From Podarcis bocagei (Eukaryota), in assembly GCA_964188305.1 (NCBI GenBank), contig OZ076885.1: a stretch of 64,000 nt of DNA, one strand, 5' to 3'. Below the pieces are notes generated by a model. The model made no database searches. It was given only the letters and a program-made list of their open reading frames with translations, and was not told where the DNA came from. Each line of letters starts with the position of its first letter. Positions within the stretch are counted from its first letter, which is position 1. The position numbers and the translations under genes are program-made. Positions 1 through 64,000 of the stretch are shown here, one piece after another.

Positions 1-95
1 TGAATCTTCCCCTCAGGTATCAGCTCCAGGGAAAGGCTTCGTGTCCTTAGTGTTGCTTCCAGTTCCTTCAAAGTGGCAAAGTAGTCGTCATCCTG
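1..95 (-). CDS. ZFYVE26: ZFYVE26 exon, truncated at window edge
   Basis: QDDDYFATLKELEATLRTRSLSLELIPEGKI. Confidence 0.93.
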
Positions 96-3000
96 CTACC
101 AAAAAAAGCAGAGAATCAAACATCACAAGTTCTTGTGAGGAGATGTCTGTTCACCATATGGTCCTGCTGGAGGAAGGAAGAGGAAAGCAATTTCTACAGA
201 TTCCTACATTCCTTGGCAATACCACCACCGAAAGCTGCTCCAAAGGACAGAGGGACCCTCCAGTACAATGTGGCAGGTGATGCAGGACATTTTTTTTTTA
301 AAGTTACCAATCACTCCCTGTACCACAAATACCTTCCTCCAGAGGCCCTTCCATTTTTCTCAGCAGAAAGACACTCTGATCCAAATCATAATCTAGAAAT
401 GAGCTGCACAGTTATGCTATGTGGGCAATATCTAACATCCAGTTTCCTCTTTCTCTGACCCGGTGCAAGTCAACATAGAGTGGAAAACTGCTTAACCCCT
501 GCAAACAGGTAGGTTTCAGTATGGTACCACATCGTCTATCTACACCACAATAGCACATAACATAATATGGCCACTATTATCAACAGCAGTTCATAAGCAG
601 CAAGTTGCAAGCAACGTTCCTTTATCAATTTCAATTCCTCTCCAGCCCTTTCTCCAAGGTGGTCAAAGCAGCATGCATGGTCCTCACTCCCTCTTCATAT
701 CATCCTCCAAATCACTTTGTGAGAAGCAAGTGAATGTCCGGCTCCCAGTCACCATGCGACTTCTGTGCCTAAATTGGGTCTTGGATCTGGGTCTCCCCAG
801 TCCCAAATCCAGCACTACATAAGATTGGATCTGCACATCAGGGATGGAGAATGTGTGGCTCTCTGGATGCTGTTGAACAGAAACTCCCACCAGACCCAGC
901 CAGCAAGACCAGTGGTCAGGGATTATGGGAGTTGTAGTCACTTTCTTGCTTTACATGCTGTTGTCCATGTCAGCTTTTAGTAAGAATGGCAACAGGCCAG
1001 ATGGTAATCCCAAATGTTAAACACCAGAATAATACATGCCTGGCATTTTGTCCCATGTCATCAAAGAGCCATAGATACCCTGATTTCACTTTCTTCTTCC
1101 CTAGTGTACAGCTTGAAGGCACAAAGAAAAAGAATTCCAAACCAAGACAAGATGTTCTTGATGCACACTTTGTTGGCATGGATTTAACTGTGTCTTCAAT
1201 ATTTTCTGCATCTAACCTTGACTTGGACATTCTACCACATGCCATTTTTAGCTGCAGCCTGCATACCACCTAAACAGAATGTTCAGGTTACATTAAAAAT
1301 AAAGTACGCACATCTCCAGCGCTGTTAGTTGTAGAAATAAAAAGAAAAGAACAGGCAATGTTCTAACAATATGCTCACTAAACCATAAACTTGCCCTTGC
1401 AATGACCACACACAAAAACATAAATAGGCAGTAAGCATTAGCTTCTTATTTTTAAGTATCTTTTAAAAGTACATTTAGGTACTTATACTGCACTTTTCAG
1501 AGCAAAAGACTTTACAAAGTGGCTTACAATACTGAATGGGTAGGCATATAATTTAAAAGCAATAACAATTCAATATAACAATTTTCTTCTAAATAGCAGA
1601 TTTTATTGAATTGTTATGTTTAATTGTTTTTACTTTTAAATTGTATTCCTACCCATTAAGTATTGTTAAGTTCAACAAAACGGGACAGTTTAAAGACTTT
1701 ATAAAACAGGAAGGCCTTTGGAGCAAGTCCCAAAAGCATGGGGGAGGGAGATGCTGATGATTTACTATTTATACCTTGCCCATCTGATTGGGTTGCCCCA
1801 GCCACTCTGGATGGCTTCCAATATAATAAAAACACAGCAAAACATCAAACATTATAACTTCCCTAAACAGGGCTGCCTTCAGATGTCTTCTAAAAGTCAG
1901 ATAGTTGTTTATTTCCTTGACGTCTGATGGGAGGGCGATCGACTACCGAGAAGGCCCTCTGCCTGGTTCCCTGTAACCTCACTTCTCGCAGTGAGGGAAT
2001 CGCCAGAAGGCCCTTGGAACTGGACCTTAGTGTCCACGCTGTACAACGGGAGTGGAGCTGCTCCTTTAGGTATACTGGACTTGGCACAGTTCCATAGAAC
2101 AGCCTTTGCCAACTTGGTGTCCTCCAGTATTTTGGACTACAACTACCAACAGTCCCAACCAGCACAGTTGTAATCCAAAAGCCTGTCACTTGGATCTGAG
2201 TTATGGTGGGCAGCAGGTCTTTAGATGCCATCACTCAAGGTTTGGGGAGAATAATGTGGGCATAGGCAATCACAGAGATAACTTGGTCCCAGATTAAATA
2301 CAAACAGGACCCTTTTTTTAGCTGGAAATACTGAACTCAGTTCCGGCACTCTCAGGGTGCCCAGCCATGGCCCTTCTAAGAGAACGAGGGAGGCGTTCAT
2401 GGTGAGTTCCAGCACCTCTTTTTCTAGAAAAATAGCACTGAATACCAGTACCCTAGCATGTTTAATGTTCTGGCTGTAGCTTAAATCTACCCCAGGAGAC
2501 CAGCTGTTGAGGAAGGAGGAAGACTGGATTCTTACCACTGAGATAATGGGCTTCACTGTGGACTCCAGGTACTGTATCACATCTTGGACCAGTCTTGAGC
2601 CTGAGTCTAGCTGGTTCAAGTCAAGAGGTGGCTTTAGGCACCGGCTGAATTTCTCTCTGGCGGCAGAGAGGTTGCCAGCTTTAAGACATGCCATGCCCCA
2701 GGCATGCCATGCCCCACCTGGATCCAGGCCAGTCTTCGTGGAAACCTAAAATGAACAGGTTATTGAAAACAGTCACCAAAATATGAGATAACCTCCCCCT
2801 CAGTCTTCCATAGTCATCTTTTGTTTTCTGAAGAAAAAAAATGTACACACATGCAATTGCAATGTCTACCTGCTCACTTTTGTTGCTCTTTTCTAACTCT
2901 GAAGTTTTTCTAGCTCTACAGTATTATTTTTGAGCTGCAGTAATCATGACCCGGAAGCTGTACGCCGGCTCTCTCGGCCAATAAAGAGAGATGAGCGCCA

Positions 3001-6000
3001 CAACCCCAGAGTCATCCGCGACTGGACCTAATGGTCAGGGGTCCCTTTACCTTTAATCAGAGCTGAACACTATTGACCTATTACTATTGTACCCTATTGT
3101 GGTCACTATTGGCAGTTTTATTGGAGTGCATTTGTCACAATACTGAGAAGGTACATTTCAGATATTAAGAATTTAAGAAATCTTAATATATATTCTTAGA
3201 AACAAAGACCATGCCTAATGGGTTTTAAAAAATTTCCTATTACAGTTACAATAGAACCAAATAGTCCCCCAATTAAGCATGTTTTCAAATCCCAGCCCCA
3301 CCAATAAAAGCTGACCTGTACCAATTAATCAACAAATGCTTAGTTGATTAATCTACTAATTATATAGTTGCTTTTTTAAAAAAACACACCAAGCATTGGT
3401 TTTCTATATTTTATAAAACACAGAACCAAGCCCAAAAGGCTAATAGGTGTCTTTGTGAGGGAAGAGATGCTTCAAGTTGAAGTTAAAACACCCCAATATG
3501 TTTTTTCTCTAAATGAAGGCAATCTCTGTGCAAGAACAGAGCAATGATTTGAAGGAGCCCTGAGGCTGTACTCCAGAGCTGCTTCTCTCCCCATGCATTA
3601 CCTCTACGGCTAGCTGATAGTATTCTGCTTCCAAAAGCTGATTTCTTAGCCTTGTAACTGCTGTAGGCTCCAATATCTGATCCAGACAGGGAACACGACG
3701 ATATGAGGCAGTGACTAAAATATGTAGCACGTCGACTTTGCTGATGTAGCTGTTGGCGGAGTTAAAATAAGATACAAAAGTTAGAGGCAGCACACACACT
3801 GGGATCCACCAAACTGTGAAAAATTCAGAACAGTCCTTATATAAATGTTTCAGTCTCAGCTATAGACCACTTTCTGCTGCATCCACCCCAACATGAGCCA
3901 GGCCTGTCTGACTACTTTGGGAAGGCATCTCAGGAGAACCGCAGACCACTTACCTGTCACAGAGAGCTAAATCTTGGCTCATCCCAGCTTTTACAAACAT
4001 CATTTTGGCACTGAAGAGCAGTTGTTTCATGATATCCGTGAGGAGGCCAGCATCCACTTCGGGGTTTGTCAGCCCTCGAGAAAGCTTGCAGCAGTGATCT
4101 ATCAACTGGTGACCACAGGCTACGCTGTCCGAATGGAGATTGAAAATAGCAATGCACAAGGAAGCACTGGGTGCCTGAACATTAGGAGAGGCAAGGGAAA
4201 GGCAGAGGTAATTGTGATTCCACCTGCAGGCTGCAGCTGAAGAGCTAAAGTGTACTCAGCCAAAAAGACAGGAGCAGAACAATATTCTTCACTATAAAAC
4301 TCAAAGAGATAGAAGAGTCTGTTGACCCCTGCTGTGTTGACCAGATGCATAGTAAGCTCAGACCCAATAACCATGTCCAAAATGCAGGCAGCACAATATG
4401 GCCCCCTTCCCAGCACCACTACTGCCAGCACATAGTACAATATCCAATTTATTAGAATGACTGCGACCCTGTTCACAGGGGAGCTTACATCTGAACTGCA
4501 CAGGGTCCACACGTGCAACATACTAAGCTTTAACAGAAGATCTTCAGGCTGCTAAAATGCAAGCTTTAGCTTCTAATTAGAGAAGCAAATCATCTTACAA
4601 AGAAGTGCTACCACATAAACTGCTATCATGAAGTAGGAACCCAGTCAAAGGAAGAGACAGAAGTGCCCAGGCGCTTATTTTCTTCATTCTCTCTGCTAAT
4701 CTGCCACAAATGAACTTGAAAGCCCCAACATCACCTCATTCACTTGCTAGAGCAAGGAGTGTACACCAATTATCCCGGTGCTCCAGTAGATGATGCATTG
4801 GGGTGGAGCAGGGACACTTCCTTGTGTTCCCTCACTACTATTTTTGCAATATAACAGAACTGTTTCCCCAAAGCCCAGGGATGTCATCTGGATCTTTTCT
4901 CCCTCCCTGGTGTTCTTGGGTTCCATTTCTCAATTTCTTTTCTATCTTCTCTCCCCACTGGTTTCCTATTCTTCTTTTCTGCCCCGCTGCCTACTTTTCC
5001 TTGCTTGCCCTATCATGTGCCATATCGGAAGTCCACTTCCCCCTTTTAGAGCATACACTTACCTGCTCATAATAAAACTCAGTGCGCACAATTTCATTCT
5101 CCTCTTCTCTCAAAGAAAGAAGCCACTCGAGTTCTGTTATTTTGGGTATTTGCACCACTGCAGAGTAATCTGAGCATTCATTATCGGAGGACGCAACTGC
5201 CGTTGACAGAACACACAAGAAATCAGGACAAGAAGTCACATGTTACAATTTGGAATCAGACATCTATTCTGACCCCTGCTCAGTAAAGGGTCTGTGAAGC
5301 AGGGTGCAACTACAGCAGGAAAGGGGAACCCTGCTTCCAGGGGCTGCCAACCATCAGCTCTATAGCAGGTAAGGGAAAAGACTTGGATGTTGTGTACGAA
5401 TTGCAGCTCCTTCCTTTGCAAAAGATGATTAAAGCAAAGTGGGGAACTGGCTCAGTGCACTTCTGTTCTCTGTCAATATGGGGGGGGGACAGACCTTGCA
5501 AATTTGAAACTGCATGCATACGATTTTCAGAATGCTCTACATTTTGAAGTTTAAGACCTTGAATAACTCTAAGCTTACACTTCTTCTGGGATGACTGAGT
5601 TGTTTCTGCCTTGCGCACCATAAGGGCAGATAAAGCTTTTCTAACCAACTTTGTAAAAGTCTACGAAGAAAACAAAGAAAAACTTGAATGATTTGAAATT
5701 AAATACAGGCACCTGTTTCCATGGATAAAGGAAAGGGGGTTGTCTGACCCTGTTCACTACCAGAACAATGTTCCATCAGCTTTACACCAGAGTAATGTGG
5801 CCTTCAGTTCCAAAAAAGGTTTCTCACCCTTGAACTACCACATTACTAAAAGATAGGGCATGGGTGAGGGGTTGGGGAGTCCCAAGGGCAAATAGCCCAA
5901 GGAGTCCTCTAGCCAGTCATGATAACACATTGTGGCTTCCAAATCTTGCCATGTTTTCCAGCAAGTAATTTGGCCGAGTTAGAACAAATCCCTGTTCTCT

Positions 6001-9000
6001 TAAAGAAAGTAGCTGTGTGCAGCAACGCATTAGAAAGCTCATGCCACTATGCATTTGTTACGCCTTTGAAGATGCTTCAGGGCTTGCCCATGTTTCCTAC
6101 AAGCAACGTTGACTGTGAAGTCAGTCCTGTAATACATGCCAGCAAAATGCAAATCTCCTCACCTTCCTCTTGGTCCTGATCCGCCACTTTTGTACTATGA
6201 AAAGAGAAAAACAATGAGGCTTCATACCTATTCAAACATGCGTCGAAAAGTTAAGTTCGGTAAAGGAAGTGTTTTCATAGCATTAAATCAAACTCTGAAG
6301 CCCTACCCATTGTCCCACTGTTGGAACTAGAAACAGGAACAACAGGAACTAGAAACAGAGATTTTTCCTCCTCACTGAAACTCTCAGGGGGAGACCCATA
6401 AGAAACGCTAAAATGATTCACTAGTTGATATCGAAGGCTAGCATTCCAGATACAAAAAAAATGGGGAAAGATTGTTTACACACATTTCTGCCTCAGGGGG
6501 CAAGTCCTCTGAGCCCTCCTTGTTGTAATAATTGTAGCACTGGTCACAAACACGAGCCGGGTTTTCCCTACACTCTTCCACAGTCATTTTCTTGGTTGAA
6601 CACGAGCTGCACACCAGCCTCCCGCAACGTCTGCAGTGATGTCGTCTATTAAACTGAGACACAAAGAGGAACTTTGAAGGGAGCAATAGCATTTCAGTGG
6701 TTAACATTTTACCCATTCAAGACCCACAGCCATTTGGATCTTTGGGGCACAGTAGCAAATACGACTGACAGAAGTGCAGCAAGCTGGCCAAAGAGCCAAC
6801 GGCAGACACACCCGTTCAAGTGTTCCAGTTACATGTCAAGTATGGCCTTGGGGGTTTCCTCACCATAGTAAAACGTTCCGTTTTGCAGACCATGCACGTG
6901 ACTTCAGTCTCATCGGGAATCCATTGCTGTTTTGGTGGGGGCTTCTCTGGTGGCACAAACTCCTCTGGGGACACAGTTTGCTGTAGGCTTCTCTCTCTCA
7001 TGCTGGAAGAATGCGTTGCATCTTGATGATAAACAAGAAACGAAACCAAAAAATGGAGAATTGAAATATTATATTTATTTATTTCATAAAATGTATATAC
7101 CACTAGATTGTAAGTAAAAGCCTCAAAACAATCACTGCTACCCTTCAGTGACAAGGCAAAGGATGTGCTAGTAGAAGTTCTTGTATGAGCTTTTGGTGGG
7201 GCTCATCCATTGAATCCCACCCAGAAATTATTATTTTTTAAACTACTACAGCAGAAAGCAGATTTAAGAGAAAAACACGAGTATGAACACAACATCCAGC
7301 CATTAGACCTTCTCTCACCAGGAGAATTAACTGGAAACTGTTCCGTCGATTCTGATTTAGACAACGTATCAGACTCGGATCCCCGACACAAATTCTCCTG
7401 CATCTGAATCACAGAATCTAAAGGCAAAAGAGAAAACCATTTTTATCTGCAGCAAAGAAGATTAGAATGATTCATCCAAAACTGGATCAGCACATGTGAT
7501 TCAAGTGACTACAGTTTTTGTACAAGCAATTTACTAACCCAATGGCATGCACAAGAAGGTTCAGACTTTTGCATCTAAGCAAAAGGAGAACAATACGGAT
7601 ATTTAGAAACATAGGGATACTAGGCCTTCTAATGTTCTTTTTCCTCAACTCTTTTGACTACACCAACTTAAAAATATACAAAAAGTTGAGCCAGAAGAAG
7701 TAAGGGGCTTGGTTCACTGCCTTATGCCCTTTGAATGCAGGCTCCACTGCCACGGTCAGTAAAACACATTAGTAGTACTGCACTGTGTGGCATTAAGGAA
7801 AACAGGAGAAGAAATGGAGCAGCACAGGGGCTTTTCAATTAAGTCGCAAGCCAAAACCATGGGGTCACAGAACCCAAAGCGATAAGGTGGATTTGGCTAG
7901 AATCCAATCTGCCTTACCAGCTGAGAATCTGTCATGTTTGGTTAAAGAGCACATGGAACATCTTCACTGATTAGAGATTCCCAAAAGCAAGTCACCTGAT
8001 CTTTTCTCTTTTAACGAGAAAGGGAAGTCAAGGGCTTTCCCAGCATACTTGGAGAGCAAGGCATCAATGTCTTCTACCGTAAAGCCTATCTCTTGCCCAA
8101 CCAAGAGCTGGTGCAGTGTCTGTACAGCCACGGCTACCCAATCCACCTTCATGTTCATCAAGAGCTGCTCCAACATGAGCAGTGGCTTGCAGGACAGGTG
8201 AGAGTAGTTAGCACGGTAAGGCTCAGGAAGAGTCAGTAAGACCTTGGATGTAGAAACAGAAGAGAAACAAAAATTATTTATTTCATAAAATTTATATAAT
8301 GCCTGATTATTATTATTTTTTTAAAAAAACCCAACCCTGAAACCTCTCTCATTACTTGAGAGAAGAACCCCAAAACCCAGCAACGCAGTTGCAAATTTCA
8401 TATCTGCTTACCTTTGATCCCATATAAAGGGCCTGAATTTCATTATGGCGCATAATTGTTAAGTGTTTGTAGAAGTGTGTGGTGAGATAATCTGCAAGGA
8501 AATGAGAAGCTGCCAGGCTGGGATGTTTATCAAGACACTGTTCACTTATGACCAGCTGAATGTCTGGGTCTTCTATCCTTTGCAAGAGCTACAAAGAAAG
8601 TGAACAATGGAGAGTTAATTCAGATCATAAAATAATTTCACACTGCCAGCTGAAGACATCTGCAACCTAAAATTATCTGTTTAACACAGCTCTACACTGC
8701 ACTTTATGAGGCTAGGTTTTCACGGCAGCACCAAACAAATATATCAATCACAATACAGGAAATATAGATAATGAGGCAGAAAAGACAACTAAAAACATTC
8801 CAAGCACAATGGGACCTAGCAAATGGCTGCTCATTTTATGAAGAAGGCTGCTGAGCAGGGCTACAAGGAGGCCTTCCTGCTGGTACACCATATGACTCTA
8901 CCACAAACAAGTGTCATACATGGAAGGGAGATGGATTTGTGTCCACAGGAACCATAATTTGCCAAAGGCTCCTGGGCACATGCTTGTCATTTGCTCAGAC

Positions 9001-12000
9001 ACAGCCACCCACCGGAGACACCCACTGAATACAGGAAATCATTTTCCTCCCTAATGTGCAAAGCGTCCCGTTACTGACATCTTTAAGATTGCAAAATGAT
9101 TTTGGAGGAGGATAAATCAGAGAAAACAAAGCAGTTACCTGCAAAGCCTTTTCTGTGTCTCCCATTTCCAACAAATGAAGGAGATGCTCTTGGTGAAGAC
9201 TGATCAAATCATCTCTTGGAACAGGATACAAGTTCCCCCATTCTTCACATAATTCATGATCCTAGGATAAAGACAATCAGCTCTTTCTTGTATTGCCATC
9301 ACTCAGATACTGGAAATCTGGAAAACCTTAGATGAAAAGAGCTTTCTGCAAGACCAACCAATTTATTTGTAGAAAGTTGTTCCTCTGCTAGGCAAGGAAA
9401 CAATGGATGTGAAAGGTGCAGTTCCTTTCTACAGCATGACTAGGAAAGAAAACCCCAACTGTGGATTTCTCAGAAGTCACCAGTTAGCCATTGCGAGAAA
9501 ATTGGATGTGGGACTAGGTGGGACTCTGGGCTTGGGGGAGAATCTGGGGGAAATTGCGTATTGTGCAGGATCAAGCTTCCAAGGGAGGAAAGACACACAA
9601 AAAATAGCCTACCTTTGCCTCCAAAATCACTCCTACAACGGTTTGGGGGTCATCAGTGCAGGCTCGTTTCAGGTCCTGCCAGTCATGCCAGAGTGTGACA
9701 TCTTGTAGACTTAGAATCTGACAAAATAAAACAAATACAACAGCCCCTTCAGCAATCTCTCTCTCTACTTTTAAAAAGGACCAAGGCAGACAACTGAGCC
9801 AGGAATTATTCTAAATTACAAGTGGTCTGCTGCCAAAAGACCAGAAGGAGCTATCATTGCCTTTATATAACCCAGCAGCCGAAAGACGCCAAAAAATCTG
9901 GGAGAAATATTCTACCCCCAAATAAAATGATTTATTACCTTTTGATAAACCTGAAGCTCTCTTGTTTTGCTCTTCAGCTCAGATCTGAGTTCTTCGGGCA
10001 CCTCAGGGTCGCAGGCACAATAAGCCAAGATTTCTAGACAAGCTTCCAAGGGCCAGTTATCCAGACAGCGCAGGGCCAACCTGCTCCTCAGCAAGGCATC
10101 TCTCACTCGGAACAGGTATTGCCAACCATCCTTACCTGGAAAGGAAGAATACACCAGAGATCTGAAGCTTGGCTTTAGAGTACTGTATGCTTTAGCTGCA
10201 CAGGATGAAGGTGACGCAAAGCAGGATAGCAGCAATGACATTAGGAAACCAAAGGCTGCCTTATACTGAATCAGACCCTCTTTCCAGGGTTTCAGGCAGG
10301 AGTCTTTTCCAGCTTGATCTGGAGATGCTGGTCACTGGATCTGGGACCTTCTGAATGCAAAGCATGTGCTCTGCCCACTGAGCTACAGCCTGCCTCTTCC
10401 CCCTCTGTATAGAACCACAGTTGGGGGAATAACATGGCTATTGCTGCTTTTCTATTTCTACTCTACCTCCAACCTACTCTCAAGCAGGCCCACTTATCAG
10501 ATGTTTCCAGCTCCAGGGCTACCAGAGGAATGGTTTCCAAACCTTTCCACGCATGGACCACTTAAAAACTGCTGATGGTCTTGGTGGAGCACCTAATGAT
10601 TTGTATGTCTGCCACAGCAACTGTAGCGAATGGTGCTTTATGCTGTAATTACATTTATTACTTTTATTTCTGATACTGCATTTTATTGTATTGCAATCTG
10701 CATTCCATAGCAGATTGCAATAAAATATTTTAAAAATGAAAGAATCTATACAAATACAATAAAAATAATATGCATATTTAACGCATTTAATGCCACACAC
10801 AGAAGCCTGCACACCACTGAATGAAGCATGCATACCATGGTTGGTCCATGGACTACAGTTTGGGAACCCCTGACCTAGAAGAAACATCATGGGCCCAAGT
10901 CTCAGACTGAGTGGCAAAACCATGGTTTGTCACTGTATCCAAAGTGCCTCAACACATTTTCCATTTCCTTCCAAAACTAGACGACTGAGTCGTCAGTTCC
11001 TGGTCTGCAGCCCAAAGTGCCATTTCTACAAGAAAAATAACCCCTTCTTTACCATCAGCAGCAGCACAGCTGAGTACGGCATCCTGCACGGTGATTAGCT
11101 CTTCCGTGTCCTGGCTGCAGAGATTCAAGATCTGGAGGGCTCTGGGCCAGTCCCCTGTGCTGAGAGCTTGCTCAAAGTTCTCCATCAACACCTCAACAGC
11201 CATAACAGAATGCAACCCCAGGAAGAGCAGCGACACATAAGGCTTGCCACACAGTGCACTAGCCAAGCCTTTTCCCTCATCCTGAGGGTCCTGAAGGGGC
11301 TCACACATGGCAAGAAGAAAGCTCTCCAGAAATGGAAATTCCTTTAACAGCGCTTCACATTCCTTGGCAACGTGCTCCATAGACAAGGGCACTTCCCGTT
11401 TGCCTCGAAAGTCCATCCACAACAGGCCCTGCTTGGGGGTCTTCTGAGCCTTCGACACACTAAGACAAGCCACAGCAGCTGTCAGTTTAGACTGAGATTT
11501 CAAGAAGGCGAGGGTGGAAGATGTGAGCATGTGCTGGTTCTGGTCAGGCAGAGTGGGAGAAGGATGCTCAGAAAGGTCCTCAGAGTCCATGGCGGGATTG
11601 TGGACTGGCACCTCCACGTCAGGCAGACAGTGATAGGCATGCAGGTGTGCCAGGCTACTAATGTTGGTCAAAAGGATCCTGGTCTGGTTGCTTTGCCTGG
11701 TACAGCACAGAGGCAATGCCTTACAGCAGCAGCTGATGATCACTTCTTGCACATTTAGGTTGAGTTCTTCTTTGGCCAACAGCAAAGACAGCCTGCACGA
11801 TTGAGGAACAGAAAGTACAATAAATTTAGCAGTACACTAAGCGCTGCATTAAAGAGAGTGAGTGGCATACAAGGTAAACCCAGGTTTGCTATTGATCGTA
11901 CACAATACATCCGCCCATGTTTGAAGAAAGTCAGTACCTGTCAGGAGCAACCTGTCTCTCAAACAAAAGCTGGGACAGCAAATGGGGAGGACTCTGCTGA

Positions 12001-15000
12001 AGTAATAGGAAAGGGTTTGCCACTCTTAACTCCGTAGATTGATCTAGAATTAGAGAAAGGATATTGTAAAAGTGTCATGTCAACTTGATTCCACGCTATG
12101 CTCCTAAAATCTGCTCTTGGCATGCAGCAATGCTGCATGTTTTTGAAACAAACTTCTTAGTGCTCCCGTTTCTGCTGCACAGATGCAAAATAGGTTACCT
12201 TAGAAAAAGGTTGTCATAGGCAGAGAATCAGTGACACAGGCACAGGTCAAGTTACCCACTAGGACCTGGGAGACTGGGGTTTAAATCCCCACTCAGCCAT
12301 GAAACTCACTTGAGGTTAAGAAGCTAGTTCCCCCACCCATATTGATATTTCTTGAATTAAAACTTGGATTAGCTTGTTTCAATGGTGAGAGATCTCCCAC
12401 CTAGCTCTGAAGTGAGGCTTCGGAGAAGAACAGCAGCCAGCCTGTTAATATAGTCAAAGAAGCTTTGCACGTAGATGTTTTGCACAGGGCTCCCTTCAAG
12501 AGTCTGAGCATGTTGCTCCAGTGTTCTCAGCAAGAGTTTGAACTGATTAGAAATGGGATGTGCCTCCAATTCTGCGGGTTTCAAGGAAGCCTGTTCTGCT
12601 AACGCAGCCAGCAGGTTCCCCTTGGAATCTATTAAAACCAAAAAAGAAAGAAAAAGATTGGAGGTGAAATGCTCTCTCCCCCAGTACACAAAATCAACCT
12701 TTATTTCTCCGCATCCCACATAACCCTTTCCATTCAAGTGAGAGCCAGTGTGGCATAAGGGTGAGAGTGTTGAACTAGGACCTGAGAGACTAGGGTTTAA
12801 ATCCCCACTCAGCCATGAAGCTCACTGGGTGGCCTTGGGCCTCTCAGCCTGACCTGCCTCACAGGGTTTCCTGAGGATTAAATGAGAAGGCCTGAACTGT
12901 AAATGCCACCCTGAGCTCCTTGGAGAAAAAACATATGGGATAGAAATGGAATGCACAAATAAGAAATAAACAGCCTGTCTTGGTACAAACATTCTTTCCA
13001 CCAGCAGGTGAAGTCTTGAGGAAACTTTACATCTAAGAATGTTAAATGGGAATAATTAAGAAGCACTTTTATCCATTATTTTGTACCAGATTATGAGGTA
13101 GATATTTATGAATTGATCAGGGTAAATTTTTAAAAACCCAATATTTAACATTTTCCTAGAAATATATACTCATGTTGAATAAGAATTATTTCAGAATTTT
13201 CCAAGTAATCTAAAATTGGGGGCTAAATTTAAAATTTAAATATGGAGAAACACATACTGTATTTTTTCATGTATAACACGCCCCCGTGTATAAGATGCCC
13301 CCAATTTTGGGGGACTACAACTTAAGAAAATGGGGGGAGATTGCTCTGAGTTGTTGAGCTTTTTTAGGGGATTGCCAAAACTCACTCACCTGCCTAACCT
13401 ACGCTGCCACTCGCACACGTCGCAAAAGCCACCTATCGTCTGTCCCCTCACCAGTAGAAACCACCAATCGCCCACCCAATTGCCGCAGTGAAAGCCAATC
13501 AACAAAACAGCCCTTGCAGCAGCCACCAATAACACGCCCAATAGCCACTGACAAACTCCAGCTCACGGCAGCAACCAATGCCAGGTCCCCGCTATGCACT
13601 ATCTGTGTATAAGACGACCCCCCATTTTCACATAATTTTAAAATAAAAAACTCATCTTATGCAGTACAGTAGTTCAAATCAAGAAAAAAGTTTGAGTGAT
13701 TTACTTTAAGATAGCCATTAAGATACACACAGACTCATGCACACACTTACCCGAAGACTCTTCTACATGTGCCAGTCTTTGAAGGATTTGGTCAAAGTCT
13801 TGTGATAAAACAATCTGGCTGGTAATACAGTTCTCGGTCAGGACAGGGTAACAAGTCTGCATGAGGTCAGCAATGCTGCAGTGGAAGTGATTGCTTATTT
13901 TCTCATCAGAGATTTCTGTTGGGAAACAAGACGCAAGAGTCAATACCAAACCTGAATGTTGTTTCAAATATGGAATAGATATGTGAAGGACACATGAAGG
14001 GGCCTAAGTGGCATAACTGAGGTTCACTGTTGAGCTGAGTCAATGCATCATGCAGACAGATGTCTTGCATTGAATAAGACCATTGCTCCATCTAGCCCAG
14101 TACCATCGAATGATTGGCAGCAGCTCTCTGAAGCATCAGCTCAGGATCACTAAAACTCCCAACTTAGATACTCTCTGGTTTCCAAGGGCCGATTCACATA
14201 TTCAATTTTGCTATCTGGAACTCAGCTTCCATGAACACCAGGTGTGGGGAACCTGGGGCCCTCTAGACATTGCTGAACTACAACTCCTATCAGCCCTAGC
14301 AAGCATGGCCAACAGTCAGAAATGATGGGAGCAGTAGTTCAGCAACATCCAGAGAGTTAAATGTTCCCCACACTTGATGTGCACCAATATTTGTGAGGGT
14401 TTTTCCTGCTGGGGTACCCACCAGTTGGGCAGTGAACAACAACTGCTGAAACAACACTCACAACAGAACGAAGACTCAATGCATAGTTCATAGCCATAAT
14501 CTAATAAGGAGAGTCCTTCTGAATAAAGTATGGGCAGTGGTAAAACTGCTTCCCCATGCCAATATAGCCAGCTTAACAGAATGTAGGTCTGCATCTGTCC
14601 CTATCTTCTTGCTCAGGATAATTAAATACATTTATATCCATCTTTCCTAACGGTTCACGGTGGCGAACAACAAGCACACACAATCATAAGAAGAAATCAC
14701 GCAAGCAAACAAAAATATAAAAGCCACATAAAATACCCATTTTTAAAAAAATGTTTAAAACCAGCAGCAGGAAATGCAAACATTAAATTCACAGAGCAAA
14801 CATTCAAATGAAGTCAGTGAACTGAGGTGCAGCAAAACAGACGGTCAAAGGCTGAAGGCCTTCCCAAAAGAGTAAAGGTGCTAAAGCTGCCATCGGCAGA
14901 ATGGAGAAAGGAGTGGTTTTCAGTTATTCCCCCTTGCCATCCAGCCTCAAGATGCCCCACACTCTGAATGAGAAGATGTAAGGTGTGAGAGGGGGCTGCA

Positions 15001-15381
15001 AAGAGGAGAGGGATTCACAAAAACTGCTTCTCTCCGTTTTCCACTGATGGAAGCCTTACAGTCAGCTGAGCAACACCACAGGATGCAACCCAAAGTCTTC
15101 ACCCCTCAGCCGATGTCCAACAGAGAGGAAGCCAGATGAGCTGACCTCAGGAGGGAGATCTATATCCCAGGGGTGACTCTCAAGAATCGGTCCTCGAGAT
15201 GTAAGCAAATGAAAGATGTTTAAATCAGTTACCTGATTTAGGCTGCCCTTGTGATGTGTTGATAATTTTACTTATTTGTTGAAGAACTGCTGGGAAACCC
15301 CTCATGCCAAGAAAGCCCTGGAGAAGAGAATCAAGTCTTCGGCCTGGTATCAGATGCGGAAGGCAAAGAAAGAAAACACAG

Positions 15382-15412
<31 letters not shown>

Positions 15413-16079
15413 TAATTATGCTGACAGGATTACATGCAAGGTCTATGGTGGCCATAGCTGTTGTAGTTACTTTTAGTGCTAAACATTTTGTTTTTCAAGG
15501 TCAAAGCACCTAAACAGAGGAGAGAAACTTACCCTTAGTTTCAAGGCTGTTGTGCAACTTCCTATCTGCCGTCTCCAAGAGCTGCTTGCAGGTTTTCCAT
15601 AAGTGGCACTGAGTAGACGCCAAGTCAAAGAGAGCCATAGCGGAGGGGCAGAGGCCCTCAACAACATTTCTCAGAGGGTCTGTATGCTCTAGCTGGAGAC
15701 TGTTGGCCCAGAAGCTCTCTTGGAGCATAGGGACAAGGCCTTCTGAAGGGGCAAGGAGCTTGTTGGTAACATCCGAAATCGAGTAGAACACCATACCTTG
15801 GGAAACCAAGAGAGAAAGCTTCATCAATGATTTGGGGCCACAGTTAACAGGCAACATGGGATTTCAGTCCTGAATATGTCAGACCCCTCCCTAGGTTACA
15901 CTCTCATTATTGTCCAAAACTGAGAGTGCACAGCTCCCTTTCATGCTTAGTATGGCTTTAGATGACACAGCAGAGAACAGAAGCTGCTTATTCCCTCACT
16001 GTATCCAATACCAACATGGATTCCTTACTTGCATGTTTTCATTTGTCCCTCATCGCTCTTAGGTAAGCATGCCCCCACT

Positions 16080-16126
<47 letters not shown>

Positions 16127-16706
16127 CACATACTCTATTACTGTGATTTACAAAACGGAACATTTTTTATTTATACTGCAAAGCATTTTCGTTTCTGAAC
16201 TGTTCTGTGATGCTTTTATAGCACTCTCTTTATTTTACTGTGATCAGGAAAAAGTGAGGGACAGAAGACAATTGACAAAATGTGCTGCAACCAAGAGCGC
16301 CTGATGCAAACGTAAGGAAAGTAATTTCTTGCTGAGCTACTCCCCTTGCAGCATTAGTTTTAGAGAACATCTGTGACAATCTTATTTTTTAGACACCCTT
16401 CAGGGGTGGTGGGGGTGGGGAGAGACACTGAATTTCCAAGAGGCCTGCACAGCTTTCGTCCCATCAAGCCAAATCCAGACCGCCAGCTTTGGACTGCAGC
16501 CCACTGGGGCTAGCTTGCACCCACTCTATGTTTGCAGTCCCAGCAGGCAGAAAAATCGATAGGGGTTGGGGTTTGTTTATTTTTAAGCCTATGTTGTATA
16601 TAGCCTGTATTTAGTTTGGTGGGACACAAAGCAGATTACATAGTAAGCTGCAGTTTAATTCCCTTGAAAGTCATACCCGTGCTCTGTGTGTGTGTGTGTG
16701 TGTGTG

Positions 16707-16747
<41 letters not shown>

Positions 16748-19700
16748 TCCCCACCCAGTTTCCAAATTTTAAAGCCAACAGCCAAGTCTGCACCTGCTGC
16801 TGCAGCACTTCCAATGGCCTGCAGTGTTGAACGGCCACTTCCAGACTGTTTGAGGTTTCCAGATCCCTCAGATGACTGGTGCTCAATCTTGTGCTCCACT
16901 TTTGCCAGCTCCTTGATCACTTCTTGGTAATGCTCCAAGAATATCAGCTCACCATAGGAAGAAGACGCCTCCAAACTAAACATCATCGCCACCTGTCATT
17001 GTGGAATTGAAAGAAACCACGTACGTACATATTAGGCGGGAGAAGTATTTTTTAATCAATGTTCCAGATGTTCTCTTGGGGGGGGGGAATGATAAATTCT
17101 CCTCTACTGGCAAACTCTTCTTTCCTTTTTCTGAAGTTCCTATTGAAACACAGCATAGATCCAGAGATTTTTCTAGAAAGATCAGTGGGGCAAATAAATC
17201 TACTGCTACCAGGTTTCTACCCCTGACAGGCTGTGGGTGACCAACACATTTCCAATATTGTGTGTCTCCTGCTTCTCCCATCCCAAACGGAATTTCCTTT
17301 ATTATGTAAACAAAATATTTTTTTTTTTTAAATGAAGAAATTATTATCTTGCAATTATATCTTAGATATAGAAGGATTAGTAAGCCCCTAATATCTTTTC
17401 TGGAAGAAGTCTAGACTTAAAACAATCAATTTCCTGAACATTAAAAAAAAAATCCCTACTAAATCTGGCAGGGGAGGAAGCAGACGGCTGGGAGAGGGCC
17501 ATTTGCCACATCAAGACTGTAGATGCAGGGTCAGTATGCAGAATGTCCACAGAATAGCTAGAAACCATGGAGATTAATCCCATGGCTACTCTGAACATAT
17601 AATGGATGCACGATAACATCCAGGAGAAACCAGCTACTTTCAAAACAAACACCACGCAGTGGCTATTGCGTTACCTGATGAGCTTCTACGTAGTTACCCC
17701 TCAAGATACAGGCAACAAGAAGAGATTCAGGTGGGGAAAGCATCATTGGGATGAGGGAGTTCTGTTGAGGCTTTATCCTGTATTCTACATCACTGCAGCC
17801 GGTTAGTGAACTCTCACTTCCATCTAAAAATGGAGGGAAGGTGGAGGGAGGGAGATGTAACGGTTAACAGGTAATCACTATTGAACCTGAACTGGGGAAG
17901 ATGTACACAAAGTAAGCAGTCGGTGCCAGCTCCTGCTGTTTTTGGGTAATTGCAGAACAGTCAAAAGGTTTTTAATTAGTTAAAAATGTTAATGTATGTG
18001 CTGTCCTTCAGCATTTTTAACCAGGGTGGCCAACAGTTGATAAAGAAATTAATAATAAAACCCTTAAAAATGATATCTCTGCAGCAGAATAAAAATTAAC
18101 ACTTCAGCAGAATTTCAGAAGAGAAAATAAAGAATATCTTAATATACTGTGCTTCTTTTGAGGGTGATAGGGTGGTTTACAACACAAAGGTGAAAACACA
18201 AAATGCATATAACAACAAAGAATATTAATCTCCTCCTACAAACACAAATTAATAGGCCATACATTGTTTAATCAGCCAAAGGCTTGGTTATAGAGAAACA
18301 ATTTTTGCCTAGCACCTAAAGATATGTCGTGAAAGTGCCAGGTGAGCCTCCCTGAGGAGAGCATTCCACAAATGGGGAACCACTGCAGAAAAGGCCCCTT
18401 CTCACGTTGCCACCCTCTTCTCCTGGCTCTTGAAAGACATATGAGCAGGCAGTAGTCATGCCACCATGGAGGGGGCATTTCATGGCAAGCGAAGCATGGC
18501 AGTGCGACCAAGGAAGATGCCCTGTACCTGATGTGCTGGTGAGACTTAACTCACTACTTGTGCTTGCCAGTGATGGGTCTGAGGTTCCCTTCTTCTGACC
18601 TGAAGAAGAAAATAAGCAGTTCGAGAAACACACTTTGGCCACACAAAGCAACTGAGAACATTTTATTGCAGGTTCCATGGAAAGAGAGATGGAAAGAGAG
18701 AAGCCAGTAACAATGACATGCTTGTTTGGTGATTCATCGTTGTTAAAAGAATAGCTTATCAAGCCTTGGGGAGGGAGCCTCAGAGGGGCTTCTCTCTCAC
18801 ATAGAGGACACTGACTAGCACTTACAACATATCGATACTTGTTTTTCTTTGGCCCCAAGTCTAAAGTGAGCACTGAAAGTTATACAGTCGGGTTTTTTAA
18901 TATATATGTTAAAGATATATTTTACTAAATTTCCATAAAATTCACATAAACATTCCAATTAATAATGGATTTTGCTTTTATATCTATATATATCTATATC
19001 TATATATATATAGATATATAAACAGACTGATTTTTCTTTTTTCAACAAAAGAAAAATCAGTCTTTTTTATTATACAGTGGTGCCTCGCAAGATGAAAAGA
19101 ATCCGTTCTGTGATTCTCTTCGTCTAGTGGTTTTTTCGTCTTGTGAAGCAAGCCCATTGACGGATTAGCGGATTAGCGCTATTAGCGGCTTATCGGCTGA
19201 TTGGATCAGCTGATAAGCGGCTTAGCGGCTTAGAAAAAGGGGGGAGGGGGAAAAAACCCGCAGGAACTCGCAAGACATTTTCCTCTTGCGAAGCAAGCCC
19301 ATAGGAGATTCGTTTTGCGAAGCACCTCCAAAACGGAAAACTCTTTCATCTAGCGAGTTTTCCGTCTTGCGAGGCATTCGTCTTGTGGGGCACCACTGTA
19401 ATAATATCTGATTCAGGGCTCTAGTTGTAGACCAGGATGGGTCACAGCCCCACAAATCCCCACAATCACAGACATGAAGTTCTGAAAGAGGGGAACACAA
19501 GGTTCTCTCACATTTTCTTCACCTCACCTGGCTTTGGCCTTTGAGACAGGCTGTGCCTCCTCTTTGAGCTGGACCCCCTGGTTAAGTTTCCACATGTTTT
19601 ACTGGGAACACGTTGACCTCCTAGAAGAGCAACAGTCAGCTACTGCGTTGGGGCTCCATTATTTATTTCAGTTCGAGCACACATTCAACGCAAGCAATGC

Positions 19701-22700
19701 TAGCATAAAGTAACCATGCAAGTAGAAGGTAGAAGCTGCCATCTCACGCGTTCCTAGCTTAACACACGGAATAAAACTCAAGTTCAAGTATAAAACCATT
19801 AAATGATGGAGTTTTAAGTTCTAGCCACAACATTGAAGCTATTGTGTAAACCAGTGGTAGTCAACCTTTTTATACCTACCACTCACTAATGCATCTTTCT
19901 TGATGGTAATATTTCCTTACCGCCCACCAGTGCTTGATGGAAGGAGGATTCAGCTTGTGCTATAGAACCCCCTACCGCCCACCTAGAATCCTGAAACGCC
20001 CACTAGTGGGCGGTAGGGACCAGATTGACAACCCCGTGTAAACAGACACATTTACTTCTGGATGGGCAGTAAGAGCTATGTTTTGCAGAGCTCGGGGAAT
20101 TTATGAAGGGTGAGGATTTGTGGCAGGTAAGCTAAAAAGGGCACTGGGAAACACTGGAATGGGCTTACTGACAACAGAGAAGCACCTTCTAGTGCAGTCT
20201 CACAGTAAGCTGCCTAGAATTAGGGACAACCATCAAAAATAATGATGGTTACGCTTGACTTCGGCCGGTGAAACCATTCTGGGCAAACCACATCCACCTG
20301 TCCTAGCCCCAGAGTCATACATTAAGTCAGGTGTGGGGCAGGTAAGGGCTTTGCCAAAAGAGGCGTTGCAAGTGCTGCCATCTGAAACAGCTGCTATAAC
20401 AAAGGCAGGAGCCTTCATTATAGGCATCTTGCTGCCTGTGAGATGCTGGCCCTGCCCACCTGTCAAACTGGCCCCACCCACCCCTCTCAAGGCACATCCT
20501 AATAAGGATCTGACCCATGGAGCCATGAACATGTGCTCTATTTCTTCCCTGGCTCCTTGACGGTATGAAGACTCTTGCTGCTTGCTTGGCCTTATCAAAG
20601 CACCACTGAAGTAGTAAACCACTTGGAACCCCTTACCTGCGTTTCTGTTGCTGAGCACTATTTTGTGCCGCCACTGAGCTTCAGAGAGGTACTTGGAGAG
20701 CAGCTGCACACGACAACCAAAGCCATCTCTGTTAACAGACAGATTCAAGCAGTCCAGCAATGCAAGCTCCTCCTGAGCCACATGCTTCGAGTCCCAGGGG
20801 GAAGAGCCCTCCATTTCTTTCAGATGGTCCTGGAGCACGTTGAGAATGATCTCCATTGCTACATCATCCGCTAAAAACCCAGAGGTGTCACGGACAAAAT
20901 GCTTCAAATCCAGATGGCTCCAGCTGAAGGACTCACATTTGTTGCTATCTGACTGCAAATCTTGAAGCTTTGGGATGCTGAAATGCTCCTGAGAGGTACT
21001 GTAGGCAGTGCATGTCTCAGGTCTCCTTCCGGGCTCTGCCGAGTGCTGTGGACTCGCTGAGGTGGAAGAGCCTTGGCTAGGACAATGCTCAAGCCTCCTG
21101 ACAGCACAGTTCTTTTTCTCAAGGACAGACTCTTCTGTGTTGTCCTCCTCGTGGGGATCATCACTGCAGAGGTCGCTGTAGGAGACAAAGAGCAAGGAGA
21201 AGATGTTCTCCAGGAGTTCCAGGTGTAGAGGAACAGGGACAGTCCTTAAAAACTGCTGGCACTTGGCAAGATACTGAGCAAAGAGACCTGCATAATCTGC
21301 ATTTGGGAAAACAAAACATTAGAAACAGATTTACTATTTCCCCTGCTCTCCTCATTCAAGGACTAGATGCTCAAGATAAAGGTAACTATGGAACTATGGG
21401 AGTCATGCACCTGACCTCTCTAGCCCTGTCTTCTTCCACTTCTTCCTCCTCCAGCATTTTCTTCTACCCTTTCTACCTTCTCCCCCATCACATTTTATGA
21501 CTTCCCTAGGAAACCCGTACACGTACCCCCTTGTAAGTTCTTTGGGGTAGGGACCTATCATATCTGTTCTTTGCAAAGCAACATAGACACACAGATGGTG
21601 CAGAATATATAAAAACCTCTTCACATAACAAGTCTCTGTAGGCATGCCAATATCCAGTATAAATATCATTTATTTCTAACTCCATATAAAAAGAATATGT
21701 ACGATAAACTTTTATATTGTTTACAAAAACAAAACTCAAGAGGGGGAAAAGCTTCTAACTTTAATGTTTGCCTGCTGAATATGCAGAAATATAAATGTGC
21801 CTGAAAATTAGGCAACATTCATATCCCAGCCACCTGTCTTAAATGCCCCCAGCTTAAAAACTCTCCGGAGGGTTTTGATACAGCCACAGAATAAAGAAGG
21901 GAGGGGTAGCATTTAGTTGGACATTCAACATCACGTAGGTAACACTGGCCATTTCCAAAAACAGAATGCAGGCTGTGCCTTATACCAAGTCAGAGAGTCG
22001 ATGCGTCTAAGTCAGTGACTGGCAGCAGCTCTCCAGGGTTTTCAGGGAGAGGGTCCTTCCCAGCCCTAGAGAATCTGGGGATTGAACCCGGTACCTTCTG
22101 CATGCAAGTCATGTGCTTTACCACTAAGCTACAGCTCTTGCCCTGACACATTAGCCCATCTCATCCAGATAATAGAAGCAGGGTACAGAATTAGACTAGC
22201 AGCACTAGGATAAGGGAGTCAAAGAGAAGGAGTCTACAGATTCATGTCTAACTCAATCTATAAATATAACCCAAATGCTATCCTAAACTGTGAGCCCGTA
22301 TTAAATAATTCAATTCACAGCTTATCAGGAAACAATTCACATTTTGACCTTGTGCAACAGCTGTTGTGCTATTTTACACACCTGTAAAAATAAAGAAAGA
22401 CGTAATTGCTCTTACAGTAAGGGTGAATTCTCAGCACAAGGCCTTCACAAATCAGCCCATGGGTATACCTAAACCTTCCACATATGATTGCAACTGCCAA
22501 TGTAAACTTTCCCTCAGCTTTAAAAGGATTTTTATGTAACTGTAAAGGGATAAAAAAGGGGAAATATGCAGTAATACTTCCCTATACGTTATGATCCACC
22601 TATTCCAGTTTGTGCACTCATAAAGTCTCCTTGTAGCAGCAATGAATGGCTTTAGGGAGGGTGGAAGAAAGAGAAGTGCATGTGGCACCTGCCCCTCCAT

Positions 22701-25700
22701 AAAAGCTTACAGCTCAGTGGGCCAGAGTGTGGTACCCAAAGAGCTAAACCTCTGGGGCAATGCCTTGCTACTTTGGAGCACCCTACACCAGTGATGGCCA
22801 AACTTGGCTCTGCAGCTGTTTTGGGACTACAACTCCCATCATCCTTAGCTAACTGGTCAGGCACGATGGGAATTGTAGTCCCAAAGCAGCTGGAGGGCCA
22901 GGTTTGGCCACCACTGCCCTACACCTCTAGAAATCACTTACTGATCCTATGGACTCCTTTCTACACCATTATCTATAAATCCTTACTTGGTGATTGTCTC
23001 CTTCCATAAATCCCACATTTCCCCTATGAAGTCTGGGCCAGTGGAGATATCACTGCCAAAGAAATTGATGGGGCAAAGGAACGAAAGCACACCATCCCAT
23101 CCGAACATGGAACATGGTGAAATGATGGCACAGCAGATGGCAATCTCTCCTGCTGCACCAGCATTACAGTTCTGGGGAAAAAACCCTATTCAGGTGTGTC
23201 TTGTTCTGCAGAAAGAAGTAGATGAACACCAAATAAAAAGCAACAATGACTTTTGTTACAAGGTATGTGGAAGCAACCAGACCTGGGCAAAGAGGCTGAT
23301 CTGCAGATTTGCATTCGCCAGGCATCTCCTCAGGGAGGCCATTGACAAAAAAGTTCCTGCAGTCTTTGCAATGTGAATCTTTGTGTGCATTGACACAGAG
23401 GGCATATATGGCATATTTCATGGCACAAAATGCCTGGAAAAGAATGAGATTGCGACGCAGGCTCAAATGACTGGAAGCTGCCATCGCCGTTGAATCTATA
23501 AAAAAAAAGAGAGAGAAAGTGGGAAATGGGAAATGGAAAGTTGAATTTGCTCAGCTGTAGGCAAGTTATTAACATTTCCGTTGTTTCCAGAGCCTGGAAT
23601 CAGTGCTCCCACCCAATCCCAAACAAGGTTAGAGAAGCTGCAGACCAACAATGGGTGTAGCACATAGGGTTGTGTGTGTGTCTGAGGGAGAGAAGGAAAA
23701 ACAGAGAAACAGGCTGGGGCTGTATTGTGAGTGGATGTGGGCTTTAACCTTTTATCCTCATTGCAGCCCCAACAGAAATTGTCTCTGTCTATACCTTCAT
23801 TTCACAATGAGAAGAGAGCTTTGAATTGTACCAGTGGGAGACACCCCGCCCCGAAACATACACACACACACATATGGTTCCAATTAGGACCAAAGGCTTG
23901 CAGTTCACCTCCCCGCGTGCCACAGTCCCCATCTGCCTCATCCCCATATACATTGGCTATTAATGTCACCTAAAAAAGCATGCACACCAGTTCATGATTT
24001 GCTTTCATTTTCAAAGAATCATAGCCTAGCATTCTGTAGGAACCAAGCTCTGGTTAGTTTCTAAACAAGCCAACATCAAACTATGTGCTATGAAGCTGGC
24101 TTCTTTAACTGACCATAGTTTTCTTTCAAACCACAGTCTCTGGTTCGTAGGCAACACTAAGCCAAGATTCTTAGAAACTCAAAAGAAAATGCTAGCAAAG
24201 CCCTTCTTGCCATGACAAACAATAGTGTATCCAACAAACAGGTTAAATGGACACTTGGTCATATCTATAGCCATCTCTCCCCCCCCCCCATTTACCTTGA
24301 GCTTGTTCTGTGTCCCTGGCTGGAATTGCCTGAAGAAGTTCAGTGACAGCTTCTTCGTTCAGGGCCACAAGATTAGTAAGATGGTGCAGAAAGTAAAGGG
24401 ATGTGTGGGACTCCAAACTGTGCAAGTGCTGCAGAAGAACCTTCTCTGGGATAATATTACTGCAAGAGAAAAGAAGCCTAGTTTCAATGGCAGCAAGATT
24501 AGCTTGTAACCACACATTTTTTCAAGAGAAGGATTCCCAACCCTCTCATTCAGATTTTTCTGCATGAAGTCTTTTATATACCTGTTAAGGGGAATGTAAG
24601 TTGAGTGCTTAATGTGCGTAGCAACTGGCCATTGCACACATTCCCCAGGCCTCATGGACATCAACCATGACGTGCACATCCATCCTCGCTGAACATGTGT
24701 ATATCAAATGAATTTTATGCTTTCTCCAGCCATTGTGCATAATTCTCAACAGGTTTCCCCACCACCACCATGCTGTTACCTATTCTGTTGAATACACCAT
24801 TCAAGAACTTCCACTTGGGCACACAGTCCATCACAGAAGTCTTTTAATACTGAGTCATTGTGGAGTCCCTGTTAAAAAGAAATAGGTTTGCATCCATTCC
24901 AAGCAAAAAAAAACCCCTCCAATTCCTCTTCTTAAGAAACTGACTGGAATCAAAGCAAGGAAAAACATTGTGCCTCCCCTCACAGGCTTGATGAGGCCTG
25001 ACGTACCTGAGATTTGTGAAGAGTCCACAGCAGCATTTTTGCCGACTCTAAACTGTGACACTGAGTCCACCCTAACAATATCAGGAGGCGACTGAGGTGG
25101 CTGAATTCTCGCCGTAGTAAACTGTTGAGGCTGGAGAAGTCTTCCCTTTTCAATAAAGTTAATGCTGTACCCTAGAGAAAAGAACAACTTGTTTGTTTTA
25201 AGACTGTGGAATGCCTGAGTGGGAAGGAGAGTTAAAACTGCAAAGTTAAATTTGCAAATGTTAAAAACAGTTCTAAGAGATTTTTCATGTTCTGTTCCTC
25301 TGCCCTGTAGGGAGGCAGCCCCTGGAAAATCTATGGATAAAATGTGCTATCACAACCCCTCTCTCTTAGTTCCAAATGACTCCTTCAGCATTTTATGAAG
25401 ACATAGTGATGATCCAAAACCTGTACTAGGCATGGACCAATTCAAAGAGACTATGGCTATGAAGAATGCATGCCTTGTATGCGTCAAGGTTCCATGTTCA
25501 ATCGAGAGCATCTTGGGTACAAAGACCCTTTATTGAGATCTCAGAGAGCTAGCTATTGCCAATTGGGTTGGACAGTACTTACGGTGGACATTCAGCCTGA
25601 CTCCATAGAAGCAGATGCTAATATCTATATTAAGTGCTTCAACTCACTAAAATCCCATTCACCTTTATACACTATTTACACGCTTGTTTCAGACCTTTTC

Positions 25701-28700
25701 AAAGGTACCATTTCATAACATATGAAGGGTGTTACCCGTAGCAAGCCCCTTGATTTAGATAGGTAAGCCCACCTTCAAAAATAAACAAATCCAAGAAAGA
25801 AATACCTAAGTTACACCATTAGAGTAAGCATCTACATGAAGCACATAGAGTTCTAGTTTGCAGTTCACTGACTTAACTATTAAGGCACTAAAACTGCAGC
25901 ACATTTGCCAAAGATCTTGATAATAAAGCTGGTAGTGAGTTCACAAAGTTCTTTGCCTAACTCAGAAACAATGGCAGCCACATGATCCATTACTCAACTC
26001 CTATGTGAATGTCTCATAAGTGATTTACCAGAATTTGTTCCAAAAAGTGCTTGTTGCTGCTCAGGCAGTAGAAATAGGCAGCTTTCCAAGAAGGAGCGTG
26101 TTCACGATCCAAGAACAATGCCATCACTGCCCGCTCTGCATCCAGCTGTTCAGATGTACCTGAAACACCCATAAGTTGGGTTAATTTCACATATAGTTAA
26201 GACACAGAATAGCACCAAGATGGGCAGGCTCTCTATACATTTTAGCTACAGTCACCAATTATCTCCTGGTTAAACTAAGCCAACAGTTATCATTGCACAG
26301 CAAAGAGAACATGCAAATTTAAACAAACCTTTGCCAGGTGACTTCAGTCCCAGCAGCTTCTCTCTCATCTTCTCAATGAATACACTGCTGAACAGATTGA
26401 GCAAGGCATGGCTGTCTTTCCTGAGCAGACAGCCAAGCAGCCTCTCTTCTTTCAGCGGGCTCCGCTCAGCCCAACAGGCATCCAGAAGTTCTCGGCAGAG
26501 AAGCCGTAGCTCTCCAGTCTGATTCTCCACCTCCAAATTCAACATGCCAAGGGCACAATAAATTTCATCCACGGCCTCGCTCCCACCAGATTCCAACAAC
26601 TCTGGATTTAGATGGAGGCGCTTCAAATATTTTAGGGACTCCCAGAGAAAGTCAAAGAAGATGTGTTGTGGAGAGCCGCTGTGTGTGAGTGAAGAGCTCT
26701 GCTCGGCAGAATCTCTCTGGAGAAGCTCCAAGATGGCTTGCAGCTTCCGAGGAGCCTGCAACAGCATCTTTCGGAGAGCAGAGAACACCTCGGCACTGAA
26801 CAGCTGCACGGCTCCATCTCTCGGCTTCCTATTTGGCCCATGCCTGTTTCCAAAAGCTTCATATAGTTCCTGGGGAAATAGCTGGATTAACAGAAGATTC
26901 TTTCCACAAATACAACTGAGAGACGTAAAGAGGTAAGCAGATATATAAAATATGGAGCAGCTGTCAACAGTATTGGCCCAGTTTACACTGGGGGTCTAAG
27001 AGAGCCCCAAACACAGTTAAACATCTGCAGCTGGACAGCCCCATTCCAGTTCTATCTGCATACTGCAGCTACAAGGATTCTTCATGTAGCACCAGAGGAG
27101 AAATGATATTGTTGGGTCCCTGAGACTTCCTTGCTCCTCTCTGGTGCTATAAGAAGTATCCCCTAAGTGGCAGAGAATGAATGAGCTGATGGTGAAAAAA
27201 CAGAGAAAAGACTGGAATTAGGTTCACTAGATGACTGTAGAACCAATAGCTGCTACAGCGAAGCAGAGATGTCTGGCCACAGCGAGGATCTTTTTAATTC
27301 TCCTGTGTGAACTGGGCCATTGTCTGCTATCTAGGCCAAAGAACAAAAACTGCAAACACTATTAATGCTCATAGCTATTGAAAAGAAATCAGTAAGAAGA
27401 TGCAAAATTGACAGAAACAAGAGGAGAAATAAATGATCGGATGGTGATGCTGTCCCCACCCCTGCAGTGGAGAAACTCCCTTTCTCCCCATGCTGCTCCT
27501 GCTGATAAAGGTGAATTATCAGGTTATTATAACTCCCAATCAGAGACACTCTATCCCACTTGTCACACTCTGGTTAGATTTCCTTCATTTTTGCCAGGAA
27601 ATAGCTTCTTTGCAAGAAAACTTATGAACATGACTGTTAAACAAGTAAAGGGCAGAATGAGCATCAAGCATTTCATTATCAAAATATTTTCACATGTGCT
27701 AGCCTCTCTTGTGGGACGCGGGTGGCGCTGTGGGTTAAACCATAGAGCCTAGGACTTGCCGATCAGAAGGTTGGTGGTTCGAATCCCCGCGACGGGGTGA
27801 GTTCCCGTTGCTCGGTACCTGCTCCTGCCAACCTAGCAGTTCAAAAGCACGTCAAAGTGCAAGTAGATAAATAGGTACTGCTCCGGCGGGAAGGTAAATG
27901 GCGTTTCCGTGCGCTGCTCTGGTTCACCAAAGCGGCTTAGTCATGCTGGCCACATGACCCAGAAGCTGTACGCCGGCTCCCTTGGCCAATAAAGCGAGAT
28001 AAGCACCACAACCCCAGAGTCGGCCACGACTGGACCTAATGGTCAGGGGTCCCTTTACCTTTACCTAGCCTCTCTTGTAAATTTATTCTACACCTAAAGA
28101 GTAGGCCAGGGAGCACTTTAAAATCAAAGCAGTAGTTATCAGCTTTAAATCATGAAGTAAAGGTTTCAGAAAGCCTTATCAAAAGCTAGTTACATTTTCA
28201 AAGGGAAGCTAAACCAGCTGCATCTTGTACAGAAAGCCGCATGGTTTTCTCTTCTTCTTTCAGTCCTATTTAAGGGGTTTCTCACCACAGCCATTATGTA
28301 GCTGGTTACAGATGTCTGAGTCACATGAGTTTCTGACTGCATTTTGTTAATCATGACACATGATCCTAGAGCACCTTTCTCTTCCACAAACATTCATTTT
28401 CTTTAATGAAGTTTTTTACACAAGTAGAATGATGTGGTAATATAGGATGCAATAATATCAAAAATAAACTGGTGACCTCTTAAAACAAGTAGAACTCATA
28501 AACAGTGTTCCTGAAAAAAATTAAATCAGTTGAACCATTTGGTATTTGATCTCAGGTTGGCAATATCCAGTCCAGAACCGAAAGCAAAGCACTTACAGAA
28601 AAAAACTGAGAAGCCTAAGAGTTTGACACTAGGACTCAGAACTTTTCCTATTACCTAGACCTTTGGGACTAGAAGATAGAACTATGCAGATCCACTAGCA

Positions 28701-31700
28701 GTCTGAACAATACTTCATTATGGACATTAAAACTGAACAACTTTTCCGAAATTGAAGTGGGCCTAACAATTTTACTACACAAAGGCAGGCAGTTGTTTAT
28801 GAGTTATGTTGGGAGGTCCAGAATCCGACATATTAGGTTAAAAACAAGCAACCATCCATCAACTTTCCCAAGAGAGGTGACAAAGCGATAAGATAAAATC
28901 GTAACATAGGAATATATTTTATACCAAGTCAGACCACTGGTCCATCAAGCTAGGTACAACCCACACAGGCTCCAGAGTTTCAAGCAGGATTCTTTCCCAA
29001 CCCTTCCTAGAGCTGCCAGCATTTTAACCTGGGGCCTTTTGAATGAAAAGCATGTGCTCCCCCACTCAGCTTGGCCCTTCCCCAAATTAATGCTTCCAAA
29101 GTATGACTGTTCCCCTTGAAAGGATCAGTGACATTCCCAATAACCAGTCATCTTCAGAAGGCTGGAGCTGACTGGCAATAAACTTAAGCATAAGGGGGAA
29201 GCCTCGCTGGCAAACATCCATAGAGATGGCAATCAAAACACTCAAGAAAACTAGGTAACATAGGTTATATTTTTTTAACAAGCCACACAAAGTTCACTTA
29301 AATAGGCATGGATTCAGACCAACAACTGAAGTGGTGACTGCTCATCTGAATCACAGCCAGCTAACTCCTGGATCACCCCACATGTCATATGAATTCCAGG
29401 AGTTGGAATTATCTCAGGACTGTACTGAATTCGCTGTTCATACATGAGCTTTGCACACATAAGAGCAACATTAAATGTAACACCTGTTGAACCAAGTTCA
29501 CCCTCAAGAAGCAATCACACCTTTAGAACAGCATGTGAGACATCCTTTTCTAGTTCTTCTAGGAGAAGCAAGAACTCAGTTTCTCTCTGGAGAGCTTCTG
29601 GAACTGTTTTCTGGAATGATTGGAGGAGAGAGAGAAAAGAAATTGGAATGATATGTATTAGAATAGGTATGCAAATAAAATACCGTATTTTCCTGTGTAT
29701 ACCCCCCCCCCGTGTATAACACAACCCCTATTTTGGGGGACTCAAATTTATGAAAATGGGGGAAGACGACCCCCGTTTTTAACATTATTTTAGAGTAAAA
29801 AAAACCTAGTCTTATACACAGAAAAGTACAGTATATCTACTGAGAGCTTCTTGGTAGACATTTTAGATGTTTTAAAGCTTTTAGGAGCTGGGGAGAGATT
29901 GCAACTTATTTCCCAGTCTACTTTGATACTTCCTGCTCAAATAGACTAATTTCAAATAGACTAATTCAGTCAACAACTTTACTTGCCAGTACTTATAAAC
30001 CAAATATTTGGTTCAATTAGTTTTAAAAAATGACAGCTACAATCTAAGGAAACAATTTGTGGGAACCTTGCAGAGAGCTGGAGGGTGGTGCTTTGGGGGG
30101 GGGCATTGCCAAATCTAAAAGAATTTTTTTGCCCCACTGATTCAGTAAGACTGCCAACTTTCTTACTGAGTCAACTCCTATGACTATACCAGCTGCTTAG
30201 CACACAGAAACGAAGCAGAATATTTTCTTATCACTTTATCCCCATGTCAGAATCTATATCTGTGTAAGTTCTGCATGTCAGTCTGCCTTTCAATGCACAA
30301 GGGCAGGAACATCAAAAACTTAGAACTGCCACTGGTGTTTTGCAAGAACTGAAAAGAAAGCATCATTATATGCATCATTTTGCTATTTGAACAGAGCTAG
30401 CTATTTTGCATTGTGGCCTATCCATTCAGAATATCAACAGGACTTGCACTATCAAACTAATTGAAGAAGAGCATAATGTTATGGTCATAGCCAGGCATAG
30501 GCAAACTCAGCTCTCCAGATGTTTTGAGACTACAGTTCCCATCACCCCTGACCACTGGTCCTGTTAGCTAGGGATCATGGTAGTTGTAGTCCCAAAACAG
30601 CTGGAGGGCTGAGTTTGCCTATGCCTGGTCATAGCCAAAGCCTTCTTTAATAGCCTTCTGATTTATTTATTTTTGTAATTACTAAAACAGCAGCAATTAT
30701 CAAACTTCATTGGGTGCTACAAAATTTCTCAAATTAGGACAGAAGTATTTTCTTATCTGGAATGGAACAGATTTTTTTTACCTGCTCCCATGCGAGCCAC
30801 GTCTGCAAAACAAGGAGCCAAAACCAAGCAAGTTTTTGAGGACTGTGGTTCGATCCACACCTACAAGGAGACATCCCCAAATTAGTCATTTTTCATACTA
30901 AATTCATTTATCTAGAAATGTCAGTAACTTTTGAACTGCTTTGAACTGCAGCCCTAGCGAGAGCAGCTCATAACCCCCCAAAGCAATGGTGCTCAAAGCT
31001 CTACCACAATCGAATCCATTCTTGAACAAAGGAAATTCAAAGGGAGACTGCAAGAGGAAAGCAGTAAATGGCAGTATATCAAGAGGTTCAGTACTATTGC
31101 TTGTCTATGGAATTGCCACAATCATTTGTCATCACATTACATGTAATAACTGACTTACAAATGTCAGGATACATTGCTTTTTGTGAATCGTCCCTGTTAT
31201 GTAATTCTTACCATCTTCACATATGCATTCCACTTCCTGCTTTCCTCAAAGTTCACAATCACTCTTCCCCTCTGCAAATATCTATGTTCCTGCTATTCAG
31301 GATAACACTTCATGTATCCAATGGTGAACTGGAGTTGACAGAAGTCGATATCATAATAAATTTGTTAGTCAATAACCTTTGTTATTTGTGTTGCAAAAGA
31401 CTAAGACCGCTGCCCTTTTGAAAGTAATAAGGAACACACTCAAAACATACTTTAAGGCTGCATTCACTTTAATATTTCAATGTTTTAATGTTGTATTTTA
31501 ATCTTGTTTTTAAGTTGTATTCATTCAACTTGTTTTTATTATTGCTTGTTAGCCGCCCTGAGCCCGGCCTTGGCTGGGAAGGGCGGGGTATAAATTAAAA
31601 TTATTATTATTATTATTACCTGGGAATAAGCCCCACTGAAAATAATGGGACTTTCTTTGGAGCATCTATGTACAGGACTGCACTGTAATATTTTAAAACT

Positions 31701-31948
31701 TGCAACTTTTTCACACACTTTCAACTGTTAGTTACCAAAAGTCGATGTAGTGCTCACCTTAGATGAGAAGGGCAGACTATTAGAGCATGAAGGATCCTTT
31801 CCACTTTTTCACAGCCATCTTCCTGCCACCGGTGTAATTGAGGAATGCAGGCCTGTGCAAGTTCCCAGTCTTCCCTCTTCACACAATCACAAAAAAACCA
31901 GAAGAGCCGTTCCAGGGATGCAGATTCCTCCTTACCAAATGGATGCAT
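1..31948 (-). CDS. ZFYVE26: ZFYVE26 (spastizin/SPG15), spliced CDS span; 34 coding exons in window, 3' end truncated by the window edge
   Basis: N-terminus MHPFGKEE..., FYVE motif WIPD..C..C...RRHHCRRCG...RVC and C-terminal blocks match spastizin as recalled. All 34 exons have AG/GT boundaries and chain in frame. Confidence 0.97.
1760..2085 (-). mobile_element. Truncated, decayed copy of the same L2-like LINE
   Basis: Similar to 39120-39460 (LQGTRQRAFSVV; 3' stem-loop). Confidence 0.85.
2536..2745 (-). CDS. ZFYVE26: ZFYVE26 exon (210 nt)
   Basis: VSTKTGLDPGGAWHAWGMACLKAGNL..YLESTVKPIISV. Confidence 0.95.
2947..3053 (+). mobile_element. 5'-truncated Sauria SINE
   Basis: Near-identical to the 3' third of 27713-28064; TAATCA direct repeat on both flanks. 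Confidence 0.88.
3602..3749 (-). CDS. ZFYVE26: ZFYVE26 exon (148 nt)
   Basis: YISKVDVLHILV..RLRNQLLEAEYYQLAVE. Confidence 0.95.
3954..4174 (-). CDS. ZFYVE26: ZFYVE26 exon (221 nt)
   Basis: APSASLCIAIFNLH..KQLLFSAKMMFVKAG. Confidence 0.95.
5063..5196 (-). CDS. ZFYVE26: ZFYVE26 exon (134 nt)
   Basis: LEWLLSLREEENEIVRTEFYYEQ. Confidence 0.9.
6163..6194 (-). CDS. ZFYVE26: ZFYVE26 small exon (32 nt)
   Basis: ttttctcttttcatag / 32 nt TKVADQDQEE / gtgag; phase 2-1 fits both neighbours. Confidence 0.8.
6484..6653 (-). CDS. ZFYVE26: ZFYVE26 FYVE core exon (donor position inferred)
   Basis: FNRRHHCRRCGRLVCSSCS..RVCDQCY; the first phase-compatible GT donor is AT|GTGTGT at 6484. Confidence 0.8.
6864..7021 (-). 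CDS. ZFYVE26: ZFYVE26 exon (158 nt), start of FYVE domain
   Basis: EFVPPEKPPPKQQWIPDETEVTCMVCKTERFTM. Confidence 0.9.
7319..7417 (-). CDS. ZFYVE26: ZFYVE26 exon (99 nt)
   Basis: SVIQMQENLCRGSESDTLSKS. Confidence 0.9.
7996..8242 (-). CDS. ZFYVE26: ZFYVE26 exon (247 nt)
   Basis: VLLTLPEPYRANYSHL..MLEQLLMNMKVDW. Confidence 0.94.
8412..8588 (-). CDS. ZFYVE26: ZFYVE26 exon (177 nt)
   Basis: LLQRIEDPD..SHFLADYLTTHFY..ALYMGSK. Confidence 0.94.
9139..9261 (-). CDS. ZFYVE26: ZFYVE26 exon (123 nt)
   Basis: DHELCEEWGNLYPVPRDDLISLHQEHLLHLLE. Confidence 0.93.
9613..9717 (-). CDS. ZFYVE26: ZFYVE26 exon (105 nt)
   Basis: ILSLQDVTLWHDWQDLKRACTDDPQTVVGVILEAK. Confidence 0.93.
9939..10135 (-). CDS. ZFYVE26: ZFYVE26 exon (197 nt)
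   Basis: KDGWQYLFRVRDALLRSRLAL..ELQVYQK. Confidence 0.93.
11053..11792 (-). CDS. ZFYVE26: ZFYVE26 exon (740 nt)
   Basis: LLAKEELNLNVQEVIISCCC..QDAVLSCAAAD. Confidence 0.94.
11938..12043 (-). CDS. ZFYVE26: ZFYVE26 exon (106 nt)
   Basis: RVANPFLLLQQSPPHLLSQLLFERQVAPD. Confidence 0.92.
12401..12628 (-). CDS. ZFYVE26: ZFYVE26 exon (228 nt)
   Basis: EQASLKPAELEAHP..LAAVLLRSLTSEL. Confidence 0.92.
12742..12965 (+). mobile_element. tRNA-derived SINE, second family (fragment also at 12260-12311)
   Basis: gccagtgtggc..gggtttaaatccccactcagccatgaa head and A-rich tail. Confidence 0.6.
13257..13669. mobile_element. Tc1/mariner-like MITE (family 2)
   Basis: TA-CTGTATTTTTTCATGTATAA ... CTTAT..TACAG-TA; shares sequence with 29683-29831. 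Confidence 0.65.
13751..13915 (-). CDS. ZFYVE26: ZFYVE26 exon (165 nt)
   Basis: CSIADLMQTCYPVLTENC..LSQDFDQILQ. Confidence 0.92.
14237..14372. mobile_element. Decayed hAT-type MITE (relatives at ~36343-36470, ~40143-40250, ~42110-42228)
   Basis: Shared core ccctccagatgttg..ctacaactcccatca..tgatggga..catctggagg. Confidence 0.6.
15233..15343 (-). CDS. ZFYVE26: ZFYVE26 exon (111 nt)
   Basis: RRLDSLLQGFLGMRGFPAVLQQISK. Confidence 0.92.
15384..15409. repeat. (GA)n microsatellite
   Basis: Read directly; forms a pyrimidine tract upstream of a minus-strand acceptor. Confidence 0.95.
15533..15796 (-). CDS. ZFYVE26: ZFYVE26 exon (264 nt)
   Basis: MVFYSISDVTNKLL..LWKTCKQLLETA. Confidence 0.94.
16082..16123. 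repeat. (GT)n microsatellite
   Basis: Read directly. Confidence 0.95.
16685..16747. repeat. Compound (GT)n(CTGT)n microsatellite
   Basis: Read directly. Confidence 0.95.
16794..16992 (-). CDS. ZFYVE26: ZFYVE26 exon (199 nt)
   Basis: GELIFLEHYQEVIKEL..GRSTLQAIGSAAAA. Confidence 0.93.
17675..17823 (-). CDS. ZFYVE26: ZFYVE26 exon (149 nt)
   Basis: QNSLIPMMLSPPESLLVACILRGNYVEAHQ. Confidence 0.92.
18528..18599 (-). CDS. ZFYVE26: ZFYVE26 exon (72 nt)
   Basis: QKKGTSDPSLASTSSELSLTSTS. Confidence 0.88.
19075..19398. mobile_element. Tc1/mariner-superfamily (Tigger-like) MITE
   Basis: TIRs CAGTGGTGCCTCGCAAGA / TCTTGTGGGGCACCACTG, TA on both flanks. Confidence 0.85.
19528..19620 (-). CDS. ZFYVE26: ZFYVE26 exon (93 nt)
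   Basis: GQRVPSKTCGNLTRGSSSKRRHSLSQRPKP; phase 1-1, AG/GTGAG. Confidence 0.82.
19852..20035. mobile_element. hAT-type MITE
   Basis: CAGTGGTAGTCAA../..TTGACAACCCC; 8-bp TSD GTGTAAAC. Confidence 0.75.
20637..21296 (-). CDS. ZFYVE26: ZFYVE26 exon (660 nt)
   Basis: LFAQYLAKCQQFL..LDLKHF..SEAQWRHKIVLSNRNA. Confidence 0.93.
22789..22916. mobile_element. hAT-type MITE
   Basis: CAGTGATGGCCAAAC / GTTTGGCCACCACTG; 8-bp TSD CCCTACAC. Confidence 0.85.
23283..23495 (-). CDS. ZFYVE26: ZFYVE26 exon (213 nt)
   Basis: NLILFQAFCAMKYAIYALCVNAHK. Confidence 0.9.
24296..24459 (-). CDS. ZFYVE26: ZFYVE26 exon (164 nt)
   Basis: NIIPEKVLLQHLHSLESHTSLYFLHHLTNL. Confidence 0.93.
24780..24868 (-). CDS. ZFYVE26: ZFYVE26 exon (89 nt)
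   Basis: GLHNDSVLKDFCDGLCAQVEVLEWCIQQN. Confidence 0.93.
25007..25171 (-). CDS. ZFYVE26: ZFYVE26 exon (165 nt)
   Basis: GTALTLLKREDF..LLGWTQCHSLESAK. Confidence 0.93.
26029..26159 (-). CDS. ZFYVE26: ZFYVE26 exon (131 nt)
   Basis: LDAERAVMALF..WKAAYFYCLSSNKHFLEQIL. Confidence 0.93.
26329..26869 (-). CDS. ZFYVE26: ZFYVE26 exon (541 nt)
   Basis: ELYEAFGNR..SPLKEERLLGCLLRK..SPGK. Confidence 0.93.
27713..28064 (+). mobile_element. Full-length Sauria SINE (tRNA-derived)
   Basis: GGGACGCGGGTGGCGCTGTGG A box, GGTTCGAATCC B box, (TTTACC)n tail. 14-bp TSD CTAGCCTCTCTTGT at 27699-27712 and 28065-28078. Confidence 0.92.
29521..29610 (-). CDS. ZFYVE26: ZFYVE26 exon (90 nt)
   Basis: KTVPEALQRETEFLLLLEELEKDVSHAVLK. 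Confidence 0.92.
29683..29831. mobile_element. Tc1/mariner-like MITE (family 2), short
   Basis: CCGTATTTTCCTGTGTATA / TATACACAGAAAAGTACAG TIRs, TA flanks. Confidence 0.75.
30492..30627. mobile_element. hAT-type MITE
   Basis: Perfect TIRs CAGGCATAGGCAAACTCAGC / GCTGAGTTTGCCTATGCCTG; 8-bp TSD GTCATAGC. Confidence 0.88.
30782..30860 (-). CDS. ZFYVE26: ZFYVE26 exon (79 nt)
   Basis: CGSNHSPQKLAWFWLLVLQTWLAWEQ; AG/GT. Confidence 0.92.
31758..31948 (-). CDS. ZFYVE26: ZFYVE26 first coding exon
   Basis: MHPFGKEESASLERLFWFFCDC..; donor AG|GTGAG. Confidence 0.95.
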
Positions 31949-32959
31949 CTTCCTGCTTCAAAATGCAAAGACTGGAACACATTAGATCCTATTCTTAAAT
32001 CATATCTGTCAAACATTCACTTACAATGCACTTCCTAAAATGAGAGATGGAAATTTACAGAAAGATTCATGTCTAGAAGTGGAACTTTAGTCTTTCCCTA
32101 CACAAAGTTAAAATGTCTAGCAGGACAGACAGCTAACCTAATACATTTGATTGTCCACATAAACAAACAAACACTTTTATAAAATAACAAGAATAGCAAT
32201 TGTCTTGTTTGCCCATTGAAAATCCGTCAAAACATTTGCAGGTAAACAGGTGAGAGTGAAAACAGGAAAGTGTAAACTGCAGCTGTCTAGCCTTCCCTCA
32301 GGCCTAACAATAACAAGTTGAGAGACTAAGCTGATCTTGAGTGGAAATACAGGGGACAGTATGGATGGCAAGGGAAGCTATAAAAAGGGATTAAATCTCT
32401 GTGAGGATATGGAAATCTCTGAGGGTGCTGGGGCTGAGCCTAAGCCAGAGACGGTTAGCAAATTCTGCATTAAGAAGAGCAAAACCTTTTAGCCCAGCAA
32501 GAATTATTCCTGCAGGTTAAAAAACTCCCCCAAAACTTTAAGTCATCTAGTGGACTCATTAATAAACCAGGGCTCATTTATTATACCTGAACAGTTCTTA
32601 TGGTGCCACATTCGACTTAACTGCTCTGTGGGAAACTTTCCACTGCCAAATAAACTTTGCCCAGCTAATCTATGATGAATCAAGCCCCATTGCTCATGCA
32701 ACTTGCTCCAATTCACATTTCAGTTTCTTAAAGAAGTACCTTGAGAGGCAGTACTATTCAAGTATCAAGCTTAAAAGTAGGTACCTTCACTCAGAATTAC
32801 GTCCCACCAAACAAGCTTAGTAGAGCTGACTCCAAAGAGGGCAAAAGAATGTATCACTGACGTTCCGTGGCTGCTTTTTATACTTGACAACTTTGCTAAA
32901 AGGTTACTCTCATCACGTGGGCAACTGTTAATTTAAAAGCCTGGCTATATTTAAATAAC

Positions 32960-33500
32960 CACCCGCAACAGTCTACTAGTGCCTTCCTCGCTCGTCTCGG
33001 CAAGCAAGCTGCCGTGCCCATCTCATGTGAACTTCTCCGCCTAAATACCCCCGGCAGGAGGCTCTCCTGCGTCCTCCTCCGAGTCTCGTCTCACCCAGCG
33101 GAGTTTTTCCTTTTCGCCCCCACCCTCCGCATACTTTCCCCCGGCATGCAAAGGCAGCGCAGGTAGGGAACCAGCAACTCGTGCCTCGCATAGGACCCAC
33201 CTGGAAGAGAGGTCCAATCACCAGTAGAATATACACTCGCCTCGTCTCAGGAGTTTATCCTGCTGTCATCAGCGCTACCTGCACTCCCAGACAGAATCAA
33301 GTCCGGTTGCCGCGGCCATGTTGAAAAGCTAATCAGGTGATCGAAGCGACAGGCGGAACAACCGGCTTATTGGGCAAGGGGGACGCCATCTTTCTCTAGG
33401 GCATTGAAGCCCAACAGTTGCCATCTCTGAAGCGGGCAAAAATATCACGTGTCTGGAAAGACAGGCGCTCGTGGTCCGCATAACGTACAATTTATTTACT
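32960..33500. promoter_or_regulatory. CpG-rich promoter and non-coding exon 1 of ZFYVE26 (donor at 33279), probably bidirectional
   Basis: CpG-dense segment. YY1-type GCCATGTT 33315-33322 and GCCATCTT 33385-33392, CCAAT (minus) 33369-33373, TCACGTG E-box 33445-33451, minus-strand donor CAG|GTAGCG at 33279. Confidence 0.75.
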
Positions 33501-34947
33501 GATTTTTAAAATTTTGTATTCATCCGAAGATCCCGTTCTCCCTTATCCTCTCTAGTTCGGTTGGCTGGGATTTACCCAGATTTACCATACAGTCCTCCTT
33601 TATTCCACTAGCTGGCCGGATCCCTAGCTTTCGTTATAGAAAATAAAATAAGCTAGTGTCTCATCAGGCAAAACGTGTAGGCCTTCCGAGCCATTCTTCT
33701 TTTTTTAAAAAAGCTACTGTAGCCTGCTGTCATATTTTAATGTTGCTAGCATATGAAGCAAGTAATAACTGTGACTGACATTTAGGAAAGCAGAGCACAC
33801 AGACTAAAATGCTAGACTGACACACCTACTGTCTGGAACTTCTTGATTCATTTTGAAGTCTGGAGGCGACTTCAACGGAGAAATGGTTATGGCCCTATAG
33901 AAAACAATTCTGAAATTGAGGGTTATTGTGTAGCTGTGATTGGGCCTGTGCACCCCAAAACAAAAGGTAGTAAGTCTCTCCAAGTCATCTTTTACATCAA
34001 GAAAACGGATCACCCCAACCTTTGCAAACATATTAAACAGTTAACATGCCAATACTTAATGCTAATAAAATTAATCATTAAGAGAATAGGGGGTATTTTA
34101 TATGGCAAAGTGGTCTAATATTGTTATACTCATATTGCTAAGAGGTGGAAGAGAGTACAGTAGTTTACTACAACCCTGCAGTGCAGTTCAGAGAATCCAG
34201 GACTGGTATATTTCAGGAAATACCTTTGTGGGACCCACATTACATGTGAATGCATCTAGTCCCTTTGGAGGGAGGTGACTCTTTTATAGTGTTTATTATT
34301 AGAGCTTCTAATAGCAAATAACTCGTTAGGTCAATGAAGACTGCAATCTCTCTTACCTTGGAGTAAGTCCTGCAGAACTGAGTGTTACTTGCTTCTGATT
34401 ATAGGATTGCGATGTGTAGGGTGAAAAAACTTGTTATATTTTCATTTCATTGGGTGCCATTTACTTCACCATTCAGGTCTGATCGTGAACTAATTTACTT
34501 CAGCCTTATTGTCAGTCTTAGTGCTTTTCAACACAATGAATTTCATGTACTTCCAGGCATTATTTATTTATATGCCATTGTATGTGACAAGGGTACAAGT
34601 ATATCCTCTATTATATGTGTATAAAAACTGTTGTTGTTTTTGCACCTCTGAAGCCATTATTTGAAACTTACTGGTTGATCAATGGCTAAATGAAAATTCC
34701 CCTATTCCCAAAGCATTATGTCAAATATTCTTCCCTCTTACTCTGTCCAGCATCCATCTGAAGATGTTGACTGTTGTGTGACTCAGCTATCTGCATGGGT
34801 GGTGTCTAACTGGTGTTTGCTAGAGATAATGTTCCCCACTACATCCTCTATTCTGGCTCTTTTGTTTGTTTTGCTTATAGGCAGGAAAAGAACAAAACTT
34901 TTTCCATAGACTTCTAAGAAGGCCTGCGTGTAACAGGCCAAAAAAAC

Positions 34948-34974
34948 ATGACGGAAAATGACAGGTGCACAACT
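34948..34974 (+). CDS. Galectin-like first coding exon (MTENDRCTT)
   Basis: aaacATG with A at -3, donor ACT|GTAAGT in phase 0. Upstream acceptor tttgcttatag at 34880 implies a further 5' non-coding exon. Confidence 0.7.
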
Positions 34975-37900
34975 GTAAGTATTGAAAAACCTACTTTCTA
35001 CTTTATTGCAAGCCTATTTATTTGTGTAAGTATGTAAAGAGGAAGAGGCGAATGAGTTTTTATTTAACTTATTCATTTTAATGTTACATCTCTTTGAATC
35101 CTGGAAAAAAAAATCAGATATGGGTTTGCCTGCCAGTGCTAATCCCGTAAATGTCTTTGTTTGGCTGCAGCATCCACATTGTTCAGACAGAGTGCTATTA
35201 AATGCTTCTGATGCACTGAAATCAGAAGCAGAAAAAGAGGGCTCATAGAGTGGGAGGCCACACAAACTGAACCAGTCTGTTCCCCTTTGCGAGTACAGCA
35301 GCATACATTTCCTCCATACATTTACCATATTGTAAATAAGCCAAGCGATTCCCTACCCATTTTAAGTGACTATGTCAGTGAAAGGTGTCAGTCAAGGCTG
35401 CAGTTCCTGCCAACCATGAAATTATTAGTTGTGAGATAACATGATTGTTTTAGATGTTTGAAACTGCTTTAAGTCCATTTTTATTTTTCATTTTTAAAAA
35501 ATCACTTGCCACCTTGGCAAGAAGGGCAGGATATAAATTTAATAATAATAAATTGCCACGGAATGCAGTGAGACTTACTTCTGAGTAAATCAATTGAGAA
35601 CCAGGCTGCACAAGAAAAGCTACTGCAAAGTACTTCTGTGGCTGGCATTTTAAGATTAAGATTCTATAGAAATAACTGGTTAAATAGAAAATGGAAAATG
35701 TTTTGCAACTGTGAAGCTTTAACATAACCAATGACGGTCATGAAAACTTTTTAAAAATGCATATCAAGTAACCACACCCATCCTTGTGGATGGCAGGGCC
35801 AGGAATCAATCTAGATTGAAAGCAGCATGCTAAAGACAAGCATGAACTATTCCAGACTGAGAAAACACTATATTTTTGTGCTACAAATGGCTTGGTGTTT
35901 GTGCAGGCATTGTGGTGCAGTACAGAATCAATCTGCAAGGAGCTTTTATTTTTGGAATGAAGCACTTTTCAGGAGCAAATAGATCTAGATTGTTTGTGTA
36001 CTATGTAGAGAAAAACAAGCACTCAGTTTCCTTTGATTCTAGAATAAAATGTCATGTGCACAGCTTAAGAGTCATCCAGTACAGTACATTTTTGTACTGG
36101 CAGTTCATAATTGCTCTGGGAGGTGTTTGGACACACATTTCAAACATTCCAGATTACATTCCATTCTGTGATCAGTGCTTTTTCATTGTCTAGCAAGTAT
36201 TCATGCGATAGGTCCCCTCACTCCATCTCTCCAAAGGACTGGAGGGAAAGAGTTCAAAGTTATGCCTGAATACGAGATTAGTGGTTTTGTTCTTGGAGTA
36301 TTCAAGAAGGTTTCAATGAAGGATTGCTATGCCTCTAGTGAGCAAGGGATGTGGCACCTTTGACCCTCCAGATGTTGTTGGACTCAAGAGCTCCCATCAG
36401 CTGCAGCCAGCATAGCCAATGGTCATTTTAATACATCAACATCTGGAGGGCCACAGGTGCATTATCCCTGCTGAGTAGCCATCTCTCTTAAACAGGATTT
36501 GGCAGTGGGTATAGGGTGGGAGGAGATTGTAATGCTTCAAAAACTGACAAAGTATTTACAACCAGAGACCATGCTTTAGCATATAAATAAAAAAACAATA
36601 GTTCTGAAATAAGAGGCATATTGTTATGTGCTACCCCAATCTCTGAGTGGTGAGAAATTCCAGGAGTTCCAGTGCTTACCTAGGGTTTGGCTTCCTTGAA
36701 ATGAAAGTCAGTGGAGACGACACTTTCTTTAGGATCAGGGGTAGCAATTCCCATTTCATCGCTTGTGTCCTCCCCTGCAGTTTTATCCTCACAAAAGCCC
36801 TTTGAGGTAGCTAAGGAAGAGAGAGATGGGTCACCTAGTGAGCTTTATAGTTTAGGATTTGACTCTGGGGCTGTGTATACACCATACATTTGAAGCACTT
36901 TACCTCTCACAGAACCACAATTTCCAGCACCCTTAATAAACTACAGTTCCTAGATTCTTTGGGGGGAAGTCATGTGCTTTAAATATATGTTGTGTGTACA
37001 CAGCCACAGGTCTCCATTTCCAGTCTCACATTGTAAGCATTGTATTACACTGACTGTTCACTACACATTTATTAAGTCTAGAGCAGGGGTCAGCAACCTT
37101 TTTCAGCTGTGGGCCGGTCCACTATCCCTCAGACCATGTGGTGGGCCAGACTATATTTTGAAAGAAAATATGAATGAATTCCTATGCCCCACAAATAACC
37201 CAGAGATGCATTTTAAATAAAAGCACACATTCTACTCATGTAAAAACACCAGGCAGGCCCCACAAATAACCCGGAGATGCATTTTAAATAAAAGGACACC
37301 TTCTACTCATGTAAAAACACGCTGATTCCCGGACCATCTGCAGGCCGGATTGAGAAGGTGATTGGGCTGCATCCATCCCCTGGGCCTTAGTTTGCCTACC
37401 CCTGGTCTAGAGTAACCCAAGTGTGAAATGAGGTTATTCAACCTTTTCGGGCTTGAGGGTACATTTGGAACTGTTGGAGGTACCATAAATATCCATTTCA
37501 CGGAAGAAAAACAGGTGATGCTCACCCACCCCCATAACATGCAAAACACCTAGTCCTCCCCACAAACTCCCCCAAATAAAACCGAGACAAAAAAAGCAGG
37601 CAATCTTTCTAAAAGTCAGCTTCCTAACCAACCAAAAGCCCAAAAAACTACTTTAAAAAATTGAGAGGAGTCAGGGCCTTGACAAGTGCCAAGGGGGCTG
37701 TCTGAAAATGATGTAGGGCCCACATTGTGGGCCCCAGGTGTAAAGAAATGCTTTCATGAGGCAGCGCAATCCTCAGCAAGACCTACGGTTCAAGGTAGCA
37801 CTCTTGTGTACAGTTATCTGGGTGTAACCCTCAGTGAACTCCAGTTAAAAGGTTTGAGCTTCACACCCATTTTCCTTTCTCCTGCAGGGTGGCTCTTTGG

Positions 37901-39071
37901 ATGAAAGACTGTAGCTCAGTTGTAGGTAGAGCACTTGCTCTGCATGCCTAAGGTCCCAGGGTCAAACCCCAGCATCTCCAGAGAGGACTGGGAATGTCCG
38001 CTGTCTGAAACCCTGGAGAGCCACTGCCAGTCACATTATTCCAGTACCGAGCAAGATGAACCAATAGTCTGACTTGGCATAAGACAGATTTCTATGTTGT
38101 TGTTTTTAATGCAGAGCTTAAAAGACAGGTACACCTAGGAAGAAAACTCCTGTGTACGTATAGTATTAGTAATAGATAAATATGCAGCTTTGTATTTTAT
38201 TGTACAGATGTCATTTTCAAACACATATTCAGAATTATTGTTTCCCCCATTAGGTGGAGAAATACGTCGGTGAGATTAAAGGAGGACTAAGGCCAACCAT
38301 GAAAATCACTATCATGGGGGTAATATGCCCTGCCCCCAAGAGGCAAGTGTGTCAGCCGGCATTCTAGCAGCTGCTTCATGGATGTATCTGGCGAAAATTG
38401 CTCATAGGTGCAGATCTATTGAGGAATAGCATTAGCTGGGCAAAAAGGGAGAGATAGTATTGTCAATATGGAGAACATCAGAGGAGCACTGAACATAATT
38501 CACTATTTCTGAGCACTGTAGCTCAGCACAGCATAACTGACCATTCTTAGCTCACACATCCAGACACTAGTCCCTTCCAATTCTAATCTTCTATGATTCC
38601 ATAATTAAGTCTCCTGTGAGCCCAAAGTAATCACTCAAAAAGATGGCTGCCTGCTGGAACTCTGCATGCTTCTTTCAATTCGCCTTCGCTGGGGATGGGT
38701 AATCCTGCTGACCCATCGCTGCTTCAGTTGTGGCTGGAGCACTGAATGATCCTGATTCATCACAGAATTGCCTCTACTGTCACCAAGGCTCCCTATTGCC
38801 CCCCCCCCCCGCATGAGCCAGTGCTGTGTGCTTCCATCCTTCCCATTGGGAGGGCAGGGGAAAGGGGTCGTAATTTTGCTATATTTGTTTGTTTGACTGG
38901 ATCATTCCAACACTTCTGATGCAAAGATGGAGGAGAAATAGCTGTTCCCAGAGGAGGCATTCCCAGAATAATGCCCCATGCACAGAGCCAGCCGTATCAG
39001 TAGGCAGAAAGCGGGAACCCAACTGTTTCTTCTGTACCGCCCAGCTGTTTCCTTCTGTTGCTGTTTTGTTC

Positions 39072-39119
<48 letters not shown>

Positions 39120-41168
39120 TTTTTATTTGTACCCCGCCCATCTGGCTGGGTTTCCCCAGCCACTCTGGGCGGCTTCCACAGAAACCAAAAAACACTAAAA
39201 TATCATACATTAAAAGCTTCCCTGAATAGGGCCGCCTTAAGATGTCTTCTGAATGTCAGGTAGTTGTCCATCACCTTGACATCCGATGGGAGGGCATTCC
39301 ACAGGGCGGGCGCCACCACCGAAAAGGCCCTCTGCCTGGTTCCCTGTAGCTTCGCTTCTCGCAATGAGGGAACCGCCAGAAGGCCCTCGGCGCTGGACCT
39401 CAGTGTCCGGGCAGAACGATGGGGGTGGAGACGCTCCTTCAGGTATACTGGGCCGAAGCCGTTTAGGGCTTTAAAGGTCAACACCAGCACTTTGAATTGT
39501 GCTCGGAAACGTACTGGGAGCCAATGTAGGTCTTTCAAGACTGGTGTTATGTGGTCTCGGCGTCCGCCCCCAGTCACCAGTCTAGCTGCCGCATTCTGGA
39601 TTAGCTGTAGTTTCCGAGTCACCTTCAAAGGTAGCCCCACGTAGAGCGCATTGCAGTAGTCCAAGCGGGAGATAACTAGAGCATGCACCACTCTGGCCAG
39701 ACAGTCCGCGGGCAGGTAGGGTCTCAGCCTGCGTACCAGGTGGAGTTGGTAGACAGCTGCCCTGGATACAGAATTGACCTGCGCCTCCATGGACAGCTGT
39801 GAGTCCAAAAGCTGTGAGTTCTGCCTTGTCCCTCTAATCTGGCCTGCTGCTTTATGTGCAGTGCAAGAAGCTATCCCATCACCCCTGGTGCTGAAGGAAA
39901 ATTAATCTGCATGTCTGGTCAGCTGTTTAAAATTTGCTTAAGTAGCCACGCACAATGCATCATTGCCTCATATATCTGTGCTGTTTCTTACAGAGCACTA
40001 TGATGATGTCACACTAAAAAGGCAGGCTCTGTGTCATTTCTGATGTATGTTTCTCAACAGCTCTCATAATGCTTTTTCAGCGTCTAGGCCAGTGCAGTTT
40101 AGCTATTTTTCTCCAATTGCAGCTGGAGGTAAGCATTTAATGCAGGGTTAGAGAACCTGTGGCCCTCCAGAGAAATTGCTGGGCTCCCACCAGCCCCAGG
40201 CTACATGGCCCATGGTGAAGGATGGTGGGAGCCACAGGTTTCACATCCTTAGACTAGGCCATACTTACCCTGGAAACAAATATGACATTATAATGCCACA
40301 GCATGTGATAAATGAGCTCACTATTATGTTAGATTGTTGAATTGTTACTTATCACATGTTCATTCCTTCAAGTTTTTCAGTGACTTTGCTCTGTGACCCC
40401 ATGGATGCCAATCTGGACATTGGACTGTTGTTTGCAGTCAGCTTTCTTGAGAAATCCATTGTCCGGAATTCACGGATTGCTGGGAAATGGGGTAAAGAGG
40501 AAAAGACCATTCCCTACTTCCCATTTACAACAGGGGAGTCATTTAAGGTAATTTTACTTGCTAGTATGGGAGACAGATATATAGACATAGATATAAACTG
40601 CCTAAGACCCTCTGGCCCAGTATTGTCTCCTTTGACTGACAGCAGCTCTCCAAGGCCTCGGGCAGATTTTCTCTTTCAACTCTTCTGATCATCTAACTAT
40701 AGGTGCTTGGAACTAAAGTTGTAGTCGTGTTTGTAATAAACATGTCCTCTATTTGCTCCATCTGTATTTACAGGATCAAAAGACCATTTATTTATTTATA
40801 AAGATATTTCTAGACTGTCAAGTCATAATAAAATATGGTTGCCATTTAAGTAGGGTAGATCTTCCAGTGTAATATTTCCAATTGATTTTCAAAAGCATCT
40901 ACGCATAATCAAGTCCCATTGAAATCAATAAGCTTTCGACTCATTACTTTGTGGGCGCCCAACTTTATTGGGATTGCTGTCAGTCTCTGCCCCTGCCACC
41001 CATGGATCTCCTTTGTTTTTTCAGATGGAGCTCTTGTGTGAGCATCAGCAGATTCGGGTTTTGCTTGATGGACGTCAGCTCTGCAGTTTCACTCACCGTG
41101 TGCAGCCTATGCAAAGGGTGACAGCTTTACAAATCTCCGGAGACATCAAGCTCACCAAAGTGGCTTGA
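34948..41168 (+). CDS. Galectin-related protein (LGALSL/GRP-like paralogue), 4 coding exons, 144 aa
   Basis: Exons 34948-34974, 38254-38342, 40373-40547 and 41025-41168 join in frame (27+89+175+144=435 nt). Motifs GEIKGGLRP, RNSRIAGKWGKEE..IPYFPF..F, ELLCEH, FTHRVQ..ISGDIKLTKV resemble LGALSL but are clearly divergent. Confidence 0.88.
37084..37404. mobile_element. hAT-type MITE with internal ~65-bp duplication
   Basis: CAGGGGT..CAA / TTGCCTACCCCTG; 8-bp TSD GTCTAGAG; repeated unit at about 37187-37250 and 37258-37320. Confidence 0.85.
37903..38097 (+). mobile_element. tRNA-derived squamate SINE (relatives on minus at ~10245-10395, ~21965-22142, ~28905-29080)
   Basis: tRNA-like head TAGCTCAGT..GTAGAGC..GGTCCCAGGGTCAAACCCC followed by a body shared among copies. 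Confidence 0.65.
38254..38342 (+). CDS. Galectin-like exon (89 nt), GC donor
   Basis: VEKYVGEIKGGLRPTMKITIMGVICPAPK; acceptor cccccattag, donor GAG|GCAAGT. Confidence 0.85.
39073..39810 (-). mobile_element. 5'-truncated L2/CR1-group LINE, ORF2 C-terminus + 3'UTR + (ATT)n tail
   Basis: Open 201-aa frame with ISRLDYCNALYVGLP..LQLIQNAAARL..LHWLPV..RAFSVVAPALWNALP; GC stem-loop 3' end; microsatellite tail 39074-39118. Confidence 0.92.
40373..40547 (+). CDS. Galectin-like exon (175 nt), central CRD exon
   Basis: FSVTLLCDPMDANLDIGLLFAVSFLEKSIVRNSRIAGKWGKEEKTIPYFPFTTGESFK. Confidence 0.9.
41025..41168 (+). CDS. Galectin-like last exon (144 nt to stop)
   Basis: MELLCEHQQIRVLLDGRQLCSFTHRVQPMQRVTALQISGDIKLTKVA*. 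Confidence 0.92.
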   Translation: MELLCEHQQIRVLLDGRQLCSFTHRVQPMQRVTALQISGDIKLTKVA

Positions 41169-41524
41169 AGAAAAGAATATATAATCCCCTATCTCTCCTT
41201 GGTTGGTGAAGAAATGTTCTCCTTATGCCATTGGATATTGTTCCTTACTTTTGCTCTTATGTGTGCTTCTTGAGATTTTAAATGAAGGCTGAGCTCTATA
41301 AATAGCCCTATTATACCTTGATAAGTTGCAGCAATATATTTCGATGTGCATTCTTTTCAAGCTGCAGCACTTTTGTCTATGGCTGTTTACACATCACCAG
41401 CTTAAAACTCAGATTCTTTTTCTCAATTCAGATTGAAGCTGGATTGAGGAGAAACGCATCAAAACACAGTATTTCATAAGAAATGACAGGGTAGATTTGA
41501 AGCGTAGCTATCATCATGTGTACA

Positions 41525-41721
41525 AAATAAAAAAAGTTAGTTCTTGGTATGAGCTTTCATGTGCATGCACACTTCTTCAGATACCATGCACACGAAAGCT
41601 CATACCATGCACACGAAAGCTCATACCAAGAACTAACTTAGTTGGTCTTTAAGGTGCTACTGGAAGGAATTTTTTTATTTTGACTATGGCAGACCAACAC
41701 GGCTACCTATCTACTACTGGA
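41525..41721. mobile_element. Penelope-like element end fragment with inverted arm
   Basis: Reptile PLE-type terminus (..taaggtgctac..accaacacggctacc, recognised from memory), inverted arms, 21-bp tandem repeat, 12-bp TSD ATCATGTGTACA at 41513-41524 and 41722-41733. Confidence 0.75.
41546..41585 (-). ncRNA. Minimal type I hammerhead ribozyme motif (PLE-associated)
   Basis: Minus strand GGUAU-CUGAAGA-A-GUGUGCAUGCACAU-GAAA-GCUC-AUACC. Confidence 0.65.
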
Positions 41722-43766
41722 ATCATGTGTACACTATTTCCTAAACCAGCAATGGGAGGATGTAGAGTTAATGAGACTATGTACACAGCCTATAATAAGC
41801 TACCATATAGTAAAAGGCAGCACATATGTAGTTGTACTTTTTTCTAGCTGTACATCATCTGATCTGAAGCATTTCTGGTGTGGACAGTCATGCAATGACA
41901 ACATGAAGAAAACAATGTGGTGAGAAAAAGGAGCATTCCTAATAAATCAGTCCCTATTCCACATCATGTGCATGCCCCCAACATAAGGGTGGATCAGACT
42001 AGGAAGACAGGACTTTACATGCACCTTTTCCCTAACAGTTGCATTTTAAGAAGCCAATATACAGAATTTCTATGAATTAGTCTCAAGGTCTCATCAAGCT
42101 TTCCTATGTGAAGGGGATGGTGAATGTGGACTATAGCTCTCATCATCCCTGACCATTGGTTATGCTGACTGGGGCTGAAAGAAACTGGAGTCTCACAACA
42201 TCTGGAGGGCAACAGATTCCCCATTCTTGCTATATGACTTCAGAGAAAACACACAGAATTCTCTGTGGGTGCATTTGGGATCTGGGCAAATGTTTTGGTA
42301 TGAAAGGTTGGATGCACAGAAAATAGTAATTTCCAAAACTGAGTGGGAGGGTTTCATATTATAGTGTTTAAAAATATATGCTCAGGCTTGAACCGGCAGC
42401 CAAACGCAGCAACTCTGCACATCATCTTTCCCTCTGGTTGTGACTGTTGAGTTTTATTATATAAAGTTGTTTTCCACAAACAACCAAATCCATAGGCCAA
42501 CTTTATGCTTGTCAGCAAGTCTCTTGTGCTTTTGAAATTATTAACATTTAAAGGCATACCACAAGTGGCTCATCACTGTTTATTTTATTTTTTAAAAAAC
42601 TTTTTTTGCAATTTTACAGCTACAGAATAAATAAACAAATCGGAAATACAAACAAATCATAGAAAAGATCATACAAAAAAAATATGGAAGATCATTAAAA
42701 CATACCCCAAATATCACTTTTAAATATGGTAATTACCTTCTGCGAAACCTGTGTCAGAGCTTCTTAAGTGTTTCATGGGACATTTTTACTTAAAAAGAAA
42801 ATACTATATTTGGCATGCAGTTCAAACTGCAGGAGTTACCCATCTTGAGACATCTAGCCTCATTATCCTCTACGGAAATTAATTTCCCACAGGTAAAACA
42901 CAACATAAAAAATATTGGACCTGCCATTTCCCCCTTTCCTCTGCCTTCTGGCAGAAGGTACTTCTGCTTGTAAGAGGTGAACTGTTCTCAGGAACTCAAA
43001 CTGGCCAGTGGGCTCTATACATGAACTTTCATATGGTCATACACAAATAGGCCAGCTTAAAAATGTATAATATGCTATAAAAAAACAGAACTGAAGCTTA
43101 AAACCATCTAAAAGCTGGCAATGAAATTGGGAGGAATTCAGTGTTGCGCTATGATGAACCTTCCATTTGTACAAGTATTTCATCTTGACAGGCAGAACAG
43201 TTTCCCCTGCTCTTCTCCCTCTGCATGCTATTCTGGGTGTTCTCTGGACACCCCCCCCCCTAGGCAACTTCAGGGGGAATGGGAGGAGGAAAGGAGAAAG
43301 ACCCATTGCACAAGTGGGAATCCTTATGCAGGGCTTCTGCTGATGGGGCTTGTTAGGCGAATCCCATCCTATATCCTTCTGGGCTGTAAAGGTGAATGGA
43401 AACGGATGGCAGAGGTCCAATTCAATTTCCAAGCTTGATGTCCCCATTCTAGGTTTGTCCAATTCTGTGTCATGTGATTTAGCTTTACTCAGATGAATGT
43501 ACCTGGTTCAGAATTCCCAAAATGATTCTAGGAAAATGAGGCATAAGTATTGTGGACCACATACAGGAACTGACTTTTTTAAAAATCTGAATGTACAAGT
43601 CTTCAGATACGGAAAGTGTGGTAAAGGCCCGAGTAGATTTGTTGGATGCAGGATTTATGTTTGGCTGAAACAACTCACTCGTGCATCTCAAAAACCAACC
43701 ATTATATTACCCCCAAAGCGATGATCCAAGTCAATGGTTTTGTCCACATAAGAAATTTGCAAATGT

Positions 43767-43894
43767 CTATGTTAGCTGTTTGATGGCTTCAATCCAGCTT
43801 GCCCTCTCTGCCTTGGAACTGGCCTGTATAAAGTAGTGAATGTCATTCTTTGTTATGATTTTGAAGAGGTTGCCCTGCACATTCCCTTTCACTC
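43767..43894 (-). CDS. PLEK2: PLEK2 exon 9
   Basis: VKGNVQGNLFKIITKNDIHYFIQASSKAERASWIEAIKQLT*. Confidence 0.95.
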
Positions 43895-46800
43895 CTGCAA
43901 CAAAAAGGAAAAGGGAGGGGAATGTTAGCAAGGTGCAGGGACAACACAATTGCTGCAGTAACAGCAAAATCTCACAAGGGAGAGAGTTTGATAACTCAAC
44001 ACAGTTTTGCTTTTGTTGATAAAAGAGTGTACCACTGCATTGATATGAATACAGGCTTGGATCTGGATCCAGCTAACCCGGTGTGCTAGCAGAAGCTAGT
44101 GCAAGGGCTCCCGCTAACACAGTGGGTTTCTTCCCCCTCTTGTCTGCCTGAACACCCACACACCTTGTCCAAATCCACTTTGGAGGGTTGAGAGAATTCC
44201 TAGAACAGCAGGAGGGGAAAGGGCGTACCATTTCATCTGAAAAGCAGAAATGCTTGCACGGATCAGAAGAGTGATGTGATGTTGAATTCTTCCCTTTATC
44301 TTTACATGGCCTCCCATCCACCCAAGTGCCATGAAAGGCCAAAAAAGCAACACTTATTTTCTCCATACTATACTGTCCTTAATCTGGCGATATGGCTGCT
44401 TGAGCCAGCTATTTATAATCAAGAGAGCTACAGCCAGTCCTATTGTCACAGTTTTTCAAGGTGCCCTAATTGGTGTTCAGACTGGAGAAGGGGCAAACAG
44501 GGCCTGGCCCCCTGGCCTTTATGACAATTTCCTAAACTACTGTTTTTGGAAACCTACTGGGGAGGTGTGATTTGACTAAAATAGTAGGGTGCAGAATTTA
44601 TGGATTTCATTACGCCCACCACCATTACCACTTAATCTCCCATAACTGGGAGCCCAGGCCCTAATATCTGAAATGGCTTCAGCTTTCCCAGTGTAAGCAG
44701 CTGATTCACACTAAACTTTATTCATAAACAAGAAAGGAACACGTGAAGAGCTCCACAACCAAAGGAACTGTTATGTTCATACTTGCCTGTTGGGACTCCA
44801 TTATCTTCCAATGCTGAGACAAGGCAACCACGGAGAGAGAATCCCCCAACTGGTCGGTTATCTTCCTATGGTGGGTGGAAAGAGTCCAAATGGAGAAGTA
44901 AGGAATATGAATTATATGTTCTATGCAACACATTTTATTTTGGCAAGACATGCAGTAGCTGGCCACATCAGCACAACATGAATCTTGTCCCAGCCTGTTC
45001 CTCTTTGGGATAGGCCTCTGGAGGTTCTAGGTGTTAATTATGTAAAGAGGTAGTATCTTAATTTAAAAAATTATACATGTCTTCCTCCAAAGTGTTTTAA
45101 TAACAGAGTTGAATTCTAAAGACAAGGGGGGAATTATAGGAACCTAGGAAGCTGTCTTATACTGCATCAGACAGTTTGCCCATCTATTATTTATTAGTTG
45201 ATTCCATTTATGAATTGCCTTAATAAAAACATTATCTAGGCAACATACACAGCAAGATCAAAAAACCAACACATATTATATAATTCAATGAAATCATAAA
45301 TAAATTGATAAAATCAACCCAGCAGTGTTATAAATCCAATCTAGATCAACACAGGCTGTGAATTATACCTTTGAAGCATATTTTCCCCCCTCAAATAATT
45401 CTGGGCACCGTAGTTTCTTAAGGGTTTCTGGAAATTATAAATCTGTGAGGAGTAAATTGCGGTGCCCAAAATTCTTTGAAGGAAATGAGCTTTAAATATA
45501 TGGTGTGCACACAGCCACAGACCAAACTCCAGCAACCAACCTAATTAGCATAACAACAAAACACAGCGCCATGTGGCCTTGCCCCTACAATTGAGGGAGC
45601 GGGGGAACGAAATGCACACACACCCCAGGATGCCACATTTGTTGACCACAAGAGGTTTAGTTTCAGCCTCACATGATTCTAACTTAAGCACAAAAAAATT
45701 CAGATCTATTTTACCAAAAAGTTACACACAAGACATGAGATAGTTTATGTACTGGGAGTCCACCATCTCACCTTTGTGGGGTCATAATAGTGTAGGAAAG
45801 CAGGGTCAGCCCTCAGGACAAAGCGCCTCACCTTCCAGTTTTTCCTCTTGTGTCCCTAAAAGTTGAAAAGATTAATAGATCCATTTCACCTTCCATTTCT
45901 CAGTTTGTCCTTCTGAAATGGCCTGTAGATCTGCATACACTGAGACATTTCTCGTTATCTGTTTTACCACATTTTATCTTCACAGCAGCCCTGTGAAACA
46001 GGTTTAGCCCAGAGGAATATTGTCATAGCCAAGTAAGTTAGACAAAGAAACATTGTCGGAGGCAGAATTGAAGTCATTGTGCATTTTGCTAAGCCACTAC
46101 ATCAACTTCCTTTCCTAGCTCAAACAATTAAAGACAGAAGTTTCTGAATAGCAACTGTAGGCTAGATTCAAATGCTTGTTTTTGAGAACCAAATTTGCTT
46201 CAGAATCGGAATATAATAATGTACACATTGGGACCGCTGTTTCATAGAAGATCTGATTTTAGTGCAAATTATTTTGGAATTCTGCTGAGAATGACAATTC
46301 AAAAGGATCACCTGGCGCACAAATCCTTGTGGGGGATTCTATTCACCAATCACTTCACAATGGTCTCTTAATTCCATTTTAACTTTCAGTGCACTGAAGT
46401 GTGTGGGGGAACAACCTGATTTACAAAACTATTTGAAATCAGTATAGATAGTTCTGTGTCGGGGCGGGGGGGGGGGCGGGAATCAAAGGCTTTCCTGGTC
46501 AGAAAATTGTTTTTTCTGATTATGATTTGAACAGCATTCCTTATGTCACACAGAAAGCTAAACCATACATTTACATTTAGAAATATCACAAGGCCCAGGG
46601 CTTTTTGTGTTGTACCACATCAGGTGAAAGATTGTGTTTCTCAATTATTCTCCACCTCAAACATTATTTGCTAAAGGAAAGGTAGCATATCTGCAAGAAG
46701 GATTCCAGTTAGTGTACTAAAAGCATATATATATTTCCTACTGAAGTATTAGGCATAGAACACCACATTTTTCCCCTATACATTTGGTCCTATGTGCACT

Positions 46801-49800
46801 CTTTTGCAACACTGTTCATGTGATTGTGATCTTAGGGTTGTATTCAACAGTACGTCAGCAGACTTCACTTCTCCTCTCTCTCCTCTCCTCATGTGCCCCC
46901 CCCCTCAGATCTACTCCAGATCCTCCCCCAATGCACTGGAGCAGTTTTCGAGGGTGGGCACGAGCAGAAGAGGAGAGAGAAGTCCCATTGGACAAGTGGA
47001 AGTTTATTGTACAAGCAGATACAACCCATATTATTTAATTTTATTACCCAACTTTCTTCTTTAAAAGGAGCTTAAGAAGACACTAAATACAGCATTGCCC
47101 AGTCTCCCATTCTCCACTTGCCAACATGATTCAGAAGTCATGGTTACCTGTTTTATTAAAAATCCTTGTTTTAAAATGGTGCCACTCAGTTCAATAATGT
47201 TAAGATGAATATTTTCTTTGGAGGTGGTTCTCTTCTTATAGTTTTCCGCCTGCAATAAAAATTAAAGATATTGGGGAAATTGGGGGTAGCGGTAGCAAAA
47301 CGAGTACAAAATACAGAAGCGTTCCTTTCCTCCTTTAACATGGAACTTTTCATTTCTCAGTCATAGAAATTTCCATCTTCAAAGCAGTTTTTTTGCCAGA
47401 CACAATAAACAGCAGGGATGGTCTCAGCACCCAGTATCCTCAGGCAGTTGGCAGGACCCCAATGCTCTTAAAGTGCCCACCGCTACTGATGTCACCCCTA
47501 GGCAGGTGGCTCACAACCACCCATTGCAGGTCTCAGCACTGCTGCCACCACTCCCAGCAAATAATGCTGCGGGAGAGGCCCAGAGGGCCTTTTGCTGCCC
47601 CCTCACTAATAAACAGGCACAGAAGTGCATAAATTAAGTTTCATTATGGCAGCTACAATGAGCTGTTCCCATATTGCATCCAGATAAACGCCAAACTGTT
47701 CCTGTTGCACGTCCACACCCAACCCAAAGTCCAACTACAGTATTAGTCAGATATAACTTGGAAAGCATTAGAAAGATTTTGCCCAAGTTATCTTTTGGCC
47801 TGATTTTCATTTGCTGCAAATCTCTCCTATCAGTCTCTCCAATGCGTATGCACACTGTGCCCCCGTGTTTTTTTAGTGTCCTCATTTGCAGAAAGGAGAC
47901 TTCCAGAAATCCCATCACTTACAAATGTGTACAGAGCTGTAGAGTCATCCAAAAACTGCTCTGTCAAATCACCATTCCTCATGGCTTCAACACTGCGGGC
48001 TCCCACAGGCTTAATGAAATTTTCGTCCACCAACACAGAGGCCAGGGTGACAGCCTCTAGACGGGAGGCTGCAAAGCTATTGGAAATCAGCCAGTCAACC
48101 AGCACAGAGCCTGAAAAGAATAAAGGCAAAAACAGGTGAGCAAAAACAGCAAACAGCCAGTCAATTCCCATGGAAGGTAGAGGTTTTTAGTACTCATCCT
48201 CTAACAGAGAAATGAGTCTTAAATTGTAATCTAACCTGACTGAAGAGCAGACATTTGCACGCACATTTTCATAAACTTGGCAGGTAGCACTGTCTTTCTG
48301 GATAACCTCATTCTAGACCAGCCCAAGACACTTTGCAGCCAAAGGGAACCCTTTCAACTCTACAATTCTATGATTCTGTGAAGCGCGCACACACACAATT
48401 CACAAATGATACCTAAAATTAGAGGTGTTTGGGCTCTAGACTGTATTTTCCCCTTACATTTTAATCTTTCCTTTCCTTTAAGGAGCATAGTACAGTGTAG
48501 ACGGGTCTCCCTCTTTCATTTCATCCTCATCACAGCCCAGGGAGGTAGATTAGGCTGAGACGCCATGATTGGCTCACAGTCACCCAGTGAACTTCACGGC
48601 CAAGTAGGGAATTGAACCCAAATCCCCTGGTCCTAAAGCAATTCAGGAGTAGCCAATGTAATGCGTAAGTACCTCCATCTAATCACCAGCATGTGAGGTC
48701 TGGCTGTAGTTACTAGTGGGAGAGAAATCACTGAAGATGTGCTCTTATCGTTCATGTCCCAGGGCTGTGCCCTAATAATGAAAACAAGGTTCTGAAGCTG
48801 CACCATGGTGGGCCCTGGGAGAAAACAACATTCCTTTGCATCAGATTATATTGAAGTACTAGGAGGCTAATAACATGCGGTTTGCCTACCTGTAAAACTT
48901 TCTTTATATGTGCTGCCTTGTTCTGTGTTGGGTGTGAGCTTAATTCCACTGCTGCTGTCATGCATTTTGTCCACAATGTGACTGGAAAAAAACCAGCAAA
49001 AAGGTTAATGTTTAAGAAAACAGAGAATCCGGTTTTGTGAGGGGACTCAAATCCCTCTGTCTCAATTCATACAGCCAATAAAGAGCACAGTTTCGATCGA
49101 AAGTACCTCAGGCATGAGTGGAAGGCAATTCCAGTTACACACAGGAGAGTACCATTGATTTCTGTCCCTTCAGTCCTCTATCCTTGATTCAATCAAGTAG
49201 TGGCGTAGTGGGGGGGGGGCATGGGGCAATTGCCCTGGATGCACAATTGGGGGTGGCAGGCGAACCAGACTGGGGAATGCGGGGGATGATATTCACCCTC
49301 CACATGTCCCTCCACCGCCTGTGAGTGCCTGCCCGGTGGCGGTGGCAAGGGCCAGATGAGCATACTCTACACCTGCCCTGGGTGCTGGCAAAGAGCACTA
49401 TGCCCTTGCTTGAATGCATCTCATTCTATGTTGCTGTCAAGTAAGCTCACTCTTGGGACTATATTCCAGTGGGGTCCCTCTTTAGATGGTAAGGCGTATT
49501 ACTTCACTTCAAAATGCGGTAAACCAGCCTTGCTGCCTTTGGGGGTCCTCCTGGTCATTCTATGAAGTGGGGCTGTGAGCTTCTGCCCCAAAGTCCTGCC
49601 CGGATGGCACCCACTGTCCAGAGAGTCCCCTGAGCCTCAGGTCTATAAAAACATAATAGCAGCCCTGCAGAATCAGACCAAACGTCAACCTAGTCCAGCA
49701 TTTATTCTCCTGCAGTAGCCAAGCAGATGGCCATGGGGAGCCCACAAACTTCTTCTCCTTAACACCCATGAGTGGTTAGCCCAAACAAACCTTGGCTACA

Positions 49801-50410
49801 ACTTATGGTTTGTCTGAATTGAGACAAACCACAATCTTGGATTCAGACATAATGTTAAACTAAACCATGGCTTAGCTTCAGGTAGCACAGCAGCAGAACT
49901 AGGGGAGAAGTGAAGCAGCCATGACATTTGCTATGAGCATGTTCACATTTAGCCACAGTCTGGCTTAGTGTTATATACAAACTGGGCTACACACACCCCA
50001 CAAATTGCAGGAAAGCAGATGGAGGCATTATTTAACACTTACTTCAGGCTGATATTTGAGGGCAGTTTGAAGGAATTTTTCATGCGGTGAAGTTGCTGGA
50101 CTTGCACTGGGTTGCCAGCATGAATAGCACCAGTTATATCCAACGCCCAGGCATCACGCTCTTCTCGAGAGCAGAAATCGAGGAAATATTCTGTGTTTGT
50201 TTTTGTCTTCAGTTTAATGACCAACTACAAATAAACCCACAAGAAACAACATTACATTATTTGCTAGAAATTATCAGTGCATCACTCAGAAATATTTACT
50301 GAAATTTGAGAGATCTTGAACCGCTTTGCCTTTCTGGTGATAAACAGATGTGATCAAACATTTTCACAGGTAAAACTACATGATAAATCTACCTGTGTTT
50401 TATTTATCAC

Positions 50411-50459
<49 letters not shown>

Positions 50460-53093
50460 CCATCTCCTGGAAATTAAGGATAAGTGTGGGTTTCAGGTGT
50501 GCTGCTTTGATGTGTGAATACTATAATATGTTCAATTTTTAAAAATACAGTATGATAAAGTTGTATATCTATCACTTGCCTTTCCTAGCTAAACTAGAGA
50601 AAATGTGTAAGATTTGTGATAGGATCTCACAACATTTTTCTAGAGCTTAGAAGTAGCCAGTTTCAACACTGCTCTTCACCCCTAGCTAAAGGGAGAATGT
50701 CCTAGCTAATATGACCCACACATACACGGTACCAGCACTGCCCCCTTCTAATATGTTCCATTTTCTAGAGCCAACACAGCAACAGTAATTTATACCAAAT
50801 GGGAAGAGAATTGGACATACCGGCCTGTTATACTCCAAACATGGACAAGTCATTGTGCAGCCATCCAAAATAATCCTGCCCTTTGGAGAAGGCTCTTTCT
50901 TTCCTCCCACAACTTTATAATATAGCAGTCTGTCCTGGAGAAGAACAAACCACCTTGCTTTCCAGTTGTGGACAACATGTCCCTGCAAACAAAAAGTGTC
51001 AGTCTTAGGTGCAGCTTATAAACAACATTTATTACCTGCTTTGGTGTTGCATACTCATGAACTTCTTACTCACTGCACTCAGTTGATAATTTATATAGCC
51101 TCTAATGTGCTCTCATCTGGTAGGACTTTAAACCGAGTTCTTACCTTCTTTCCACAAATCCAAGGTTTCCCCAGATGTATTTTAGTGATTCCACAAGCGA
51201 GCTTTTTGCAACGATAGCACATTTTCCCAGGCAGTCATTATAGGTATATGATCACAATAACCTGGTGCCAGTACTGAGTACCCTAGTATCCCCGGGGAAA
51301 AGCACTAACTACTATTATACAATGGGAAAGATGCTGATTCACCCCAACTAATGAAATAGATTTGTCTCACTCAGATCCAAATTCAGTTTTACAGTCACTA
51401 GACATGAGTGGTTCTCAAAAGGTCCTACTCTACCATACAGCAAGGTAGGGCAGTAGATTTTTATTTATTTTTTGCAATAGTTTTTTTTTGGGGGGGGGAA
51501 TCCAATACTTTTTGAAGTGGTGGGCCCTAGCATGGGGGAGGCATCATTTGGTACTCTGCCTCAGGCAGTGACATGTTTTTGGTGTTCCTCACCTTTAATT
51601 TTTACAACAGAGAGGATTCAAACCATACATAGCATGGTGGGGTTCTAGCTTTAAAAACCCTGATTTCAGAAAATGCTCTCAAGTCCCATACAGCAGTTCT
51701 GATCTGTTTTTAGTTTACCCAACATATTGCTATCTCAACAACATGACGGGACATTTCACTGTTGGAGGCAGTTTGCCTCTGAATATCAGGTGTTGGAAGC
51801 ACAATGGACAGAGATGTCCCACTTGCAGGTTTCCCATAGACATCGTCTGGCCACTGTGAAAGCAAGATGTTGGACTAGCTGGGCCTTTGGCCTGATCCAG
51901 AAGTTCTTTGCTTATCTTCTTCACTCTACCCCCAAGCAGACGGCTCTGTCAGCCAACTGCAGTACTACCTAGTCTCTGTTCCATTTTTCCTGTTTTCCCT
52001 TAGTGGGGCTAATGGAAACCTCTGGGGGCAACTTAGATCAGGGAAAGAGCATGGTGGGGAGGAGAAAGAATAAATGCCCAATCAAATTAGGAACTCTGTG
52101 GCTTCTCTGAAGTAGAGAAAATAAATTCATTCATTAATCTCCTGCATCATGTGCAGTTTGGCCCTTAGACATGAGCATAGGGAAAGCACATTGGACTGGA
52201 TAAATTGTTAGAAATCAGGGCCCTTCTGAAGATCTGATAAAGACAATGACAGATTAAGAGAGGTGGTATATTTCAGATATTGCAAAAGGATAATTTGAAT
52301 AACTTGGGCTACATTTTGAACCTGGAGCCCTCCTACCATAAATTGAGTGTGCACAATAAAAGGCAAAAGATCAAGATGAGCAGACAGGTAGAGCAAGAAG
52401 AACTAGATTGTTGCTCTGACCTGTTGCACCCTAGGTCAGAAGGGCAGGATATAGGGAGAGCTGCTTGAAAAGAAGACAAGAATAAAAGATGACAGCAGCG
52501 GTGGATCTTGAGGAGATCTGCATGCATGCAAGACAGGACCTGACAGTGAATAAGGTGCTGCAGGTCAGAGCAAGAGAGGAATGTTAGCAGAATGTTAGCA
52601 CAGCACTCTAGAGCAGTATCTAAACCTTATACATCCTTTGCCTAGCTATGGGAGACATTCATGTTGGAAAAGTAATAATCTGGCAAAATGTATTTACTTC
52701 TGACATTTATAGCTCACTCTCTTTCCCAAACGAGGGCAAACATATTTTTAAAGAGGAGGTTGCAAGTCTGAAATCACCTAGAGATAAAACTGTGGCTGCA
52801 CATTACAACCGTGGCTGTGTGTGTGCTCTCCCATTCATTCACTCTGCCTCCGGGACTCTCACACCACTGATTTGGGAAGCAGTGTACACATGCCATTAGC
52901 CACAATCCATATCTATCTTGTCGTTCCTTATGAAATATTGCTTATTGATGTTTTCCCCCCAAAACCAGCAAGAGAAGCTGAGAAAAAGAACAAACTGGTT
53001 GTGTTTAAGCTGGTAATGTACACATCGCCTGTGACTGCAGCTTACCTTTTTAACAAGAAAGCCTTCCTTCAGAATTCCACCCCCTTCCTCCAT
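43767..53093 (-). CDS. PLEK2: Pleckstrin-2 (PH-DEP-PH), 9 coding exons, 354 aa
   Basis: Exons total 1065 nt in frame. ILKEGFLVKKGHVVHNWKARWF, DEP GSVLVDWLISNSF..FLDDSTALYTF, C-terminus ERASWIEAIKQLT*. Confidence 0.97.
44787..44865 (-). CDS. PLEK2: PLEK2 exon 8 (GC donor)
   Basis: EDNRPVGGFSLRGCLVSALEDNGVPT; donor CAG|GCAAGT. Confidence 0.92.
45772..45855 (-). CDS. PLEK2: PLEK2 exon 7
   Basis: GHKRKNWKVRRFVLRADPAFLHYYDPTK. Confidence 0.95.
47148..47249 (-). CDS. PLEK2: PLEK2 exon 6
   Basis: AENYKKRTTSKENIHLNIIELSGTILKQGFLIKQ. Confidence 0.94.
47923..48110 (-). CDS. PLEK2: PLEK2 exon 5
   Basis: SVLVDWLISNSFAASRLEAVTLAS..FLDDSTALYTF. Confidence 0.95.
48890..48981 (-). CDS. PLEK2: PLEK2 exon 4
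   Basis: HIVDKMHDSSSGIKLTPNTEQGSTYKESFT. Confidence 0.93.
50043..50224 (-). CDS. PLEK2: PLEK2 exon 3
   Basis: LVIKLKTKTNTEYFLDFCSREERDAW. Confidence 0.94.
50411..50459. repeat. (ATCT)n microsatellite
   Basis: Read directly. Confidence 0.95.
50821..50982 (-). CDS. PLEK2: PLEK2 exon 2
   Basis: GHVVHNWKARWFVL..CPCLEYNRP. Confidence 0.94.
53046..53093 (-). CDS. PLEK2: PLEK2 exon 1
   Basis: MEEGGGILKEGFLVKK|gtaag. Confidence 0.92.
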
Positions 53094-53099
53094 GCTGAT

Positions 53100-53290
53100 C
53101 CAGTAGGAGGTGAATGTGCCTTCCAAGACGTCTGCGGGCAACTGCAAGCCGATCCCTCTGCATGAGGAGTTTTAAAACAGTGACTGTTTTCTTAACCACC
53201 TCCTCCTCTGCTGTGACGTCTACACCCCTCCCTACCCAGGAGACAATAGGCAAATAGTGAGCTGGCACTGGGAGATCACCTGTCCTTAAG
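53100..53290 (-). promoter_or_regulatory. Putative PLEK2 proximal promoter / 5'UTR
   Basis: Lies immediately upstream of the ATG. CRE-like TGACGTC at about 53214-53220 and TTTTAAAA at about 53170-53177. Confidence 0.35.
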
Positions 53291-53569
53291 GGAATACAAA
53301 ACAGGGAAAGTTTAACAAGGTAATTGTACCATAGCAGTACTTCCCCTAGAACTGTGAATGGATCAAGCTCATTGAATGACTCAGAAGATATTAGTCAGCC
53401 ATCCGGATTATACAACACAGGAAGGAGACAGACCTTCTGTATATAGAAGCCAAGGACTGGAGGTTCCCATGTTTTGTTCACTGGGCATTTCCATTTTTAA
53501 TATATTGTTTATTGTTATCTCCGTGTACTACAACATACCAGGGACAAACACTGTGGCTACCACAGGACT

Positions 53570-53882
53570 TGGACTCGGTCCAGTATACCTGAACGAACGT
53601 CTCCACCCACATTGTTCAGCCACATTGTTCACTGAGGTCCAGCTCCAAGGGACTTCTGGCAGATCCCTCACTGTGAGGTTACAGGGAACGAGGCAGAGGG
53701 ACTTCTCAGTAGTGGCACCCAACCTGTGGAATGCTCTCCCATTGGATGTCAAGGAAATAAACAACTATCTGACTTTTACAAGACATCTGAAGGCAGCCCT
53801 ATTTAGGGAAGTTTTTAGTGTTTGATGTTTTATTGTGCTTTTAATATTCCTTCAGGAGCCCCCTAGAGTGGCTGGGAAAACC
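53570..53882 (+). mobile_element. Truncated copy of the same L2-like LINE running into the gap
   Basis: GPVYLNERLHPH..LQGTRQRDFSVVAPNLWNALP..RHLKAALFREVF. Confidence 0.87.
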
Positions 53883-54014
53883 NNNNNNNNNNNNNNNNNN
53901 NNNNNNNNNNNNNNNNNNNNNNNNNNNNNNNNNNNNNNNNNNNNNNNNNNNNNNNNNNNNNNNNNNNNNNNNNNNNNNNNNNNNNNNNNNNNNNNNNNNN
54001 NNNNNNNNNNNNNN
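53883..54014. other. Assembly gap (132 N)
   Basis: N run. Confidence 1.
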
Positions 54015-57000
54015 AAGGAGCAATGTAAGTGAACTGAACTCAAGAAAGGAAAAATGAAAAACCTGGGGAATCAAAATACAAATATTTCTCTATTCTATGA
54101 AAATATTTTCAATACCAATGAATTTACTATGCAGTGGCTGTGACCCTTACCCAGCACATGTGTGCACCAAATCAACATGAATGTTAGGGTTCTTAAGCTA
54201 CATTAGTCCCATCAAGTACACACAAACACATTCCAGTCTCCTACTAAGTCATAAACTCGTTTTTAAAACAACAACACTAAAAGAAAAAGCAGGTTTATAG
54301 TTTGACATAGGGTCAGCGCCCGTGATAAAAATGGCTGAAAATGCAAAAACACATTATTGTGCTTGCATAATCTCTTATACATACATTGGTCATTGTTTGG
54401 ATTTGTAGATAAGAGTAGAATCTAAAGCCTATAATGTGCATGGGTTTCTATGAAGGGAAGTTCTAGCATACAGAAATCACCTGAGGAGAAAGTACACAAA
54501 TGTTGTTATTGTTGGCATCTGTCCGTCTCAAGAGACAATGGAGTGTTTCTCCGGAGGCAAAGTCTGCATCAGCAGCGCCCTGGGGTGCAAGCCTGGGCAG
54601 TGTGCATGGAAGTCCAAGGATATATTGGAGCTGATGGCTCATGCTCCACAGTTCCAATCCAGTAGATCCAATGTACATACATGGGCTTCCGAAACGCACA
54701 GAGGGCTTCTGTTTGCACAGGGACTTTTCTCATAACCTCAAACCCAGGGACATTTCCAGGTTTACGGCACTGCTTCTGACATTGACATGAACAAGGAAGT
54801 CCTAAATTGTATAGAGCTCTGTATTTTTTGTTGTTTTGAATTTACTGACGTATTCTGTATTTTGTATATTTGTATATTAATTGTTCTCTATTTTAATGTT
54901 TGTTTGCTGTAAGCTGCTTTGGGCCCAGCTAGTTATGGGAAAACAGCACAAACAATCAGTCACTCAATATGTGCATTGGAGCCTTATGGATCCATAGAGA
55001 AGGGTGAAAGTCTTTAGAAAAGTGGCTAATGTGTGGGCCTCCAGATGTTGCTTTAAGTTAGTCTTCCTGCTTTAGAAACACCTTTAGCAACATTCTTCCG
55101 TGCTATTGTGAGGCTTACCAGTCTCCTAGTTCACTGTCTGGCAGAAAGCAGGCTTTGTTGGTCAAAACATATGACTTAAAGTAGGATGATAGAGATAAGA
55201 ATTCAGTAAGGGCAAAATTCATGCCATGCTTGTAATACTTCTGAAATACTTGCTGTTGTCCCACTTGAGATAACAATCTGAACTCTTAACAGCGTGAGTC
55301 ACAGGATAGGAAACATTAGTCACCACATCATCGTCCCACATAGTATCCAGGCTATGGGCACACAGAAGATTGTGGACTGGGTAGGAGACAAATAAGAAGG
55401 CATTTGTTTTTCCCTTTATAGAGCACTGATAGAATGATCTGGTATAAGAAGTCAACCCAACAACTTGCTTATTCTCTTGGCCAGGGGTGGCCAACTTCTG
55501 TATTCCTAGAGACACCTTTCAAACACTGACCTTAGGGCTGGAACGATCTGTATATTATTCCGGCCAGCTGCACTGGCTGCCTGTTCCCTTCCAGGCCCAC
55601 CTACCCACCATGTGAACCTGCCTGAGCCCTGGGTTCAGCTACAGCAGTCCTGCTTGTATGCTGGTAGTAGGGGTAGTTTTATTTATTTTTATTTCAAGCT
55701 CTTTTATAACTAAGATGATAGGCTGCTGATTTTGCTATTTTGGCAATTTTGTTATTATGCACAGGGAGAGAGGACAGGGAGAAGTTCCATTGCGCTAAAA
55801 GAATTACTTTGTGGATATCATCCTATGGTTTTCAATGCAAATGAGCAGTGTGCTGGCACATACTGAAATTGTGGCTGCTTTGCTTCTACGCTGCTGTTTC
55901 TTACATAGCCAGGAAACAAGTGATGGTCTAGCGTGTCATGCTGTCTGAAAACAGCCTTCTGGTATGTTTCTTTCTAAATAAGCCAATGACAAACCTTGGT
56001 TACCACTCATAATTTGTTTGGAAAGAAACAAACCACAGGGTTTGATGTAACAAGTTATAGTCTATGGCTTGTTTCCTGGTAGTGGTTGAAACAAAATGCC
56101 CACTACCTCAGCACCGGTATGCTCTTAATTCACATGAAACCGGTTTAACTATGGCTGTGATGTGCAGTCAAGTAAGTGGTTGTGGATTAGGGTTTGTATA
56201 GTTTAATCTTTCTTGAAATGAAATAGTTTTACTGCTCTATTTATATTTTGATTTTCTTGTTAATTTTAAAATGTTTTTATTGTGCATTGTGTATCACTTT
56301 GGGAAGATATTTGTAGCCAGATAGGTGACTAAGAAGTTTATCAAATAAAATAAATAAAGCAAACTCTAATGGATGATAAGGCTCTAGAAGTTATCACTGA
56401 GTGGCAAGGACTTAAAAAATGCAAATACTGTACTGGATAGTGGGAAGTCATAAGGGCGTGTGTATCAGGGGAAGGGGTAACTCAGAGATGAATGTGTTTC
56501 CTGAACGATTCCTCACAGATCCTTTCTAGTGTACTTCCGAAAAAGCAATTCAGCAAAATGTACATTCAACAAACGTGGAAAGCCAATATTACTTTTCCTA
56601 GAAGAGAAATGGGGTTCAAAATCTTTTACCACATGTTAAAGGCCACCAAAAACCAGATTTTTAAAAATAAAAAACCCCACTACTTTGGGTTTCTTTTCTA
56701 AAATCAAGCAGTATATAGTTTATGAAATAAAATAAATAAATAAGCTTGTATTCCCGCTCTCAATACAGCAAAACAATCATGGGGGGGGGGAAGGTTTGAA
56801 GTCCTGAAAGTTTTCTGTAAGGAACAAATCTTCACAATTAAAGGAAGTGACTAGATAGGTTTGTTTTGAATGCCAGGGACTCAGAAGGGGTGTTGTGGTG
56901 GTGCAAGGAGTCTTAACCCTCTTAAGGTTATGCCTAAGAGCTCTCAGACCTTCCTAGCTATAGGAGGCTATTATTACAGCCAAGGGACAATTGATAAGAG

Positions 57001-58870
57001 AGCGGGAAAATAACATTTAGAATCATTAATACAATTAAAGATTGATATATACTAATTATTTCTAGTCTCTGCTGTGTGATGGTTTTTAATGAGGTAGTTC
57101 TAGCTTTCATATTGTTTTGTGCTGCTTTCAGATCTTAGTATTGAATTTTACTGTACTATTGTGCTTTTTAATCTATTTATATTGACTTACTGTATGCCAC
57201 CTGGAGTTTCAAGTAACCAATATAAAACACACACATTACCATGCACATTATAGCATTCCACACACAAACAAGGTGGAGGCTGAATATTTGAGTGTAGGTA
57301 AGAGTTCAAAGCAGAGATCTGATTTTCAGCATTGCTTAACTTGTCATCACAAGCAGCTCCATATTTAGTAGTAAACATAACCTCATGTTATAGAAGACAG
57401 GTAGAAGCCTGTATGCGTGTAAGACTCAACACAGACAGTGATGTCAGGCTCATGAAAACAGACATAGCTGCAGGATCTAATCAGAACCAGGTGTTTGCTC
57501 TTTGTCCTGTAGAGTAGACCACCCACATCAAGAGAGGGAGAAGTGAGAAGACACCTGTCTGAGATTTCTGTCAGAACTTTTCTGAGGTCCTCAAGATTCC
57601 CTTTGGTGGGGAAAAGTTTGCAGCCGTATTTGTATTGTGTGCCATAGGCCTAAGCATTAAATTTATCAGCTACAGGTCTCCATCAACACTGGAATACAAC
57701 CATTTTCGTTTTCTACCCTAGGAGCAGAAAAGGCTATTTTCCCCAGTGACATTCCTCCCAGTTGGGATTACTGGGAAATACACAATTACACGTGAAGATT
57801 CTCAGGATTTCTCTGTTCCACCAAAGCTGCTGTGAAAATGAAACATGTGATTGTAATCTCTGTAGAATTTTTAGGTGCACTGCAGCATGTGTGCACTTCT
57901 CAATGCTTCCTAAATTGTTCCTAGAATATTGAATCTATAATACTGCTGAATCTGCATGTTCACTACCTACATTTCCCCTCTCATGAAATAAGGGAACCCC
58001 TACATGGCCTTATACCTTCACTTAAACATCAAATGATTAACTTAAACATCAAATGATTCCTACCACCTCATTCAAATTTTTTAAGTTAAGATACCTTCTT
58101 TCTGTAGCAACACTTAAACCCAACAGCCGTAAACAGAGTATCTGGATTTTCTGATGCACGACAATGAACACAGAAGCTTAGACGTGTAGAGTTGGGTCAC
58201 GTAGTTCAACCACCTGCAATGCAGGAATCACATCACTGATGTTTCTTGGGGCGGTTGTGAGCTAGCCCAAGACATTTTGTTGCATCAGGCAAAGGACAAA
58301 ATTGTGCCCTCTGCATCTCCCTTCCCCAATTCCACATTCAGAAGCTGACTGGACTGGCAGTTAAATTGACTTGATTTTCATCGCCTTTAGCAGCAAGACC
58401 TTTGCCCCATGTGCATTAAAAATCTCTTAAGAATGTGAAAAGAGGAAGAAGAAAAACCTAGATAAATATCCAAGAAATTTATTGAATATTTGCATGAGTA
58501 CAGTCTGCAGAGGAATACTGGTTTCATTTCCAGAAACCTCACTACCAGACATACTGAATGGTTGCCCATCTTGATTTTTTAGATATGAAGATAGTAAATA
58601 CAACCTTTAGACAATGCCTGGTTTATTGTGGGGAAGGGAATTACATCTTCAGAGAGAAGCATCTTCCCTTTGAGGAAGTTAAGCAGCACTTTTGAAGCAG
58701 ATAGCAGATGGTTTCTTGTCTCTTCAAAATTTGGTCTCATCAAAATTCGAAAATATTAAAGTCTTTTCTTGTGGAGTTTTCAATATCAAGACACCTTATC
58801 ACTCAAAGGTGTTGTCACTGGCTGGTGTTTGTTTGTATAACTGCAACCCTTTTCTTTAATCCCATGCAAT

Positions 58871-62925
<4,055 letters not shown>

Positions 62926-64000
62926 CTAGTAAAAAAACCAAAAATGTAAGCCTGCCAGCATTCCTTAAAATGCATTTTAACAGGAGAGAAAGGACCAACA
63001 CCAAGGCATTTCTCAACACTGATAATGGAAAGCAGGAGGGATTTGCGTGAACATGTTCTCCAGTCTTTCTCCTGCCTATGGTTAAGAAATAGGTACTGGC
63101 CTAAATCATTCCAGCTATCATTTGTTTGTAAACACAATTTATAGTACAATACTGTCCAAGCATTATTACAAAATGTAACTTTTTAATATAACTTTAAATA
63201 TTGTAAAAAAAAGTATGTCTACATTCTCAAGAGAATTTTTTTTATAAAAAACCCCCAAATTACTACTTTATAACAATTGTTTTGTCAATATAAATTTAAA
63301 CTGTTACATCCTTTGAAAATTGTATTTTATAATATTCTTAATAAGGGTATCACTGTGTACATGCACTTATTATTCTAGTACATTAGTCCATTTTTCAGTG
63401 AAACAACTATCTTGTAATCTTTGTTCTCTGACTCTAATGTAGTATACCGTAACTAGTTATATTTTATATTTAATTTATTATAGAAAAGTACTATGTTCTT
63501 TATTTCAGAGAATTACCGAACATATTAAATACATCTGAGCTATGCAGTGCTTTTTTTCTAAAATAACATTTAGGGGTACTCTCATTTTCCTACTCATATT
63601 GATGCCAAACTTAGATTCACAAAATGTCTAGGGGTATGTGTACCCTTGTGTGTCCCTCAGAAAAAAAGCACTGCAGCTATGTCAATTTCATCTTCAACAA
63701 TTGTTACTATGCCCTGCATACATTTTATTAAGGCTAACGGGGAGTTAGATACCATAAAAACAGAATTTTTACAAAAAACCTCATTGTACCATAACAGACA
63801 CTTTGAATTTTATACATGTTTCCAAATATAATTCCATACATATGATAACAGCTTGCTATCACTTATCTAAGCAGTTAAAATCTAACACAAACCTATTCCT
63901 AAGTAAACTACTTGCTATTTAAACATACTAATCTCATAGAAGCAGACCTTGTGCATCATTAGTCTTAACTTCATCTGCACATTCTGCTATGGCTGTTAAG

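Follow-up and report, generated by a model that had tools for sequence, protein, structure and literature searches.

The analysed window is a 64,000-nt stretch of Podarcis DNA, containing 132 N letters, in which a small gene on the + strand lies downstream of the FYVE exon of ZFYVE26 and upstream of the PH exon of PLEK2, both of which are on the - strand. This gene, arranged head-to-head with ZFYVE26 on one side and tail-to-tail with PLEK2 on the other, is almost certainly the Podarcis orthologue of LGALSL2 (galectin-like 2, also called LGALSLA). Its four coding exons (Table 1) join into 435 nt that encode a 144-aa single-domain protein of the galectin fold, identical in 144/144 residues (100%) to the Podarcis muralis RefSeq protein XP_028581528.2, which is titled "galectin-related protein A-like isoform X1". 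The initial annotation, made from the sequence alone, had proposed these four exons and their intact reading frame, a proposal now confirmed by our reading of the sequence, by the exon joints found in RNA and by the identity to the RefSeq protein.

Table 1. Exons of LGALSL2 in the window, with positions counted from the first letter of the whole stretch
Feature	Position	Strand	Length	Description
Exon 1	34881..34974	+	94 nt	5' UTR from 34881; GT donor after 34974 (ACT|gtaagt)
Exon 1, coding part	34948..34974	+	27 nt	MTENDRCTT
Exon 2	38254..38342	+	89 nt	Coding (VEKYVGEIKGGLRPTMKITIMGVICPAPK + 2 nt); GC donor AAGAG|gcaagt
Exon 3	40373..40547	+	175 nt	Coding; strands S3 to F3, altered sugar-site positions, IPYFPF loop
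Exon 4	41025..41168	+	144 nt	Coding, including TGA; strands F4, F5, S2, F1 (MELLCEHQQIRVLLDG...LTKVA)

The first exon had been described as 27 nt long, a length that is correct for its coding part and falls short of the full exon. An in-frame stop is present 5' of the ATG, and the N-terminal MTENDR is common to the LGALSL2 orthologues in the alignment. The proposed N-terminal tail of about 9 aa is borne out, and compares with about 35 aa in LGALSL. The GC donor of exon 2, which had also been found by reading, is used in RNA and makes the second intron of the lizard gene a GC-AG intron. An ancient and conserved origin of this donor was considered and rejected, as the homologous site is GT in rhea and pufferfish. 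Since both of these carry GT, the lizard donor is derived and, relative to them, lizard-specific. At the other end of the gene, the 3' UTR runs on downstream of exon 4. A scan of positions 32000-44000 at the Rfam gathering thresholds gave no matches.

All LGALSL2 joints were found in RNA, over four runs in total. Contigs of three runs and 14 raw reads (12 starts) carry the joint 34974>38254. The GC-AG joint is also carried by contigs of three runs, where it was placed at 38340>40371 with two ambiguous letters, equivalent to 38342>40373, and by 23 raw reads (16 starts). Exon 3 is spanned by contigs and reads, and one contig runs past 40547 into exon 4, of which it includes the first 30 letters. 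The check by junction reads that the initial annotation had called for thus recovers both upstream joints in contigs and raw reads and the joint of exons 3 and 4 in a contig. The first mate lies on the - strand in all raw reads, the orientation that a usual stranded library would give for RNA from the + strand. The wall-lizard gene is real, intact and transcribed, with a small galectin-shaped product. The contigs of runs X1 and X7 break at 34880/34881, immediately after AG, which suggests that at least one further, non-coding exon is located upstream of 34881. The consensus of these loose ends, derived from two disagreeing contigs (agreement 0.65), had no match across the window at up to three mismatches. 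A GC-rich patch at 32900-33500 is a candidate promoter region shared with ZFYVE26.

The position of the gene between ZFYVE26 and PLEK2, as initially read, is confirmed in the window, and the same order and orientation, ZFYVE26(-)/gene(+)/PLEK2(-), is repeated in Takifugu (pufferfish) and Rhea; in the basking shark, PLEK2 lies downstream of LGALSL2. This synteny agrees with Table 1 of Günther & Galuska 2023 (PMC10343441), who named the gene LGALSL2/LGALSLA, placed it in synteny with vti1b, zfyve26 and plek2, described mammals as having lost it and attributed the LGALSL2/LGALSL pair to whole-genome duplication. No vti1b was found within the 64,000-nt window. The chicken gene was characterised by Günther et al. 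2026 (PMC13696195). The gene had been called uncharacterised in the initial annotation, a description that does not hold: it is annotated in RefSeq, was published with exactly matching synteny in 2023 and has been studied functionally in chicken. The lizard gene was read correctly, yet it offers nothing new in this respect. It corresponds to the published LGALSL2 in its clade, its zfyve26/plek2 flanks, its CRD2-type exons with a short middle exon, its short N-terminal tail, its long S3-S4 loop, its conservation centred on the F-face and the loss of the S4 triad with retention of Trp. It differs from LGALSL2 elsewhere in no respect of kind, and in detail only by its GC-AG second intron, which is GT-AG in rhea and pufferfish, and by a repeat insertion in that intron.

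The evolution of this protein was studied together with that of LGALSL in a tree of 51 rows reconstructed with IQ-TREE (supports given as UFboot/SH-aLRT). The exhaustive search for representatives used exon 3 only (58 aa) as the query, and later searches used database orthologues and XP_028581528.2. The tree contains an LGALSL2 clade (95/93) and an LGALSL clade (100/99), each extending from sharks to amniotes, and the window protein branches within the former as the sister of Zootoca. The LGALSL2 lineage is also present in ray-finned fish, coelacanth, lungfish and amphibians. Mammals are found in the LGALSL clade only. Likewise, no mammal is present among the best 120 of 146 matches to the LGALSL2 query in a protein-level listing, and the mammalian matches, among the best 120 of 284 listed and in the tree, all belong to LGALSL. 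LGALSL2 and LGALSL are ancient sister genes whose separation predates the divergence of cartilaginous and bony vertebrates. Apart from mammals, LGALSL2 occurs throughout the jawed vertebrates; for mammals, our own check covers the best matches listed, and the loss is that stated in PMC10343441. The initial annotation had supposed a second lineage of galectin-related proteins (GRP), kept in sauropsids and possibly lost in mammals. Its distinctness from LGALSL and its presence in sauropsids stand in the tree, where its clade has no mammals. It is not confined to sauropsids, as sharks, fishes and amphibians also have it.

A single galectin beta-sandwich of the CRD2 exon type makes up almost the whole protein. 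PF00337 has one match in exon 3 (E 7e-12) and another in exon 4 (E 2.9e-10), and the AlphaFold2 model (pLDDT 89.9) finds its best PDB matches with Foldseek in chicken and human GRP, that is LGALSL or HSPC159 (5it6, 3b9c, 2jj6; TM 0.87-0.95, rmsd 1.2-1.4). The exons of both genes are homologous and in the same phases, with lengths of 89, 178 and 144 nt in P. muralis LGALSL against 89, 175 and 144 nt in the lizard LGALSL2, in agreement with the exon sizes of 89 and 144 nt given for LGALSL in the initial annotation. The motifs given with them, G.IKGG.RP, IPYFPF and E.LCEH, are indeed common to both clades of the alignment. Like LGALSL2, LGALSL has a non-classical sugar site. It differs in its longer tail, which comes from two extra coding exons, in its chromosome and gene neighbourhood, in its presence in mammals and, in mammalian LGALSL, in the replacement by Arg of the Trp that the lizard protein keeps as Trp78. 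The CRDs of classical prototype and tandem-repeat galectins (for example the C-CRDs of galectin-9, 3nv1, galectin-4 and galectin-8) have the beta-sandwich and the C-terminal-CRD exon type in common with it, at a TM of 0.83-0.86 and 30-35% identity.

These affinities could be explained if the window gene were the lizard one-to-one orthologue of mammalian LGALSL, moved beside PLEK2 and present as the sole copy. In its favour, LGALSL structures lead the PDB matches both by sequence and by fold, and the two genes have the 89-nt and 144-nt exons in common. Nevertheless, P. muralis has a separate LGALSL of 171 aa (XP_028577711.2), encoded on OZ076956.1, another chromosome than that of the LGALSL2 protein (OZ076954.1), so that LGALSL itself lies elsewhere, as the initial annotation had it, and the window gene is not its one-to-one orthologue in a genome with no second copy. 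Moreover, the window protein is only about 38-40% identical to LGALSL proteins, against 72-95% to sauropsid LGALSL2 (72-78% for birds), and the split between the two clades, each with sharks, ray-finned fish and tetrapods, is strongly supported. The second locus and the tree refute this explanation, to which we leave practically no probability. Alternatively, the gene could be a decaying relic or incipient pseudogene, in which case the GC donor and the tiny first coding exon would be signs of erosion. The derived state of the donor could be read in this way, as could the loss of the canonical sugar triad and a second RefSeq isoform, X2, of 120 aa, which starts at Met25 and would be missing the first strand (S1). 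Yet the reading frame is intact and all joints are used in RNA; the donor is spliced and stands in an otherwise ideal context (AG|GCAAGT); the loss of the triad is common to the whole, long-conserved family; and the identity to orthologues from shark to lacertids is 52-95% among the matches listed. Compared with the P. muralis assembly GCA_964188315.1, which is about 3-5% diverged, the coding sequence has 5 synonymous substitutions and none that is non-synonymous, while the flanking DNA is about 93-97% identical and the second intron contains a lineage-specific repeat insertion of about 780 bp that is missing from that assembly. These differences also led us to reject an origin of the window from that assembly. 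Erosion is thus very improbable, and the pattern of differences indicates that LGALSL2 is under purifying selection in squamates.

The sugar-site positions lie within exon 3 (L58, A60, S62, V69, N71, W78, E81, K83). Aligned to the C-CRD of galectin-9 and to a nematode galectin, the S4 triad His-Asn-Arg has become Leu58-Ala60-Ser62, V69, Asn71, Trp78 and Glu81 are kept (V-R-N, W-G-x-E), and the final Arg has become Lys83. The classical lactose-contact signature, H-N-R ... V/N ... W-E-R, is thus absent from the lizard protein, in which, compared with classical galectins, three of the seven contact residues (the S4 His, Asn and Arg) have changed and Lys stands in place of the last Arg; because of these replacements, binding of beta-galactosides would not be expected. 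The columns invariant across both clades (E99, C102, E103, D112, F119, T141, K142 and F88-P89-F90) fall for the most part on strands F1 and F3-F5 and in the IPYFPF loop. In chicken, LGALSL2 is expressed in testis and epididymis and binds carbohydrate-rich vesicles of Sertoli cells and efferent ducts; it had no significant binding on a broad glycan array, where a few fucosylated glycans gave very weak signals, and the study describes a conserved F-face with little conservation of the S-face (PMC13696195).

One possibility is that the protein is a working lectin, in which Trp78, Asn71, Glu81 and Lys83 bind a beta-galactoside or a species-specific 'exotic' or fucosylated glycan through a functional S-face groove. 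The retention of the Trp in at least 90% of the LGALSL2 and LGALSL rows and of the V-R-N and W-G-x-E motifs would fit this possibility, and so would the vesicle binding and the faint fucosylated signals in chicken. Nevertheless, the S4 His, Asn and Arg, which contact galactose in classical galectins, are now Leu, Ala and Ser, and the chicken array and the poorly conserved S-face also count against it; we regard a working lectin as rather unlikely. Since the S4 triad is replaced, the lizard LGALSL2 would instead not be a classical beta-galactoside lectin. As the invariant residues are mainly those of F3-F5, F1 and the IPYFPF loop, it would most likely act through protein-protein contacts on the F-face, with a glycan recognition that would be weak or unusual at most. 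To this mechanism we give roughly even chances. The broader account, that of a Podarcis LGALSL2 orthologue, ancient sister of LGALSL, with probable F-face protein contacts rather than sugar binding, is the best explanation of the whole and a highly probable one.

By analogy with chicken, the male reproductive tract is the likely setting in the lizard; since the tissues of the RNA runs are given as codes, a testis-biased lizard expression would be an extrapolation from the bird. A more elaborate proposal is that squamate LGALSL2 owes to Trp78, Asn71 and Glu81 a genuine specificity for glycans other than galactosides, with an S-face that tracks lineage-specific glycans of the reproductive tract, and that the lizard features (the weak GC donor, alternative 5' exons and the 120-aa isoform) form a regulatory layer unseen in birds. 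This proposal seems to us improbable. With Trp78, Asn71 and Glu81 retained, true binding of a glycan is nevertheless conceivable.

Among vertebrate galectins, LGALSL2 is a basic member that has received little study, with only two papers devoted to it. The lizard data independently confirm, in squamates, its synteny, the structure and transcription of the gene and the purifying selection on it, although they open no new question. The value of these data lies mostly in validation: the reading of raw sequence alone recovered the four-exon model, including the 27-nt coding exon and the GC-AG intron, and also deduced an ancient galectin-related paralogue lost by mammals. The nomenclature contains a trap, as mouse has a "Galectin-like protein 2" (mCG55122) of similar name, also with a single galectin-related CRD. 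In the tree, this protein is located on a long branch within the mammalian LGALSL clade, beside primate LGALSL, and is therefore a copy of LGALSL in the mouse lineage, with no orthology to the LGALSL2 of non-mammals.

The gene on the + strand at 34881-41168 corresponds to LGALSL2, the sister of LGALSL (GRP), and is intact, spliced, transcribed and conserved. The initial annotation proposed four exons that splice into an intact 144-aa ORF with a galectin fold, a structure confirmed by the exon reading, the Pfam galectin model PF00337 and the RNA joints. The coding exons sum to 435 nt (144 aa), exon 1 contributing 27 nt (MTENDRCTT) with an in-frame stop read 5' of its ATG. Since PF00337 matches exon 3 (E = 7e-12, profile positions 29-85) and, separately, exon 4 (E = 2.9e-10, profile positions 86-130), the two ORFs are consecutive in the galectin profile, which is not expected by chance.

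Features of the LGALSL2 region (positions in the window)
Feature	Coordinates	Strand	Remarks
FYVE exon of a large gene upstream of LGALSL2	6438-6716	-	domain match
LGALSL2 exon 1	34881-34974	+	AG just before, at 34879-34880; ATG at 34948; gtaagt after
LGALSL2 exon 2 (89 nt)	38254-38342	+	cccccattag 5', gcaagt 3' (GC donor)
Insertion of ~780 bp in intron 2	39036-39817		AAT-type microsatellite and 3' part of a - strand retrotransposon ORF
LGALSL2 exon 3 (175 nt)	40373-40547	+	sequence reading
LGALSL2 exon 4 (144 nt including TGA)	41025-41168	+	sequence reading
PH-domain exon of a gene downstream of LGALSL2	50686-50988	-	domain match

Four RNA runs were placed on positions 34700-40699, and the exon junctions, which had been set out for checking against RNA reads, are supported by both contigs and raw reads. 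The joint 34974>38254 (GT..AG) is supported by 14 raw reads starting at 12 different positions and by contigs of two runs, and a third run shows it with one letter substituted. The joint given as 38340>40371, in which two letters are ambiguous, equals 38342>40373, a GC-AG intron covered by 23 raw reads (16 starts) and by contigs of three runs. Beyond 40547, an RNA contig reads directly into exon 4, its next letters being ATGGAGCTCTTGTGTGAGCATCAGCAGATT. In X23, the run available as raw reads, the first mate lies on the - strand for all reads over LGALSL2 exons, which in usual stranded libraries corresponds to + strand RNA. The fixed differences between this run and the window are 34927 C>A in the 5' UTR and two synonymous third-position changes, 38289 A>G (Leu, CTA>CTG) and 40424 A>G (Gly, GGA>GGG).

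The spliced protein is identical at all 144 residues to XP_028581528.2 from Podarcis muralis ('galectin-related protein A-like isoform X1'). The corresponding locus in the P. muralis assembly GCA_964188315.1 encodes the same protein from DNA only ~93-97% identical to the window, the coding sequences differing by 5 synonymous and no non-synonymous changes, and the GC donor is present there too. Because Rhea (AAGAG/gtaagt) and pufferfish have GT at the homologous site, this donor is derived in the lizard; its context is otherwise ideal (AG/GCAAGT) and it is used in RNA. Searched exhaustively with HMMER, exon 3 matched a set of short proteins at 71-96% identity, and the next matches did not exceed 57%. 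When one of the set served as the query of a word-indexed search, the NCBI names retrieved were "galectin-related protein A-like / A / B / -like". The LGALSL2-type matches come from birds, turtles, crocodilians, tuatara, squamates, amphibians, coelacanth, lungfish, sharks, sturgeon, gar and teleosts; the 120 matches listed in the word-indexed search include no mammal. Automatic labels vary among the teleost orthologues ('A', 'A-like', 'B'), and the one labelled 'B' in Takifugu is flanked by ZFYVE26 and PLEK2.

One possibility is that the window gene is simply the 1:1 orthologue of LGALSL. The exons of P. muralis LGALSL measure 89, 178 and 144 nt, with phases as in the window gene, so the 89-nt and 144-nt sizes that the initial annotation gave for LGALSL were right. 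Nevertheless, P. muralis LGALSL has two additional 5' coding exons for a ~35-aa tail, and it is a separate protein (XP_028577711.2, 171 aa) encoded on a different chromosome from LGALSL2. An avian LGALSL query finds the classical GRP in mammals, birds, reptiles, amphibians, coelacanth, lungfish, gar, bowfin, sturgeon, bichir, sharks, chimaera and teleosts. A maximum-likelihood tree was reconstructed from 23 + 23 sequences and one lamprey protein, with four C-terminal carbohydrate recognition domains (CRDs) of tandem-repeat galectins as the outgroup. It resolves two clades, LGALSL2 (95/93) and LGALSL (100/99), with cartilaginous fish, ray-finned fish and the lobe-finned/tetrapod group represented in both; mammals appear in the LGALSL clade only, and the tree does not settle the position of the lamprey protein. 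The window protein branches inside the squamates as sister to Zootoca. The second locus, on another chromosome, and the two-clade topology rule out 1:1 orthology with LGALSL and support the evolutionary reading originally proposed, a second galectin-related lineage beside LGALSL. The mouse protein mCG55122 ('Galectin-like protein 2') is a nomenclature trap: it forms a long branch inside the mammalian LGALSL clade and is a copy of LGALSL specific to its lineage rather than an orthologue of the LGALSL2 found outside mammals.

The gene neighbourhood was also compared. Gene calls at the P. muralis locus comprise an upstream 2576-aa protein with FYVE and TPR_ZFYVE26 domains and a downstream 354-aa PH-DEP-PH protein (the pleckstrin-2 architecture), both on the strand opposite to LGALSL2. 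The suggested comparison with bird and fish recovered the ZFYVE26-type/LGALSL2/PLEK2-type arrangement, in identical order and orientation, in Rhea pennata and Takifugu; in the basking shark, a PH-DEP-PH gene likewise lies downstream of LGALSL2. An ORF at 62796-63149 (-) resembles an EIF2S1 exon; were it one, the genes would follow each other as ZFYVE26 - LGALSL2 - PLEK2 - EIF2S1.

The description of the gene as uncharacterised did not hold, since LGALSL2 was already annotated, named and partly characterised (PMC10343441, PMC13696195). Günther & Galuska 2023 (PMC10343441) described "galectin-related protein 2" (LGALSL2, "also called LGALSLA") in all Gnathostomata, with a loss in Mammalia, a CRD2-type exon structure and synteny with vti1b, zfyve26 and plek2 (their Table 1); they interpreted LGALSL2 as the ohnologue paired with LGALS3, and LGALSL likewise with LGALS8. 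According to Günther et al. 2026 (PMC13696195), chicken LGALSL2 adopts a galectin fold in which the S3-S4 loop is long, lacks the key S4 residues while the Trp is kept in all species, and is conserved on its F-face rather than its S-face. Its expression is chiefly in testis and epididymis, and in recombinant form it attaches to carbohydrate-rich vesicles in Sertoli cells and in the proximal efferent ducts, with no significant binding on a broad glycan array (PMC13696195). Beyond these two studies, a full-text search for lgalsla/LGALSL2 returned only two transcriptome lists. Every lizard measurement agrees with the published descriptions, and the window gene is a typical, previously known representative of an established family.

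An AlphaFold2 model, built with an alignment of LGALSL2, LGALSL and lamprey proteins, has a mean pLDDT of 89.9 and disorder limited to residues 1-7. Its top Foldseek matches are chicken GRP (5it6) and human GRP (3b9c/2jj6), with TM 0.87-0.95, rmsd 1.2-1.4 and 38-39% identity, followed by the C-terminal CRDs of galectins 5, 9, 4 and 8. A putative 120-aa isoform X2 listed in RefSeq, with its start at Met25, would lack strand S1. HMMER alignments to the galectin-9 C-terminal CRD and a nematode galectin place L58-F-A60-V-S62 of strand S4 where classical galectins have H-x-N-x-R. V69-R-N71 is retained, and in W78-G-K-E81-E-K83 the Trp and Glu are retained and Lys replaces Arg; half of the lactose-contact signature of classical galectins is missing from the lizard protein. 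In an alignment of 32 sequences from LGALSL2, LGALSL and lamprey, the columns without variation (mostly F88-P89-F90, F96, E99, C102, E103, D112, F119, G136, T141 and K142) map to strands F3-F5, S2 and F1 and to the IPYFPF loop. A classical beta-galactoside lectin function is improbable for LGALSL2, and protein contacts via the conserved F-face and the IPYFPF region seem more likely; a leftover or unusual glycan specificity via Trp78, Asn71 and Glu81 is possible, though less likely. A role of lizard LGALSL2 in the male reproductive tract would be an extrapolation from chicken only.

Contigs of two RNA runs lose their match exactly at 34880/34881, after the AG, and extend with 80-255 other letters, the agreement between the two being 0.65. 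This break points to at least one upstream non-coding exon, which a loose-end consensus search did not locate within the window, and the disagreement between the two ends hints at alternative first exons. A GC-rich patch with CpGs (32900-33500, 52-55% GC against ~38% around) sits between the ZFYVE26 5' end (-) and LGALSL2 (+). It is a candidate bidirectional promoter shared by both genes and could contain the upstream exon.

No Rfam family reached its gathering threshold in 32000-44000, where a 40-nt minimal motif could score below threshold. The insertion in intron 2, which neither the P. muralis locus nor another organism's RNA-library contig contains, carries a 201-aa ORF (39203-39808, - strand) that looks like a retrotransposon protein's C-terminal portion; the very high RNA depth over the insertion is due to genome-wide copies. 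Intron 1 contains another interspersed repeat (37100-37500), over which RNA contig depth reaches tens of thousands with many internal joints; this repeat is therefore a multi-copy transcribed element that is not part of LGALSL2.
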